Below, piece after piece: positions 1-53,955 of a DNA stretch of 53,955 bases. How positions within the stretch are numbered: position 1 is the stretch's first letter; each line of letters begins with the position of its first letter. Below the pieces are notes generated by a model, which did not search any database, was not told the DNA's origin, and saw only the letters and a program-made list of their open reading frames with translations. The stretch is from an uncultured Collinsella sp. Its GTDB lineage: Bacteria > Actinomycetota > Coriobacteriia > Coriobacteriales > Coriobacteriaceae. Both the position numbers and the translations under genes were made by a program. The stretch is from the NCBI GenBank assembly GCA_900550785.1, contig URTL01000001.1, forward strand, positions 1 through 53,955, given 5' to 3'.

Positions 1-128
1 CCGCCCGCCGAAAACAGCCAACCCACCACCCTCGCACTCGAAAAGCGCGGAAAAACCAAGGAAAATCGCCGCCGCAGCACCTACGGGGGGGGCAACATCG
101 GGACTTCCTTTTTCTCAGTATGTCAGCG

Positions 129-452
<324 letters not shown>

Positions 453-687
453 CTACGAGTAACCGCCACTCTGTGTAGACGGGATATGGGATAATCGGCG
501 ATGGTACTTTGCGTATGGACACGGTCCGAAAACACTTGGCTTCGATGAGTTCGCAGCAGACTTGCGATTCGTCCGCAACCAGTCGCGCCGGCAACGCGCC
601 ACAGCACGGCGAACAAGTGCGATTTTCCGTCGACCGACATACGCAAAACGCTGGAATTCCAACGTTTCTTAAGGATGGAACACAACA

Positions 688-2367
688 TTGGCTGAGTTTA
701 TTTACCAGATGATCAAGGCCCGCAAGGCTTACGGCGACCGAGTGATTCTTGACGATGTGACCCTGAGCTTCCTGCCGGGCGCGAAGATCGGCGTCGTCGG
801 CCCGAACGGCATGGGCAAGTCGACGCTGCTGAAGATCATGGCCGGACTGGAGACCGTCAGCAATGGCGAGGCCTACATCACACCGGGCTTCACGGTCGGC
901 ATCCTGCAGCAGGAGCCGCCGCTCGACGATGACAAGACCGTCATCGAGAACGTGCGCATGGCGTTTGGCGACATGATCGCCAAGGTCGATCGCTTCAACA
1001 AGATCGGCGAGGAGATGTGCGACCCGGACTGCGACATGGACGCCCTCATGGCCGAGATGGGCAAGCTCCAGGACGAGATCGATGCCGCCGACGGCTGGGA
1101 TATCGATTCCAAGCTCGGCCAGGCCATGGACGCCCTGCAGCTGCCCGATTCCGACATGCCGGTCAACGTGCTTTCCGGCGGCGAGCGCCGTCGTGTTGCC
1201 CTGTGCAAGCTGCTGCTCGAGGCTCCCGACCTGCTGCTGCTCGACGAGCCCACGAACCACCTGGACGCCGAGTCGATCCTGTGGCTCGAGCACTTCCTGC
1301 ATAACTATCAGGGCGCGGTGCTTGCCGTCACACACGATCGCTACTTCCTGGATAACGTTGCCGAGTGGATCTGCGAGGTCGACCGCGGTCACCTTTATCC
1401 CTACAAGGGCAACTACTCCACGTATCTGGAGACCAAGGCCGCGCGTATCGAGGCGCAGGGCAACCGTGACGCCAAGCTCGCCAAGCGCATGGAGGCCGAG
1501 CTCGAGTGGGTACGCAGTTCACCCAAGGCTCGCCAGGCCAAGAACAAGGCTCGTCTGGCTCGCTACGAGGAGATGGAGGCCGAGGCCCGCGCAAGCCAGA
1601 AGCTCGACTGGACCGATATCCGCATCCCTGTGGGCCCGCGTCTGGGCAACAAGGTGCTCGAGGCCCATCACCTGCACAAGGAGTTCGACGGTCGCGTGCT
1701 CATCGATGACCTTTCGTTCACCCTGCCGCGCAACGGCATCGTGGGCGTGATCGGCCCCAACGGTGTCGGTAAGACCACGCTGTTCAAGACGATTGTGGGT
1801 CTGGAGCCGCTGACTTCGGGCGAGCTCGAGGTGGGCGAGACCGTCAAGATTAGCTACGTTGATCAGAACCGCTCCGGCATCGACCCCGACAAGAACCTGT
1901 GGGAGGTCGTCTCGGACGGCCTGGACCACATGATGGTCGGCGAGACCGAGGTCCCGAGCCGCGCCTATGTGGCGAGCTTTGGCTTTAAGGGCCAGGACCA
2001 GCAGAAGCGCGCTGGCGTACTCTCCGGTGGCGAGCGCAACCGTCTGAACCTGGCACTCACGCTCAAGCAGGGCGGCAACCTGCTGCTCCTCGACGAGCCC
2101 ACGAACGACCTCGACGTCGAGACGCTGTCCTCGCTCGAGGCGGCGCTGCTCGAGTTCCCGGGCTGCTCGGTGGTCATTAGCCACGACCGTATGTTCCTGG
2201 ACCGCGTCGCCACGCACATTCTGGCGTGGGAGGGCACCGACGAGAATCCGGGCAACTGGTATTGGTTCGAGGGTAATTTCGAGGCCTATCAGGCCAACCG
2301 CATCGAGCGCCTGGGTGAGGACGCGGCCCAGCCGCATCGTATTCACCGTAAGCTGACGCGCGACTAG
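688..2367 (+). CDS. ettA: Energy-dependent translational throttle ABC-F protein EttA
   Basis: 559 aa; two ABC domains (GPNGMGKST, LSGGE, LLLLDEPTN twice); linker ELEWVRSSPKARQAKNKARL; TTG start. Confidence 0.95.
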   Translation: MAEFIYQMIKARKAYGDRVILDDVTLSFLPGAKIGVVGPNGMGKSTLLKIMAGLETVSNGEAYITPGFTVGILQQEPPLDDDKTVIENVRMAFGDMIAKVDRFNKIGEEMCDPDCDMDALMAEMGKLQDEIDAADGWDIDSKLGQAMDALQLPDSDMPVNVLSGGERRRVALCKLLLEAPDLLLLDEPTNHLDAESILWLEHFLHNYQGAVLAVTHDRYFLDNVAEWICEVDRGHLYPYKGNYSTYLETKAARIEAQGNRDAKLAKRMEAELEWVRSSPKARQAKNKARLARYEEMEAEARASQKLDWTDIRIPVGPRLGNKVLEAHHLHKEFDGRVLIDDLSFTLPRNGIVGVIGPNGVGKTTLFKTIVGLEPLTSGELEVGETVKISYVDQNRSGIDPDKNLWEVVSDGLDHMMVGETEVPSRAYVASFGFKGQDQQKRAGVLSGGERNRLNLALTLKQGGNLLLLDEPTNDLDVETLSSLEAALLEFPGCSVVISHDRMFLDRVATHILAWEGTDENPGNWYWFEGNFEAYQANRIERLGEDAAQPHRIHRKLTRD

Positions 2368-2375
2368 TAGCAAGT

Positions 2376-2405
2376 AGAAAGGCCGCCACCAAGGGCGGCC
2401 TTTCT
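2376..2405 (+). terminator. Rho-independent terminator after ettA
   Basis: AGAAAGGCCGCC-loop-GGCGGCCTTTCT perfect stem just after the stop codon. Confidence 0.75.
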
Positions 2406-2647
2406 TGTAGCAATTGCACTGCAGCTATGCCCTGGCTGCTGGTTTGATTCATAATCAAAGTTATCTCTTTGGGATTAAAGCCCGTTTTTGCTATGAGCGA
2501 TTTTCTAATTCCGTTTAAAACGTAAAGACGCATTGGGTTGCAAGGACATAAGCAAATCGAATTGAAATATAACCAGTGCTGTAACGTTACAAAAAAGATT
2601 ATAGAATAGGAGTACCTTATAAGTCGCTTCTCTAGAAAGAAGAACAT

Positions 2648-3775
2648 ATGCTTTCGCGTCGTCGTTTTCTGCAACTTGTCGCGTCTTCAATTGTCGCCTT
2701 AGCCGCACGTCCGAAAGAGGTTTTTGCTTCGACGGGCAATATTGATGGTGAGCAGATACAATTTACTTCTGAAATTGCGCAAGAGCTTGCCGATAAATAT
2801 ATAAAGGGACTCCTCGGCTATTCGTATACGCCTTCTGACCCTATTCCTTTTGTAGATGTTGATGGGTCCCCGCTTGGTTACATTGTTCCGGTTGTGACAT
2901 CCAATAGAGCCGCGGGCTATTTGGTTTTAGATGCTTCAGATGATGAAATACTTACGGGATATCGTTTTGGAGACGGCTTAGTCAGCCCTATGGATCGGGG
3001 AGGAGATCTTGGTGTCGAGTCTTATTCTTTCAATAACCCAGTCGTAATGATCAATCCATTCGAATTCGGCGTGCAATCTTTGGACGGTTCAATAACAACA
3101 AATTGCGGAAGAACAATCCCGGCTGTTTCCATAGAAGGACGGCCTGTCGTTTTATCGAATAAACCTTCAAGCTGGAACGATGTTGTAATTTACGCAACTC
3201 AAATGCAGGATTACACAGTATCTGGATTTCGTTCCATTTCTCAGTTTATGTCATATGATGAAAGCGAGATTAAGAGGCTTACCGCCCACTATGCTTGTAT
3301 GGTGACAGCTTTTTCGAACGTTGCGGAACTGTATGGCATTGCCAATTTATATAGCGACCCTTCGCAATATATGCAGATATGGAGTTACACCAATACCCAT
3401 GCTCTTTCCGATGAAGAACAGACTGTTCCCGGCGTTGTTTTGGGTGGAACGCCGATATCAACCTGTGCAACGGGGTTTACAAATTACTGCGCAAGCAGAG
3501 GAAGTACTCTTATCGCCCGCACTGTCTCCTCTCCGGCTATCGCGAGCATTCAAAATGAGATTAACTCTAATAGACCGAATGTTTTACATGCGAGTTTGTA
3601 CAACGGATCAGCCCATTCTGTAACAGCGGAGGCTTACGCCACACTTACTGGTAAGAAAACTGGAGAGACAAGGCAGATGATTGGCATAGCGGACGGCTGG
3701 AATTCATCTTTATCCTTCCTGAAGTATGATCAGAGCTATTATGCGTGGACTTATGGAACGACTTTTTCGAAGTAG
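2648..3775 (+). CDS. Secreted papain-fold cysteine peptidase-like protein (C39/C10-like) with twin-arginine signal and probable N-terminal prodomain
   Basis: N-terminus MLSRRRFL...VFA (Tat-like). Candidate catalytic Cys (YACMVTA), His (AHSV) and Asp (IADGWN) occur in papain-fold order. Lower GC than the flanks. Confidence 0.6.
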   Translation: MLSRRRFLQLVASSIVALAARPKEVFASTGNIDGEQIQFTSEIAQELADKYIKGLLGYSYTPSDPIPFVDVDGSPLGYIVPVVTSNRAAGYLVLDASDDEILTGYRFGDGLVSPMDRGGDLGVESYSFNNPVVMINPFEFGVQSLDGSITTNCGRTIPAVSIEGRPVVLSNKPSSWNDVVIYATQMQDYTVSGFRSISQFMSYDESEIKRLTAHYACMVTAFSNVAELYGIANLYSDPSQYMQIWSYTNTHALSDEEQTVPGVVLGGTPISTCATGFTNYCASRGSTLIARTVSSPAIASIQNEINSNRPNVLHASLYNGSAHSVTAEAYATLTGKKTGETRQMIGIADGWNSSLSFLKYDQSYYAWTYGTTFSK

Positions 3776-4145
3776 GGCGATTCGTCTAGCCCTGTCTTTG
3801 GTGCTGATGGCTTCATTGGTGGGCTGTTCAACAAAGGAAGAGATATCGCGCGGAGGTTCCGGAGAAGTGACTGCGACAGACTCAGGTTCATTAGAAATAG
3901 CTGGCGGGCATGCCGATGTGATGTTACAAGGAAAAGGCGTGCTTAGGTCGGTTGATGCTGAAGACGCTGTCTGCTCAATAGAGGATTTAAAGACAGGTGA
4001 AACTGCACCGTACCGAGTCTCAGATAATGCTGCGAATATGATTGAGTCGATACCGACTGGAGCGCAGGTTTCTTTTAGATACTTTGCTCCGCAACTTGAG
4101 GATGAGCTTGCTTCTCTGGTGTCTATATGCACCGATGACAACTAA
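3726..4145 (+). CDS. Lipoprotein, hypothetical (start may be the downstream ATG at 3753)
   Basis: Basic N-terminus, hydrophobic core LALSLVLMASL and lipobox LVGC; overlaps the stop of the upstream gene. Confidence 0.65.
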   Translation: MIRAIMRGLMERLFRSRAIRLALSLVLMASLVGCSTKEEISRGGSGEVTATDSGSLEIAGGHADVMLQGKGVLRSVDAEDAVCSIEDLKTGETAPYRVSDNAANMIESIPTGAQVSFRYFAPQLEDELASLVSICTDDN

Positions 4146-4158
4146 AAGGCCTGAATTC

Positions 4159-4200
4159 AAAAGGCCTCGGATGGTCAATTGGCTATCCGAGGCCTTTTTT
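4159..4200. terminator. Bidirectional terminator between convergent genes
   Basis: AAAAGGCCTCGGAT...ATCCGAGGCCTTTT stem with A/T tails on both sides. Confidence 0.75.
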
Positions 4201-5545
4201 ACTCGACCGGGGCTTCGACCTTGTCGATGACCCAGGTGGCTCCGAGGCCGCCGGTGGTGTTGCGGCGGATGCGCACGGTGACTTCGTGGCGCTCGCCGGC
4301 CTGCGTGTAGTGCAGGGGGAAGCTTGCGCGGTTTCGCGCGGCCTCGATGGTACCGCGCTCGCGGGCGATCCAGTAGTACTCGCCGACAATGCCGAGGGTG
4401 TCGGCGCCGTAGGGGAGATAGGTCGACAGCTGGTGCAGAAGCGGGCCGGGGCAGAAGACCTCGGTTGCGAAATCGATGGGGAAGTCCTTGGGGATGGTCG
4501 GTGCTGCGGGTGCGGGGGCCGGTGCTGCAGCGGGGGCCGGAGACGGTGCCGGTGCGGGAATTTGGTCGCAAACAGCGGCGGGCACGGATTCGATGACGGG
4601 TGCGGGCTCCGGCGTCGCTTCCGGCTTGATCGTGGAATCTGCGGGCTCCAGCGTCGTCTTCGGCTTGGTTGTGGAATCTGCGGGCTTCACGGTGACGGGC
4701 GCGTCTGCAACTGCGGTTTCAACCTCAACCTGCGTCGCGTTCTCGTTCTCGACGCTCGACTTTGCCTCGATGGGCGTGGATGCCATGGTGGTGATGCCGG
4801 CGTTTGCGTTCTCGGGGTCATAGACGACCGTGAGTGAGATGGCAGGCTGCGGTGCCTCGGGCTCCGATGCCGCCTCGGCAGCGTCCTGTTCTGCGGGCTC
4901 TTCGGGCTGATCGTCCTCGGCCTCGTCGCCAAAGACATCGCTGTTTTGGAGCGCAGGCGCCTCAGGTTGGCTAGCGGCTTCTTCGGGTGTCGACTTGGGA
5001 GCCTCGTTGAGCTCCGTAGTGGCTTCCTGCTCGGATATGACTTTGGGATCGGTCGTGGCGGCGATTTCGGTTTCGGCTTCTGCCGTTACCTCAATAGCGA
5101 CTTCGATCTCTGTCTCGGGCTCGGGCTCCGGAGCGACTTCGGCCACGGGCTCGGGCTCGGGACGCTTAACGTGCTTAGGGCGCACGGCCTTGAGGTCCTT
5201 CTCGCCGCGCTTTTTCTTTTTGTAGGACTGCTTGGCTCCCTTGGCTGCCTTGGGCTTATCCTCGCCCTTGGCAAGGGCGGTATCCCAGGCATCGTTGGCG
5301 ATGACGGTGGCATACAGGCGACCGCCCTTAAAGACGGTCAGCTTAATGCAGTCGTCGAGCTCCTCGAGCAACTCGCGCGTGGACTCAAAGCCCAGGTCAT
5401 AAGCGGCCATGTCACCAGTGGCGAGTGCCTCCTCGACCTGCGTTATAAACGTTTGCTTGCCGCATCCGATTGCATCGCGCAGCAGACGATACAGGTAGAT
5501 GTGGTTGCCCAGCGATAGCGTGGGCTTAACTATTGTCTTGCTCAT
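4199..5545 (-). CDS. Hypothetical protein with long acidic Pro/Ala/Glu-rich linker
   Basis: Long ORF with host codon usage; RBS AAGAGGAG before MSKTIVKP; globular ends joined by low-complexity sequence. Confidence 0.8.
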   Translation of the reverse strand: MSKTIVKPTLSLGNHIYLYRLLRDAIGCGKQTFITQVEEALATGDMAAYDLGFESTRELLEELDDCIKLTVFKGGRLYATVIANDAWDTALAKGEDKPKAAKGAKQSYKKKKRGEKDLKAVRPKHVKRPEPEPVAEVAPEPEPETEIEVAIEVTAEAETEIAATTDPKVISEQEATTELNEAPKSTPEEAASQPEAPALQNSDVFGDEAEDDQPEEPAEQDAAEAASEPEAPQPAISLTVVYDPENANAGITTMASTPIEAKSSVENENATQVEVETAVADAPVTVKPADSTTKPKTTLEPADSTIKPEATPEPAPVIESVPAAVCDQIPAPAPSPAPAAAPAPAPAAPTIPKDFPIDFATEVFCPGPLLHQLSTYLPYGADTLGIVGEYYWIARERGTIEAARNRASFPLHYTQAGERHEVTVRIRRNTTGGLGATWVIDKVEAPVE

Positions 5546-5617
5546 GGCAAATCTCCTCTTTACACATGTAAAGCATCTTACCATCGCATAGCGTTCGCCA
5601 TGGCGGCGCCCAAGGCA

Positions 5618-5651
5618 AACGGGCGCGAACCGCTTTCGATTCGCGCCCGTT
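5618..5651 (-). terminator. Hairpin, probable terminator of the 5686-6648 gene
   Basis: AACGGGCGCGAA...TTCGCGCCCGTT inverted repeat. Confidence 0.55.
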
Positions 5652-5685
5652 GTACAGGTCGGTTATCTATGAGAGGCAAATGTAC

Positions 5686-6648
5686 TTAGTTGCCCGATGT
5701 CGTGCCTTGGCTCGAGTTGTCAGATGCCGTGCCGGACGCGGTTCCACTCGAGCTGTTCGAGCTGTTGGTGTTGTTGCTGTCTGCTGTGCCCGTTCCCGAA
5801 GTGGTGTCGCTCGTCTGGCCGCCCGTGCTCGGCTGCGAACCGCCAGTCGTTTGGCTTGAGTCGGTCGTGCCGGACGGCGTGCCACTGTTGGCCGTAGAGG
5901 AATCGGTGCCCTGCGATTGGTTTTGGGTGTTCGAGGACGAATTGGCAGAGGTAGAACTGTCTTGCGTATCGTCCGTCTGCGCCTGCTGATCCTGCGACTG
6001 GGTGTTGCCATTTGCATCGCTCTCGGTCGTGCGCGACGAAAGGATTGGCTCGGGGCGCTCGCCCAGACCCTCACCGGCGGTGGTTATAAGGATGGCGCCG
6101 GTGCAGGCGATGACCGCGACGATGGCGATGGCGATCGAGAAGACGATGACCTTCTTTTGCGTCTGGCTGCGCTCTGCCGCGGCCTTGGCGCGCAGGCTGT
6201 TAGGGGCGACGCGCGCCGTGGTCGCACGCCCCGCAACCTGGCGCATCTCCTGCGTAGTCGCGGCGCCGCCCAGGTGCTCCTCGGCATTAAGCTCAACGGG
6301 CTCATAGGCGCCGGCGGGGTAGTCGACGTCGGCGTGCGTACCTTTGAGGGCTTTGGCGCTGGCAGAGATAAAGTGGCGGTAGACCTGCGAGGACACAACG
6401 GTGATGACCGAGCTCACGGCGGCGCCAATTACTGAACCAGCGATGCCAATCTTGGAAGCAAGCGCGACACTTGTGGCGGCGGCTGCGGCGCCAGCGATGA
6501 TCTGAGGAATGGAAATGTCATCGAACAGGCCCTTTTTGGGCGCGATGGCCATGGTCTGTCCAATGGAATGGTTCTCGTGCACGCCGTTGTTGAGCGCGGC
6601 CGGTGTCATGACGCGCGTGCGCGGCGCGTCGGTGTACTTGGTTGTCAT
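5686..6648 (-). CDS. Hypothetical membrane protein with Ser/Thr/Gly-rich C-terminal tail
   Basis: RBS GGAGG before MTTKYTD; hydrophobic helices (IIAGAAAAATSVALAS, VIVFSIAIAIVAVIA); S/T/G/N/Q-rich tail. Confidence 0.8.
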   Translation of the reverse strand: MTTKYTDAPRTRVMTPAALNNGVHENHSIGQTMAIAPKKGLFDDISIPQIIAGAAAAATSVALASKIGIAGSVIGAAVSSVITVVSSQVYRHFISASAKALKGTHADVDYPAGAYEPVELNAEEHLGGAATTQEMRQVAGRATTARVAPNSLRAKAAAERSQTQKKVIVFSIAIAIVAVIACTGAILITTAGEGLGERPEPILSSRTTESDANGNTQSQDQQAQTDDTQDSSTSANSSSNTQNQSQGTDSSTANSGTPSGTTDSSQTTGGSQPSTGGQTSDTTSGTGTADSNNTNSSNSSSGTASGTASDNSSQGTTSGN

Positions 6649-6824
6649 ACGGGGTCCTCCCGGTGTAAATCTGCTTCGTTTCGTGTAGCCATCAGGGTAC
6701 CCACCAGATGTGAATCGTACGTGACATTTAACAGATACCATCAACTCATCAAGGGGGGGCTTGCTGTCTTTGGTGCAATAGCTTGATGCTAAACTGGATT
6801 TACGATTGCGAGGTGGTTTACGTG

Positions 6825-7064
6825 ATGTACCCGTATATGACATTCGAAGACGGTACCGAGGTCGTTCATTCTGGCCTGATTGCAGATGAGGATATCGAAA
6901 AGGTTGTCGTGCATTTTGAACGACCGACGGCAGAGGGCTTCGACTCCGCTCGCTGTGAGTTGCCTTCCTGTTCGTGGACTGACTGGGAAGGGCATTTTAC
7001 TCAGAGTGAAAAACGAGCTTTCGAAGAGTGTTTGAGCAAATCATTTAGATTAGTTCGAGTTTAG
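6825..7064 (+). CDS. Small hypothetical protein (MYPYMTFEDGTEVVHS...), possibly C-terminally truncated
   Basis: RBS GAGGTGG upstream; protein-like composition; ends at the edge of the AT-rich insert. Confidence 0.6.
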   Translation: MYPYMTFEDGTEVVHSGLIADEDIEKVVVHFERPTAEGFDSARCELPSCSWTDWEGHFTQSEKRAFEECLSKSFRLVRV

Positions 7065-7143
7065 TTCGAATAAAGAAGCCGAATGCGATGACCTGAAGCG
7101 TATGCATTTTTAGTATTAGATGCGTATGAAATGGAGGATGTGA

Positions 7144-7425
7144 ATGGATGAGCTAATAGACTTTAAAAAACGATTTCTCAAGAATGGCGAGCTGGTTTCA
7201 ATTCCAAAAAAGGAAAGCTATAAAAGAATCATGCTGCTATGGGCCGTCTCTTTCTTTGAATTAAATACAAGTTATACGGAGCTTCAGGTTAATCGTGTGC
7301 TGTCACAGCTCTATCCTGATTATGCCGTGTTGAGGCGGTACTTGGTTGATTATGGATTCCTATTAAGGGATGAACGAGGCCTGAAATACGAGGTTAATCG
7401 TGATGTTCACGGTATTGAGAGCTAG
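7144..7425 (+). CDS. DUF2087 domain protein (winged-helix-like)
   Basis: Motif FLKNGELVSIPKK...YTELQVNRVL...DYAVLRRYLVDYGFLLRD; RBS GGAGG. Confidence 0.8.
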   Translation: MDELIDFKKRFLKNGELVSIPKKESYKRIMLLWAVSFFELNTSYTELQVNRVLSQLYPDYAVLRRYLVDYGFLLRDERGLKYEVNRDVHGIES

Positions 7426-8587
7426 CCATCCGGTTCGGGTCCTATATATTGCTAGAGGGATAAGCGAAATAGGCAATTGGTGTGCGAATATTGCTTTGCC
7501 AATGCTGATTTACGAGGTAACTCACGATGTTTCTGCAACTGCTTTGATGGTCTGCTGCAGATTTGCCCCCTCTCTGTTTTCAGTTTCGCTCGCGCAGCTG
7601 CCTCAGAAGATGGGTATCGGGACACTGCAGGCCATGAGATTGGCAGACTTAATTCGCGCGGGATTATTCGTTTGCTATATTTTTGTTGATAGTAAATGGA
7701 GTATGTTTGCTATTACGTGCGCGGTATCGCTTTGCCGAACGGTTGAAATGCCCTGCTTTTACTCGTTGTTAAGAGCCAATACGAATAGTATCAATCGCGA
7801 CGTAATTAATAATTCGTTTGGGTTTCTGCAGAATTTGATGATGGTTCTGGGGCCAGTTGCCGGCGGTTTTGTTGTCGCTCAATTTGGGGCGGAGGCTGTT
7901 CTTGCATTAGACGCGCTTTCTTTTGCCGCGTCGTTCTGGTTGCTGCGAGATGTTCCGTCGGTTATCGAGGTTAATGATAAAGAGGGGATAAGCAAAAATG
8001 AAAAAAACAGGACTGCATTTAGTGATCTTAGCGCGAAGCACTTGGCAATTGGTTTCCTATTAATCGATATTTCTAGTGGCGTGGCATTCGGCTCTCTGAA
8101 TTCTCTTTTGCCAGCTATAGCGCAATTGCAATTTGACTCGTCATCGATACAATACGGATTCCTTCAGAGTAGTCTTACAATCGGACTGTTGTTCGGAAAT
8201 ACAATATATGGTCGTTTAATTAGTGGTTCCGATTGCGTTAAATCATATTGTTTTGTGACGTATCTTGCGCTCGGTGCGTATCTGGCGTTTGGCTATCGCT
8301 ATGCGTCTGGGATATCGTTTATTTTCCTTTTTATCGTCGGTGCCGGAAACGCCATTCAAGATGTGCTTCTCATAACATCGCTGCAGGATTTGGCGAGAGA
8401 CGAATCTGAATCGATAAGCCTGTTTTCAATTAGGGAGTCTTTGCAATCGGTTGCTGTTGTTATTTCAACACTCCTTGTTTCGCTGTTCACGAGCATCGCG
8501 ATGTTCTCAATTCTCGTTACAGGACTTGGTGTATTTTCAATTATGATGGTAGCTGCGTTTCAATTGAATTATTTGCGAAAGATGTGA
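7403..8587 (+). CDS. MFS transporter (efflux type)
   Basis: About 12 hydrophobic segments; ADLIRAG and LGPVAGG motifs; overlaps the DUF2087 gene. Confidence 0.85.
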   Translation: MFTVLRASHPVRVLYIARGISEIGNWCANIALPMLIYEVTHDVSATALMVCCRFAPSLFSVSLAQLPQKMGIGTLQAMRLADLIRAGLFVCYIFVDSKWSMFAITCAVSLCRTVEMPCFYSLLRANTNSINRDVINNSFGFLQNLMMVLGPVAGGFVVAQFGAEAVLALDALSFAASFWLLRDVPSVIEVNDKEGISKNEKNRTAFSDLSAKHLAIGFLLIDISSGVAFGSLNSLLPAIAQLQFDSSSIQYGFLQSSLTIGLLFGNTIYGRLISGSDCVKSYCFVTYLALGAYLAFGYRYASGISFIFLFIVGAGNAIQDVLLITSLQDLARDESESISLFSIRESLQSVAVVISTLLVSLFTSIAMFSILVTGLGVFSIMMVAAFQLNYLRKM

Positions 8588-8594
8588 CGTTGAT

Positions 8595-10915
8595 ATGCCT
8601 AAAACGCTTTTAGTATTTCCCCCAGGATGGAGTCCAGTGGGGCCGTATCTTGCCTTGCCTGTTTTGAAGTCATATCTTCAAGAGGTTGAACAATATAAAG
8701 TTGACATTGTTGACTTAAACGTGGAATTTTACGATGACCTCCTATCTTTTAGACATGTCGAAGAGTGCTGTAAAAGGTATCGGGAATCAAAGGATTCGTT
8801 TAGTTCGAATGTTCAATTAACAATCGAGTTGATACAAAAGTCAGCACTTAATGTTGACGAGGCAAAAGATATTTTCAGATCGAAGAGATACTTTAATCTA
8901 AAAGAAAGACAATATGCTGAAAACATTTTTAGAAATGCACTCTATATCATAAATCACGTCTCGTATGGAGTTAAATACACGTTCAACTCCATAGATTTGC
9001 CCTATGATTATTATTCGACACCAGAAATAATGAAATCGCTTGCGGATACCTTGCATAATCCGTTTATTTCCTTCTATGAAACTGCCTTTCTTAAGCGTAT
9101 TCAGAGGGAAAAATCGAGTTTATTGGGATTTCGGTGAGCGGCTGTTTCCAATTGATTTCTGCAGTTACGTTAGCGAAACTGATTAAAGAAGAATGTCCAT
9201 CTGTTAAACACGTCTCATTGGGCGGCAATTACATTACCCGTTTAGCAGATGACTGCATGAAAGAATGGCATCCCTTTTTTGAATACATTGATTCGATAAT
9301 GATGTATGACGGCGAAGAGCCGCTTGCACGTCTTCTTGAGGCTCTTGACTCTGGTGATGACAATCTCGACTGTGTTCCAAACCTTTGCCATGCTAAAGGT
9401 GGAAAGATATATAAAAACCATCGGATTGAGCAAACATTTATCAACGATACAGTTCCCGATTTCGATGGCTTCGCCCTTTCTAAATACTTCATGCCTGAGT
9501 TAATATTGCCGGTTTATTCCTCTAGGCAGTGCTTTAATCATTGCGCCTTCTGCACCATTCCCGGTGCTACCGGTGGTTGTTACCGAAAGATGCCTATATC
9601 GAGAGTATTTGAAATAATGTGTCGGTTAAATGAAAAATACGGCACGAGAGTTTTCTCTTTTGTGGATGAAACATTCGAAGGCAAAAGAATGGAGCAACTC
9701 GCGGATGAAATAAACGCATCGGGAAAAACGTTTTTCTGGCATGGAGAAACGAGGTTCTCTCCAACCCTAAGTACAGACGTTTTCAACAAGATATACCAAA
9801 GTGGATGTAGGCAGATTCAGTTTGGCCTCGAGTCATACAACCAAAGAGTTCTTGATCTAATGAAGAAGAACACGAGAGTTGATTGGATTGATCGCAATAT
9901 CCATGATTGTCTCAATGCGGGTATTCCTGTTCATCTATTCTTTATGATTGGCTTTCCGACCGAAACTAAAGAAGAGGCTCTGAACACCTTAGCTTATACA
10001 GAGAATGTTTTGAATTATTCAAAACAGGTATGTGGTGTTCCATATTCCACGAGAGGATTTACGAATTTTGGTCTCGTTATGGGGTCGGATGTTTGGAATC
10101 ATCCCGATAAGTATGGTGTCTCTGTAATGCCGAAGTCCCAATATGAGGATTTGCGCCTCGAAGTGGATTATGTTTCAGGCACTGGTTTAACTTTAAATGA
10201 AGCAAAATCCTTATCTGATGAGCATCATATTGATTTTTATATGCAAGAGGTCATAAACGGTAGCGACACAATTGACTTGCCCCAGCGGCTTCATATTTCA
10301 GAGGTGACCTGGATCCTAGATTCTATTCACGCTGTCAGGTATAAGGGACATTTGACCAAAGTAAAGCGACGGCTAACTAGTCTAAATCCAGCTGATCGAA
10401 TCTGGCTGGATTCCAAGACCTCTGTCGTGCTCGTTGAGCCATTTGCCTACTTCTATAATTCTGAATACCATCATGTCTATGCTGTTTCCCAGTTGGTATA
10501 CCTTAAGTTGGCCCGTTTATTGGAGGCCGATTGTAGCATTTCTCTTATCCTTGATCAGGGCGACCTCGAGCTGACAAGGGCGATAGAAGAACTGTTGCAT
10601 TATGGATTGCTGAATACAAATATCGATGCCGATTATGTAATGCACGATAATGGTTTTCAATTGGTTAAAAGTTCGTTTGTGAAAGAAGTCGGACGCTCAA
10701 AAGAGGGGTTAAGAGTACTGCTGAGTTGTGCCACCCATAGAATGTGTGCGGTTAATGATTTTTCGTTCGCTTTGCTTTCGTTGTTTGAAAAGCCGATTAC
10801 TAAGAACGAGGTGCGCGACATTTTGAAAAAAGAGGGACTATCGGCAAACGAGGAGCAATTAAACAAGTTGGTTGATAATTGCATGAAAGCAGATATACTA
10901 CAATTGATTAGATAG
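8595..10915 (+). pseudogene. Cobalamin-binding (class B) radical SAM enzyme, RiPP-maturase-like, split by a 1-nt frameshift at about 9109-9113
   Basis: N-terminus LLVFPPGW...PYLALPVLKSYL...DLNVEFY; B12 Rossmann motif (EFIGISV...HVSLGGNYIT); CFNHCAFC cluster motif; FVDETF; FGLES. One extra A in GAAAAA fuses ORFs 8595-9137 and 9134-10915 into 773 aa. Confidence 0.85.
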
Positions 10916-10928
10916 AGGAGGTTTCTGC

Positions 10929-11039
10929 ATGGACGTTATTAACAAAGATCTCTTGGAGCAACTGAAAGAGTTTCAGGAAGAGGGCGTCGTGGTGGAAGTG
11001 TTCGACTTTGAGGACTACATGGATAAATTCTGCCATTAG
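10929..11039 (+). CDS. Putative RiPP precursor peptide, 36 aa: MDVINKDLLEQLKEFQEEGVVVEVFDFEDYMDKFCH
   Basis: Strong RBS GAGGAGG (10915-10921) directly after the rSAM stop; acidic leader-like sequence; followed by a terminator; below the ORF-track length cutoff. Confidence 0.75.
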   Translation: MDVINKDLLEQLKEFQEEGVVVEVFDFEDYMDKFCH

Positions 11040-11062
11040 TTTCGGAATTTACTCGCCTCGCT

Positions 11063-11098
11063 TAAAGGAGAAGTCGATTATCGATTTCTCCTTTTTTA
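11063..11098 (+). terminator. Terminator closing the rSAM operon
   Basis: AAAGGAGAAGTCGAT/ATCGATTTCTCCTTTTTT stem followed by a U-tract. Confidence 0.75.
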
Positions 11099-11227
11099 AT
11101 TAAAGATATTTTTGAAATACATGCTCTTAGCACAGGTTGGCCTCTCAGTAAACTGGGAGGTTGCTTTGGCTAGTTAGAGATATGTGAACGTCCGTTAGAC
11201 TGAATCTCAGGGTAGAAGGGGCCTCCA

Positions 11228-13228
11228 GTGTCCAGATCAACAAGGCAATGCTGCGTTTCGGCTAATAAGAACGATGACTTTTTGCGTGTGGCGGCGGCTT
11301 CGCCGCGGATTCGCGTTGCCGATGTCGAGGGCAATGCCGAGGTTGCGCTGGCGGCTGTTCGCGATGCTGCCGAGCGCGGCGTTCGCGCGCTGGTGTTGCC
11401 CGAGCTTAACCTGACTGGCTATACCGCGGCTGATCTGTTCCATAACCGCACACTGCTGCATGCCTGCGAGGCGGCACTTGTGCACATTCTCGATGAAACC
11501 CGCGAGCTGCCGATTGTCTTTACCATCGGCCTTCCCGTTGCAGTTGCCGAGAATATCTACAACTGCGCCGCCGTGTGCTGCGCGGGCGAGCTTTTGGGCC
11601 TCACGGCCAAGAAGCATCTGCCCAACTATGGCGAGTTCTATGAGCGCCGCTGGTTTGCTCCGGCGCCTGCGGATCCTGTGTGGGTCGAGTTTGCCGGTCA
11701 GGGTCCGGTTCCGCTGGGTTCGGGGCTTCTCTACCGCTGCTGTGATGAAGGTGCCGAGGATATGGTGCTGGGCGTTGAGGTCTGCGAGGATCTGTGGGTG
11801 CCGGCGCCCCCTTCGACCGAGATGGCGCTTGCCGGTGCGACGGTGATCCTCAACCCGTCGGCCTCGGACGAGATTATCGGTAAGGCAGACTATCGCCGCA
11901 GCCTCATCTCCAATCAGAGCGCGCGCCTGTACTGTGCCTATGCCTATGCAGACGCGAGCGAGGGCGAGTCCACGACCGATATGGTCTTTGCGGGCGAGAA
12001 CCTCGTCTACGAAAACGGCTCTAAGCTGGCGGCAACGAAGCTCCTTACCTGCGATATGGCCGTCGCCGATGTTGACCTTGACCGTCTGGTTGCCGAGCGC
12101 CGTCGCTCGACGACGTGGACGCGCGCGGACGATGCGCCGGAGGCCACAACCGTTGAGTTTTCGTTTGAGGGCGTGCTGGCAGACGAGCCTGTCCTGCGGG
12201 ATGCGTTCGACATCGACCGTGTCTTCCCCCGCGCGCCCTTTGTGCCGGCCGACCACGGCGACTTGGCCGAGCGCTGCGAGACGATCCTCGATCTGCAGAC
12301 TGCGGGCCTCAAGACCCGCCTTGCCCATACGGGTACCAAGGCTGCAGTCATCGGTCTTTCGGGAGGCCTGGACTCCACGCTGGCACTGCTTGTGACCGTG
12401 CGTGCCTTCGATGCACTGGGGCTGCCGCGCACCGGTATCACGGCCGTGTCCATGCCTGGCTTTGGCACGACGCATCGCACCAAGTCGAATGCCGAGTCGC
12501 TCGCCCGCGACCTGGGTGTGAGCTTCCGCGAGGTTTCGATCCACGCGGCCGTGGAGCAGCACTTCAAGGACATCGAGCACGATCCGGCCGTGCAGGACGT
12601 GACCTACGAGAACAGCCAAGCCCGCGAGCGTACGCAGATTCTGATGGATTTGGCCAACCAGGCTGGCGGTTTTGTCATCGGCACGGGCGACCTGTCGGAG
12701 CTGGCGCTCGGCTGGGCTACCTATAACGGCGATCACATGAGCATGTACGCCGTCAACGCGAGCGTTCCCAAGACGCTCGTGCGTCATCTGGTGCGCTATG
12801 CCGCCGATGTCTTTGGCGGGCGTATTGCCGAGGTCTTGCTCGACATCCTCGATACGCCGGTGTCCCCCGAGCTTCTGCCGCCCACGGGCGATGGCGAGAT
12901 TGCACAGAAGACCGAGGATTTGGTGGGGCCGTACGAGCTGCACGACTACTTCCTCTATTACCTGCTGCGTTTTGGCTTTGAGCCGGGCAAGATCTACCGC
13001 ATGGCGCTCAAGAGCTTCGAGGGCGTCTACGACGCCAAGACCGTCCACTCGTGGTTGCGTACGTTCTATCGTCGCTTCTTTGCCCAACAGTTTAAGCGCA
13101 GCTGCCTGCCCGATGGTCCCAAGGTGGGCTCGGTGACGCTCAGCCCGCGCGGCGATTGGCGTATGCCGAGTGACGCCAGCTCACGTTTGTGGCTTGCGCA
13201 GATCGACGCGCTCAATCCGATTGACTAA
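11228..13228 (+). CDS. nadE: Glutamine-dependent NAD(+) synthetase
   Basis: Nitrilase domain (LPEL, LPNYGEFYERRWF, EVCEDLW) and synthetase domain (IGLSGGLDST, ENSQARER, QQFKRSCLPDGPKVG); exact start uncertain. Confidence 0.95.
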   Translation: MSRSTRQCCVSANKNDDFLRVAAASPRIRVADVEGNAEVALAAVRDAAERGVRALVLPELNLTGYTAADLFHNRTLLHACEAALVHILDETRELPIVFTIGLPVAVAENIYNCAAVCCAGELLGLTAKKHLPNYGEFYERRWFAPAPADPVWVEFAGQGPVPLGSGLLYRCCDEGAEDMVLGVEVCEDLWVPAPPSTEMALAGATVILNPSASDEIIGKADYRRSLISNQSARLYCAYAYADASEGESTTDMVFAGENLVYENGSKLAATKLLTCDMAVADVDLDRLVAERRRSTTWTRADDAPEATTVEFSFEGVLADEPVLRDAFDIDRVFPRAPFVPADHGDLAERCETILDLQTAGLKTRLAHTGTKAAVIGLSGGLDSTLALLVTVRAFDALGLPRTGITAVSMPGFGTTHRTKSNAESLARDLGVSFREVSIHAAVEQHFKDIEHDPAVQDVTYENSQARERTQILMDLANQAGGFVIGTGDLSELALGWATYNGDHMSMYAVNASVPKTLVRHLVRYAADVFGGRIAEVLLDILDTPVSPELLPPTGDGEIAQKTEDLVGPYELHDYFLYYLLRFGFEPGKIYRMALKSFEGVYDAKTVHSWLRTFYRRFFAQQFKRSCLPDGPKVGSVTLSPRGDWRMPSDASSRLWLAQIDALNPID

Positions 13229-13346
13229 GGTTGGCTAAATTGAACCAATACGGGGGTTGCAAGCGTTACACTTTTGCAATCTGATGGCCCGTATCGCGCG
13301 GCGCTCTTGTCGGAGCGCCGCGTTTTTCATATCGAAAGGTGGCACC

Positions 13347-14510
13347 ATGCAGGCATCGCAGCGTCTCGACCGCTTTGGCGCGGAGGTCTTCGCCTCGCTC
13401 AATAACAAACTGCTCGCGCTGAAGGCTCAGGGCAAGACCATTTACAACATGAGCGTGGGCACGCCCGACTTTAATCCGTACGACCACGTGGTCGAGGCGC
13501 TCACGCAAGCAGCCCAAGATCCCGAGATGTGGAAGTACGCCCTGCGCGACCTGCCCGAACTCAAGCAGGCCGTGTGCGATTACTATGAGCGTCGCTTTGG
13601 TGTCTCCGGCATTACGCCGTCTATGGTGCAGTCGTGCAACGGCACGCAGGAGGGCGTGGGCCATTTGGGCCTGGCCCTGCTCGATCCGGGTGACACTATT
13701 TTGGTTCCCGATCCGTGCTACCCGGTCTTTGAGGCGGGTGCCAAGATCGCCGATGCCAAGCTCGAGTACTATCCGCTGGTTGCCGAGCATAATTACCTGC
13801 CCTATGTGGCGGGTATCGATCCCGAGGTGGCCGATCGTGCCAAGTATATGATCGTGTCGCTGCCTGCGAACCCGGTGGGCTCGGTGGGCACACCCGAGGT
13901 CTACGAGGAGATTATCGCTTTCGCCCGCGAGCATGATCTGCTCATCGTTCACGACAACGCGTACTCCGACATCGTGTTTGACGGCGAGCCCGGCGGCAGC
14001 TTCTTGCAGTATCCCGGTGCGCTTGAGGTGGGCGTGGAGTTCTTCTCGCTTTCCAAGTCGTTTAACGTCACCGGTGCCCGCATCGGCTTTTTGGTCGGTC
14101 GCGAGGATGTTGTCTCGGCCTTTGCCAAGCTGCGTGGTCAGATCGACTTCGGTATGTTTTTCCCGATTCAGAAGGCCGCTATCGCGTGCCTGAACGGTCC
14201 GCGCGATGAGGTCGAGGCGCAGCGTCTGAAGTACCAGGAACGCCGCGATGCCCTGTGCGACGGTCTTGAGGGCCTGGGCTGGGAGCGTCCCAACGCGCAT
14301 GGCTCTATGTTTGTGTGGGCCAAGCTTCCCGGTGGTCGCACCGATTCCATGGCGTTTTGCGAGGAGCTTATGGAGAAGGCCGGCGTTGTGGTGACGCCGG
14401 GCGCGAGCTTTGGCCCTTCGGGCGAGGGGCACGTGCGTATGGCACTGGTCCTGCCGCCCGATCAGATCGCTTTGGCTGTCGAGGCCATTCGCGAGGCGGG
14501 CCTGTATTAG
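13347..14510 (+). CDS. PLP-dependent class I/II aminotransferase (LL-DAP aminotransferase-like)
   Basis: PANPVG, HDNAYSD and SLSKSFNVTGARIG (PLP lysine); RBS AAAGGTGG. Confidence 0.9.
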   Translation: MQASQRLDRFGAEVFASLNNKLLALKAQGKTIYNMSVGTPDFNPYDHVVEALTQAAQDPEMWKYALRDLPELKQAVCDYYERRFGVSGITPSMVQSCNGTQEGVGHLGLALLDPGDTILVPDPCYPVFEAGAKIADAKLEYYPLVAEHNYLPYVAGIDPEVADRAKYMIVSLPANPVGSVGTPEVYEEIIAFAREHDLLIVHDNAYSDIVFDGEPGGSFLQYPGALEVGVEFFSLSKSFNVTGARIGFLVGREDVVSAFAKLRGQIDFGMFFPIQKAAIACLNGPRDEVEAQRLKYQERRDALCDGLEGLGWERPNAHGSMFVWAKLPGGRTDSMAFCEELMEKAGVVVTPGASFGPSGEGHVRMALVLPPDQIALAVEAIREAGLY

Positions 14511-14711
14511 AAACCTATTTCGACTCGTCAATAGCTCGAAACCGATTTCGTGCAGTTATTTTACGAATTCTGCAAACAATTTCGGTAAACGGTCGATTTT
14601 TGGCTGCGAATAGGAGCATAATCAAAGTCCCGATTGGATGTATTGGGATTACGACAAGCCGCTCGGGTCGTTCCCGGGCGGCTTGTTTGTGGAGAGAGAT
14701 GGGAGTTTCTA

Positions 14712-15662
14712 ATGGTTAACGAGAAGAAGGTCGCTATTGTCGGCTGCGGTTTCGTCGGTTCGTCTTCGGCGTTCGCTCTGATGCAGAGCGGTCTGTTCTC
14801 CGAGATGGTCCTCATCGACGTGGACAAGAACCGCGCCGAGGGTGAGGCCCTGGATATCGCGCACGGCATGACGTTTGCCGAGCCGATGAAGATCTACGCC
14901 GGCGATTATTCCGATGTCGCCGACGCCGCCATGATCGTCGTCACCGCTGGCGCTGCCCAGAAGCCCGGTGAGACCCGCCTGGACTTGGTCAACAAGAACG
15001 TCAACATCTTTAAGTCCATTATCCCCGAGATTAAGAAGTCCGGCTTCGACGGCATTCTGCTAATCGTCTCCAACCCGGTTGATGTTCTGACCTATGCTGC
15101 CATCAAGATGTCCGGCCTGTCCGAGGGCCATGTCATCGGCTCCGGCACCGTGCTCGACACCGGCCGTCTGCAGCAGATGCTTGGTGCCCACGTCGAGGTT
15201 GACCCGCGCGATGTCCAGGCCTATGTCATGGGTGAGCACGGCGACTCCGAGTTTGTCGCTTGGTCCAGCGCCCAGGTTGCCGGCGTGCCGCTGAACACCT
15301 TCTGCGAGCTTCACGGCCACCTGGAGCATGAGGCTGCCGAGAAGCGCATCGCCGAGGACGTTAAGAACTCCGCCTACACCATCATCGAGAAGAAGCACGC
15401 CACCTACTACGGCGTCGCCATGGCCGTTAAGCGCATCTGCACCGCTGTTATGCGTGATGAGCAGACCGTTCTGCCCGTTTCCTCGCTCATGGTGGGCGAG
15501 TATGGCCTGTCCGATCTGGCCATCTCCATGCCGACGGTCGTTGGCCGCGACGGCGTCGTCTGCCGCGTCCCCGTGCCGCTGAACGACGACGAGCAGCATG
15601 AGCTCACCGTCTCCGCCAAGGCCCTCAAGGACATCATCGACAGCGTCGACTTCTCCTGCTAA
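14712..15662 (+). CDS. ldh: L-lactate dehydrogenase
   Basis: GCGFVG, TAGAAQKPGETRLDL, VSNPVD, GTVLDTGR and GEHGDS motifs. Confidence 0.95.
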   Translation: MVNEKKVAIVGCGFVGSSSAFALMQSGLFSEMVLIDVDKNRAEGEALDIAHGMTFAEPMKIYAGDYSDVADAAMIVVTAGAAQKPGETRLDLVNKNVNIFKSIIPEIKKSGFDGILLIVSNPVDVLTYAAIKMSGLSEGHVIGSGTVLDTGRLQQMLGAHVEVDPRDVQAYVMGEHGDSEFVAWSSAQVAGVPLNTFCELHGHLEHEAAEKRIAEDVKNSAYTIIEKKHATYYGVAMAVKRICTAVMRDEQTVLPVSSLMVGEYGLSDLAISMPTVVGRDGVVCRVPVPLNDDEQHELTVSAKALKDIIDSVDFSC

Positions 15663-15693
15663 ATCAAGCTCGCTAGAGCGAAAAGCTACAATG

Positions 15694-15729
15694 AAGGCGT
15701 CCGGGTCCACACGGCCCGGGCGCCTTTTT
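15694..15729 (+). terminator. ldh terminator
   Basis: AAGGCGTCCGGG...CCCGGGCGCCTTTTT. Confidence 0.7.
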
Positions 15730-15776
15730 GGTGCAAAGTAACCTGACTCCAATGCACCATAGTTGATGGGAGGGCC

Positions 15777-16937
15777 ATGTCGGATTCGCCTAATTTTTTG
15801 ACCTATGTCCAGACGGCGTTTGATCCCTTTGAGGAGCGGCCGTTCTGCGCGGTGGATAGCCTGGTCTTTGCGTGGTTGTCCTATTTGCGCTTGCCGGGTG
15901 ATATGGCGGGGCTGACGAACTGGCAGGGCCTAGACGTACGCGAACTGCTGCGTGCCGAGTGCTACCGGGACATGATTGACGACTTGTGGGACCCAGAGGG
16001 AAGCAGGGCCTTGTTGGAGGCCGTGGCAGCAAATCCCAGATACCGCGGCGTGCACGTTTGCGGCTATCGTGCCGTGAGCGATGTGGTGGCGACGGAGCAG
16101 TTTGCAGCCATGGCGTTCCGGTTTCCGGCGGGGTTTAGCTATCTTTCCTTCCGGGGGACCGACAGCACGATTGTGGGCTGGAAAGAGGACTTTAACATGG
16201 CGTTCCGGTGTCCTGTGCCGGCCCAGGAATCCGCGGCGCGTTATGTGGACGAGGCGGCGGATGCGATCGACGGGCCGCTTTTGTGCGGAGGTCATTCCAA
16301 GGGCGGAAACCTTGCGGTGTACGGTGCGGCGATGTGCTCCGATGTCGCCCGTGAGCGAATCGAACGGGCGTATTCCCATGATGGTCCAGGGTTCGTCGAG
16401 GAGTTTCTGAACGGCAACGCCTTTGCCGATCTTTCCGGTCGAATCGACAAGACGCTACCTCGGTCGTCGATCTTCGGCATGATGTTCGAGACACAAGAGG
16501 ACTATGCCATCGTTGAGAGCACCGAGTTCAGCCTGCTGCAGCACAATCCCTTTAGCTGGGTGGTTGATGGTTGCGACTTCGTATACTGTGAGCGCCTGTC
16601 CGCCGGTGCTCGATACGTTGATGGCTCCATTCGCGAGATGCTGCTTGCAGTGTCACCTAGCGAGCGCGAGCGTTTTGTAGATGCGTTGTTCTCCGTGTTT
16701 GAGGCTACGGACGCCGAACGGTTTGCGGATATCGCAGGAAATCTGCGTGAGAGTCTGCCCGTGATGCTCCAGGCTGCGCAAGGCTTTGACAAAGATACGC
16801 GACGCTTTATCTCGCAGACCATCGTGGCGATCCTTAAATGCGCACTGTTGCCCAAACGACCCCAGATCGACGTGCCCGCTGCCGGCAAGAGTTTGGCAGA
16901 ACAGCTCGAGGCTTGGCAGTCCGAGCTCCTGCGCTAG
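15777..16937 (+). CDS. DUF2974 / Mbeg1-like alpha/beta hydrolase
   Basis: FRGTDSTIVGWKEDFNM, GHSKGG nucleophile elbow, YSHDGPGF. Confidence 0.85.
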   Translation: MSDSPNFLTYVQTAFDPFEERPFCAVDSLVFAWLSYLRLPGDMAGLTNWQGLDVRELLRAECYRDMIDDLWDPEGSRALLEAVAANPRYRGVHVCGYRAVSDVVATEQFAAMAFRFPAGFSYLSFRGTDSTIVGWKEDFNMAFRCPVPAQESAARYVDEAADAIDGPLLCGGHSKGGNLAVYGAAMCSDVARERIERAYSHDGPGFVEEFLNGNAFADLSGRIDKTLPRSSIFGMMFETQEDYAIVESTEFSLLQHNPFSWVVDGCDFVYCERLSAGARYVDGSIREMLLAVSPSERERFVDALFSVFEATDAERFADIAGNLRESLPVMLQAAQGFDKDTRRFISQTIVAILKCALLPKRPQIDVPAAGKSLAEQLEAWQSELLR

Positions 16938-17048
16938 CCATTGATACAAAGCAACCTGTCCCCGATGCGCCAATCTTCGATGCGCCTGGGGCGGGCTCGA
17001 CCGCTATACTGGTTCGTGCCGAAATCGATCTAGAACGGAATGCCGTAT

Positions 17049-18053
17049 ATGAAAATCAATCACGCGATTCTGCATATCCTGGACTTTGACTCTGCCGTCA
17101 ACGTTATGAGCCAGCGCGAGTTGGATATCGAGAGCCGCACCGTGCGTAATTTCGTAACCACGCACCTGCGGCGCGCTCGTACCTCGGCCGACAACAAACG
17201 CGCCACGTTTGCCGAGAACTCTGCGTTTAGTGGTGAGCTCAAGGGCTATTTCTTTGGCGAGCGCGAGTTCGTGGACCTGTCGCAGCAGATTGCGGAGTTT
17301 ATCTCCTCCGAGCTCACCAAAGCCGAGAAAGCCGAGTCCACCGACGTGCTCGTGGCTGATTTTGACGACGATGAGGATGCCCGCTGGTTTGCCGTGATGC
17401 TGCTGGGCTCCAAGCAGGCTTTTATGCACGAAGTGGGCCGCGAAGAGGGGGAGGTGCGCAACGACATCGCGCGCCACTACGCCATTCTGCCGAACCCCTC
17501 GCAAAAGGTGCCGAGCTATGCAATCGTGCGTGCAAGCACCATGGAGATCGGCTATGTGGATAAGAAGCGCAAGATTGCCGGCGAGGATCGCATGCTCATT
17601 CCCGATGGCCTGCTGCAGTGCGACACGGGGGTATCGGGCAAGGAGGTCATCGACACCGTGACGCGTGTGGTCGAGGAAGTCGCCGAGGAGCACGGTGCCA
17701 ACACGGCCGTGGCGCTCGCCAAGGTTAAGGCTGCCGTTGCCGAGAAAGTCGAGGATGACGAGGAGCTGCCGCCTTGGGATATCGTCGATGAGGTCTTTGA
17801 GGACGAACCAGTTATCAAGGAGAGCGTGCGCGCGGCACTGACTGAGGAGAAGGTGCCTGAGCGCGTTCCCGTGGAGCGCAAGCAAGTTGAGCGCGCGGCC
17901 GTGCGCAATCACAAGATCCGTACCGACACGGGCATCGAGATCAGCTTCCCGGCCGAGATGGGTTCGAACTCCGAGTACATCGAGTTCGTCAATGAGCCCA
18001 ACGGCCTCATCTCCATCGAGCTCAAGAATATCGGGTCAATTGAGAATCGATAA
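17049..18053 (+). CDS. Nucleoid-associated protein (NA37/YejK-like)
   Basis: MKINHAILHILD N-terminus; C-terminal HKIRTDTGIEISFP...EFVNEPNG motif. Confidence 0.8.
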   Translation: MKINHAILHILDFDSAVNVMSQRELDIESRTVRNFVTTHLRRARTSADNKRATFAENSAFSGELKGYFFGEREFVDLSQQIAEFISSELTKAEKAESTDVLVADFDDDEDARWFAVMLLGSKQAFMHEVGREEGEVRNDIARHYAILPNPSQKVPSYAIVRASTMEIGYVDKKRKIAGEDRMLIPDGLLQCDTGVSGKEVIDTVTRVVEEVAEEHGANTAVALAKVKAAVAEKVEDDEELPPWDIVDEVFEDEPVIKESVRAALTEEKVPERVPVERKQVERAAVRNHKIRTDTGIEISFPAEMGSNSEYIEFVNEPNGLISIELKNIGSIENR

Positions 18054-18078
18054 ACTGCGCTTGGACGCTGCAAAAATA

Positions 18079-18114
18079 AAGGCCGAAGCCCCGGATGAGG
18101 GCTTCGGCCTTTTT
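18079..18114 (+). terminator. Terminator
   Basis: AAGGCCGAAGCCC/GGGCTTCGGCCTTTTT. Confidence 0.8.
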
Positions 18115-18157
18115 ACTTGGGGCTGAATTACGTTGCAGGTCGAGCATACGTCAGCGA

Positions 18158-18255
18158 AAACGCCCCTAAGCGAGCAAGGTGACGTGAAAGAGGAGGGAAG
18201 CGTACTTCGGTACGCGACCGACGATTGAACGTCAGATTGCCGCTTAGGGGCGTTT
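18158..18255. other. Long nested hairpin element (REP/MITE-like or structured RNA)
   Basis: 15-bp IR AAACGCCCCTAAGCG/CGCTTAGGGGCGTTT; inner TGACGT/ACGTCA; apical GCGTAC-TTCG-GTACGC. Confidence 0.55.
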
Positions 18256-18297
18256 GCAGCGTCGAGCCGTTACGCGGTTTGGTAAAACCGCGTAACC

Positions 18298-19233
18298 CTA
18301 CAGTTCAGTCACGACAACGCTGTTGTAGACCTCGTCCCAGCGGTCCATGACCAGGTGGCCGGTCTTGGGATCCATGGCGTTGAGCTTGCCGCAGGTATTG
18401 GCGGTCTTGAGCACCGTGACGTCGTCGGCACCAGCAGCAATGGCATGCGCAAAACCGGCAATGGTCGAGTCACCGGAACCCGTCGCGTTCACAGCCGCAA
18501 TCGCGGGCGTCTTGGCGCGGAACGCGCGGCCCTCATGGAAGCCCACCGAACCGGCAGCGCCCATCGAAACGACAACCCAGGGGATACCGGCAAAACGGTC
18601 ATCGGCGGCAAGCGCCTCGCGCAGGGCATCGACATCATCAGTCGTAAAGGACGTACCCAGCAGGCCGTTAATCTCGGTCAGGTTGGGCTTTACGAGCTCA
18701 GGCTTAGCGTCGGACTCCAGCGCGGCCTCCAGCGATGCACCCGAGGTGTCGAGCAGCACCTTGGCGCCCGCCTCCTCGGCAATCTTGACGAGCTCGGCAT
18801 AGTAGCCGGCATCGACACCACGCGGCAGCGAGCCCGAAAGCGTCACAACGTCCGCCTTTGCTGCAAGCTCGGCGAATTTTGCCGTAAAGGCCTCGAGCTC
18901 GGCCGGGGCGATCTGCGGGCCGCTCTCCAAAAGCTCGGTCTGATTACCCTCGTGCAGAATATTCAGGCAAATGCGCGTCTCACCGGCGATGGGCACAAAG
19001 TCGTTCTTGACGCCGTCGGCATCCATAAGCTCGGCCATATAGGCACCCATGTGGCCGCCGAGCAGACCGGTCGCGAGCACATCGTCGCCCAACTGCAGCA
19101 GCACACGGCTCACGTTAAGGCCCTTGCCGCCAGCGGTCTTTTCGGGCGTCACGCGGTTTACATCGTCGATGATCAGCTTGTCGAGCTGATAGCGCGTATC
19201 AATCGACGGGTTCATGGTAACGGTCAGAATCAT
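18298..19233 (-). CDS. lacC: Tagatose-6-phosphate kinase (PfkB/LacC family)
   Basis: MILTVTMNPSID, AGGKGLNVSRV, KPNLTE, NATGSGDS; same operon as lacAB. Confidence 0.85.
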   Translation of the reverse strand: MILTVTMNPSIDTRYQLDKLIIDDVNRVTPEKTAGGKGLNVSRVLLQLGDDVLATGLLGGHMGAYMAELMDADGVKNDFVPIAGETRICLNILHEGNQTELLESGPQIAPAELEAFTAKFAELAAKADVVTLSGSLPRGVDAGYYAELVKIAEEAGAKVLLDTSGASLEAALESDAKPELVKPNLTEINGLLGTSFTTDDVDALREALAADDRFAGIPWVVVSMGAAGSVGFHEGRAFRAKTPAIAAVNATGSGDSTIAGFAHAIAAGADDVTVLKTANTCGKLNAMDPKTGHLVMDRWDEVYNSVVVTEL

Positions 19234-19289
19234 ATTGAACTCCTGTTTCCGGGGCACGACACGCGCGGCCCCAAACATACGATAGCTCG

Positions 19290-20171
19290 TTAAAGGATCT
19301 CGATCTCAAAGCCGCGGGTAACGGTCTCCCCCGGCTTGGCCACCAGGCAGCCGCGCTTGTGCTCCAGGATATCGTCCTCGTCGGAGCAGGTGGACAGGCC
19401 GCCCCACGGTTCCACGGCCACAAAGTCACCCTCGGGCTTGCTCCACACAATCAGGTACGGCATATCGGGGAACGTCAGTCGCACGCCCTTGTCCTCGGTC
19501 TTCTTGGTCAGCGTAACCACGCGGCTCTCGAGCACGTCAAAGATGGTCTCCGCGAAGTCAAAGAGTTCGTGGGTCAGCGGCAGGTCATGGCCAACCATCG
19601 GGTTCTTGCTGCGATGCTCAACATCAATCAGGCCCGTCGAGGGAACGGCAGTACAGAGCTCGGCGGCCTCGCGCTGCTCAAAACGGAGCTCGTAGTCGTC
19701 ATAGGACTCGCCCTCGTCAAGCGGGCACTTAAAGCCAGGGTGACCGCCCACAAAGAACGGCATGTCCTCGGTGCCCTCATTGGTCACCTCGTACGACACG
19801 GCCACCTTCTCCGCATCGATCGTGTAACGAGCAACGATCTTAAACGGATACGGGTACTGCTCGAGCAACTCGGCATGGTCGGCAGAGCTTAGACTCAGCG
19901 CAACCATGTTGTCGCTCTGCTCCTCGAGCTTCCACTCCTGTTTGCGCGCAAAGCCGTGGCGGGCGAACTTTACCTCGCGGCCGCCCATGGTCATTGCGTG
20001 ACCATCACGAAGGCCGCCGCAGATCGGGAAGCAAATGGGTGCCTGGCCCGACCAGACCGAAGGATCGCCCTGCCACAGGTACTCGCGACCGTTGGCTTTA
20101 ATCGAAGTGAACGATCCGCCAGCCGTGCTCAGTACCACGCGAACAGAACCGTTATCAAGAACAAACTCCAT
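19290..20171 (-). CDS. Aldose 1-epimerase family protein (LacX-like)
   Basis: EYLWQGD..WSGQAP..FP, RHGFAR, GGHPGF, FVAVEPW. Confidence 0.85.
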   Translation of the reverse strand: MEFVLDNGSVRVVLSTAGGSFTSIKANGREYLWQGDPSVWSGQAPICFPICGGLRDGHAMTMGGREVKFARHGFARKQEWKLEEQSDNMVALSLSSADHAELLEQYPYPFKIVARYTIDAEKVAVSYEVTNEGTEDMPFFVGGHPGFKCPLDEGESYDDYELRFEQREAAELCTAVPSTGLIDVEHRSKNPMVGHDLPLTHELFDFAETIFDVLESRVVTLTKKTEDKGVRLTFPDMPYLIVWSKPEGDFVAVEPWGGLSTCSDEDDILEHKRGCLVAKPGETVTRGFEIEIL

Positions 20172-20290
20172 AGGAGCCTTCCCTTTCTTACGACAGCCCG
20201 CCAAGTCAATAGGGCTGATAGAAAACCGGCCCGCGCCCCCTCACAGAAACGCGAGCCGTCAACGGACTAGTTAATTACGCCGGATACCCG

Positions 20291-20815
20291 CTAATCGTGG
20301 TATTCGCCGCGGTCCCACTTCTCGAGGAACTCGTCAAAGAAGTGCGGGTCAGCCTGAGCCTCGGCATCGGCCTTATTGCAGGCATCGATCTTGGCGATCA
20401 GGGCATCGTGCTCGGGGGTCTTCTCGTAGGGCTCCTCCAGGAAGGCAAGCATGATATCGGCCATCAGGAACTCGCCGGTGATCTTGCCGCCAAAGCCCAC
20501 GATGTTGGCGTTGAGCTCGCGACGGGCATACAGGGCAGAGGTCATATCGCGGACCAGGGCGCAGCGGGCGCCGGGAACCTTGTTGACGGCGTTGGTGATG
20601 CCGATGCCGGTGCCGCACAGGGCCACGCCAAAATCGGCCTTGCCGCTGGCGACAGCCTCGCCCACGGCCTTACCGTAGATGGGATAGTGCGTACGGGTGT
20701 GGCTGTAGGTGCCGCAGTCGAGCACCTTGTAGCCAGCCTGCTCCAGGCGGTCGGCCAGATAGATCTTCTCGTCCGTAACGATATGGTCGCAACCGATTGC
20801 GATGGTCTTCTTCAT
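20291..20815 (-). CDS. lacB: Galactose-6-phosphate isomerase subunit LacB
   Basis: [44 protein letters not shown]. Confidence 0.95.
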
Positions 20816-20878
20816 CAGAACGTCCTTTCGTCTGAATTCACAAGTTGAGGTAGAAGTTCGAGTTCTCGGTGGCTCTCG

Positions 20879-21307
20879 TTAGGCCATCTTGTTGAGCATG
20901 TCGACACGGATCTGGTGACGGCCGCCGGCGTACTGGGCACGCAGGAACTCGCGGGCGATCTTCTTGGCGACCTCGGTGCCCACAACGCCCGGGCCCATGG
21001 TGACCATGCGCGAGCCGTTGTGCTCGCGGGTCATGTAAGCGGAACGCTCGTCGGAAATGTTGGCGACGACCATGCCCTTGATCTTGACGGCGGCCATATA
21101 GGAGCCGACGCCGTACTTATCGAATGCGAAGCCCTGGGAATCCTTGTGCTCCAGCAGGTCCTTGGCAACGGCGGTCGCGGAATCGACAAAGTCCGCGGCA
21201 GGGGTCTCGGAATAGTCGACGACCTCGTGACCGTCGGCGATGAGCATCTCCTTGATGGACTCCTTCATCGACATACCGTCGGCATCGGAAGCGATTACAA
21301 CCCTCAT
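20879..21307 (-). CDS. lacA: Galactose-6-phosphate isomerase subunit LacA
   Basis: SDERSAYMTREHN, YAGGRHQIRVDMLNKM. Confidence 0.95.
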   Translation of the reverse strand: MRVVIASDADGMSMKESIKEMLIADGHEVVDYSETPAADFVDSATAVAKDLLEHKDSQGFAFDKYGVGSYMAAVKIKGMVVANISDERSAYMTREHNGSRMVTMGPGVVGTEVAKKIAREFLRAQYAGGRHQIRVDMLNKMA

Positions 21308-21548
21308 GACATCCTCCTTGAGAGATACGCAGGTGCGTAGTTTCTGTTTGGAAGTGTTGAATCGCGTTCAGGTCCGGGCATCTGAATGTGCGGTTCTTCA
21401 CTGTTCATGTTTATTTGAACACATTCGAACATCAACTGCAAGAATTATTTGTTTGTCTTTGTTCTTTTTTGAACAAATACCGTTCGCGGATGATTGCTGA
21501 CCGTTTGGAATCGGGGAAAGCCCACCCTGCCACGTATTCAACAAACAA

Positions 21549-21581
21549 AAGGGCGGCCGAGAACGTGTCTCGGCCGCCCTT
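21549..21581 (-). terminator. Terminator for the 21616 gene
   Basis: AAGGGCGGCCGAGA/TCTCGGCCGCCCTT stem with an A-run on the left. Confidence 0.7.
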
Positions 21582-21615
21582 CGGCGGTATTCCCCGGTAT
21601 ATACAGCTGTTTTAG

Positions 21616-22629
21616 CTACTCGGACTGCCCGCCCTTTTTGGCGTGCTTGGACGGAGCGCTCAGAAAGCGACCCGTCAAATAGTTCGCCGGGCCGGAAATA
21701 TCAATCCCCAGCAGGGTGTGCCCCAGCCACAAAAACGCCGCGAGCACCAGCAATGGAATCACGCACGAGGTCACGATCATCACGATGACGCCTTCGATAA
21801 GGTCGGTCACCTGCTGCACGATCTCGTCGGTCATCTGCTTGGCACCACTGGTTACCGACGTGACCAGGCTTGAGGCACCGTCGGCAAGCTGCTCAAGCAC
21901 GTTCTTGGACTCTGTGGACTCGGTCTTTTTCTTGCTTGCTTTGGAGCTATCACTATTTGCCGTACCCGCAGCGTCGGCCGCCTTTTGCTCGGCCGCTTCG
22001 ATGCTCACTCGATACGTTTCGTCGACCTTTTGCGACACCCATACGCTTGCAGGCACCAACGCCATGCCGATCGTGGCGACCACCAGCACGCGAGTCGCCA
22101 CGCGGCGCAGGACGGCGCTCGTGCTCCAGCGCCCGTGAATGCCGAGCGACACCGCAAGGAGCACCAGCGCAAACGGGATCAGGATGCCCAGGCCAACCGA
22201 CCACAAAATGGTCAGCAGGTATTTCTCGAGGTAGAGCACGGCAAGCACGATGCCCAAGTTACCCGAAAGCTGCGCGAGCTGCTCGGCAACCGGCGTTCCC
22301 GTATCGCCCGGCAGCGCAGTGATACCCGCAGATAGGGCGACGCACGAGGTCGTGAGCGCCAAAACATTGCCCTTCTTTTGATCGATGACCTCGATGGTGG
22401 AGTCCCAAGTCTTGGTATCGGCGAAATGCGGACGAGCTACAAAGCCCGACAGCAGCGCCAGTCCCACGAGCGCAACGATAAAGCCAATCTGCAGCTTTTT
22501 GTTTGCGCACACGACATCGGACAGACTGGGCTGCAGCTCGGTTACCGTCGTGTGCTCGGTTATCTGGACAGGACGCCCATGAGCCATCTCGTGCGCGTCT
22601 CTTTTTTGTATTGACCCGTTATCCGGCAT
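21616..22629 (-). CDS. Hypothetical multi-pass membrane protein (start uncertain)
   Basis: Several TM segments; ITALPGDTGTPVAEQLA and LYLEKYLLT motifs; host codon usage. Confidence 0.75.
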   Translation of the reverse strand: MPDNGSIQKRDAHEMAHGRPVQITEHTTVTELQPSLSDVVCANKKLQIGFIVALVGLALLSGFVARPHFADTKTWDSTIEVIDQKKGNVLALTTSCVALSAGITALPGDTGTPVAEQLAQLSGNLGIVLAVLYLEKYLLTILWSVGLGILIPFALVLLAVSLGIHGRWSTSAVLRRVATRVLVVATIGMALVPASVWVSQKVDETYRVSIEAAEQKAADAAGTANSDSSKASKKKTESTESKNVLEQLADGASSLVTSVTSGAKQMTDEIVQQVTDLIEGVIVMIVTSCVIPLLVLAAFLWLGHTLLGIDISGPANYLTGRFLSAPSKHAKKGGQSE

Positions 22630-22826
22630 TTGGATACCTCCTCAGTCCGGGGCTTAATGCGAAAGGAAGTATACCCACCGAGCAAAAAACGAACGGGAAG
22701 ACGAACAGAGCGCACCAAGACTGTCCCCAATGACTATCTCCGGATGAGTTGCGGTGGAATAGGGATTGTTTTGCGCCCGTCGGCCCCTATTCAGTCCCTA
22801 TTTCACCGCAACTTGGAGGAGGACAG

Positions 22827-22860
22827 AAAAAGCCCTGCCGCGGGTAGCGGCAGAGCTTTT
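22827..22860 (-). terminator. lacF terminator
   Basis: AAAAGCCCTGCCGC...GCGGCAGAGCTTTT. Confidence 0.7.
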
Positions 22861-22887
22861 GGAAGGGGACTTGGTTGTGAGGGCTCG

Positions 22888-23226
22888 TTAGGCGAGCTTG
22901 GCCTCGAGCTCGGCGATGCGCTTGTAGGCATCGATGGTAAAGCGGGCCTGCTTCTCCAGGATCATAGTGGTCATGAGAGTGTCCTGAGCGTGAGCCATGA
23001 TGAAGGTCATCTCCATCTCGCCACCGCCGGCCTCCTGCGAAAGCAGCTTGGTCTGCGTGTCGTGGGCGCCGATAAGTGCATCGCTGGCATCCTTGTGCAG
23101 CTGTTCGGCCTTCTCAAAATCGCCCTCGCGAGCAGCATCGAGCGCTGCAAGCAGATCGGTCTGGGCGTCACCTGCGTATGCGACAATCTCGAATCCAACC
23201 ATCGAGATTTCTTCTTTGGTTGCCAT
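22888..23226 (-). CDS. lacF: PTS lactose/cellobiose EIIA
   Basis: GFEIVAYAGDA, AHDTQT, MAHAQDTLMT (phospho-His). Confidence 0.92.
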   Translation of the reverse strand: MATKEEISMVGFEIVAYAGDAQTDLLAALDAAREGDFEKAEQLHKDASDALIGAHDTQTKLLSQEAGGGEMEMTFIMAHAQDTLMTTMILEKQARFTIDAYKRIAELEAKLA

Positions 23227-23441
23227 ATTGCGTTCCTTTCACATATGAACCAATGGAGAGCATCGCGTCCGGGCATACGCGCTGCGTTCTGTATGACAGA
23301 AACATTAACATTCAAACAAAAAAGAACAGCGCAAAACGTGATTTCGAGCTATGAACGGTCGCTTTTCGCCCGTGAACGGTTTTTAAACCAATCTGAACAA
23401 TATCGAACACAATTAGCGGCAACCCAAACAGACCTGCGCCC

Positions 23442-24446
23442 CTAGCGTACATCGCGCACCGTATCGCCCTCGACGAGCACGCCCGGAAACAGCATGTGCT
23501 CCACACCGGGCGCAACGCCCTCGGCGCCGGCAATCTTGTCGACCGCCCACATGCCGACGCGCTTGTTGTCAAAGCGCACCGTGGTCAGGCGACGGTCGGG
23601 CACGATATCGCCCAGGCTGTCATCAACACCCACCACACTCACGTCCTCGGGCACGCGCTTTCCGCGCGACTCGAGCCCGCGAATGCAGCCGTAGGCCATG
23701 GCGTCGTTGGAAGCATAAATGGCCGTACAGGTCGGATCATCCGCCAGGGCCTGACCTGCGGCATATCCGCTCTGCGCCGTCCAATCGCCACGGATAAGTC
23801 GCGGTGGCTCAATGCCATGCGCGCGCAATGTCTCGCGCCAGCCTTCCTCGCGCCGCATGCCCGAAAGCGAGCGCTCGGGACACGAGATAAAGTGCACGGT
23901 CTTGTGCCCCCGCTCCAGCAAGTACTCGACCACCTGGCGCGAGCAATCGAACTGGTCGTTATCGACCGTTGAACAGAGCGGGTGCTCCAACATCGTAACG
24001 AGCACCGTCTGCATGCCGGGCAGCGGCTCAAAAGTGCCAAAGTCTGCCGGCATGCGATTCATGATCACAACCATACCGTCCACTGGCAGTGCGCTCATGC
24101 GCGACGATGCGCTCTCGAGGGTATACGGATGCCCGTCTACTTTAGTGAGGGTGATGGCATAGCCGTGCTTATCGGCCGCGGCGGCAAAGCCCTCCATACG
24201 GTCGAGATTGCCGGTGCCGGTAATGTTGAACATGGCGACGCCGACGGTCTTAAACTTACCGCGGCGCAGCGATCGACCGGCAAAATTGGGGCGATACCCC
24301 AGCTCGCGCATGGCGGCACGCACGCGTTCCTTGGTCTCGGGGCGCACGCTGGGCGAATCGTGCACGGTGCGCGAGACCGTCTGCTCCGAGACGCCCGCGA
24401 GACGCGCCACATCCTTAACGGATACCGATTTTTTAACAGCGGCCAT
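23442..24446 (-). CDS. LacI-family regulator (module 1)
   Basis: HTH SVKDVARLAGVSEQTVSR; YRPN hinge; SNDAMA; VSVVGVDD. Confidence 0.92.
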   Translation of the reverse strand: MAAVKKSVSVKDVARLAGVSEQTVSRTVHDSPSVRPETKERVRAAMRELGYRPNFAGRSLRRGKFKTVGVAMFNITGTGNLDRMEGFAAAADKHGYAITLTKVDGHPYTLESASSRMSALPVDGMVVIMNRMPADFGTFEPLPGMQTVLVTMLEHPLCSTVDNDQFDCSRQVVEYLLERGHKTVHFISCPERSLSGMRREEGWRETLRAHGIEPPRLIRGDWTAQSGYAAGQALADDPTCTAIYASNDAMAYGCIRGLESRGKRVPEDVSVVGVDDSLGDIVPDRRLTTVRFDNKRVGMWAVDKIAGAEGVAPGVEHMLFPGVLVEGDTVRDVR

Positions 24447-24460
24447 AGGTCGATCTTTCT

Positions 24461-24744
24461 ATGTCAACGATGCCATTGATGGCACCTTGCGCAGTCATTT
24501 TTACCGCCTTCAAGTATATCCAACGCCTCCCCCACCATACGCTCACCACCCAAAACCTACCGTTCACCGACATTATTGCTTCCCCAAACGGCTTTTGTCG
24601 ACCAAATGTTAACGTTGCCATTGTGCAAACACAGAGCCACCGGGCGGCTCAAACGTTTACGCGTAAGGAATCGACGGTTCGCAGGCACAGGAACCACCGG
24701 TTCGCTTCTTTTTTTGTGTCACAAAATGGCAACGTCAACATTTT
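24461..24744. promoter_or_regulatory. Three putative LacI operators for module 1
   Basis: ATGTCAACGATGCCATT (24461), ATGTTAACGTTGCCATT (24606) and its inverted copy AATGGCAACGTCAACAT (24725); pseudo-palindromes with a central CG. Confidence 0.6.
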
Positions 24745-24803
24745 GGCAACCGAAAGTCAAAAGCTACCATCGTTGCTAACCCACCGACTCTTAGGAGCAT
24801 TGC

Positions 24804-26567
24804 ATGGAGCAACTCATCGCCATCATCGAAAAGGGCCAGCCCTTTTTCAACGCGATCGCCCGCAACAAGTACCTCAAGGCGATCCGCGACGGCTTTATCT
24901 CCGTCATCCCCATCATCATCTTCTCGTCCATCTTCTGCCTGGTAGCCTCGGTCCCCAACATCTGGGGTTTCTACTGGCCCGATGACATCAACAACGCCCT
25001 GTGGAAGTGCTACAACTACTCCATGGGCATCCTGGCCATCGCCTGCGCCGCCACCACGGCCAAGCACTTCGCCGACGCTCAGAACCGCGATCTGCCCAAG
25101 AACAACCAGATCAACTTCATCTCGTGCATGTGCGCGGCCATCATCGGCTTCTTGCTCCTTTCGAGCGACACGATCGCCACGGACGCCGCCAGCGGTTTCA
25201 ACACCACCTACCTTGGTTCCAAGGGCCTGCTGACCGCTTTCATCGCTGCGTTTGTGACTGGCATCATCTACAAGTTCTTCATTAAGCGCAACATCACCGT
25301 CAAGATGCCCGAGCAGGTTCCGCCCAACATCTCGCAGACCTTTAAGGACATCATCCCCTTCTCCGTCTGCATCACCGTCTTTTGGGTTTTTGACATCGTC
25401 TTCCGCGCTGCTTTTGGCTTCTGCTTTGCCCAGGGTGTCATCCAGGTGTTCCAGCCCCTGTTCACCGCTGCCGATGGCTACATCGGCCTCGCTGTGATCT
25501 ACGGCGCCATGAGCCTCTTCTGGTTCGTGGGCGTCCACGGCCCCTCAATCGTCGAGCCCGCCATCGCCGCCGCTCTCGTTGCCAACATGACCGACAACCT
25601 GGCTGCGTTCCAGGCCGGCCAGCACGCTTCCGCTGTCCTGACCCAGGGTGCCCAGTACTTCGTCGTCTGCATGGGCGGCACCGGCGCCACGCTCGTCCTG
25701 GTCTTTATGTTCTGCTTCCTGGCCAAGTCTCAGGAGATGCGCGCCGTCGGTAAGGCCGCCATCGTCCCCGTCTGCTTTGCCGTCAACGAGCCGCTGCTGT
25801 TCGCCGCGCCCATCGTACTCAACCCCGTCTTCTTTGTCCCGTTTGTCTTTGCCCCGATCGCCAACATCTGGATCCTCAAGATCTTTATCGACTTCTTGGG
25901 CATGAACGGCTTTATGTACACCCTGCCTTGGACCGTCCCCGGCCCCATCGGCACCATCATGGGCCTGGGCTTCCAGCCGCTCGCCTTTGTGATGCTCGCC
26001 CTTATCCTGGTCGTCGACTTCGTTCTGTACTATCCGTTCTTCCGTGCCTATGACGCCCAGAAGTGCGCCGAGGAGGCCGAGATTTCCCAGGAGGAGCTCG
26101 CAGCCAAGAACGCCGAGAAGGCCGCTAAGCTCAACGATGCCTTCCAGGGCAAGGCTGACGCCAAGAGCGTTGCCGCCGGCGCTGCTGCCGAGGCCGTGAA
26201 GTCCGACGTCGCTCCCGCCGCCACCGAGGCAACGACCGCCAGCGACCTCAACGGCAAGCGCGTGCTCGTGCTCTGCCAGGGCGGCGGAACCTCGGGCCTG
26301 CTCGCCAACGCGCTGGCCAAGGCCGCCAAGGAGCGCGGCATCAATCTTGAGACCGCTGCCGAGGCCTATGGCAACCACGTGGACATGCTCCCCGACTTCG
26401 ATCTGGTCGTCCTGGCCCCGCAGGCCGCCAGTTACCTGGCCGACCTGCAGAAGGACTGCGAGCGCGTGGGCAACAAGTGCGTCGCCTGCCGCGGTAAGCA
26501 GTACATCGAGCTTTCCCAAAACGGCGATAAGTCTCTCGCCTTCGTAAGCGAGCAACTCTCGAAGTAA
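24804..26567 (+). CDS. lacE: PTS lactose-family EIICB (module 1)
   Basis: YLKAIRDGF, GVHGPSIV, FAVNEPLLF; EIIB LVLCQGGGTS (phospho-Cys). Confidence 0.92.
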   Translation: MEQLIAIIEKGQPFFNAIARNKYLKAIRDGFISVIPIIIFSSIFCLVASVPNIWGFYWPDDINNALWKCYNYSMGILAIACAATTAKHFADAQNRDLPKNNQINFISCMCAAIIGFLLLSSDTIATDAASGFNTTYLGSKGLLTAFIAAFVTGIIYKFFIKRNITVKMPEQVPPNISQTFKDIIPFSVCITVFWVFDIVFRAAFGFCFAQGVIQVFQPLFTAADGYIGLAVIYGAMSLFWFVGVHGPSIVEPAIAAALVANMTDNLAAFQAGQHASAVLTQGAQYFVVCMGGTGATLVLVFMFCFLAKSQEMRAVGKAAIVPVCFAVNEPLLFAAPIVLNPVFFVPFVFAPIANIWILKIFIDFLGMNGFMYTLPWTVPGPIGTIMGLGFQPLAFVMLALILVVDFVLYYPFFRAYDAQKCAEEAEISQEELAAKNAEKAAKLNDAFQGKADAKSVAAGAAAEAVKSDVAPAATEATTASDLNGKRVLVLCQGGGTSGLLANALAKAAKERGINLETAAEAYGNHVDMLPDFDLVVLAPQAASYLADLQKDCERVGNKCVACRGKQYIELSQNGDKSLAFVSEQLSK

Positions 26568-26633
26568 GTAACGCTCAGGGCCAGCCGACCATCCAAGACC
26601 GGCTGGCCCTTCGATTTAGACGATTGGATCATC

Positions 26634-28073
26634 ATGTCCGTTAACCCTGCTAGCGTCACCAACCCGCCTGCGCAGTTTCCCGAGGACTTTGTCTTTGGCG
26701 GCGCTACCGCTGCCTACCAGGTAGAGGGCGAGACCCGCACCCATGGTAAAGGCAAAGTCGCCTGGGACGACTTCCTGGAGGCCCAGGGGCGCTTCTCCCC
26801 CGATCCCGCTTCGGACTTCTACAACCAGTACCCCGTCGATTTGGAGCTGTGCGAGGAGTTCGGCATCAACGGCATTCGCCTCTCTATCGCCTGGAGCCGC
26901 ATCTTCCCCAACGGTACCGGTGAGATTAACCCCGAGGGCGTGCAGTTCTATCACGACCTCTTCGCCGAGTGCCATAAGCACCACGTTGAGCCGTTTGTCA
27001 CGCTGCATCACTTTGACACGCCGCTGTCCCTCTTTGAGAAGGGCGACTTCCTCAACCGCGAGACCATCGACGCCTTTGTGGACTTTGCTACCTTCTGCTT
27101 TAAGGAGTACGCCGACCAGGTGACCTACTGGTTCACCTTTAACGAGATCTGGGCCGACGCCTCCAACACCTACATCGAGGGCACCTTCCCCGGTGGCGTC
27201 AAGGCGCATCTGGCCGAGGCCTTCCAGTGCGAGCACAACATGATGCTCGCCCACGCCAAGGCCGTGCTGGCCTTCCACAACGGCGGCTTTAAGGGCAAGA
27301 TCGGCGTCATTCAGTCGCTGGAGTTTAAGTATCCGCTCAACGAGAACGACCCCGCCGACATCAAGGCCGCCAACAACGAGCACGTGCTGCAAAACCAGTT
27401 CTTGCTCGACGCCACCTTCCGCGGCGACTATGCGCCCGACACCCTCGAGTGCGCCAACCGCCTGGCTGCCGTCTCGGGCGGCACCATCGAGATCCTAGAC
27501 GAGGATCTGGAAATCATGCGCGAGGCCGCGCTCTACAACGACTACCTGGGCGTTAACAACTACCAGTGCCGTTTCTTGAAGGCTTACGATGGCGAGAACG
27601 ACCTGCACCACAACGGTACGGGCGAGAAGGGCACCGGCCGCTGGCGCGTCAAGGGCATTGGCGAGCACGTGAACAAGCCTGGCATCCCCACCACCGACTG
27701 GGACTGGATCATCTATCCCGAGGGTCTGTTCGATCTGCTCGTCTACATTAAGCAGCGCTACCCCAACTACAAGCAGATCTTCATCACCGAGAACGGCATG
27801 GGCTACAAGGACCCCTACAAGGACGGTTTTGTGGACGACCAGCCGCGCATCGACTACATCGAGCAGCACCTGCGCTGGTTGCTCAAGGCCATGGAGGTGG
27901 GCGTCAACGTGGGCGGCTACTTCCTGTGGAGCCTGCAGGATCAGTTCTCCTGGACCAATGGCTACAACAAGCGTTACGGCTTCTTCTACGTTGACTTTGA
28001 AACCCAGAAGCGCACACCCAAGGCAAGCGCATACTGGTATAAGCACGTGGCGCAGACCCGTCGTCTGGACTAG
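26634..28073 (+). CDS. lacG: 6-phospho-beta-galactosidase (GH1, module 1)
   Basis: FGGATAAYQVEG, TFNE, ITENGMG, TDWDWIIYP, FSWTNGYNKRYG. Confidence 0.92.
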   Translation: MSVNPASVTNPPAQFPEDFVFGGATAAYQVEGETRTHGKGKVAWDDFLEAQGRFSPDPASDFYNQYPVDLELCEEFGINGIRLSIAWSRIFPNGTGEINPEGVQFYHDLFAECHKHHVEPFVTLHHFDTPLSLFEKGDFLNRETIDAFVDFATFCFKEYADQVTYWFTFNEIWADASNTYIEGTFPGGVKAHLAEAFQCEHNMMLAHAKAVLAFHNGGFKGKIGVIQSLEFKYPLNENDPADIKAANNEHVLQNQFLLDATFRGDYAPDTLECANRLAAVSGGTIEILDEDLEIMREAALYNDYLGVNNYQCRFLKAYDGENDLHHNGTGEKGTGRWRVKGIGEHVNKPGIPTTDWDWIIYPEGLFDLLVYIKQRYPNYKQIFITENGMGYKDPYKDGFVDDQPRIDYIEQHLRWLLKAMEVGVNVGGYFLWSLQDQFSWTNGYNKRYGFFYVDFETQKRTPKASAYWYKHVAQTRRLD

Positions 28074-28181
28074 TGACTGGCGGGGTTGCCCGCTCACATA
28101 ACCTGTCCCCATTTCTCAGCCGGGGGCGGCACGTCACACGGCGCGCCGCCCCCGGCCTTTTTTGGGCGGACCGTGTCGCAC

Positions 28182-28328
28182 GTTTGTCTCGATCTGTAAC
28201 ATCTAGCCGAGTTTTTTGGTCCTAGCTGTTACAGATTGAGACGAACAGGATTGCTCTTTCCGAAGAATCTAAATCTGTAACACGTAGCCCGCTTTTGACC
28301 GTCTACCTGTTACAAATCGAGACAAACG
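28182..28328. repeat. Pair of REP-like palindromic units
   Basis: Two copies of TCTCRATCTGTAACA-N25-TGTTACARATYGAGA (28182-28246, 28268-28328). Confidence 0.8.
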
Positions 28329-28337
28329 GAGTAGGAC

Positions 28338-29366
28338 CTAACCCCGCATGTCCCTAACAGTCGAGCGTTCGACCAGCGTACTCGGCACATGAATCGCCTC
28401 GATAGACGAGCTCTCTCCAATCGCCGCCTCAAACGCAAGCTTACCGACACCGCGCAAATCAAATCGCAGCGTCGTCAGTCGATTGTGAGGAACAAGTCCC
28501 TCGAGTGCGTCGTCGATACCAACCACGCTCACGTCGTCGGGCACGGACAGGCCCGCGTTCTCGAGCGCGGCGATAACGCCCAGCGCCATCTGGTCATTTG
28601 CCGCAAGCACGGCAGTCGGCGCCTGCGACCCGCCGGCAAGCACCTCGGCCGCAATCCGCTCGCCCATGGCGTACCCACTGTCCGCACTCCAATCGCCACG
28701 CAGCATCGGAGCGGCATCGACATGAGCACGACCCAGCGTATCGCGCCAACCGGCCTCACGAAAACGCGAGGAAATCGAGTTTTCCGGACCCGCCACAAAC
28801 CGCATATTCGAGTGACCATGTTCCAGCAGATAATTGGTCAACAGCTCGCACGAACCATACTGGTCGGAGTCGATCGTCGTGCAGCGCGGATGCGCATACA
28901 TGGACAGGATGACCGTTCGCACTCCCGGCTGGGGAACAAACTCCTCAAAATCGGGAGCCATGCGGTTCATGTTGAGAATCATGCCGTCGACGGGTCGCTC
29001 GACCATGCGGCGCGAGGCATCGGCAAGTGTATAGGGCTTGTCGCCGCCCATCTCGATCATAGTGACGGCAAAATCGTGCTCGCGCGCCGCTTGCATGATA
29101 CCCTCGAGCGTCGCCAGGTTACCGACACGTGTGATGTTGTACATGCACAGGCCAATAGAACGATACGACCCGCCGCGCAACGCCGCTCCAGCAAAATTGG
29201 GACGAAAGCCCAGCTCTTCCATGGCGGCCAGCACACGCTTGCGCGTCTTTTCCGTCACGTTGGGCACACCGTTGACCACGCGAGACACAGTCTGGCGGCT
29301 CACGCCAGCGAGCGCCGCAACCTCTGCCGCGCTCGCCGAATGACCATTCCTTGTCTGCTGAGCCAT
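28338..29366 (-). CDS. LacI-family regulator (module 2)
   Basis: HTH AAEVAALAGVSRQTVSR; FRPN; ANDQMA; VSVVGIDD. Confidence 0.92.
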   Translation of the reverse strand: MAQQTRNGHSASAAEVAALAGVSRQTVSRVVNGVPNVTEKTRKRVLAAMEELGFRPNFAGAALRGGSYRSIGLCMYNITRVGNLATLEGIMQAAREHDFAVTMIEMGGDKPYTLADASRRMVERPVDGMILNMNRMAPDFEEFVPQPGVRTVILSMYAHPRCTTIDSDQYGSCELLTNYLLEHGHSNMRFVAGPENSISSRFREAGWRDTLGRAHVDAAPMLRGDWSADSGYAMGERIAAEVLAGGSQAPTAVLAANDQMALGVIAALENAGLSVPDDVSVVGIDDALEGLVPHNRLTTLRFDLRGVGKLAFEAAIGESSSIEAIHVPSTLVERSTVRDMRG

Positions 29367-29428
29367 GCCTTCCACGCTAACCTGCTTCCCAACTATTCCC
29401 CGCGCCCATGGCGCATCGTACATACATC

Positions 29429-29597
29429 GATAACGTGCTCATGATACCCGAGCCATATACCACAACATGAAAACTTCTGTCAATCAAAACCGCTTACCGA
29501 ACAAATACAACCGTTCGCGGCTGTTTGAAGTTGTTTTGTTTCTATACATCCCAGCCGGATGTTAACGTGCTCATTGTCAAATGTTCACGTGCTCATT
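29429..29597. promoter_or_regulatory. Putative LacI operators for module 2
   Basis: GATAACGTGCTCAT (29429), ATGTTAACGTGCTCATT (29559), ATGTTCACGTGCTCATT (29581). Confidence 0.6.
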
Positions 29598-29710
29598 TTG
29601 GTTCTAATCATTTTAAGATAGTGTTTATCGGGCTTTTTCACCGCTGAACGCTAACCAGGGAGCCTCCTGAGCGCAAACGCACAATATCGAACAGCGAGAC
29701 GAGAGGGTGT

Positions 29711-31159
29711 ATGCATATGTCTTTGCTAAACCGCGTACAGCAGCTGCCGAAGGGCTTTGTTTGGGGCGCCGCAACCGCCGCGTACCAAACGGAAGGTTCC
29801 ACGAAGGTGGCAGGCAAGGGTAAGACCATGTGGGACGATTACCTTGTCGCCCAGGGTCGCTTTTTGCCCGACCCGGCCAGTGATTTCTACAACCGCTACG
29901 AGGAGGATATCCGCCTTTCTGCCGAGCATGGACTCAACGCCATCCGTGTGTCCATCGCCTGGACCCGCATCTTCCCCAACGGCGACGATGCCGAGCCCCT
30001 CGCCGAGGGCGTTAAGCACTACCACGAGCTGTTCGCCTGCTGCAAAAAGTATGGCGTCGAGCCCTATGTGTCCCTGCATCACTTTGACTCCCCCGCCGCC
30101 CTGTTCAACCAGGGCGACTGGCTCAACCGCAAGACCGTCGACGCCTATGTGCGCTATGCCGAGTTCTGCTTCCGCGAGTTCCGCGAGGTCAAGAATTGGT
30201 TCACCATCAACGAGCTCATCAGCCTCTCGCACTCCCAATACATCCAAGGCAACTTCCCGCCCAACCATCACTTTGATGTGACGAGCGGCATCCAGAGCCA
30301 GCACAACGAGCTCGTTGCCCACGCCCGCGCCGTCAACCTGTATAAGGATCTTGACGAGACCGAGCACCTGGGCGGACGCATTGGCATGGTCAACGTCCTG
30401 ACGCCGGCATATCCTGCCACAGACTCGCCCGCCGACCAGCACGCCGCCGACCTGTACAACGCCTTCTACACCGACTTCATCATGGACGGCGCCTTCCTGG
30501 GTCACTACTCCGCGCGCACCCTCTCACTCATCAACGAGATTCTGCGTGCCAACAACGCCACGCTTACGGTTGAGGACAGCGACATGGAGGAGCTCGCCAA
30601 GGCGGCGCCCCGCAACGATATGTTCGGCCTCAACTACTATCAGTCGGCGTTTATCGCCGCCTACGATGGCGAGTCCACCAACAGCTTTAACGGCACCGGA
30701 GACAAGGGCACCTCGTGCTTTAAGTTTAAGGGCGTCGGGCAGCAGGTCGATATGCCGGGTATCCCCACCACCGACTGGGATTGGCTCATCTACCCGCAAG
30801 GCCTCTACGACACGCTCAAGCACATCAGCGCCACCTATCCCAACCTCCCCGTCATCTATATCACCGAAAACGGCCTGGGCCACAAGGACCCCGAGCCCGG
30901 CGCAAACGGCATCGTCGCCGATCCCGAGCGCATCGACTTTGTCGACCAGCACATGGAGAAGGTGCTCCGGGCGCGCGCCGAGGGCGTCGACGTCCAGGGC
31001 TACTTTATCTGGAGCCTGCAGGACCAGTTCTCGTGGGCCAACGGCTATAACAAGCGCTACGGCCTGTTCTACATCGACTTCGACACGCAAAAACGCTACA
31101 TCAAGCAGTCGGCACTCTGGTACAAGGAGCTCGCCGACACTATGGCGGACGCGCAGTAG
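29711..31159 (+). CDS. lacG: 6-phospho-beta-galactosidase (GH1, module 2)
   Basis: WGAATAAYQTEG, TINE, ITENGLG, FSWANGYNKRYG. Confidence 0.9.
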   Translation: MHMSLLNRVQQLPKGFVWGAATAAYQTEGSTKVAGKGKTMWDDYLVAQGRFLPDPASDFYNRYEEDIRLSAEHGLNAIRVSIAWTRIFPNGDDAEPLAEGVKHYHELFACCKKYGVEPYVSLHHFDSPAALFNQGDWLNRKTVDAYVRYAEFCFREFREVKNWFTINELISLSHSQYIQGNFPPNHHFDVTSGIQSQHNELVAHARAVNLYKDLDETEHLGGRIGMVNVLTPAYPATDSPADQHAADLYNAFYTDFIMDGAFLGHYSARTLSLINEILRANNATLTVEDSDMEELAKAAPRNDMFGLNYYQSAFIAAYDGESTNSFNGTGDKGTSCFKFKGVGQQVDMPGIPTTDWDWLIYPQGLYDTLKHISATYPNLPVIYITENGLGHKDPEPGANGIVADPERIDFVDQHMEKVLRARAEGVDVQGYFIWSLQDQFSWANGYNKRYGLFYIDFDTQKRYIKQSALWYKELADTMADAQ

Positions 31160-31335
31160 CGCATCGCCTCGCTTTCCCCCGAGAAGGGAGCGGCCCTATG
31201 CGATACAAACCCAGCCGCTCCCCTCTCTCCCCCTGGGACCGACCCCGCCTGCACCCGGGCTTTTAGCAAGCGGGAGACCATATAGGTTTTCAACGTCCAT
31301 GCCATTAAGATTTCATGCAAAGAGGAGCGTGAACT

Positions 31336-33096
31336 ATGGAATCGATCGTTAAGTTCTTGGAGAAAGGTCAGCCGTACTTCGACAAGGTCTCTAAGAACAT
31401 CTACCTTCAGGCCATTAAAGACGGCTTTTTGGCAGCAATGCCCATCATCCTGTCTTCTTCTGTCTTCCTGCTTATTTCGACCCTGCCGGGCGTTGTCGCC
31501 ACGGTCGGCGGCTTTACGCTGCCCGACTGGTGGAACGTCGACGTCGTGAACTTCTGCAACAAGGTTTACAACTTCACGATGGGCGTCGTGGGCATCATGG
31601 TCGCCGGCACCACCGCAAGCGCGCTGACCGGCTCCAAGAACCGCCGCATGCCTGCCGGCAAGGCCATCAACGCCACGAGCACCATGGTCGCCGCCATGTG
31701 CGCTATGCTCATCTTGGCCGTTACCCAGACGAGTGCCAAGATCGACGGCGCCGATGTCTCGGTGTTCTTTACCGACAACATGGGCACCAAGGGCCTGCTG
31801 AGCTCCTTTGTCGCCGCATTTGCCACGGTCAACATCTATGCCTTCTGCATTAAGCGAGACATCACCATCAAGCTGCCCAAAGAAGTCCCCGGCGCCATCG
31901 CCCAGAACTTCCGCGACATCTTCGCCTTCAGCTTCTCCATCCTGTTTGTCGCCGTCATCGACGTTATCTGCCGCACCTGCTTGGCCGTCCCGTTTGCCAA
32001 CGTCATCTCCACGCTGGTGAGCCCGCTGTTCGCCGCTGCCGATTCCTACGCCGGCCTCGCCCTCATCTGGTTCATGATCCCGCTGTTCTGGTTCATGGGC
32101 ATCCACGGCCCCTCGGTCGTTAAGCCTGCCCTCAACGCCGCGCTGTTTGGCAACATCACCACCAACCTCGCCACGCTGCAGGCCGGCGGTCACCCCGCCC
32201 TCGCCCTGACCGAGAACTTCGGTAACTACATCGGCGAACTCGGCGGCACCGGCGCCACGTTCATTGTCCCGATCATCTTCCTGCTCTTTATGCGCTCCAA
32301 GCAGCTCAAGGCCGTCGGCAAAGCCTCTGTCGTACCCGTGATGTTCGCCGTCAACGAGCCGCTGCTGTTCGCCGCGCCCATCATCCTCAACCCGTACTTC
32401 CTGATCCCGTTCCTGTTTGCCCCCGTGGCCAACGTCCTCATTGGTAAGTTCTTCATCGACTTTTTGGGCATGAACGGCTTTATCTATGCCATGCCGTGGG
32501 CACTCCCCGGACCGATCGGCACCTTCATCGACACCAACTTCCAGCCGATCTCTCTGGTCCTGGTTGTCGTCCTGCTGGTCGTTGACTTCTTGATCTACTA
32601 CCCGTTCTGCAAGGCCTACGACAACGTCCTGTGCAAGCAGGAGGCCGAGACCCTGGCCGAAGAAGAGGCCGAGGAGACCAAGGCCGTCAAGACCGCTGCC
32701 GCCCCCGCCGTTGAGGCTCCTGTTGTCGAGACCGCTTCTGCCACCGAGGCCTCCGCAGCTCCGTCCGCCCTTAAGGGCAAGGATCTGAGGGTTCTGGTTC
32801 TGTGCGCTGGCGCCGGCACCTCTGCACTGCTCGCCAACGCGCTTAAGGAAGGCGCCGACGAGCTGGGCATCGACATTACCGCCAACGCCGGTGCCTACGG
32901 CAGCCACTACGCCATCATGGACCAGTACAACGTCATCGTCCTGGCTCCGCAGGTTCGCACCTATTACAACGAGATGAAGGCCGACACCGACCGCCTGGGC
33001 ATCACGCTGCTGTCGCCCAAGGGCAAACAGTACATCGACCTCACTAAGGATCCCAAGGGTGCCGTCGCCTGGATCGAGGAAAACCTCAAGGCATAA
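31336..33096 (+). CDS. lacE: PTS lactose-family EIICB (module 2)
   Basis: YLQAIKDGF, GIHGPSVV, FAVNEPLLF, LVLCAGAGTS. Confidence 0.9.
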   Translation: MESIVKFLEKGQPYFDKVSKNIYLQAIKDGFLAAMPIILSSSVFLLISTLPGVVATVGGFTLPDWWNVDVVNFCNKVYNFTMGVVGIMVAGTTASALTGSKNRRMPAGKAINATSTMVAAMCAMLILAVTQTSAKIDGADVSVFFTDNMGTKGLLSSFVAAFATVNIYAFCIKRDITIKLPKEVPGAIAQNFRDIFAFSFSILFVAVIDVICRTCLAVPFANVISTLVSPLFAAADSYAGLALIWFMIPLFWFMGIHGPSVVKPALNAALFGNITTNLATLQAGGHPALALTENFGNYIGELGGTGATFIVPIIFLLFMRSKQLKAVGKASVVPVMFAVNEPLLFAAPIILNPYFLIPFLFAPVANVLIGKFFIDFLGMNGFIYAMPWALPGPIGTFIDTNFQPISLVLVVVLLVVDFLIYYPFCKAYDNVLCKQEAETLAEEEAEETKAVKTAAAPAVEAPVVETASATEASAAPSALKGKDLRVLVLCAGAGTSALLANALKEGADELGIDITANAGAYGSHYAIMDQYNVIVLAPQVRTYYNEMKADTDRLGITLLSPKGKQYIDLTKDPKGAVAWIEENLKA

Positions 33097-33126
33097 GACG
33101 CTGACGCCACCTGCCGCTCGCAGACA

Positions 33127-33168
33127 AAAAATGGCCCGTGCATCGATGCGTGATGCGCGGGCCATTTT
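33127..33168. terminator. Terminator after lacE (module 2)
   Basis: AAAATGGCCCGTGCATC...GATGCGCGGGCCATTTT. Confidence 0.7.
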
Positions 33169-33189
33169 GTTTAGACCGCACCCGCCCTC

Positions 33190-33337
33190 CTGTTCATCTC
33201 AATCTGTAACATCTAGCCGAGTTTTTGGATCCTAGCTGTTACAGATCGAGACAAACAGAACGCCCGAGCAGAAATATCTCAATCTGTAATATTTAGCTGA
33301 GTTTTTCGGTCCTAACTGTTACAGATTGAGACGAACG
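33190..33337. repeat. Pair of REP-like palindromic units
   Basis: Same consensus as 28182-28328 (33190-33258, 33277-33337). Confidence 0.8.
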
Positions 33338-33349
33338 GGCCGAAAAACC

Positions 33350-34351
33350 CTACGCCCGCAGGTCCTTTACGCTGGAACGTTCGACCAACACGCCCGAGAC
33401 GAGCGTACGGCTTCTGGAGCTCGGAGCTTCTAGGCCCGCAACGACCTCGTTGAGCGCACGGACGCCCAGCTCGCGGTGGCGAAACTTCACCGACGTCAGA
33501 ATCGAGTTGGGAATCGTCTTGTAAAGCTCGTCATCAAAGCCGATCACGGACACATCATCGGGCACACTCAGACCCTTGTCACGTAGAGCCATCATCACGC
33601 CGTTTGCCATGCAGTCGTTAGCAGCGAGGACCGCCGTGCAATCGGGTTTATCGGCAAGCACAAGGCCAGCGGCATAGCCACTATCCGCATTCCAATCGCC
33701 TTGCAGAGGCTCGGGCGGCTCAATGCCACGCGCCTCGAGCGCCGCTCGCCAGCCTTTCATTCGGCACTGGCTCGACAGCGACTCTTTCTTACCCGAAACG
33801 AAGTACACGTTCTTGTGCCCGTGGTTCAAGAAGTACTCGCACGCCATGCGCGCGCCGCCCTCTTGATCGTCACTGACGGTGGAGCAGGTAGGATGTTCCA
33901 TTGGTGTGATAATCACCGTCTTGAGGTCTTTCGGCGCCTCAAAGGTATCAAAGTCATCGACCATCTGACGCAGGTTGAAGATCATGCCATCAACAGGCAG
34001 CTGCGACATCCTGCGCGCCGCATCGGCAAGGGTCATCTTCTCCCCAGCGCGCTTTTTGATCATCGTGAGAGCAAAGCCTCGCTCTTCGGCGGCATCGGCG
34101 ATACCGTCAATCATGTCCACGGCGCCGCCCGACAAGTGAAACATCACCACGCCGATGCACCCGTAACGGCCCAACTTGAGTGAACGCGCGGCAAAGTTGG
34201 TTCGAAACCCGAGCGCCTCCATGGCCGCATGGACCTTATCGCGCGTCGACTCTCGCACGCTATCAGGCTCGTTGATCACGCGCGACACCGTCTTGAGAGA
34301 AACACCCGCGGCAACTGCCACATCGTTCATTGAGACATTTTTCTTGTCCAT
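33350..34351 (-). CDS. LacI-family regulator (module 3)
   Basis: HTH SMNDVAVAAGVSLKTVSR; ANDCMA; VSVIGFDD. Confidence 0.92.
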   Translation of the reverse strand: MDKKNVSMNDVAVAAGVSLKTVSRVINEPDSVRESTRDKVHAAMEALGFRTNFAARSLKLGRYGCIGVVMFHLSGGAVDMIDGIADAAEERGFALTMIKKRAGEKMTLADAARRMSQLPVDGMIFNLRQMVDDFDTFEAPKDLKTVIITPMEHPTCSTVSDDQEGGARMACEYFLNHGHKNVYFVSGKKESLSSQCRMKGWRAALEARGIEPPEPLQGDWNADSGYAAGLVLADKPDCTAVLAANDCMANGVMMALRDKGLSVPDDVSVIGFDDELYKTIPNSILTSVKFRHRELGVRALNEVVAGLEAPSSRSRTLVSGVLVERSSVKDLRA

Positions 34352-34490
34352 CGTTGCCACTACTTCTCCAGTCGGTTTTGCATCGCTTGTTTTTTGTGTT
34401 CTAGCATACACTACCTGCCCAACTGACAAATCAGCCGTTTATCGGACAATATCGACCGTTCACCCGTAAATCCTTGTTGCTCTTCCAAAA

Positions 34491-34534
34491 ATGTCTTACG
34501 TTGTCATTAACGAAATGACAACGTTGTCATTTCG
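34491..34534. promoter_or_regulatory. Putative LacI operators for module 3
   Basis: Perfect 24-bp palindrome CGAAATGACAACGTTGTCATTTCG (34511-34534) plus the adjacent ATGTCTTACGTTGTCATT (34491). Confidence 0.65.
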
Positions 34535-34635
34535 CAATGCCTTCCTTACCCAGGAAGGTTTCCGGGCAGTCCTGACCATCCATCGACGACCAGTTCCATC
34601 CACATGCATCGCGCATCAAGCAGCAAAGGAGCTCT

Positions 34636-36414
34636 ATGGACGCCATCGTAAAGATGCTCGAAAAGCATCAACCGTTCTTTGAGAAGATCTCGAGGAACAT
34701 CTACCTCCAGGCCATCAAGGACGGATTCCTTGGGTGCATGCCCATCGTCCTTACCTCTTCGATCTTTCTGCTGATCGCCACGCTTCCCGGCGTAGTCGGC
34801 ATCACGCTGCCCCAGCCGCTCATCGACTGGTGCAACAAGCTCTACAACTTCACCATGGGCGTCATGGGCATCATGGTTGCCGGCACCACCGCCAAGAACT
34901 TCACGGCATCCATGAACCGTCGCATGCCCGCCGGCAAAGTGCTCAACGACGGTTCCACCATGGTGGCCGCCCAGTGCAGCATGCTTTTGCTCGCCGTTAC
35001 GCAGTTCACCACCAAGTTCGACGGCTCCGAGCTTTCGGTCTTCGATTGCACCAGCATGGGTACGCGCGGTCTGTTCTCGGCCTATATCGCCGCGTTCATT
35101 ACCGTGTGGGTTTATAAGTTCTGCGTCTCGCGCGATCTGACCATTAAGCTGCCCAAGGAGGTCCCGGGCGCCATCGCTCAGAACTTCCGCGACATCATCC
35201 CCTTTGGCGGCGCCGTCATCATCTGCGGCATCATCGATGTGGTTGTGCGCAACCTCATGGGCGTTCCGTTCTCCGAGCTGCTCATCAAGCTGCTCTCCCC
35301 GCTCTTTACCGCTGCAGAAACCTATCCTGGCCTTATCCTTATCCAGGCAGCCACCGCGTTCTTCTGGTTCATCGGCGTCCACGGCCCCTCGATCGTCCAG
35401 CCGGGCATCGACCCCATCCGTCTTGCCAACCAGGCCGAGAACCTGCAGGTTCTGCTGGCCGGTGGCCACCCCGCCCACTCCCTCACCTTTAACATGTCGC
35501 TCGTAGGTGAGTTCGGCGGCACCGGCGCCACCTTCATCGTGCCGCTTCTGCTGATTCTCTTTATGAAGTCCAAGCAGCTCAAAGCCGTCGGTAAGGCCTC
35601 GATTGTTCCTGTTGCCTTTGCCGTCAACGAACCGCTGCTCTTTGGCGCGCCGATGATCCTTAACCCCTACATGCTCATCCCCTTTGTTGCCGCCGGCTGC
35701 GTCAACGTGAGCGTTGCCAAGTTCTTTATCGATAACGTAGGCATGAACGGCTTCTCCTTCGTGGTGCCTTGGGCCACCCCCGCCCCCATCGGCATCTTCA
35801 TCACCACGAACTTCCAGCTTATCGCCCTGGTATTTGTCGCGATCATCATCTTACTGGACGCCATCATCTACCTGCCGTTCTTGAAGGCATACGATAAGCT
35901 GCTCTGCGACCAGGAGGCCGAGCGCGCCGCCGAGCTGGGTCTCGAGTCCAATGGTGCCGCTGCCATCGCCGCCGACGCCTCTGCGCCCGCTGTCGAGCAG
36001 GCCACCGCTTCCGTCGAGACGACCGCCGCTGCCGCCGAAAGCAAGCCTGTCGCCGATCAGCCCGAGCCTGCCGCCGACGCATCCGCTAAGAAGGATGTCG
36101 ACGGCCTGAAGGTCCTCGTCCTGTGCGCCGGTGCCGGCACCTCTGCCATGCTTGCCAACGCCATCAAGGAAGGTGCCGCGCAGACCGGAGAGAACATCGC
36201 TTCCTCCGCAGGCGCCTATGGTCAGCACACTGCCATCATGGATCAGTACGACGTTATCGTGCTTGCCCCGCAGGTTCGTAGCTACTACAACGACATGAAG
36301 GCCGACACCGATCGCCTGGGCATTAAGCTGCTCGCCCCGCGCGGTAAGGAATATATCGACCTTACTCGCGACCCCGCCGGCGCCATTAAGTGGCTCCGCG
36401 AGAACCTCGACTAG
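34636..36414 (+). CDS. lacE: PTS lactose-family EIICB (module 3)
   Basis: YLQAIKDGF, GVHGPSIV, FAVNEPLLF, LVLCAGAGTS. Confidence 0.9.
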   Translation: MDAIVKMLEKHQPFFEKISRNIYLQAIKDGFLGCMPIVLTSSIFLLIATLPGVVGITLPQPLIDWCNKLYNFTMGVMGIMVAGTTAKNFTASMNRRMPAGKVLNDGSTMVAAQCSMLLLAVTQFTTKFDGSELSVFDCTSMGTRGLFSAYIAAFITVWVYKFCVSRDLTIKLPKEVPGAIAQNFRDIIPFGGAVIICGIIDVVVRNLMGVPFSELLIKLLSPLFTAAETYPGLILIQAATAFFWFIGVHGPSIVQPGIDPIRLANQAENLQVLLAGGHPAHSLTFNMSLVGEFGGTGATFIVPLLLILFMKSKQLKAVGKASIVPVAFAVNEPLLFGAPMILNPYMLIPFVAAGCVNVSVAKFFIDNVGMNGFSFVVPWATPAPIGIFITTNFQLIALVFVAIIILLDAIIYLPFLKAYDKLLCDQEAERAAELGLESNGAAAIAADASAPAVEQATASVETTAAAAESKPVADQPEPAADASAKKDVDGLKVLVLCAGAGTSAMLANAIKEGAAQTGENIASSAGAYGQHTAIMDQYDVIVLAPQVRSYYNDMKADTDRLGIKLLAPRGKEYIDLTRDPAGAIKWLRENLD

Positions 36415-36490
36415 TTTCCTCCCTCTGTTGGTGCCCGGATCCCCAGTTCGGGCACCTCTCCCTATTCGTATCCCACAGAAAGGATGACTC

Positions 36491-37912
36491 ATGACCAACC
36501 CCATGCAGTTCCCCGACGGCTTTGTCTTTGGCGGCGCCACCGCTGCTTACCAGGTTGAGGGCGAGACCCGTACGCACGGCAAGGGCAAAGTGCCCTGGGA
36601 CGATTTCCTGGCAGCCCAGGGTCGCTTCTCCCCCGATCCTGCAAGCGACTTCTACAACAAATATCCGGTCGATATCGATTTGTGCCAGCGCTTTGGCATT
36701 AACGGCATTCGCGTCTCCATCGCTTGGAGCCGCATCTTCCCCAGTGGCACCGGCGAGATTAACCCCGAGGGTGTCGCTTTCTATCACGAGCTTTTCGCCA
36801 CCTGCAACAAAGCTGGCGTTATCCCCTATGTCACGCTCGATCACTTCGATACGCCCGAGGCCTTTTACCAGAACGGCGGCGAGGGTTTCCTGACGCGCGC
36901 GACGATCGACGCCTTCGTCGAGTACGCCAAGTTCTGCTTTGCCGAGTTCACCGAGGTCAAGCACTGGTTCACGTTTAACGAGATTCCCGCAACCGCCGAG
37001 GGCAGCTTTATCGTCGGCAACTGGCCGCACGGCGAGAAGTACCGCCTGGACAAGGCCTTCCAGCTCATGCACAACATGATGGTGGCCCACGCCAAGGCTG
37101 TCGTCGCCTTCCATGAGGGCGGCTTTGAGGGCGAGATCGGCATTGTCCAGAACCTGGAGCCCAAGTATCCCCTCGACCCCAACAACGCCGCCGACTGCGA
37201 GGCAGCTCGCATGGCCGACGTCATCAACAACCGCTGGGTACTCGACGCCACCTTCCGCGGCCACTATGCAGCCGACACCATGGAGGCTGCGACCAAGCTG
37301 GCCCATATCGCCGGCGGCGAGCTCGACGTCCGCGACGAGGACATCGCCGCGCTGACCGCCGCGCTCCCCTACAACGATTGCCTGGGCGTCAACACCTACA
37401 AGTGCCAGTTCCTGCGTGCCGCCGAGGGCGAAAACGACATCAACCACAATGGCACCGGCGACAAGGGCTCCTCGCGCTGGTTCCTCAAGGGCGTGGGCGA
37501 GTCATGCGTGCGCGAAGGCGTACCCACCACCGATTGGGACTGGATCATCTATCCCGAGGGCCTCTACGACCTGCTGCTGCGCATTAAGAACGATTACCCC
37601 AACTACAAGAAGATCTACATCACCGAGAACGGCATGGGCTATAAGGACGACTTCGAGGATGGCTTTATCGACGACGCCCCTCGCATCGACTACATGCGTC
37701 AACATCTCGCATGGATCCTCAAGGCAATCGACGGCGGCGTAAACGTCGACGGCTACTTTGTGTGGTCGCTGCAGGACCAGTTCTCCTGGACCAACGGCTA
37801 TAACAAACGTTACGGCCTGTTCTACATCGACTTTGAGACCCAGAAGCGCTATCCCAAGGCGAGCGCGTACTGGTACAAGAACGTCGCGGAGACCGGCCTG
37901 CTCATGGCCTAG
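36491..37912 (+). CDS. lacG: 6-phospho-beta-galactosidase (GH1, module 3)
   Basis: FGGATAAYQVEG, TFNE, ITENGMG, FSWTNGYNKRYG. Confidence 0.92.
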   Translation: MTNPMQFPDGFVFGGATAAYQVEGETRTHGKGKVPWDDFLAAQGRFSPDPASDFYNKYPVDIDLCQRFGINGIRVSIAWSRIFPSGTGEINPEGVAFYHELFATCNKAGVIPYVTLDHFDTPEAFYQNGGEGFLTRATIDAFVEYAKFCFAEFTEVKHWFTFNEIPATAEGSFIVGNWPHGEKYRLDKAFQLMHNMMVAHAKAVVAFHEGGFEGEIGIVQNLEPKYPLDPNNAADCEAARMADVINNRWVLDATFRGHYAADTMEAATKLAHIAGGELDVRDEDIAALTAALPYNDCLGVNTYKCQFLRAAEGENDINHNGTGDKGSSRWFLKGVGESCVREGVPTTDWDWIIYPEGLYDLLLRIKNDYPNYKKIYITENGMGYKDDFEDGFIDDAPRIDYMRQHLAWILKAIDGGVNVDGYFVWSLQDQFSWTNGYNKRYGLFYIDFETQKRYPKASAYWYKNVAETGLLMA

Positions 37913-37932
37913 TTTCCGCCGCATACCCCTGT

Positions 37933-37976
37933 CGGCCGCATGCGAATCCCTCCACGGGTTCGCATGCGGCCTTTTT
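37933..37976 (+). terminator. Terminator after lacG (module 3)
   Basis: GGCCGCATGCGAA...TTCGCATGCGGCCTTTTT. Confidence 0.75.
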
Positions 37977-37996
37977 GTTTTCGCGCGGGTCGGCAG

Positions 37997-38138
37997 CCGT
38001 TTGTCTAAATCTGTAACATCAAGTCGAGTTTTTTGCCTCTACCTGTTACAAATCAAGACAAACGGGAATCACTCTGCCGAAACGTCTCAATCTGTAACAG
38101 ATATCTGCTCAAATCGAGTCTAGGTGTTACAGATTGAG
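37997..38138. repeat. Pair of REP-like palindromic units; the second is inverted with a clipped right arm
   Basis: 37997-38065 and 38083-38138 match the CTGTAACA...TGTTACAG consensus. Confidence 0.8.
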
Positions 38139-38470
38139 TTTTTGATTTGGGAGGTTGAGGATGGGGGATCGCGTGCCGAAAGCATGGTCCCCGGATAAAA
38201 AAGCTCGCCGGCCAGGCCGAAGACATGGCCCACATCAAGGCAGACCTTTGCCCCTGCTCGCCCGAGCAAAAAGTCATGCCCCTCGATGCGCTCTGCCAGT
38301 CCGGCACCGAGACCCCGCAATGGCGGTGGGATGTGCTGGTCGGAGAGGGCGACCCGCTCTACTGCAAGTCCCGAGAGATCTAAGTATCCGCTGCAAGGTA
38401 TAAGAACGAATTGGAGCCCTGGTACATACCGGGGCTCCTCGTGGTAGTGGCTGTCTAATGAATCTGGTGG

Positions 38471-38815
38471 CTAGGCCTCTTCGCCGCCACTGGATTCAGT
38501 TACCGTTTCCTCCTCACTATGTTGCGTCTCTCTCGTAGCCTCATCAACTTCTGTTGACGAATGTGCCTCTTCGTATACTTCGATGTTCGCCTTGAGCATG
38601 GTTGCACTCTGTTCAGCAAGAGCGATCTTCCTCTGGTGCTTGTCGTAGGCATACAGTCCGATTCCACCTGCGACTAGCGTGGCTACAGAACCGATTACTC
38701 CACCCTGGATTCTTCCAACGGAAATCCCGCCCGCTCTGATATTGCTGATCAGCGCCTGAGGCCCACCGAGCTCTTTCGCCAGATGCGACAATTGCGCATA
38801 GTCCCAAGTCGTCAT
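38471..38815 (-). CDS. Hypothetical protein with one Gly-rich hydrophobic segment
   Basis: MTTWDYAQLSHLAKELGGP; GAGG RBS; hydrophobic GGVIGSVATLVAGGIGLY. Confidence 0.65.
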   Translation of the reverse strand: MTTWDYAQLSHLAKELGGPQALISNIRAGGISVGRIQGGVIGSVATLVAGGIGLYAYDKHQRKIALAEQSATMLKANIEVYEEAHSSTEVDEATRETQHSEEETVTESSGGEEA

Positions 38816-38945
38816 TGCCTTTTCCTCACTTTCTTTCACTTCAGCACCGCTTCCACTGGGGTGCTCACTTTCGACAGTGCTATCATGCCATCGGTAAATA
38901 AGACGGTATATGTCCTATAATTGTCTTATCTGTTGTTAATGAGGA

Positions 38946-39857
38946 ATGATTAAGACAATGTACGTCCGCAAAGATCGCCCTAAGGACATTTTTCCAAAGA
39001 GACTCAGCGGTTTGATGGAAAGCTATGAAATAGAAAAGGGGCGCAGAGGCATTAGCAATATCGGCCTTGCGCGTCTGCTCTATCAAAAGCGTAACGGTGC
39101 CGATGATGCCTCGCTAGCCGATGACCGCTATGCAGTGGAAAGGGAGAACGGCCGCAAGGCGATTGCGAGAAAGATCAGCCGATTTCGAAAAGGAGATCAG
39201 TTTCCTCAATGGGATGACCTCGTAGATCTGGCTGACATATTCGGAAAGCCAGTAGGTTTTCTCATCGGGGAGACCGATTGTGATACGTACGAGCTCCAAG
39301 ATATTGCTGACTTCCTTGGTCTCAGCGGCGAGGCTGTTCTGTCCATCGAGCGTATGACGAGAAAAGTTAGTGCGGAGTGGCTTCCGGAACAGTCTGGCGG
39401 CAACGGCGGAGACCATGAGGAATGGGAAAAATACCTCGTGAATGATATGGTCGCGAAGGCGAATGCCGAGCCAGAAGCTTGCAGGGCAGTGCTCAATCGA
39501 ATGCTGACCGCAGCAGCGTTTAAAGACCTTGTGCTCTGCCTGTCTGAGGTCGGCGATGCCCAATACAATCTGCTTATGGAACGCATTGCAAGTGCGGAAA
39601 TAGAACTGAGAGACGCAGACGTACTCAGTGACAACCACCCAGACTCCATCATGGGGCAAATGGCGGCAAAATCCCGATTCAGGGATGCTGCAACACGCCT
39701 GCAGGAAGCGGAAAATGCGGTGAGGTCCAGCAGGTATGCAGCTTATGAATGCCATGTCCGCATCGTTGATGAAATGTTCTCGGATATTACCCAGACTGAC
39801 GCAAATACCGTAGCCAAAGAGCATGTCAAGCAGAGACAGTCAGGTAACCAGGCGTAG
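38946..39857 (+). CDS. XRE/HTH-type regulator-like protein of a mobile element
   Basis: FPKRLSGLM...ISRFRKGDQFPQWDDLVDLADIFGKPVGFLIGETD (XRE signature), followed by IADFLGLSGEAV. Confidence 0.65.
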   Translation: MIKTMYVRKDRPKDIFPKRLSGLMESYEIEKGRRGISNIGLARLLYQKRNGADDASLADDRYAVERENGRKAIARKISRFRKGDQFPQWDDLVDLADIFGKPVGFLIGETDCDTYELQDIADFLGLSGEAVLSIERMTRKVSAEWLPEQSGGNGGDHEEWEKYLVNDMVAKANAEPEACRAVLNRMLTAAAFKDLVLCLSEVGDAQYNLLMERIASAEIELRDADVLSDNHPDSIMGQMAAKSRFRDAATRLQEAENAVRSSRYAAYECHVRIVDEMFSDITQTDANTVAKEHVKQRQSGNQA

Positions 39858-40240
39858 CCGTCGTATCGATACGGAAGTGGGTATAAACCGTCCTGCTGCT
39901 TGCATACGTGGTTCCGTTGCCGCCCGTCAGCTTGTAGCAGTTATAGAAGCACTGCGAGTCCGAAACCCCGCTCGAAGGCAGCGCCCAGGTGGCGTCGGCG
40001 TAGATCGTCACCAGCGACGAGCACCCCGAGAAGCAGTAGGTCAGGTCGGTGAGCGCAGACGGGTCGAAGCCTCGGAAGTCCAGCTCGGCGGGCGACGAGC
40101 GCGAAGCGAACGCGAACCGCACGACTTGACACCTGCGAGGTTGCCCAAACCGGAGACCACCTCCAGCGCCGTGCATAAGTAGAAGAGGTGGGTCAGGTTC
40201 ATGGTTGCGAACGCCGCCATGTCTGCCGCGAAGGCGATGC
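39826..40240 (-). pseudogene. C-terminal fragment of a BspA/DUF285-type leucine-rich-repeat protein, frameshifted
   Basis: LTHLFYLCTALEVVSGLGNL, a frameshift, then FDPSALTDLTYCFSGCSSLVTIYAD...CFYNCYKLTGGNGT...PGYLT. Confidence 0.6.
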
Positions 40241-40492
40241 GCTCATCGGCCGCCTGGCCTTCACCTGCTGGATTTCGTCGCGCAGGGCGTCCGCCACCTC
40301 GGCGCTCTTGGCAGCCTCGGCCACTTGCCCCTCAAGCTCCTTGATGCGAGCCTCCTGCTTGGCGAGAAGCGCCTGGTAGCCCCTCTCCGAGTCCACTGCC
40401 TGCGGCTCTTCCGCCTGCGCGACCCCTTCTTGGCCGCCCGCCTGCGCTGCGACCTCTTCCTCGTCGTCGATGCTATGGTCGTCTCCGTCCAT
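40240..40492 (-). pseudogene. N-terminal fragment of an acidic coiled-coil protein (phage scaffold-like)
   Basis: MDGDDHSIDDEEE...YQALLAKQEARIKELEGQVAEAAKSAEVADALRDEI; runs directly into the LRR fragment. Confidence 0.4.
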
Positions 40493-40691
40493 GTCGGCCT
40501 GCCTTTCGATTGACATAGGCCAGCACAAACGAACCGTCCCTTAACCATGCAAATAGGCTAAAGGTCGGTCACAAAGTGAGGTCATCCAGTCCGTTCGGCA
40601 GTTTGTGACCATTAGCAAGAATTAGAGGCAACGCAACGAGCGAACGCTCGATAATGGTCTAGAATATTGGACTTGACATTTGGGAGGCAAG

Positions 40692-40889
40692 ATGGAGACT
40701 GTGAACCTTATCCTTGGAATTATCGCGTCTATCGCATCCATCGCCGCCGCCGTCATCTCGCTCCAAAACAAGCAAGAGATCAAGTCAATCAAAAAGAGTC
40801 TAAGCGACAACTCGCAGACCGCTACAGGTAAAGTTGCCACAAACGTCGTAGGCAGCAACAACTCGGCGAACATCCATGCTTCGCGATAA
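40692..40889 (+). CDS. 65-aa protein: N-terminal TM helix plus C-terminal putative amyloid-signalling motif
   Basis: RBS GGGAGG; TM LILGIIASIASIAAAVISL; C-terminal SQTATGKVATNVVGSNNS; overlaps the next start codon. Confidence 0.75.
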   Translation: METVNLILGIIASIASIAAAVISLQNKQEIKSIKKSLSDNSQTATGKVATNVVGSNNSANIHASR

Positions 40890-41481
40890 GCCAACGCAGA
40901 CAAGCCAGAGCGCAATTGGAAAGGTCGCCACGAACATAACCGGCGACTCCAATAGCTATGACTCACATGACATAAACATCTACCAGCCCGTCTCGTCTGG
41001 CCCGCACCGGCCGCTTACAAAGACGCTCATGTATAAACTCCTGCAAATCATGATTTCGTCGACTGAGCCAACGGGCGAAGATTTCCCCCTTACGCCTCCG
41101 CCTCCTATAGAGAAGAAGCTGATTTACAACCACGCACCGCGTTACCTAAACATCATCAACGAGTATTCTGAGAACTACGCTCGTCTCGACAGCGTGATCA
41201 AGGAATTCCCCGACAGCGAAGCCATCATCCAAAGGCTGAACAAGATGTTTGTCAATGTGGCAGACGTTCGCGATGACGGCAAGCTGTGCGTAGGAAACGG
41301 CGATGCACAGCTCAAGCTCATCGAGAACGAGATCTATAACATGATTGTGAATGACGCAAGCTTTCAGGCTGACGAGGTCCCCGAAGAAATCATCAACCAG
41401 TTCTGCGTTGCGTTGATTGCCGTTGCCGTGGCAAAATGCAGAGTCCTTCTGAGGCCAGGTGATGACGATGCTGCTGCTTGA
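40876..41481 (+). CDS. ABC-three-component (Lamassu-like) effector-position protein: CTD only, with N-terminal low-complexity motif
   Basis: Directly upstream of the middle component and ATPase; PPPIEKKLIYN...IINEY and C-terminal AVAKCRVLLRP resemble ABC-3C CTDs; N-terminal SQSAIGKVATNITGDSNS. Confidence 0.7.
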   Translation: MLRDKPTQTSQSAIGKVATNITGDSNSYDSHDINIYQPVSSGPHRPLTKTLMYKLLQIMISSTEPTGEDFPLTPPPPIEKKLIYNHAPRYLNIINEYSENYARLDSVIKEFPDSEAIIQRLNKMFVNVADVRDDGKLCVGNGDAQLKLIENEIYNMIVNDASFQADEVPEEIINQFCVALIAVAVAKCRVLLRPGDDDAAA

Positions 41482-41713
41482 TCGCAATAATGAGCCGACG
41501 AGCACGGTCTATTACATCGCTGCCGCCTTGGATGGCTACATCGACCAGAACCCAGGCTTGGACGCCGGTCAACTCTATGAGGTAACGGCGAACACTCTGG
41601 TCAAGAAAGAAGTGAGCTACGACTTCTTTGTCATGGCTTTGGACTTTCTCTTCCTCCTCGGACGCGTGTCAATAGACGAGAAGGGAGGGCTACATGTTCA
41701 TCAAGTCGCTTAG
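41468..41713 (+). CDS. ABC-three-component middle component (LmuC-like)
   Basis: About 81 aa; EPTSTVYYIAA...FFVMALDFLFLLGRV motif; overlaps both neighbours. Confidence 0.75.
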   Translation: MLLLDRNNEPTSTVYYIAAALDGYIDQNPGLDAGQLYEVTANTLVKKEVSYDFFVMALDFLFLLGRVSIDEKGGLHVHQVA

Positions 41714-43418
41714 AATTCGCAAGACAACAACTGACGAAATAGTTCGCGAGGTCTTATTCCACAAGGGTGCCAACCTCATCGTCGATACCGAGGACTCCGA
41801 ATCGCACAATCGCGTTGGAAAAACAACCTTCCTCAAGCTCATTGATATCGCAATGGGCGCCAAGGACAGGAAGCTCATTTACACAGACGCCGACACGGGC
41901 ACGGTGACCGAGGAGCTACGCGATTTCATCGTCACAAACAAGATCGCCGTCGACATGACACTGACATCGGATTTTCCCGATGGCGATGACGTGATTCTCA
42001 CAATCGACCTCTTCCCGAATGGAAGGTACTACATAGACGGCGAAAAGATGGGGCAGAAAGCTTACCAGCAACGACTCAATGTCTTGCTTTTCGGGAACGA
42101 AGCGAATGTGCCCACGTTTCGCCAATTGATCAATTCATTTGTCCGCGTGTCCGTAGGCGGGGATGATAATTCCTTCCTCAAAACCGTTCCCAGCGGCAGC
42201 ACATCCATCTACCGGAGTGTCTACAACGCTCTGTTCGGCATCTCAGATCCGGCGCTCGACAAAAAGCGTGACGACCTCAACAAGGACTTGAACAAGACGC
42301 GTGAGTCCATCAAACGCTATAAGAAAGTCCAGAACGTCGATACGGTCAGCGAGCAGCAGCAGATACTTACAGGGCTCGAAGCCGAGCATGAAGAAGTCCA
42401 GTGCAAGCTCAACAGCATCATCGACGCCGATGTCTACAGGGCCAACCGCGATGAAATCGCGGCTACACGCACCCGATACGCATCTCTGACACTGCAACTC
42501 TCAGACATAGACTACAGGCTGCAACGAAATGAAGAGGCCCTGCAGACTGCTATGCAAGAGCGCGGTAGACAAGCCGACGTTAATTTGAGCAGACGGTTTT
42601 TCGAGGAAGTCTGTTCGATGATCCCGATGGTGAATGCAACTTTCGAAGAGATGGTCGCATTCAACAACCAGCTCTGCGACAACAAGATTGCCTATTTCGC
42701 GAGTGTGGCAGAAAAACTGAAGGCCGAGCGTGCATCTGTGCAACGTGAAATCAGCCAACTGTCATCGCAGAACAGCCAATTCATGTCATTGGTGGAGCAA
42801 GACCTCATCGATGAGTACGAGTCGCTTCAGGCACGCCTAGTTGAGCTTTCGAGCAGTATCGGCAAATGCCGAGAAGTAATAGATACGCTCAACAGCTTTG
42901 AGGTAGAACAGACCAGCATTGAGGGAAAAATCGCATCGCTTGGCTCGTCTGATGATGGCGACGAGCCGCAATCCAACGATTTTGCTGCAATGATGCTTGC
43001 GTTTAACGCATTCTTCACTCCGCTTGCCAGGGAGTTCAACAACGAATCGCCGCTGCTCGTTTACTATGAAGAGTCGAACAAGTTCCCCGTTGCAATACGT
43101 GATACCGCTGGCTCCAGCACGGGCACACGCAAGTCACTCATCGCCGCATTTGATTTAGCGTATCAGCAGTTTGCAGAATCAAAGGGCATCAAGACTCCGC
43201 GCTTCATAGTGCATGACGTCCTTGAAAACATCGAGGGTAAGGTGTTGCGTGACATAATCGCACGCGCCAGCACAATCAACTGCCAGTACATAGTCGCAGT
43301 CCTTAAGGAGAAGCTCGATTCGTCGCTGATACCAGCCGAGGAGCAGGGTAAACTGCAAATCCTGCAGCTTTCGATTGACGATATGCTTTTCACGCGTGGC
43401 AAAGGTGTTGCGTCGTAG
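41694..43418 (+). CDS. ABC-three-component SMC/Rad50-like ATPase (DUF2326, LmuB-like)
   Basis: MFIKSL...FHKGANLIVD, Walker A HNRVGKTT, PTFRQLI, central coiled coil, signature SSTGTRK, Walker B FIVHD, QYIVAVL. Confidence 0.85.
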   Translation: MFIKSLRIRKTTTDEIVREVLFHKGANLIVDTEDSESHNRVGKTTFLKLIDIAMGAKDRKLIYTDADTGTVTEELRDFIVTNKIAVDMTLTSDFPDGDDVILTIDLFPNGRYYIDGEKMGQKAYQQRLNVLLFGNEANVPTFRQLINSFVRVSVGGDDNSFLKTVPSGSTSIYRSVYNALFGISDPALDKKRDDLNKDLNKTRESIKRYKKVQNVDTVSEQQQILTGLEAEHEEVQCKLNSIIDADVYRANRDEIAATRTRYASLTLQLSDIDYRLQRNEEALQTAMQERGRQADVNLSRRFFEEVCSMIPMVNATFEEMVAFNNQLCDNKIAYFASVAEKLKAERASVQREISQLSSQNSQFMSLVEQDLIDEYESLQARLVELSSSIGKCREVIDTLNSFEVEQTSIEGKIASLGSSDDGDEPQSNDFAAMMLAFNAFFTPLAREFNNESPLLVYYEESNKFPVAIRDTAGSSTGTRKSLIAAFDLAYQQFAESKGIKTPRFIVHDVLENIEGKVLRDIIARASTINCQYIVAVLKEKLDSSLIPAEEQGKLQILQLSIDDMLFTRGKGVAS

Positions 43419-43435
43419 GAGTGACCTGTACTCTC

Positions 43436-43741
43436 CTACTCCCGTATCCCCACCGAGAACTCCCCGCCGAAGTTGTTCACCTCGAACCGCTCGTCAGCCA
43501 CAAGTCCCTCCTTGCTCACACGGCACGCGAACGGAAACAACTCGGCCACGTCCTGCAGTTCCAGGAACGTCCGGTAACTCGACCGGTTTACCAGCATGTC
43601 GGCAAAGACCAAAAACCGCGTAAGCTCGTCATTCAGTTCGATGGGCTCTGCAATCACGTAGTGCCCCCGCCTCACGCGCCGGACAACGCCGAACTGATTG
43701 AGCGATGCCACAATCTTTTCGGAGCCCTTCAGGATGGTCAT
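43436..43741 (-). pseudogene. Orphan C-terminal gene fragment, possibly BREX BrxA-like
   Basis: Protein-like ORF with no RBS or room for an N-terminus; ELFPF and RFEVNNFGGE are recalled from BREX-associated proteins (not verified). Confidence 0.35.
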
Positions 43742-43779
43742 GCGCTTGCGCGCCGCCTCAACGCTCTTATTGTCCCGGC

Positions 43780-44997
43780 CTAGTCAAGTACCCGTTGCCT
43801 CTCCTCGACCATCTCGCAGAAGCCTCCCACATCCATGAGCCATTCTTGCTGTGAAGGCGTGTAGGTGGGGAAAAGCTGGGAGGGGATGACGAGCTGGAGC
43901 TTGCTGTCACGCATGGCGTTCGTGTAGTCCACGCTCACGGCGGGCTCCAGCGTGATAAGGTGCTTACGCTCGATGCGGTTCGCCTCCTCGAGCACCTGCC
44001 TCCAGCGCTCCTTGATGGTCGTCTTCGCACCGAGCATCGTAAGGCTCGAGGAGGGGAACCCCTCATCCCGGTAGCACTCGATTGACGGAAAAATGAAGTC
44101 CGGCTTCGACTTTCCCTCGGTGTAGGGCTGTGCGGAGTATCGGATTCCCCTACCCTTGAACAGGAACTCAAGCTGGTGCTCGAACGCTGTGCCCGCGCGG
44201 GACTTCCTGCGCTGGAAGGTCGACATGGTGGTCTTCAGAATGCCGTCGACGTCGAGCTGGCCGTTCAAATAGGGCGCAAGGTCTCTCTCAAGCAGATGGC
44301 GCTCAAACACCTTGAACAGCAATTCCTCGCGCTCGTAGCACGCGAGCAGGCTTCGATCGGGGTCATCCGCCCAGTCGAGACCTTCAAGGGTTGAGATGGA
44401 GTACTCCGTAAAGTCGATGCCCTTCGGAAACGTATGTCCAAACCTCTTGACCATATCGTCCAAGTAGATATCCGCGCTCAAGGGAGCGCGCGTCTCGATA
44501 CCAATCATGCCGAGGATGCGCGAGGCCACCGCACCGATACGGTTGCGCTCGCCCTTTGATACGGCATAGCCCGAGCGGTCGGGCTCCTCGAAGCCGAACA
44601 GCCACCTCAGCTGCGACTCGATGGTCGAGCCTTTTTTAGCGAAGATGATGAGCAGCCCGAGGTCATCGGAGTTGGCGACCACCATGAGGTCGCCAGCGGA
44701 TGCCTGCCTGATGGCGGGGTTGTCCTTGTAGTAGAGACGGTACTCGGTTCTCGTGGGATGTTTGCGGCGCGCATCGTACCAAGTCACGGTCCCGTCGCAC
44801 ATCTCCGGCTCCGCCTCGTCGCACATGTAGGCGAACGTGGTGCGGATGTCGCGGATGTCGTCGTCACCGAACAGCGACCTCAGCGGCAGCGTGCCGTTGA
44901 ACTCGTGCTGATTACTCCTACCTGCGTCGATATCGACGTCCGCGAGGGTCTTCGAGACCGCGCCGTCGAAGTAGCTGCTAAGCGCCCCGTAATCCAT
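43780..44997 (-). CDS. Type II restriction endonuclease, EcoRII family
   Basis: N-terminal SNQHEFNG and TWYDAR..HPTRTEYRLYY; catalytic RRKSRAG, KPDFIFP, GAKTTIKERWRQVLEEA. Confidence 0.88.
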   Translation of the reverse strand: MDYGALSSYFDGAVSKTLADVDIDAGRSNQHEFNGTLPLRSLFGDDDIRDIRTTFAYMCDEAEPEMCDGTVTWYDARRKHPTRTEYRLYYKDNPAIRQASAGDLMVVANSDDLGLLIIFAKKGSTIESQLRWLFGFEEPDRSGYAVSKGERNRIGAVASRILGMIGIETRAPLSADIYLDDMVKRFGHTFPKGIDFTEYSISTLEGLDWADDPDRSLLACYEREELLFKVFERHLLERDLAPYLNGQLDVDGILKTTMSTFQRRKSRAGTAFEHQLEFLFKGRGIRYSAQPYTEGKSKPDFIFPSIECYRDEGFPSSSLTMLGAKTTIKERWRQVLEEANRIERKHLITLEPAVSVDYTNAMRDSKLQLVIPSQLFPTYTPSQQEWLMDVGGFCEMVEERQRVLD

Positions 44998-46150
44998 CCT
45001 GACACGCTCCCATCATGAGCTTGGCCACCGACCGTATTACAGGGACCGTCACCGAATTGCCGAACTGGCGGTAGGCCTGTGTGTCGGAGACCGGGATTAT
45101 GAACCGGTCGGGAAATCCCTGCAAGCGCGCGCACTCTCTAGGGGTCAGCTTACGGGGGTTCTCGCCCTCGCCGCGCGAGACCAAGATCTCACTACCGTCC
45201 TTATGATAGCGTGCGGAGAGCGTCCTCGTGGTGTCCGATGGAGTGATAAGACCGTAGCCGAACCCGTTGCCGGCGGCCTCGTGCTTGGCCTTGTATGCTT
45301 TCAAATATGACCACAGCTTGTCGGAGAGCACGTACCTCGCGTCCGCATCCTCCTCCAGAATCTCCGCGGCTTTCTGACCACTGTTCGGGCAGTCGAGGTC
45401 GTCCCAAGAGAACTCCACATCGTCGCGAAAGCCAACAATGTAGATGCGCTCGCGGTGCTGGCATGTCCAACCCTTGGAGTCCAGAACCTTGTAGTGAACG
45501 TGGTAACCGAGCTCGTCCTGGAGGACCTGCATGATGACGTCGAACGTTCTGCCCCTGTCGTGACTGATCAGATTCTTCACGTTCTCGAGCAGGAACGCCT
45601 TCGGGCGCTTCTCGTTCAGGATGCGTGCAACCTCGAAGAAGAGCGTGCCCTGCGTCTTGTCTTCGAAGCCCGTAGCGCGACCAAGGGAGCGCTTCTTGGA
45701 CACACCCGCAAGCGAGAACGGCTGGCATGGAAAGCCAGCGAGCAGCACGTCGAAGTCGGGGATGTCTGAAGCGGCGACCTCACGGATGTCCCCCGCCGGG
45801 GTTTCGCCGTAGTTCATGCGGTAGGTCTTCTGCGCAAACTTATCCCACTCGCAGGAGAAGACGCACCTGCCGCCCAGCTCCTGGAACGGCATGCGGATCC
45901 CGCCGATGCCCGCGAACAGGTCGATGAAGGTGAAGGCAGGCTTCCCCTCCCCTGCGGGTGCAAAGGGGGCGCGATGGCCGAGGGTGGAGATGTACTTCGA
46001 CTCGGCTGCGGTGGGCCTTGTTTCGCCTGCCTCCCAGCGGCGCACCGTTCGCTCGCCGTTGGGGCCCATGCCTAGGGCAGCGGCGAATTCCTTCTGAGTC
46101 AAGCCGAGCTCCTGTCTCTTGGCCTTTACCTCATCTGCTGATAATTGCAT
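44978..46150 (-). CDS. dcm: DNA (cytosine-5)-methyltransferase with N-terminal HTH (Dcm/EcoRII/SsoII-like)
   Basis: HTH LGLTQKEFAAALG..ERTVRRWE; FIDLFAGIGG, GFPCQPFS, LENV, QHRER, TLSARYHKDGSEIL, YRQFGNSV. Confidence 0.92.
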   Translation of the reverse strand: MQLSADEVKAKRQELGLTQKEFAAALGMGPNGERTVRRWEAGETRPTAAESKYISTLGHRAPFAPAGEGKPAFTFIDLFAGIGGIRMPFQELGGRCVFSCEWDKFAQKTYRMNYGETPAGDIREVAASDIPDFDVLLAGFPCQPFSLAGVSKKRSLGRATGFEDKTQGTLFFEVARILNEKRPKAFLLENVKNLISHDRGRTFDVIMQVLQDELGYHVHYKVLDSKGWTCQHRERIYIVGFRDDVEFSWDDLDCPNSGQKAAEILEEDADARYVLSDKLWSYLKAYKAKHEAAGNGFGYGLITPSDTTRTLSARYHKDGSEILVSRGEGENPRKLTPRECARLQGFPDRFIIPVSDTQAYRQFGNSVTVPVIRSVAKLMMGACQDGLRGA

Positions 46151-46527
46151 GACGCACCTTCTGGATAGATAACAGGACAATATGTCCTCATTTTGCCACA
46201 GGGATGAAGAGATAAACTCGTCAGAATAGCAACCTTGCCCCAAACCATGGGTTTCTCACGTCTCCCACATCCGACAATCCATGTACCACTCAAACCGCGA
46301 AGACCCATCTAACCACCGCTGCGTTCTATACGATAGTCGTTCGCCAGGACATTTTTCTGCCGCCGCAGTCATTAGTCCAAGTGAAAAGCGGCAAGCCGAG
46401 AACCTCACGCCTCTCCATCATCAATCATTCCATTTCACAAATGACGCAGCGGCGCAATTAGCAACGCGGAGCATGGAACCATGCTATACCCGTCCAAACG
46501 ATATTGTCCGCGCCCAACAGCTATCAA

Positions 46528-46767
46528 TCAATTTACCTTGGCCTGCTGGCGCAGAGAGTGCAGCCAAGCCTCATGATCATCGTAACAATAAAGAACATGG
46601 GATCGCGAGGATTTGCCGAGGCGAATGTACTCCGGCCCCTTACTAGGACAGCGCCAATTTGCAAGGGTCTTCGCGCTTACGCCAATCAACTTTGCTGCCT
46701 CTTCACTCGAAAACGCAAGCGGGCGTACGGATTCAACAGCGCATGTCACGCCGTTTGCTCCACCCAT
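46528..46767 (-). CDS. Excisionase/AlpA-like HTH protein, possibly degenerate
   Basis: SSEEAAKLIGVSAKTLANWR...GPEYIRLG...VLY motif. Confidence 0.6.
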   Translation of the reverse strand: MGGANGVTCAVESVRPLAFSSEEAAKLIGVSAKTLANWRCPSKGPEYIRLGKSSRSHVLYCYDDHEAWLHSLRQQAKVN

Positions 46768-46881
46768 AAAGACCCTCAGACTCTCCGATCACACCCACCC
46801 GTTACAGATTGAGACAATTTGACGGTACCGAATTCTTGTCAAGGCGTGGTACAATTGTGTCCCAACGCAAAGGAGGTACCT

Positions 46882-47148
46882 ATGCCCACCTGTGTGCCCG
46901 TCCGAGACATGAAGGACACCGCTGCATTTACCGCGCTTGTTGAGTCCGAGCGCGACGTCACCGTAACTAAGAACGGCTATGAGGCCATGCACTGCATCAG
47001 CAGCGACCAGTATCGTCTCATGCAAGACGAAATCGCCAAAGCCAAGCTGCTGTCTCGTATGATGTTGGCAGAAGACGAGATATCGCAAGGCGACTACAGC
47101 GACTACGACTCCTTCGCGACCGCGATACGAGACAAATATGGCCTATAA
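46882..47148 (+). CDS. Type II antitoxin, Phd/YefM family
   Basis: RBS AGGAGG; PVRDMKDT...VTVTKNGY motif; overlaps the toxin gene. Confidence 0.85.
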   Translation: MPTCVPVRDMKDTAAFTALVESERDVTVTKNGYEAMHCISSDQYRLMQDEIAKAKLLSRMMLAEDEISQGDYSDYDSFATAIRDKYGL

Positions 47149-47443
47149 CGTCGTAATACTCGAAAGCGCACAATATGAATACGAGGCTATTGTCAGATAC
47201 CTTGCTCAAATCCTTATGAACCCACGTGCAGCAGGCAATTTTGTTGCTGAGTTTGAATATCAGCTTGATCTGCTTCGCGAGCAGCCGCTCCTACGGCCCC
47301 TCTCCCACATACGAGAGCTGGCGGCACGCAATTATCGATCGTTTACCGTCAACAAATACGTGTGTCTTTACAAGTTTGAGCGCGATACGATCTATATCGC
47401 CCATGTCTTTCATCAGTCACAGGACTACGGCCGCCTGGTCTAG
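47138..47443 (+). CDS. Type II toxin, RelE/ParE family
   Basis: MAYNVVILESA..EYEAI..YL...NPRAA; YRSFTVNKYVCLY; IAHVFHQSQDY. Confidence 0.85.
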   Translation: MAYNVVILESAQYEYEAIVRYLAQILMNPRAAGNFVAEFEYQLDLLREQPLLRPLSHIRELAARNYRSFTVNKYVCLYKFERDTIYIAHVFHQSQDYGRLV

Positions 47444-47484
47444 CCCACAAACTGAATACTTGGTCCGATCTCCCGCAGCGATAG

Positions 47485-48276
47485 CTAGCAAATGATCTGC
47501 GTGTGTTCCTCGATGGCGGCACGGTCCTCTGCGGCAATACCCGGCTCGCACACCACGGCGTCCAAACTGTCCAGGCGGCAGAAGGTGTAGAAGTCGCGCT
47601 TGCCGATCTTGCTGGAGTCGGCGATCAGATAGCGCGAGTCGGCCTTGCTAAAAGCGAGCTGCTGGATGCGGCCCTCTTCCATGTTAGACGTAGACACGTC
47701 GCCGTCCAGAATGCCGTTTGCGCCGATAAAGGCTGCGTCGATCCCCAGTGCGCGCAAGGTGTCCTCGGCCGTGGGGCCCACAAAGGCGGCAGTGCGGCGA
47801 CGGTACATACCGCCCACGAGACACAGGTCGCAGTCTTCGCGCGCCTCGAGCAGATTAAACACCGAAAGCGAATTAGTCACGATACGTAGGCGGCACGCCG
47901 GCAGCATCGAGGCCATCTGCTCAACTGTAGTGCCCGTCCCCAAAAAGATGGTCGAGCCCTCCTCGATGAGCCCAACGGCGCGGCGCGCGATCTGCAGCTT
48001 TTCCTCGGCATGCTTCGTGCGCTTTTCGCTGTGCGAATACTCATGGCGCAGCATAGCGTGTGGACGGCCCTGCGCACTGCGGGCTCCGCCGTGCACGCGC
48101 TCGATCTCGCCCAGGCTCGCAAGCTCCTCAAGGTCACGGCGGATCGTCATATCCGAGACACCTAACGCATCCGAAATCTCCTTGACCGAGACCGTTCCCT
48201 GTTCCTCGAGCAGCTGCCGAACCTTATCCTGTCGCTCCGCTTTAATCACGATGAGTCCTCGCTGTTCCACGCTCAC
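47485..48276 (-). CDS. DeoR/GlpR-family regulator (LacR-like)
   Basis: LGVSDMTIRRDLEEL, RVHGGA, IFLGTGTT, IVTNSL; lies in the tagatose-pathway locus. Confidence 0.9.
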   Translation of the reverse strand: MSVEQRGLIVIKAERQDKVRQLLEEQGTVSVKEISDALGVSDMTIRRDLEELASLGEIERVHGGARSAQGRPHAMLRHEYSHSEKRTKHAEEKLQIARRAVGLIEEGSTIFLGTGTTVEQMASMLPACRLRIVTNSLSVFNLLEAREDCDLCLVGGMYRRRTAAFVGPTAEDTLRALGIDAAFIGANGILDGDVSTSNMEEGRIQQLAFSKADSRYLIADSSKIGKRDFYTFCRLDSLDAVVCEPGIAAEDRAAIEEHTQIIC

Positions 48277-48454
48277 GTCAATTCAAACAATAACGAACAA
48301 ATTGTATCAGACTCGCGCGCGTCAGAAATGAACGCCCGCACAGCTCCAATCATCACTTTTTTGAGAAAAATACCCCCTGCTTTAGTGGGATGTAGTGATA
48401 ATCTCGCCTGTTCGCGCTACAGTTTGTCGGAAATACCTCGATGTTAGGAACCAA

Positions 48455-49507
48455 ATGATCACTTCCGAGCTTTTCGGCACCGCGCCGTGCGGTACCCCCG
48501 TTCATCGTTACACCCTCAACGGGCCCGAGATCTGCGTTCGCATTATGGACTATGGCGCCACCGTGCTTGGTATCGACGTGCCCGACATTCCCGGCAACGT
48601 GCGCGATGTGGTGCTGGGCTTCGATAAGCTCGAGGATTACTTTGACAACCCCGCCTGCTTTGGCGCGACCATCGGCCCCGTGGCAAACCGCACCGCGGGC
48701 GCCACGATCACCATCGACGGTACGGACTGGCATATGCCCGCCAACGAGGGCGCCAACAACCTGCACAGCGATCTTGAGCACGGTCTGCATAAACGCGTGT
48801 GGGACGTTGAGCTCGACGAGACTCACAACGCCGTGCGCATGACCACCTCGCTTGAGGATGGCGAACTGGGCCTTCCCGGCAAACGCACCTTTACGGCCGT
48901 GTTTACCGTTACACGCACCGGCGTCTTTCGCATCGAGTATGGCTGCGAGAGCGACCGCGCCACCTACGTGTCCATGACCAACCACACATACTTTAACCTT
49001 GCCGGCCATAACGCCGGCATGGACTGCGAGCACTTCTTTGTTGCCAACGCTGCCCACTACCTGCCCATCAACGAGCAGAATATCCCCACCGGCGAGATCG
49101 CTCCGGTCGAGGGAACACCGTTTGACTTTCGCGAGCTGCGCCCCGTCGCTCCCGGCATGGAGGCCGACGACCCGCAGATTAAGCAGGCCCGTGGCTACGA
49201 TCACTGTCTGTGCATCGATGGCTATCAGTACGGCCGCAATCTCCGCCGCGCGATGCACGTCGAGGAGATGTGGACCGGCCGCGAGCTGGACTACTACACC
49301 ACTGCCCCGGGCGTGCAGCTCTACACCGGCAACTGGCTGGGCGACGAGCACGCCAAGGACGATGCTAACTATGGCTGGGGCGCCGGCTTTGCTCTCGAGG
49401 CCGAGATGTACCCCGACACGCCGCACCAGCCGTTGTTCCCGCAGGGCATTGTGGGCCCGGGTCACCCCTACAGCAATGTGATCGAGTACCACTTTATGAG
49501 GCACTAA
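48455..49507 (+). CDS. galM: Galactose mutarotase (aldose 1-epimerase)
   Basis: RDVVLGFD, GATIGPVANR, NNLHS, TNHTYFNL, GTPFDF, GYDH, PGVQLYTGN. Confidence 0.9.
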   Translation: MITSELFGTAPCGTPVHRYTLNGPEICVRIMDYGATVLGIDVPDIPGNVRDVVLGFDKLEDYFDNPACFGATIGPVANRTAGATITIDGTDWHMPANEGANNLHSDLEHGLHKRVWDVELDETHNAVRMTTSLEDGELGLPGKRTFTAVFTVTRTGVFRIEYGCESDRATYVSMTNHTYFNLAGHNAGMDCEHFFVANAAHYLPINEQNIPTGEIAPVEGTPFDFRELRPVAPGMEADDPQIKQARGYDHCLCIDGYQYGRNLRRAMHVEEMWTGRELDYYTTAPGVQLYTGNWLGDEHAKDDANYGWGAGFALEAEMYPDTPHQPLFPQGIVGPGHPYSNVIEYHFMRH

Positions 49508-49578
49508 GCCCACAATGCAACATATTGCACAGCAACGCCCGCCGGCACCACCGCCGACGGGCGTTTTTCTATCCAGTC

Positions 49579-50256
49579 GAACGCCCGCTCGTTCGCGGCG
49601 TGGGTCGGCCTGACGCCCTCCGAGCATTCCAGCGGGGAGAGCGACCGCAGGGGCGCGATCACCAAGGCCGGCAACAAGCACCTGAGGAAGACGCTGGTCG
49701 AGGCCGCGTGGCACTACCTGACGTGCTCGGGGCGGCCGAAGGGCCTCGCCAAGGTCCAGGCCCCGGACCGGGTCGCCCGGAGGCATGCCGCCAAGGGCGT
49801 GCGGAGGCTTGTCGAAAGGCGGGAGGCGCTGCTCGCGCGCGGGGTCCACGGCAACAAGGCGAACGTGGCCACGGCGCGCGAGCTCGCCTGCTGGGTATGG
49901 GCGGTCGGCCTCATGGCCGAGGAGGCGTAGGGGGGCGGTCCCCCGCACATAAGCCGATCACCCCGGAAGCGGTTCGATCCGAAGCCGTTGAGGCGAACCT
50001 CAGGTCCCTTTTCTGCGAGCGCCCAGGGCGCCACACGCGTGCACAGACTGTCGGTTCGACGTAGAAGCCTCAGCCGTAGCAACGGATTGCCCAGCGAGAG
50101 ATCGCCGCGGGCGGATATTAAACTGCAAAGACGAGCGTCGGTAAGACACGCCGAGGTCGCCGCGGACGGGCTGATATAGGGAGAGGGCCTGACCCCATAT
50201 CGTTGGGGCCAGGCCCGATTTTGCCTCTTGACAATGTCCTGCTCATATTAAAAGGA
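49579..50256 (+). mobile_element. 5'-truncated copy of the IS110/IS1111-type element
   Basis: 678-bp direct repeat of 52301-52978 (one mismatch seen, 49627 vs 52349); contains the transposase 3' end, the non-coding region and the right end. Confidence 0.92.
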
Positions 50257-50526
50257 CAGTCCTTGCCAACCCGGACGGCAAACCGGCCAATCGGCAAGGG
50301 CTGTCCCCGATCGCTAGTCGTTTAAGAACATCCACGACGACCGGGTGGCAAGGAGCCTCCCCAAGCACCGGCTGGAAAGGAACGTCCCCAGGTGACGGGT
50401 CGAGGATAGGCGTGGATTTGGCGCTGATGCGGTCTCAGTCATAGAAAAATCCTCTCCGCCCACAGAGAAGCAGACAGAGAGGATGGCACCCGCTGAAATG
50501 GGTTCGAAATCGAGTGGGCTGACCGC

Positions 50527-50679
50527 CTACTCTTGTTTGGTTCGTTCAATAACCTTTTTGAGAGCCTTTATCAACTTGTAAACGAGATAGATCACCGCAG
50601 CGGTGATTCCGACCTCAACCAGAACTATAGCCAGGAGGGAAACCTCTCCGCCAATGTTGATCTTACCCAACACGCCCAT
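50527..50679 (-). CDS. 50-aa single-TM peptide MGVLGKINIGGEVSLLAIVLVEVGITAAVIYLVYKLIKALKKVIERTKQE
   Basis: Starts 6 nt after the upstream stop; hydrophobic helix plus cationic tail; followed by a terminator hairpin at about 50445-50484; not in the ORF track. Confidence 0.6.
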   Translation of the reverse strand: MGVLGKINIGGEVSLLAIVLVEVGITAAVIYLVYKLIKALKKVIERTKQE

Positions 50680-50685
50680 ATTGAA

Positions 50686-51192
50686 TCACGCTAGATATGT
50701 ATGCAGTCGAGAGCCATTTATTTCAGCTCCAAGAGTATAAGTCGCAGACGCCATACCGCCTACACCGGTAAAAAGAAAGCTCCACTTTGTTCGTTTGGAA
50801 GAAAAACTCTTACTGAAATTCGATAAGGCAGCACCAACGGAAGATGCCTTATGGCCCCACCACGATGTAATGTTGTAGTTCTTGATTGATATCCAGTACT
50901 CAGCATCGAGCACTCCAGTATAGAAGTAAACCTTCCAATTCCCATCAGTAGCGTTGTAGTAGCCGTCCCAAATCGGGGCAACATCAGCTTGCTCTTTCTC
51001 TATCCCAAAAACACCTGTAGAGCCATCTGGCAGCTCGATAGTACGTTCTTGTTTCGGTCCATCATTCAAATCGAAGCATGCGTCGGCAGGCGTCAAATAC
51101 TCAGAAGCATTTGCGGAGGGCAATAAAATAAATCCGGTGGCGAAAAATAGGACAACCATTGCTAACAACAACTTGGGCATTTTTTTCATCAT
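50686..51192 (-). CDS. Secreted protein, DUF5626-like
   Basis: RBS AGGAGG; Sec signal ending ANA; FDL..KQE.TI, GNWKVYFYTG beta-rich mature part; low GC. Family call is from recall. Confidence 0.65.
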   Translation of the reverse strand: MMKKMPKLLLAMVVLFFATGFILLPSANASEYLTPADACFDLNDGPKQERTIELPDGSTGVFGIEKEQADVAPIWDGYYNATDGNWKVYFYTGVLDAEYWISIKNYNITSWWGHKASSVGAALSNFSKSFSSKRTKWSFLFTGVGGMASATYTLGAEINGSRLHTYLA

Positions 51193-51410
51193 GTCCTCCT
51201 GTCACGTGTCATATGTAACGACAGCCGCGGCAATTTAATTATCGCCTAGTTCTGACAATTATTTTTCCGGCACAGCGACTAATCCGCAAAAGGCGCCATT
51301 TTGTCCGTTAGCGGTTTCTTTTTTATCAACAGACGACCAGGTTCCGACAACTATGTATCGGGGGCGCTCTTAAACGGCTGGTCGTTGGGCGCGCTCTTTC
51401 GCCGCCCGGC

Positions 51411-52978
51411 ACAGACGATATGAGCAGGACATAAAAACATTGAGAGCCCCTGCTGCATGAAAGACCGCGGATTAGGCCGACAATGGTGAGTGTCTAATTC
51501 AGCCGCGGCGGCCACGCCGCATTCATGGAAGGGGCTCCCATGCTCGATACTACCACCTTCGTCGGCCTCGACGTCCACGCCCGCTCGATAAAGGCCGTCT
51601 CCCTCGATGTCATGACCGGGGAGGTGCGCGCCGCGACCTTCGGCTACGACGCCGGCGCCGTCGCGGGGTGGGTCCGGTCCGTGGACCCCAAGGCCAAGTG
51701 CGTGTACGAGTCCGGGGTCACGGGGTTCGACCTGCAGAAGAGGCTTTCCGGCCTGGGGGTCGACTGCGTGGTCGGCGCCGTCTCGAAGATGATCAAGCCC
51801 AGCGCGGACAGGCGCAGGAAGAACGACCGCAACGACGCCGAGTTCCTCGCCCGCATGCTGTCGGTCGGCAACGTGGTCGAGGTGTGGGTCCCCGACGACG
51901 AGTGCGAGGCCGCCCGCGACCTGACCAGGGCGCTCGAGGACGCGAGGGACGACCTCTCGCGCTCGAAGCAGCGGCTCTCCAAGTTCCTGCTCAGGCACGG
52001 GCTCGTCTTCGACGAGAGGACGCCCACCGGCCGCAGGAAGGGCAACTGGACCCGGGCGCACTGGTCCTGGATCGAGTCGATAAGGTTCGCGGAGAGGGCC
52101 GACAACGACGTGCTCGCCTACTACGTCGACGCGGTCAGGCGGGCGGCGGAGGAGAAGGCGAGGCTCGAGGGGCTCGTCGAGGCCGAGGCCCGCAAGCCCA
52201 GGTGGAGGAAGAGGGTCGACTCCCTCCGCTGCCTCAAGGGCGTAGACACCGCGACGGCCGCCGACCTCGTGTTCGAGGCCGGCGAGTTCTCGAGGTTCAG
52301 GAACGCCCGCTCGTTCGCGGCGTGGGTCGGCCTGACGCCCTCCGAGCACTCCAGCGGGGAGAGCGACCGCAGGGGCGCGATCACCAAGGCCGGCAACAAG
52401 CACCTGAGGAAGACGCTGGTCGAGGCCGCGTGGCACTACCTGACGTGCTCGGGGCGGCCGAAGGGCCTCGCCAAGGTCCAGGCCCCGGACCGGGTCGCCC
52501 GGAGGCATGCCGCCAAGGGCGTGCGGAGGCTTGTCGAAAGGCGGGAGGCGCTGCTCGCGCGCGGGGTCCACGGCAACAAGGCGAACGTGGCCACGGCGCG
52601 CGAGCTCGCCTGCTGGGTATGGGCGGTCGGCCTCATGGCCGAGGAGGCGTAGGGGGGCGGTCCCCCGCACATAAGCCGATCACCCCGGAAGCGGTTCGAT
52701 CCGAAGCCGTTGAGGCGAACCTCAGGTCCCTTTTCTGCGAGCGCCCAGGGCGCCACACGCGTGCACAGACTGTCGGTTCGACGTAGAAGCCTCAGCCGTA
52801 GCAACGGATTGCCCAGCGAGAGATCGCCGCGGGCGGATATTAAACTGCAAAGACGAGCGTCGGTAAGACACGCCGAGGTCGCCGCGGACGGGCTGATATA
52901 GGGAGAGGGCCTGACCCCATATCGTTGGGGCCAGGCCCGATTTTGCCTCTTGACAATGTCCTGCTCATATTAAAAGGA
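51411..52978 (+). mobile_element. IS110-family element, IS1111-type (exact ends approximate)
   Basis: 15-bp sub-terminal IR ATATGAGCAGGACAT (51418-51432)/ATGTCCTGCTCATAT (52956-52970); TTGACA just inside the right IR; ~300-bp 3' non-coding region. Confidence 0.88.
51540..52652 (+). CDS. IS110-family transposase/recombinase
   Basis: DEDD residues in VGLDVH, VYESG and KNDRNDA; C-terminal GLTPSEHSSG and ITKAGN. Confidence 0.95.
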   Translation: MLDTTTFVGLDVHARSIKAVSLDVMTGEVRAATFGYDAGAVAGWVRSVDPKAKCVYESGVTGFDLQKRLSGLGVDCVVGAVSKMIKPSADRRRKNDRNDAEFLARMLSVGNVVEVWVPDDECEAARDLTRALEDARDDLSRSKQRLSKFLLRHGLVFDERTPTGRRKGNWTRAHWSWIESIRFAERADNDVLAYYVDAVRRAAEEKARLEGLVEAEARKPRWRKRVDSLRCLKGVDTATAADLVFEAGEFSRFRNARSFAAWVGLTPSEHSSGESDRRGAITKAGNKHLRKTLVEAAWHYLTCSGRPKGLAKVQAPDRVARRHAAKGVRRLVERREALLARGVHGNKANVATARELACWVWAVGLMAEEA

Positions 52979-53482
52979 ACCTCCCCAAGTGCCAAGGGTG
53001 TCCCCAACGACTAGTTGAATGGGGTCGGGATTGGAGCTGGGGAGGTAGCGGATTTCTAGCTCTATGCCGAGTTCTTGCAGCTCTTTGAAGGCGGCAACGT
53101 CTGCCTCGTCTACGGCAACGGCGGGCGTTGCGGAACGCTTGCCCTCCCCTGCCTGCATATGGCCAATGCTGATCTTGGTGATCGGCACACCGCCCTTAAC
53201 CAGCGCGAGCGCATCCGCGGGCGACGCCACCATGATGAGAATCCATTGGCGCGGCGTTGCGGTATGAATGATGTCGATGGTCCTTTGCACCGAGAAAAAC
53301 CGCGTCCACACGCCCTCAGGCGCCGCGACCCTCATAGGCGCCCACTTGCGCGAATCCGCCGCAATCTCGTCGTTGACGATTAGGACGAGGTTGGAACCCA
53401 TAGCCTCGTTCCACAGCTCAACGTCTTGCCCGTAAATAAACCGGTCATCGATACGCGTGAGAAGGATCTTGGGTTGAGCCAT
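52970..53482 (-). CDS. PTS mannose/sorbose-family EIIB (AgaV-like), probably degenerate
   Basis: ILLTRIDDRFIYGQ, NLVLIVND, TRFFSVQRTID..IH, GVPITKISIG. The phospho-His is replaced by Tyr, and the stop codon lies in the IS end. Confidence 0.75.
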   Translation of the reverse strand: MAQPKILLTRIDDRFIYGQDVELWNEAMGSNLVLIVNDEIAADSRKWAPMRVAAPEGVWTRFFSVQRTIDIIHTATPRQWILIMVASPADALALVKGGVPITKISIGHMQAGEGKRSATPAVAVDEADVAAFKELQELGIELEIRYLPSSNPDPIQLVVGDTLGTWGGSF

Positions 53483-53639
53483 GGCAGTCCCATTCTGTTT
53501 GAGACTCGTAAGAGCGAGACATCACGCCTCCAATATTAGTGCATTTAAAGTGAGAAAAGCCGTCAGAACACTTGCGCGGATTTGCGATGTCCCGTATCAT
53601 TGACAGCCGTTGACGCCTCAGTTGCGTCATCACATGGCC

Positions 53640-53715
53640 GCCAGCGTAGCTCAGTTGGTAGAGCACCGCTCTCGTAAAGCGGGGGTCACCGGTTCGAGCC
53701 CGGTCGCTGGCTCCA
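53640..53715 (+). tRNA. tRNA-Thr (CGT)
   Basis: Acceptor GCCAGCG/CGCTGGC; D-arm AGCTCAGTTGGTAGAGC; anticodon stem CCGCT-CTCGTAA-AGCGG; GGTTCGAG T-loop; encoded CCA. Confidence 0.97.
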
Positions 53716-53727
53716 TTGCACAAGATA

Positions 53728-53749
53728 GCCGCCTTCGGGCGGCTTTTTT
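53728..53749 (+). terminator. tRNA terminator
   Basis: AGCCGCC-TTCG-GGCGGCT followed by a T-run. Confidence 0.85.
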
Positions 53750-53955
53750 GTTGCCGATTCGCCCACTCGGTGGACTTCGGATTTAATGCTTAGGGGGCGG
53801 GGATTTACCAAAGTGAAATTATAATGAAAAGAAACCCTGCTGCAACAATTGCCATGGTGAGGGCTCGAATTGGCCATATAGATTTAAAATAGCCACGATA
53901 CCTTCTCTTTTGCTGGAACGATATATCTATACAAGGTTGTGAGCGGAAAACAAAA

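Follow-up and report, generated by a model that had tools for sequence, protein, structure and literature searches.

Lamassu systems occur in about 15% of prokaryotic genomes, and HNH and SMEK have been named as effectors of short Lamassu (10.1101/2025.04.02.646746). The known Lamassu logic is liberation and oligomerisation of a fused enzyme effector; in the canonical, Cap4 nuclease type, LmuA is described as oligomerising upon release into a closed tetramer. One clade, O, is effector-less, in that the text of the survey reports no effector for it (10.1101/2025.04.02.646746). In the field of amyloid signalling, a G/N/Q-rich and L/P-poor composition is reported for the motifs of BASS (bioRxiv 10.1101/2020.01.06.895854), and Bab/Agp (BASS11) of E. 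coli is described as a case of amyloid signalling against phages whose partner is not an NLR (bioRxiv 10.1101/2024.11.07.622273). The literature searched, outside which the founding ABC-3C paper of 2020 lies, yielded no link between Lamassu or DUF2326 and amyloid signalling, in keeping with the view of an earlier note on this DNA that the combination presented here is not known to have been described for Lamassu.

The operon lies on the forward strand of the window, a stretch of 53,955 nucleotides from an uncultured Collinsella sp. Its first gene (40692-40889) encodes, from an ATG, a small membrane protein of 65 aa, the candidate split effector; a Shine-Dalgarno-like GGGAGG, read from the sequence on the same strand (40682-40687), ends 5 nt before this ATG. 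There follow an effector-less LmuA-like/ABC-3C CTD protein (40876-41481, 201 aa), a LmuC-like middle component (41459-41713, 84 aa), for which an alternative ATG at 41468 may be the true start, and a LmuB-like SMC/Rad50-like ABC ATPase (41694-43418, 574 aa). The gene order is thus A-C-B, preceded by the small ORF, and all four ORFs are present and overlapping as had been claimed, by 14, 23 and 20 nt. The operon adjoins an EcoRII-type R-M pair. A scan for promoters and terminators gave a result no better than shuffles.

The middle component is an MC6 protein (PF20293; E 4e-22, 78.4 bits against a Pfam cut-off of 27.2; genome-search match 41480-41698). The ATPase matches DUF2326 over the Pfam cut-off (E 4.3e-14) as well as PDC-M68B (E 4.1e-27) and LmuB (E 1.3e-13) in PADLOC. 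Its Walker A motif, GKTT, occupies residues 42-45, and G42, K43, T44 and T45 together with D508 are invariant in the six ATPases compared; phmmer found no match for it among PDB sequences. The CTD protein matches Pfam CTD10 below threshold (E 0.039). Comparison of its model with 48,161 PDB chains placed two LmuA C-terminal domains at the top, 9nxx_A (Z 5.4, 110 residues aligned) and 9hqx_A (Z 4.8), both scores falling below Z 8, in the range where helical proteins can match non-specifically. Foldseek with the same model returned nothing from the PDB at E 0.001 or better, the top entry being 9a6c_B, a YydD-YydB integrative model (E 0.03). The short-form CTDs of L042 and L055, two loci counted as kin by synteny and by 24-28% CTD-body identity to the window protein, exceed the CTD10 cut-off (30.9 and 30.0 bits). 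The window protein itself qualifies weakly as having an LmuA-type C-terminal domain. The MC6, DUF2326 and LmuB matches and the LmuA-CTD fold match agree with one another and with the earlier assignment to ABC-3C/Lamassu, and they support a four-gene short-Lamassu (ABC-3C, MC6/DUF2326 type) defence operon in Collinsella, which presumably acts against phages. Neither PADLOC nor NCBIfam models the small protein or the CTD protein, and unnamed clusters were all that the ESM Atlas returned.

The LmuA-like protein had been proposed to be without an enzymatic effector, and our analysis bears this out. In its AF2 model (mean pLDDT 86) the helical C-terminal domain spans residues 45-195; where a fused effector domain would stand, 44 disordered residues alone precede it, having no secondary structure and a pLDDT of 51-65. 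The homologous part of the family begins at about residue 5-55, and given that all 94 database representatives are 222 aa or shorter, no effector is fused in the family. Sister MC6/DUF2326 loci have an effector fused at the very position of the motif described below, as SMEK_N+CTD10 (E 3.7e-37 and 1.3e-27) or HNH+CTD10, in agreement with the published short-Lamassu effector types. Searches of Pfam, PADLOC and NCBIfam found no other candidate effector domain in the operon. The first 35 aa of the CTD family consist of G/N/Q/S/T to 47.8%, compared with 23.5% in the remainder (N 16.6 vs 6.8%, L 5.4 vs 10.2%, charged residues 15.9 vs 29%), the same bias that BASS motifs are reported to have. When a single consensus motif was written as strict regular expressions, these fitted just 15 and 18 of the N-termini of 79 full-length members (170 aa or more, starting with M), indicating that the motifs of the family are of more than one type.

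The small protein comprises an N-terminal hydrophobic helix, a basic linker, QNKQEIKSIKKSL, and a C-terminal G/N/Q/S/T-rich tail. Its identification as a TM protein is upheld by a top 19-aa Kyte-Doolittle window of 2.57 and by an AF2 helix at residues 2-44; the tail is modelled as unstructured (pLDDT about 46-50). No Pfam domain scores over its cut-off in this protein, and as far as could be tested it resembles neither Bell nor HeLo domains. The TM helix is conserved among the small proteins, and the small ORFs carry CDS annotation in RefSeq plasmids.

The tail of the small protein reappears at the start of its neighbour. Translation and pairwise comparison reveal an 18-residue motif, present as an effector-side copy, SQTATGKVATNVVGSNNS (40812-40865, forward strand), at the C-terminus of the small protein and as an adaptor-side copy, SQSAIGKVATNITGDSNS (40903-40956, forward strand), at the N-terminus of the CTD protein. 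The two are identical at 12 of 18 residues, eight of which use different codons; both counts, and the list of codons, are exactly as the earlier note gave them. At the nucleotide level 30 of 54 positions are identical. BLASTP aligns the small protein with the CTD protein over 30 residues (E 3e-07), and the local score of 69 was reached neither in 5000 shuffles of the complete proteins, which peaked at 52, nor in 5000 of the two low-complexity tails alone, which peaked at 48. The NIH and NIY that had been said to follow the motifs are both present, but their offsets differ and relatives do not conserve them, so this detail carries no weight. The two motifs presumably bind each other directly; a complex prediction with two copies each of CTD residues 1-48 and small-protein residues 28-65, run without controls, scored 0.03 against a mark of 0.32 and speaks neither for nor against binding.

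The four-gene layout recurs in 12 loci of eight diverged lineages, in Collinsella, Lacticaseibacillus, Clostridium and prophage contigs, of which L036/L037/L044, the window and L029, and L047/L048 are close kin and not independent. In all 12 short-form loci a homologue of the small ORF holds the same upstream position and encodes a single helix (Kyte-Doolittle maximum 1.89-2.73) with a tail in which G/N/Q/S/T make up 52-76%; the ten SMEK- or HNH-fused sister loci all lack such an ORF. The small ORF and the CTD gene overlap by 11-20 nt in nine loci and are separated by 1-19 nt in three. Between lineages the CTD bodies are 19-52% identical, and the loci span several phyla. Fusion of the two ORFs in one frame, which the earlier note had named as evidence against its reading, was seen in none of the 12. 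Relatives were found on plasmids and on IMG/VR contigs. Searching with the CTD alignment returned 15 loci from genome contigs, all 99-100% identical and from Collinsella or Coriobacteriaceae, and 17 from metagenome contigs, where L028 and L029 were the only usable variants and L030-L032 were indel-ridden assemblies; it returned none from viral contigs, in which a further alignment (A7) found only the contig of L034, already known. Among 401 genomes of the window's phylum the sole match was in the window's own genome, and tblastn against phages gave no match.

The sequence of the motif varies between lineages, yet it matches within each locus. Eleven loci were scored, the twelfth, L044, being omitted as near-identical to L037. 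For each tail the cognate CTD N-terminus ranked first of 90 in seven of the 11 loci and second in three, where it was beaten only by a closely related locus. Cognate pairs scored 64 on average, non-cognate pairs 29. No other of the 40,320 permutations of the eight lineages does as well as the true pairing, nor does any other of 362,880 when L043 is added to make nine loci. Specificity is not strict within the L036/L037/L043 group, the pair of L029 has drifted (about 8/18 identity by eye), and the motifs of L055 match in register but weakly (score 27, rank 16 of 90). Pairing is therefore clear in ten of the 11 scored loci and weak in L055; loss of the paired motif, the other outcome held to count against the proposal, was not seen. 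We find that the two motifs co-vary in a locus-specific manner, similarity within a locus far exceeding that between loci where these are diverged, as had been anticipated. The match is kept at the protein level, likewise as proposed, different codons being used not only at the eight window positions but at 58 of 118 identical aligned residues across ten loci.

The arrangement resembles an amyloid-signalling pair in several respects. The same motif stands at the C-terminus of the putative effector and at the N-terminus of its partner, in adjacent collinear genes, and it has the expected properties of such motifs (20-25 aa, enriched in G/N/Q, depleted of L, P and charge, unstructured as a monomer), with a pLDDT of about 46-65. 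Of 66 CTD-family members and 12 small proteins, not one matches an amyloid-motif family of Pfam. The CTD protein of L042, which lies outside both sets, matches Ses_B (PF17046) below the Pfam cut-off (E 0.0044), and the motif of this locus has an IQIG/LQIG core. Ses_B is a fungal death-pathway motif.

The explanation that we favour, at a probability of roughly 0.6 for the whole chain, is that a split membrane effector is coupled to an effector-less LmuA by a homotypic, amyloid-signalling-like motif. That a split effector is coupled by a homotypic motif, the narrower claim, is very probable; amyloid-type templating specifically is close to an even bet. According to this explanation the effector would have been split off, leaving the LmuA-like protein with its C-terminal oligomerisation domain and a G/N/Q/S/T-rich N-terminal motif of roughly 20 residues, and the translationally overlapped upstream gene would supply a membrane protein with one helix and, at its end, the same motif. 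At rest LmuB2-LmuC would sequester the CTD protein as a monomer, as in solved Lamassu complexes. Once phage DNA is sensed, the CTD protein would be released and would oligomerise, bringing several N-terminal motifs together. From these a beta-sheet nucleus may arise that draws in the small protein's tails, identical in register, or acts as their template, much as in amyloid signalling. Clustering of the membrane helices would follow and, with it, damage to the membrane (abortive infection). Amyloid formation, templating of the small protein by the CTD protein and killing of the cell are suggested by analogy with HET-s/NWD2, BASS and Bab/Agp. More tentatively, at odds somewhat short of even, Lamassu, as a DNA-sensing SMC-like immune system, may signal by prion-like amyloid templating, the effector-less LmuA, once released and oligomerised, nucleating a cross-beta fold that makes a minimal one-helix membrane protein a lethal assembly. 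If so, no smaller executioner under amyloid control would be known, the "effector-less" Lamassu clade would have its missing effector, and amyloid signalling would be a portable coupling module in unicellular bacteria.

A question arises, do the paired motifs require amyloid at all? They may form a stoichiometric beta-zipper or a small oligomer, like effector-associated adaptor domains, with no self-propagating templating, the small protein being either a mere membrane anchor for the Lamassu complex or an effector that the tetramerising CTDs bring together. The sequence data agree with such an adaptor about as well as with amyloid: the co-variation and the architecture need specific recognition only, the known amyloid-motif HMMs gave no significant match, and since LmuA is described as forming closed tetramers, a 4:4 assembly would be enough. 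On the other hand, partners that are identical rather than complementary are a hallmark of in-register parallel stacking, as are an N/Q/G-rich, L- and charge-poor composition and a disordered monomer, while a pure membrane anchor would leave the clade's absence of any other effector unexplained. We consider a non-amyloid adaptor unlikely, though a serious contender. A good deal less probable is a role of the small protein as regulator or decoy, its tail mimicking and capping the CTD N-terminus, which prevents self-assembly, or competing with it for one site on LmuB/LmuC. Mimicry of this kind is compatible with the co-variation, and toxicity of the small protein is deduced rather than measured; but toxicity would then have to come from another part, such as the CTD protein or the ATPase, of an operon that has no other candidate effector domain. 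In sister systems, moreover, the very place of the motif is occupied by a nuclease or SMEK domain, and a decoy has no need of a conserved TM helix.

Two simpler origins of the match can be given little credence. A single gene with an internal tandem motif repeat, divided by a frameshift or by programmed frameshifting, is suggested by the CTD frame, which in most loci is shifted by +1 from that of the small ORF. However, the two ORFs are separate in each of the 12 short-form loci, over the whole range of CTD divergence and of phyla, and those of L045 share a frame and are separated by a stop and 12 nt. The 14-nt overlap has no slippery heptamer, the 94 family representatives do not exceed 222 aa, and the 79 full-length ones begin about 5-55 residues before the domain; we regard this explanation as very improbable. 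Slighter still are the chances of a fortuitous likeness between two low-complexity tails or of a recent, functionless gene conversion. Both segments are indeed compositionally biased, but composition-matched shuffles never attain the observed score, non-cognate pairs with an equal bias stay at less than half the cognate average, and at about half of the identical residues the codons differ.

A motif-coupled membrane effector, the reading we prefer, may explain the published "effector-less" short-Lamassu clade, to which the motif pair offers a testable effector together with its coupling. It would join SMC-like immunity and amyloid signalling, two fields unconnected in the searched literature, and would show paired-motif signalling outside NLRs and outside multicellular bacteria. 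That the motifs are specific to their locus also suggests an orthogonal, swappable "wiring" of sensor to effector.

Compared with canonical LmuA-LmuB-LmuC as published accounts describe it, the locus has the same order A-C-B, an SMC-like ATPase, a middle component and a CTD like the oligomerisation domain of LmuA, but it differs in its unfused effector and its fourth gene. With clade O it shares a short LmuB (~600 aa), the presence of LmuC and an LmuA reduced to its CTD, and it probably belongs to this clade; what sets it apart is the membrane protein and its motif, as the text of the clade O survey, figures and supplements aside, has the word "transmembrane" nowhere and mentions no motif. In the accounts of Bab/Agp, as here, a small protein with an N-terminal helix and a C-terminal motif (~25 aa in Bab) is encoded beside a non-NLR defence protein that bears the same motif N-terminally, in a defence-island or prophage context. 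The effector here has 59-85 aa and a TM helix only, whereas Bab has 109 aa and a helical "Babybell" domain; the motif sequences are unlike, and the present system is known from genes alone. As in the Bell-domain/NLR BASS and HET-S/NWD2 described in 10.1101/2020.01.06.895854, the motif stands at the effector C-terminus and the receptor N-terminus, the genes are collinear, adjacent and often overlapping, the motifs are G/N/Q-rich and L/P-poor, and nucleation is expected from the receptor side, which oligomerises. Unlike these systems, the operon has no NACHT/NB-ARC STAND ATPase and no Bell or HeLo domain, the partner being a Lamassu CTD protein, and its hosts are unicellular, gut and food Bacillota and Collinsella, whereas those reported in that work are multicellular Actinobacteria and Cyanobacteria.

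The operon at 40692..43418 consists of four ORFs read in one direction, each overlapping the next: a small ORF (40692-40889, +, 65 aa, GGGAGG before the start), the ORF of the LmuA-like C-terminal-domain (CTD) protein (40876-41481, +, 201 aa), a middle component ORF (41459-41713, +, 84 aa) and an ATPase ORF (41694-43418, +, 574 aa). Pfam MC6 (E 4e-22) identifies the 84-aa protein as an ABC-3C middle component, and the 574-aa protein matches DUF2326 (E 4.3e-14) and, in PADLOC, LmuB (E 1.3e-13) and PDC-M68B (E 4.1e-27). The CTD10 match of the 201-aa protein is weak (Pfam, E 0.039). Its AlphaFold2 model (66 homologues, mean pLDDT 86) shows a confident helical domain at residues 45-195, with residues 1-44 unstructured (pLDDT 51-65). 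The two best matches of this model among 48,161 PDB representatives are LmuA C-terminal domains, 9nxx_A (Z 5.4, rmsd 4.3, 110 residues) and 9hqx_A (Z 4.8). Both scores are modest, and the tool advises caution with helical proteins, yet the top two ranks fall to the expected protein. The earlier note's assignment to Lamassu/ABC-3C thus holds for the ATPase and the middle component and, weakly, for the CTD; the fused effector of the definition is missing. The small protein reaches a hydropathy maximum of 2.57 (19-residue window) and is modelled as a helix at residues 2-44 followed by a floppy tail. Under the positive-inside rule the basic side of a membrane protein is cytoplasmic; because the linker after the helix is basic, this suggests that the tail lies on the cytoplasmic face.

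The G/N/Q/S/T-rich tail of the small protein and the N-terminus of the CTD protein share an 18-residue motif, exactly as first described: 12 of 18 residues are identical, 8 of the 12 use different codons, and 30 of 54 nucleotides agree. BLASTP detects the two proteins as similar (E 3e-07). The observed score of 69 was reached by none of 5000 whole-protein shuffles (maximum 52), nor by any of 5000 shuffles of the two biased tails only (maximum 48). The match is real, and a compositional artefact is discounted.

Directly downstream of the operon, positions 43780-46243 (minus) encode two proteins: one is a restriction endonuclease of the EcoRII-C family (E 7e-54), the other a C5 cytosine methylase (E 3.4e-91) that carries an HTH at its N-terminus. 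Together with the Lamassu operon this EcoRII-type restriction-modification pair forms a small defence island, flanked by PTS/glycosidase genes on one side and a DeoR regulator on the other. At the island edge, a 109-aa ORF (46819-47148, +) resembles Phd/YefM antitoxins weakly and below cut-off (E 0.0089); it may belong to a toxin-antitoxin pair. Just upstream, the ORF at 40199-40528 (minus) resembles by eye, over the stretch ...ELEG..AEAAKSAE.A.ALR..., an ORF (1300-1884, minus) upstream of the operon of L034, a related locus on an IMG/VR contig, a hint that both operons sit in a shared prophage or mobile setting. Fifteen species-representative Collinsella/Coriobacteriaceae genomes carry the CTD protein at 99-100% identity; it was not found in the 10 further genomes sampled from the genus, and it turned up in no other of 400 phylum genomes searched, a patchy distribution that looks mobile.

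As close relatives in genomes and metagenomes are nearly identical, plasmids (by tblastn) and IMG/VR (by ATPase alignment) were searched. Twelve loci have a CTD protein without fused effector: the window, L029, L033 (a Lacticaseibacillus paracasei plasmid), L034, L036, L037 and L044 (Clostridium plasmids and a prophage contig), L041, L042, L043, L045 and L055. In all 12 the ORF upstream encodes a strongly hydrophobic segment (KD 1.89-2.73) and ends in a tail of 52-76% G/N/Q/S/T, whereas none of 10 sister loci, which share the MC6/DUF2326 core and carry fused SMEK_N+CTD10 or HNH+CTD10 instead, has an ORF of this kind there. Both counts take in close kin (L036/L037/L044, window/L029, L047/L048), and the independent short-form lineages number 8. 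The small ORF overlaps the CTD gene by 11-20 nt in 9 of the 12 loci and is separated from it by 1-19 nt in three; it is an annotated CDS in RefSeq plasmids, and the N-terminal helices of the small proteins are alignable between loci. A single fused frame, which the earlier note had raised as an alternative, occurs in 0 of 12. In the small membrane protein of L042 (1929-2180) a run of >20 asparagines separates helix from motif; the runs are shorter in the database relatives P0161, P0163 and P0168, which suggests a length-variable linker. Upstream of the HNH-CTD10 Lamassu gene of locus L056, positions 1540-1962 encode a 140-aa protein, HTH-regulator-like by eye, with an internal G/N/Q-rich stretch, QQANGNSGVIMGNNNSNVNN, and a coiled-coil-like tail; no matching motif was seen in the L056 HNH-CTD protein.

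The motif varies between lineages yet agrees within each locus. Aligned pairs of tail and CTD N-terminus are SQTATGKVATNVVG and SQSAIGKVATNITG in the window (Collinsella), SNNKLISKGNNNLQQVG and SNNKLSAKGDSNVQQVG in L033, NNHGNNSGIQIGNNNG and NNHGNNDGLQIGVNKG in L042, SVNNKGVIGGSISGG and SVNNKGIIAGKIEGD in L043, and NTTVRNQKVGKGSRVING and NTTITNQTIGNKSAVING in L045. For 11 loci (L037 also stands for its near-copy L044) each 35-aa tail was compared with 90 N-termini: the cognate, those of the 10 other loci and those of 79 database representatives. Seven loci place the cognate first and three place it second, with only a closely related locus above it. The expected pairing is therefore clear in 10 of 11 loci and weak in L055, where the cognate ranks 16 and the in-register match is poor. 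Cognate pairs score 64 on average and non-cognate pairs 29, and when partners are exhaustively permuted among 8 lineages, no other of the 40,320 arrangements scores as high as the true pairing, bearing out the predicted excess of within-locus over between-locus matching; with L043 added (9 loci) the true pairing again stands alone at the top, of 362,880. The CTD bodies are 19-52% identical between lineages. Different codons are used at 58 of 118 identical aligned residues (10 loci), so the matches do not stem from recent gene conversion.

A HMMER search through the full set of 1.84 billion representatives (E 0.001 or better) returned 94 relatives of the CTD protein, all of 222 aa or shorter, and the 79 full-length ones start only about 5-55 residues ahead of the domain; the window protein is a member of an effector-less family. 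The first 35 residues of these 79 contain 47.8% G/N/Q/S/T against 23.5% in the rest, more N (16.6% vs 6.8%), less L (5.4% vs 10.2%) and fewer charged residues (15.9% vs 29%). They comprise several motif types, strict one-consensus patterns catching only 15 and 18 of the 79. There is good support for a coupling between an effector-less Lamassu and a small membrane protein by way of a motif that the two share and that co-varies.

How might such a pair act? According to two Lamassu structural studies, LmuB2-LmuC sequesters the LmuA oligomerisation domain as a monomer, and freed LmuA forms tetramers that switch on the fused nuclease; in the resting complex, contacts of the N-terminal effector domain are minimal (10.1101/2025.04.02.646746). 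Fungal and bacterial amyloid signalling motifs are characterised by sequence identity between partners, an N/Q/G-rich, L-poor composition and a disordered monomer (10.1101/2020.01.06.895854), and the Bab/Agp preprint describes a motif pair able to drive abortive infection with a non-NLR partner (10.1101/2024.11.07.622273). We favour a reading, inferred at every step, in which the released CTD protein would oligomerise and bring several N-terminal motifs together, these would nucleate a beta-assembly recruiting the small-protein tails, and the clustered membrane helices would damage the membrane. A closed, stoichiometric homotypic adaptor in place of amyloid would account for the sequence data almost equally well. 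Pfam families of the Ses_B kind match 0 of 66 CTD-family members and 0 of 12 small proteins; a single sub-threshold Ses_B match at the L042 N-terminus (E 0.0044) is a hint only. For this coupling, an amyloid nature and a lethal action are plausible predictions.

The window locus probably belongs to the effector-less clade of the Lamassu survey, whose text counts HNH and SMEK as effectors of short Lamassu, among others, and does not mention a transmembrane protein (10.1101/2025.04.02.646746). The coupling is not described, in the parts available, in the literature searched on Lamassu or DUF2326 with amyloid, on LmuA with transmembrane, and on ABC-3C; it may already have been noted in the founding ABC-3C paper. 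Lamassu, ABC and SMC do not occur in the Bab/Agp preprint (10.1101/2024.11.07.622273). Window-type loci resemble amyloid signalling pairs in architecture, co-variation and composition; unlike those with an NLR or Bell/HeLo domain, the window system has neither.
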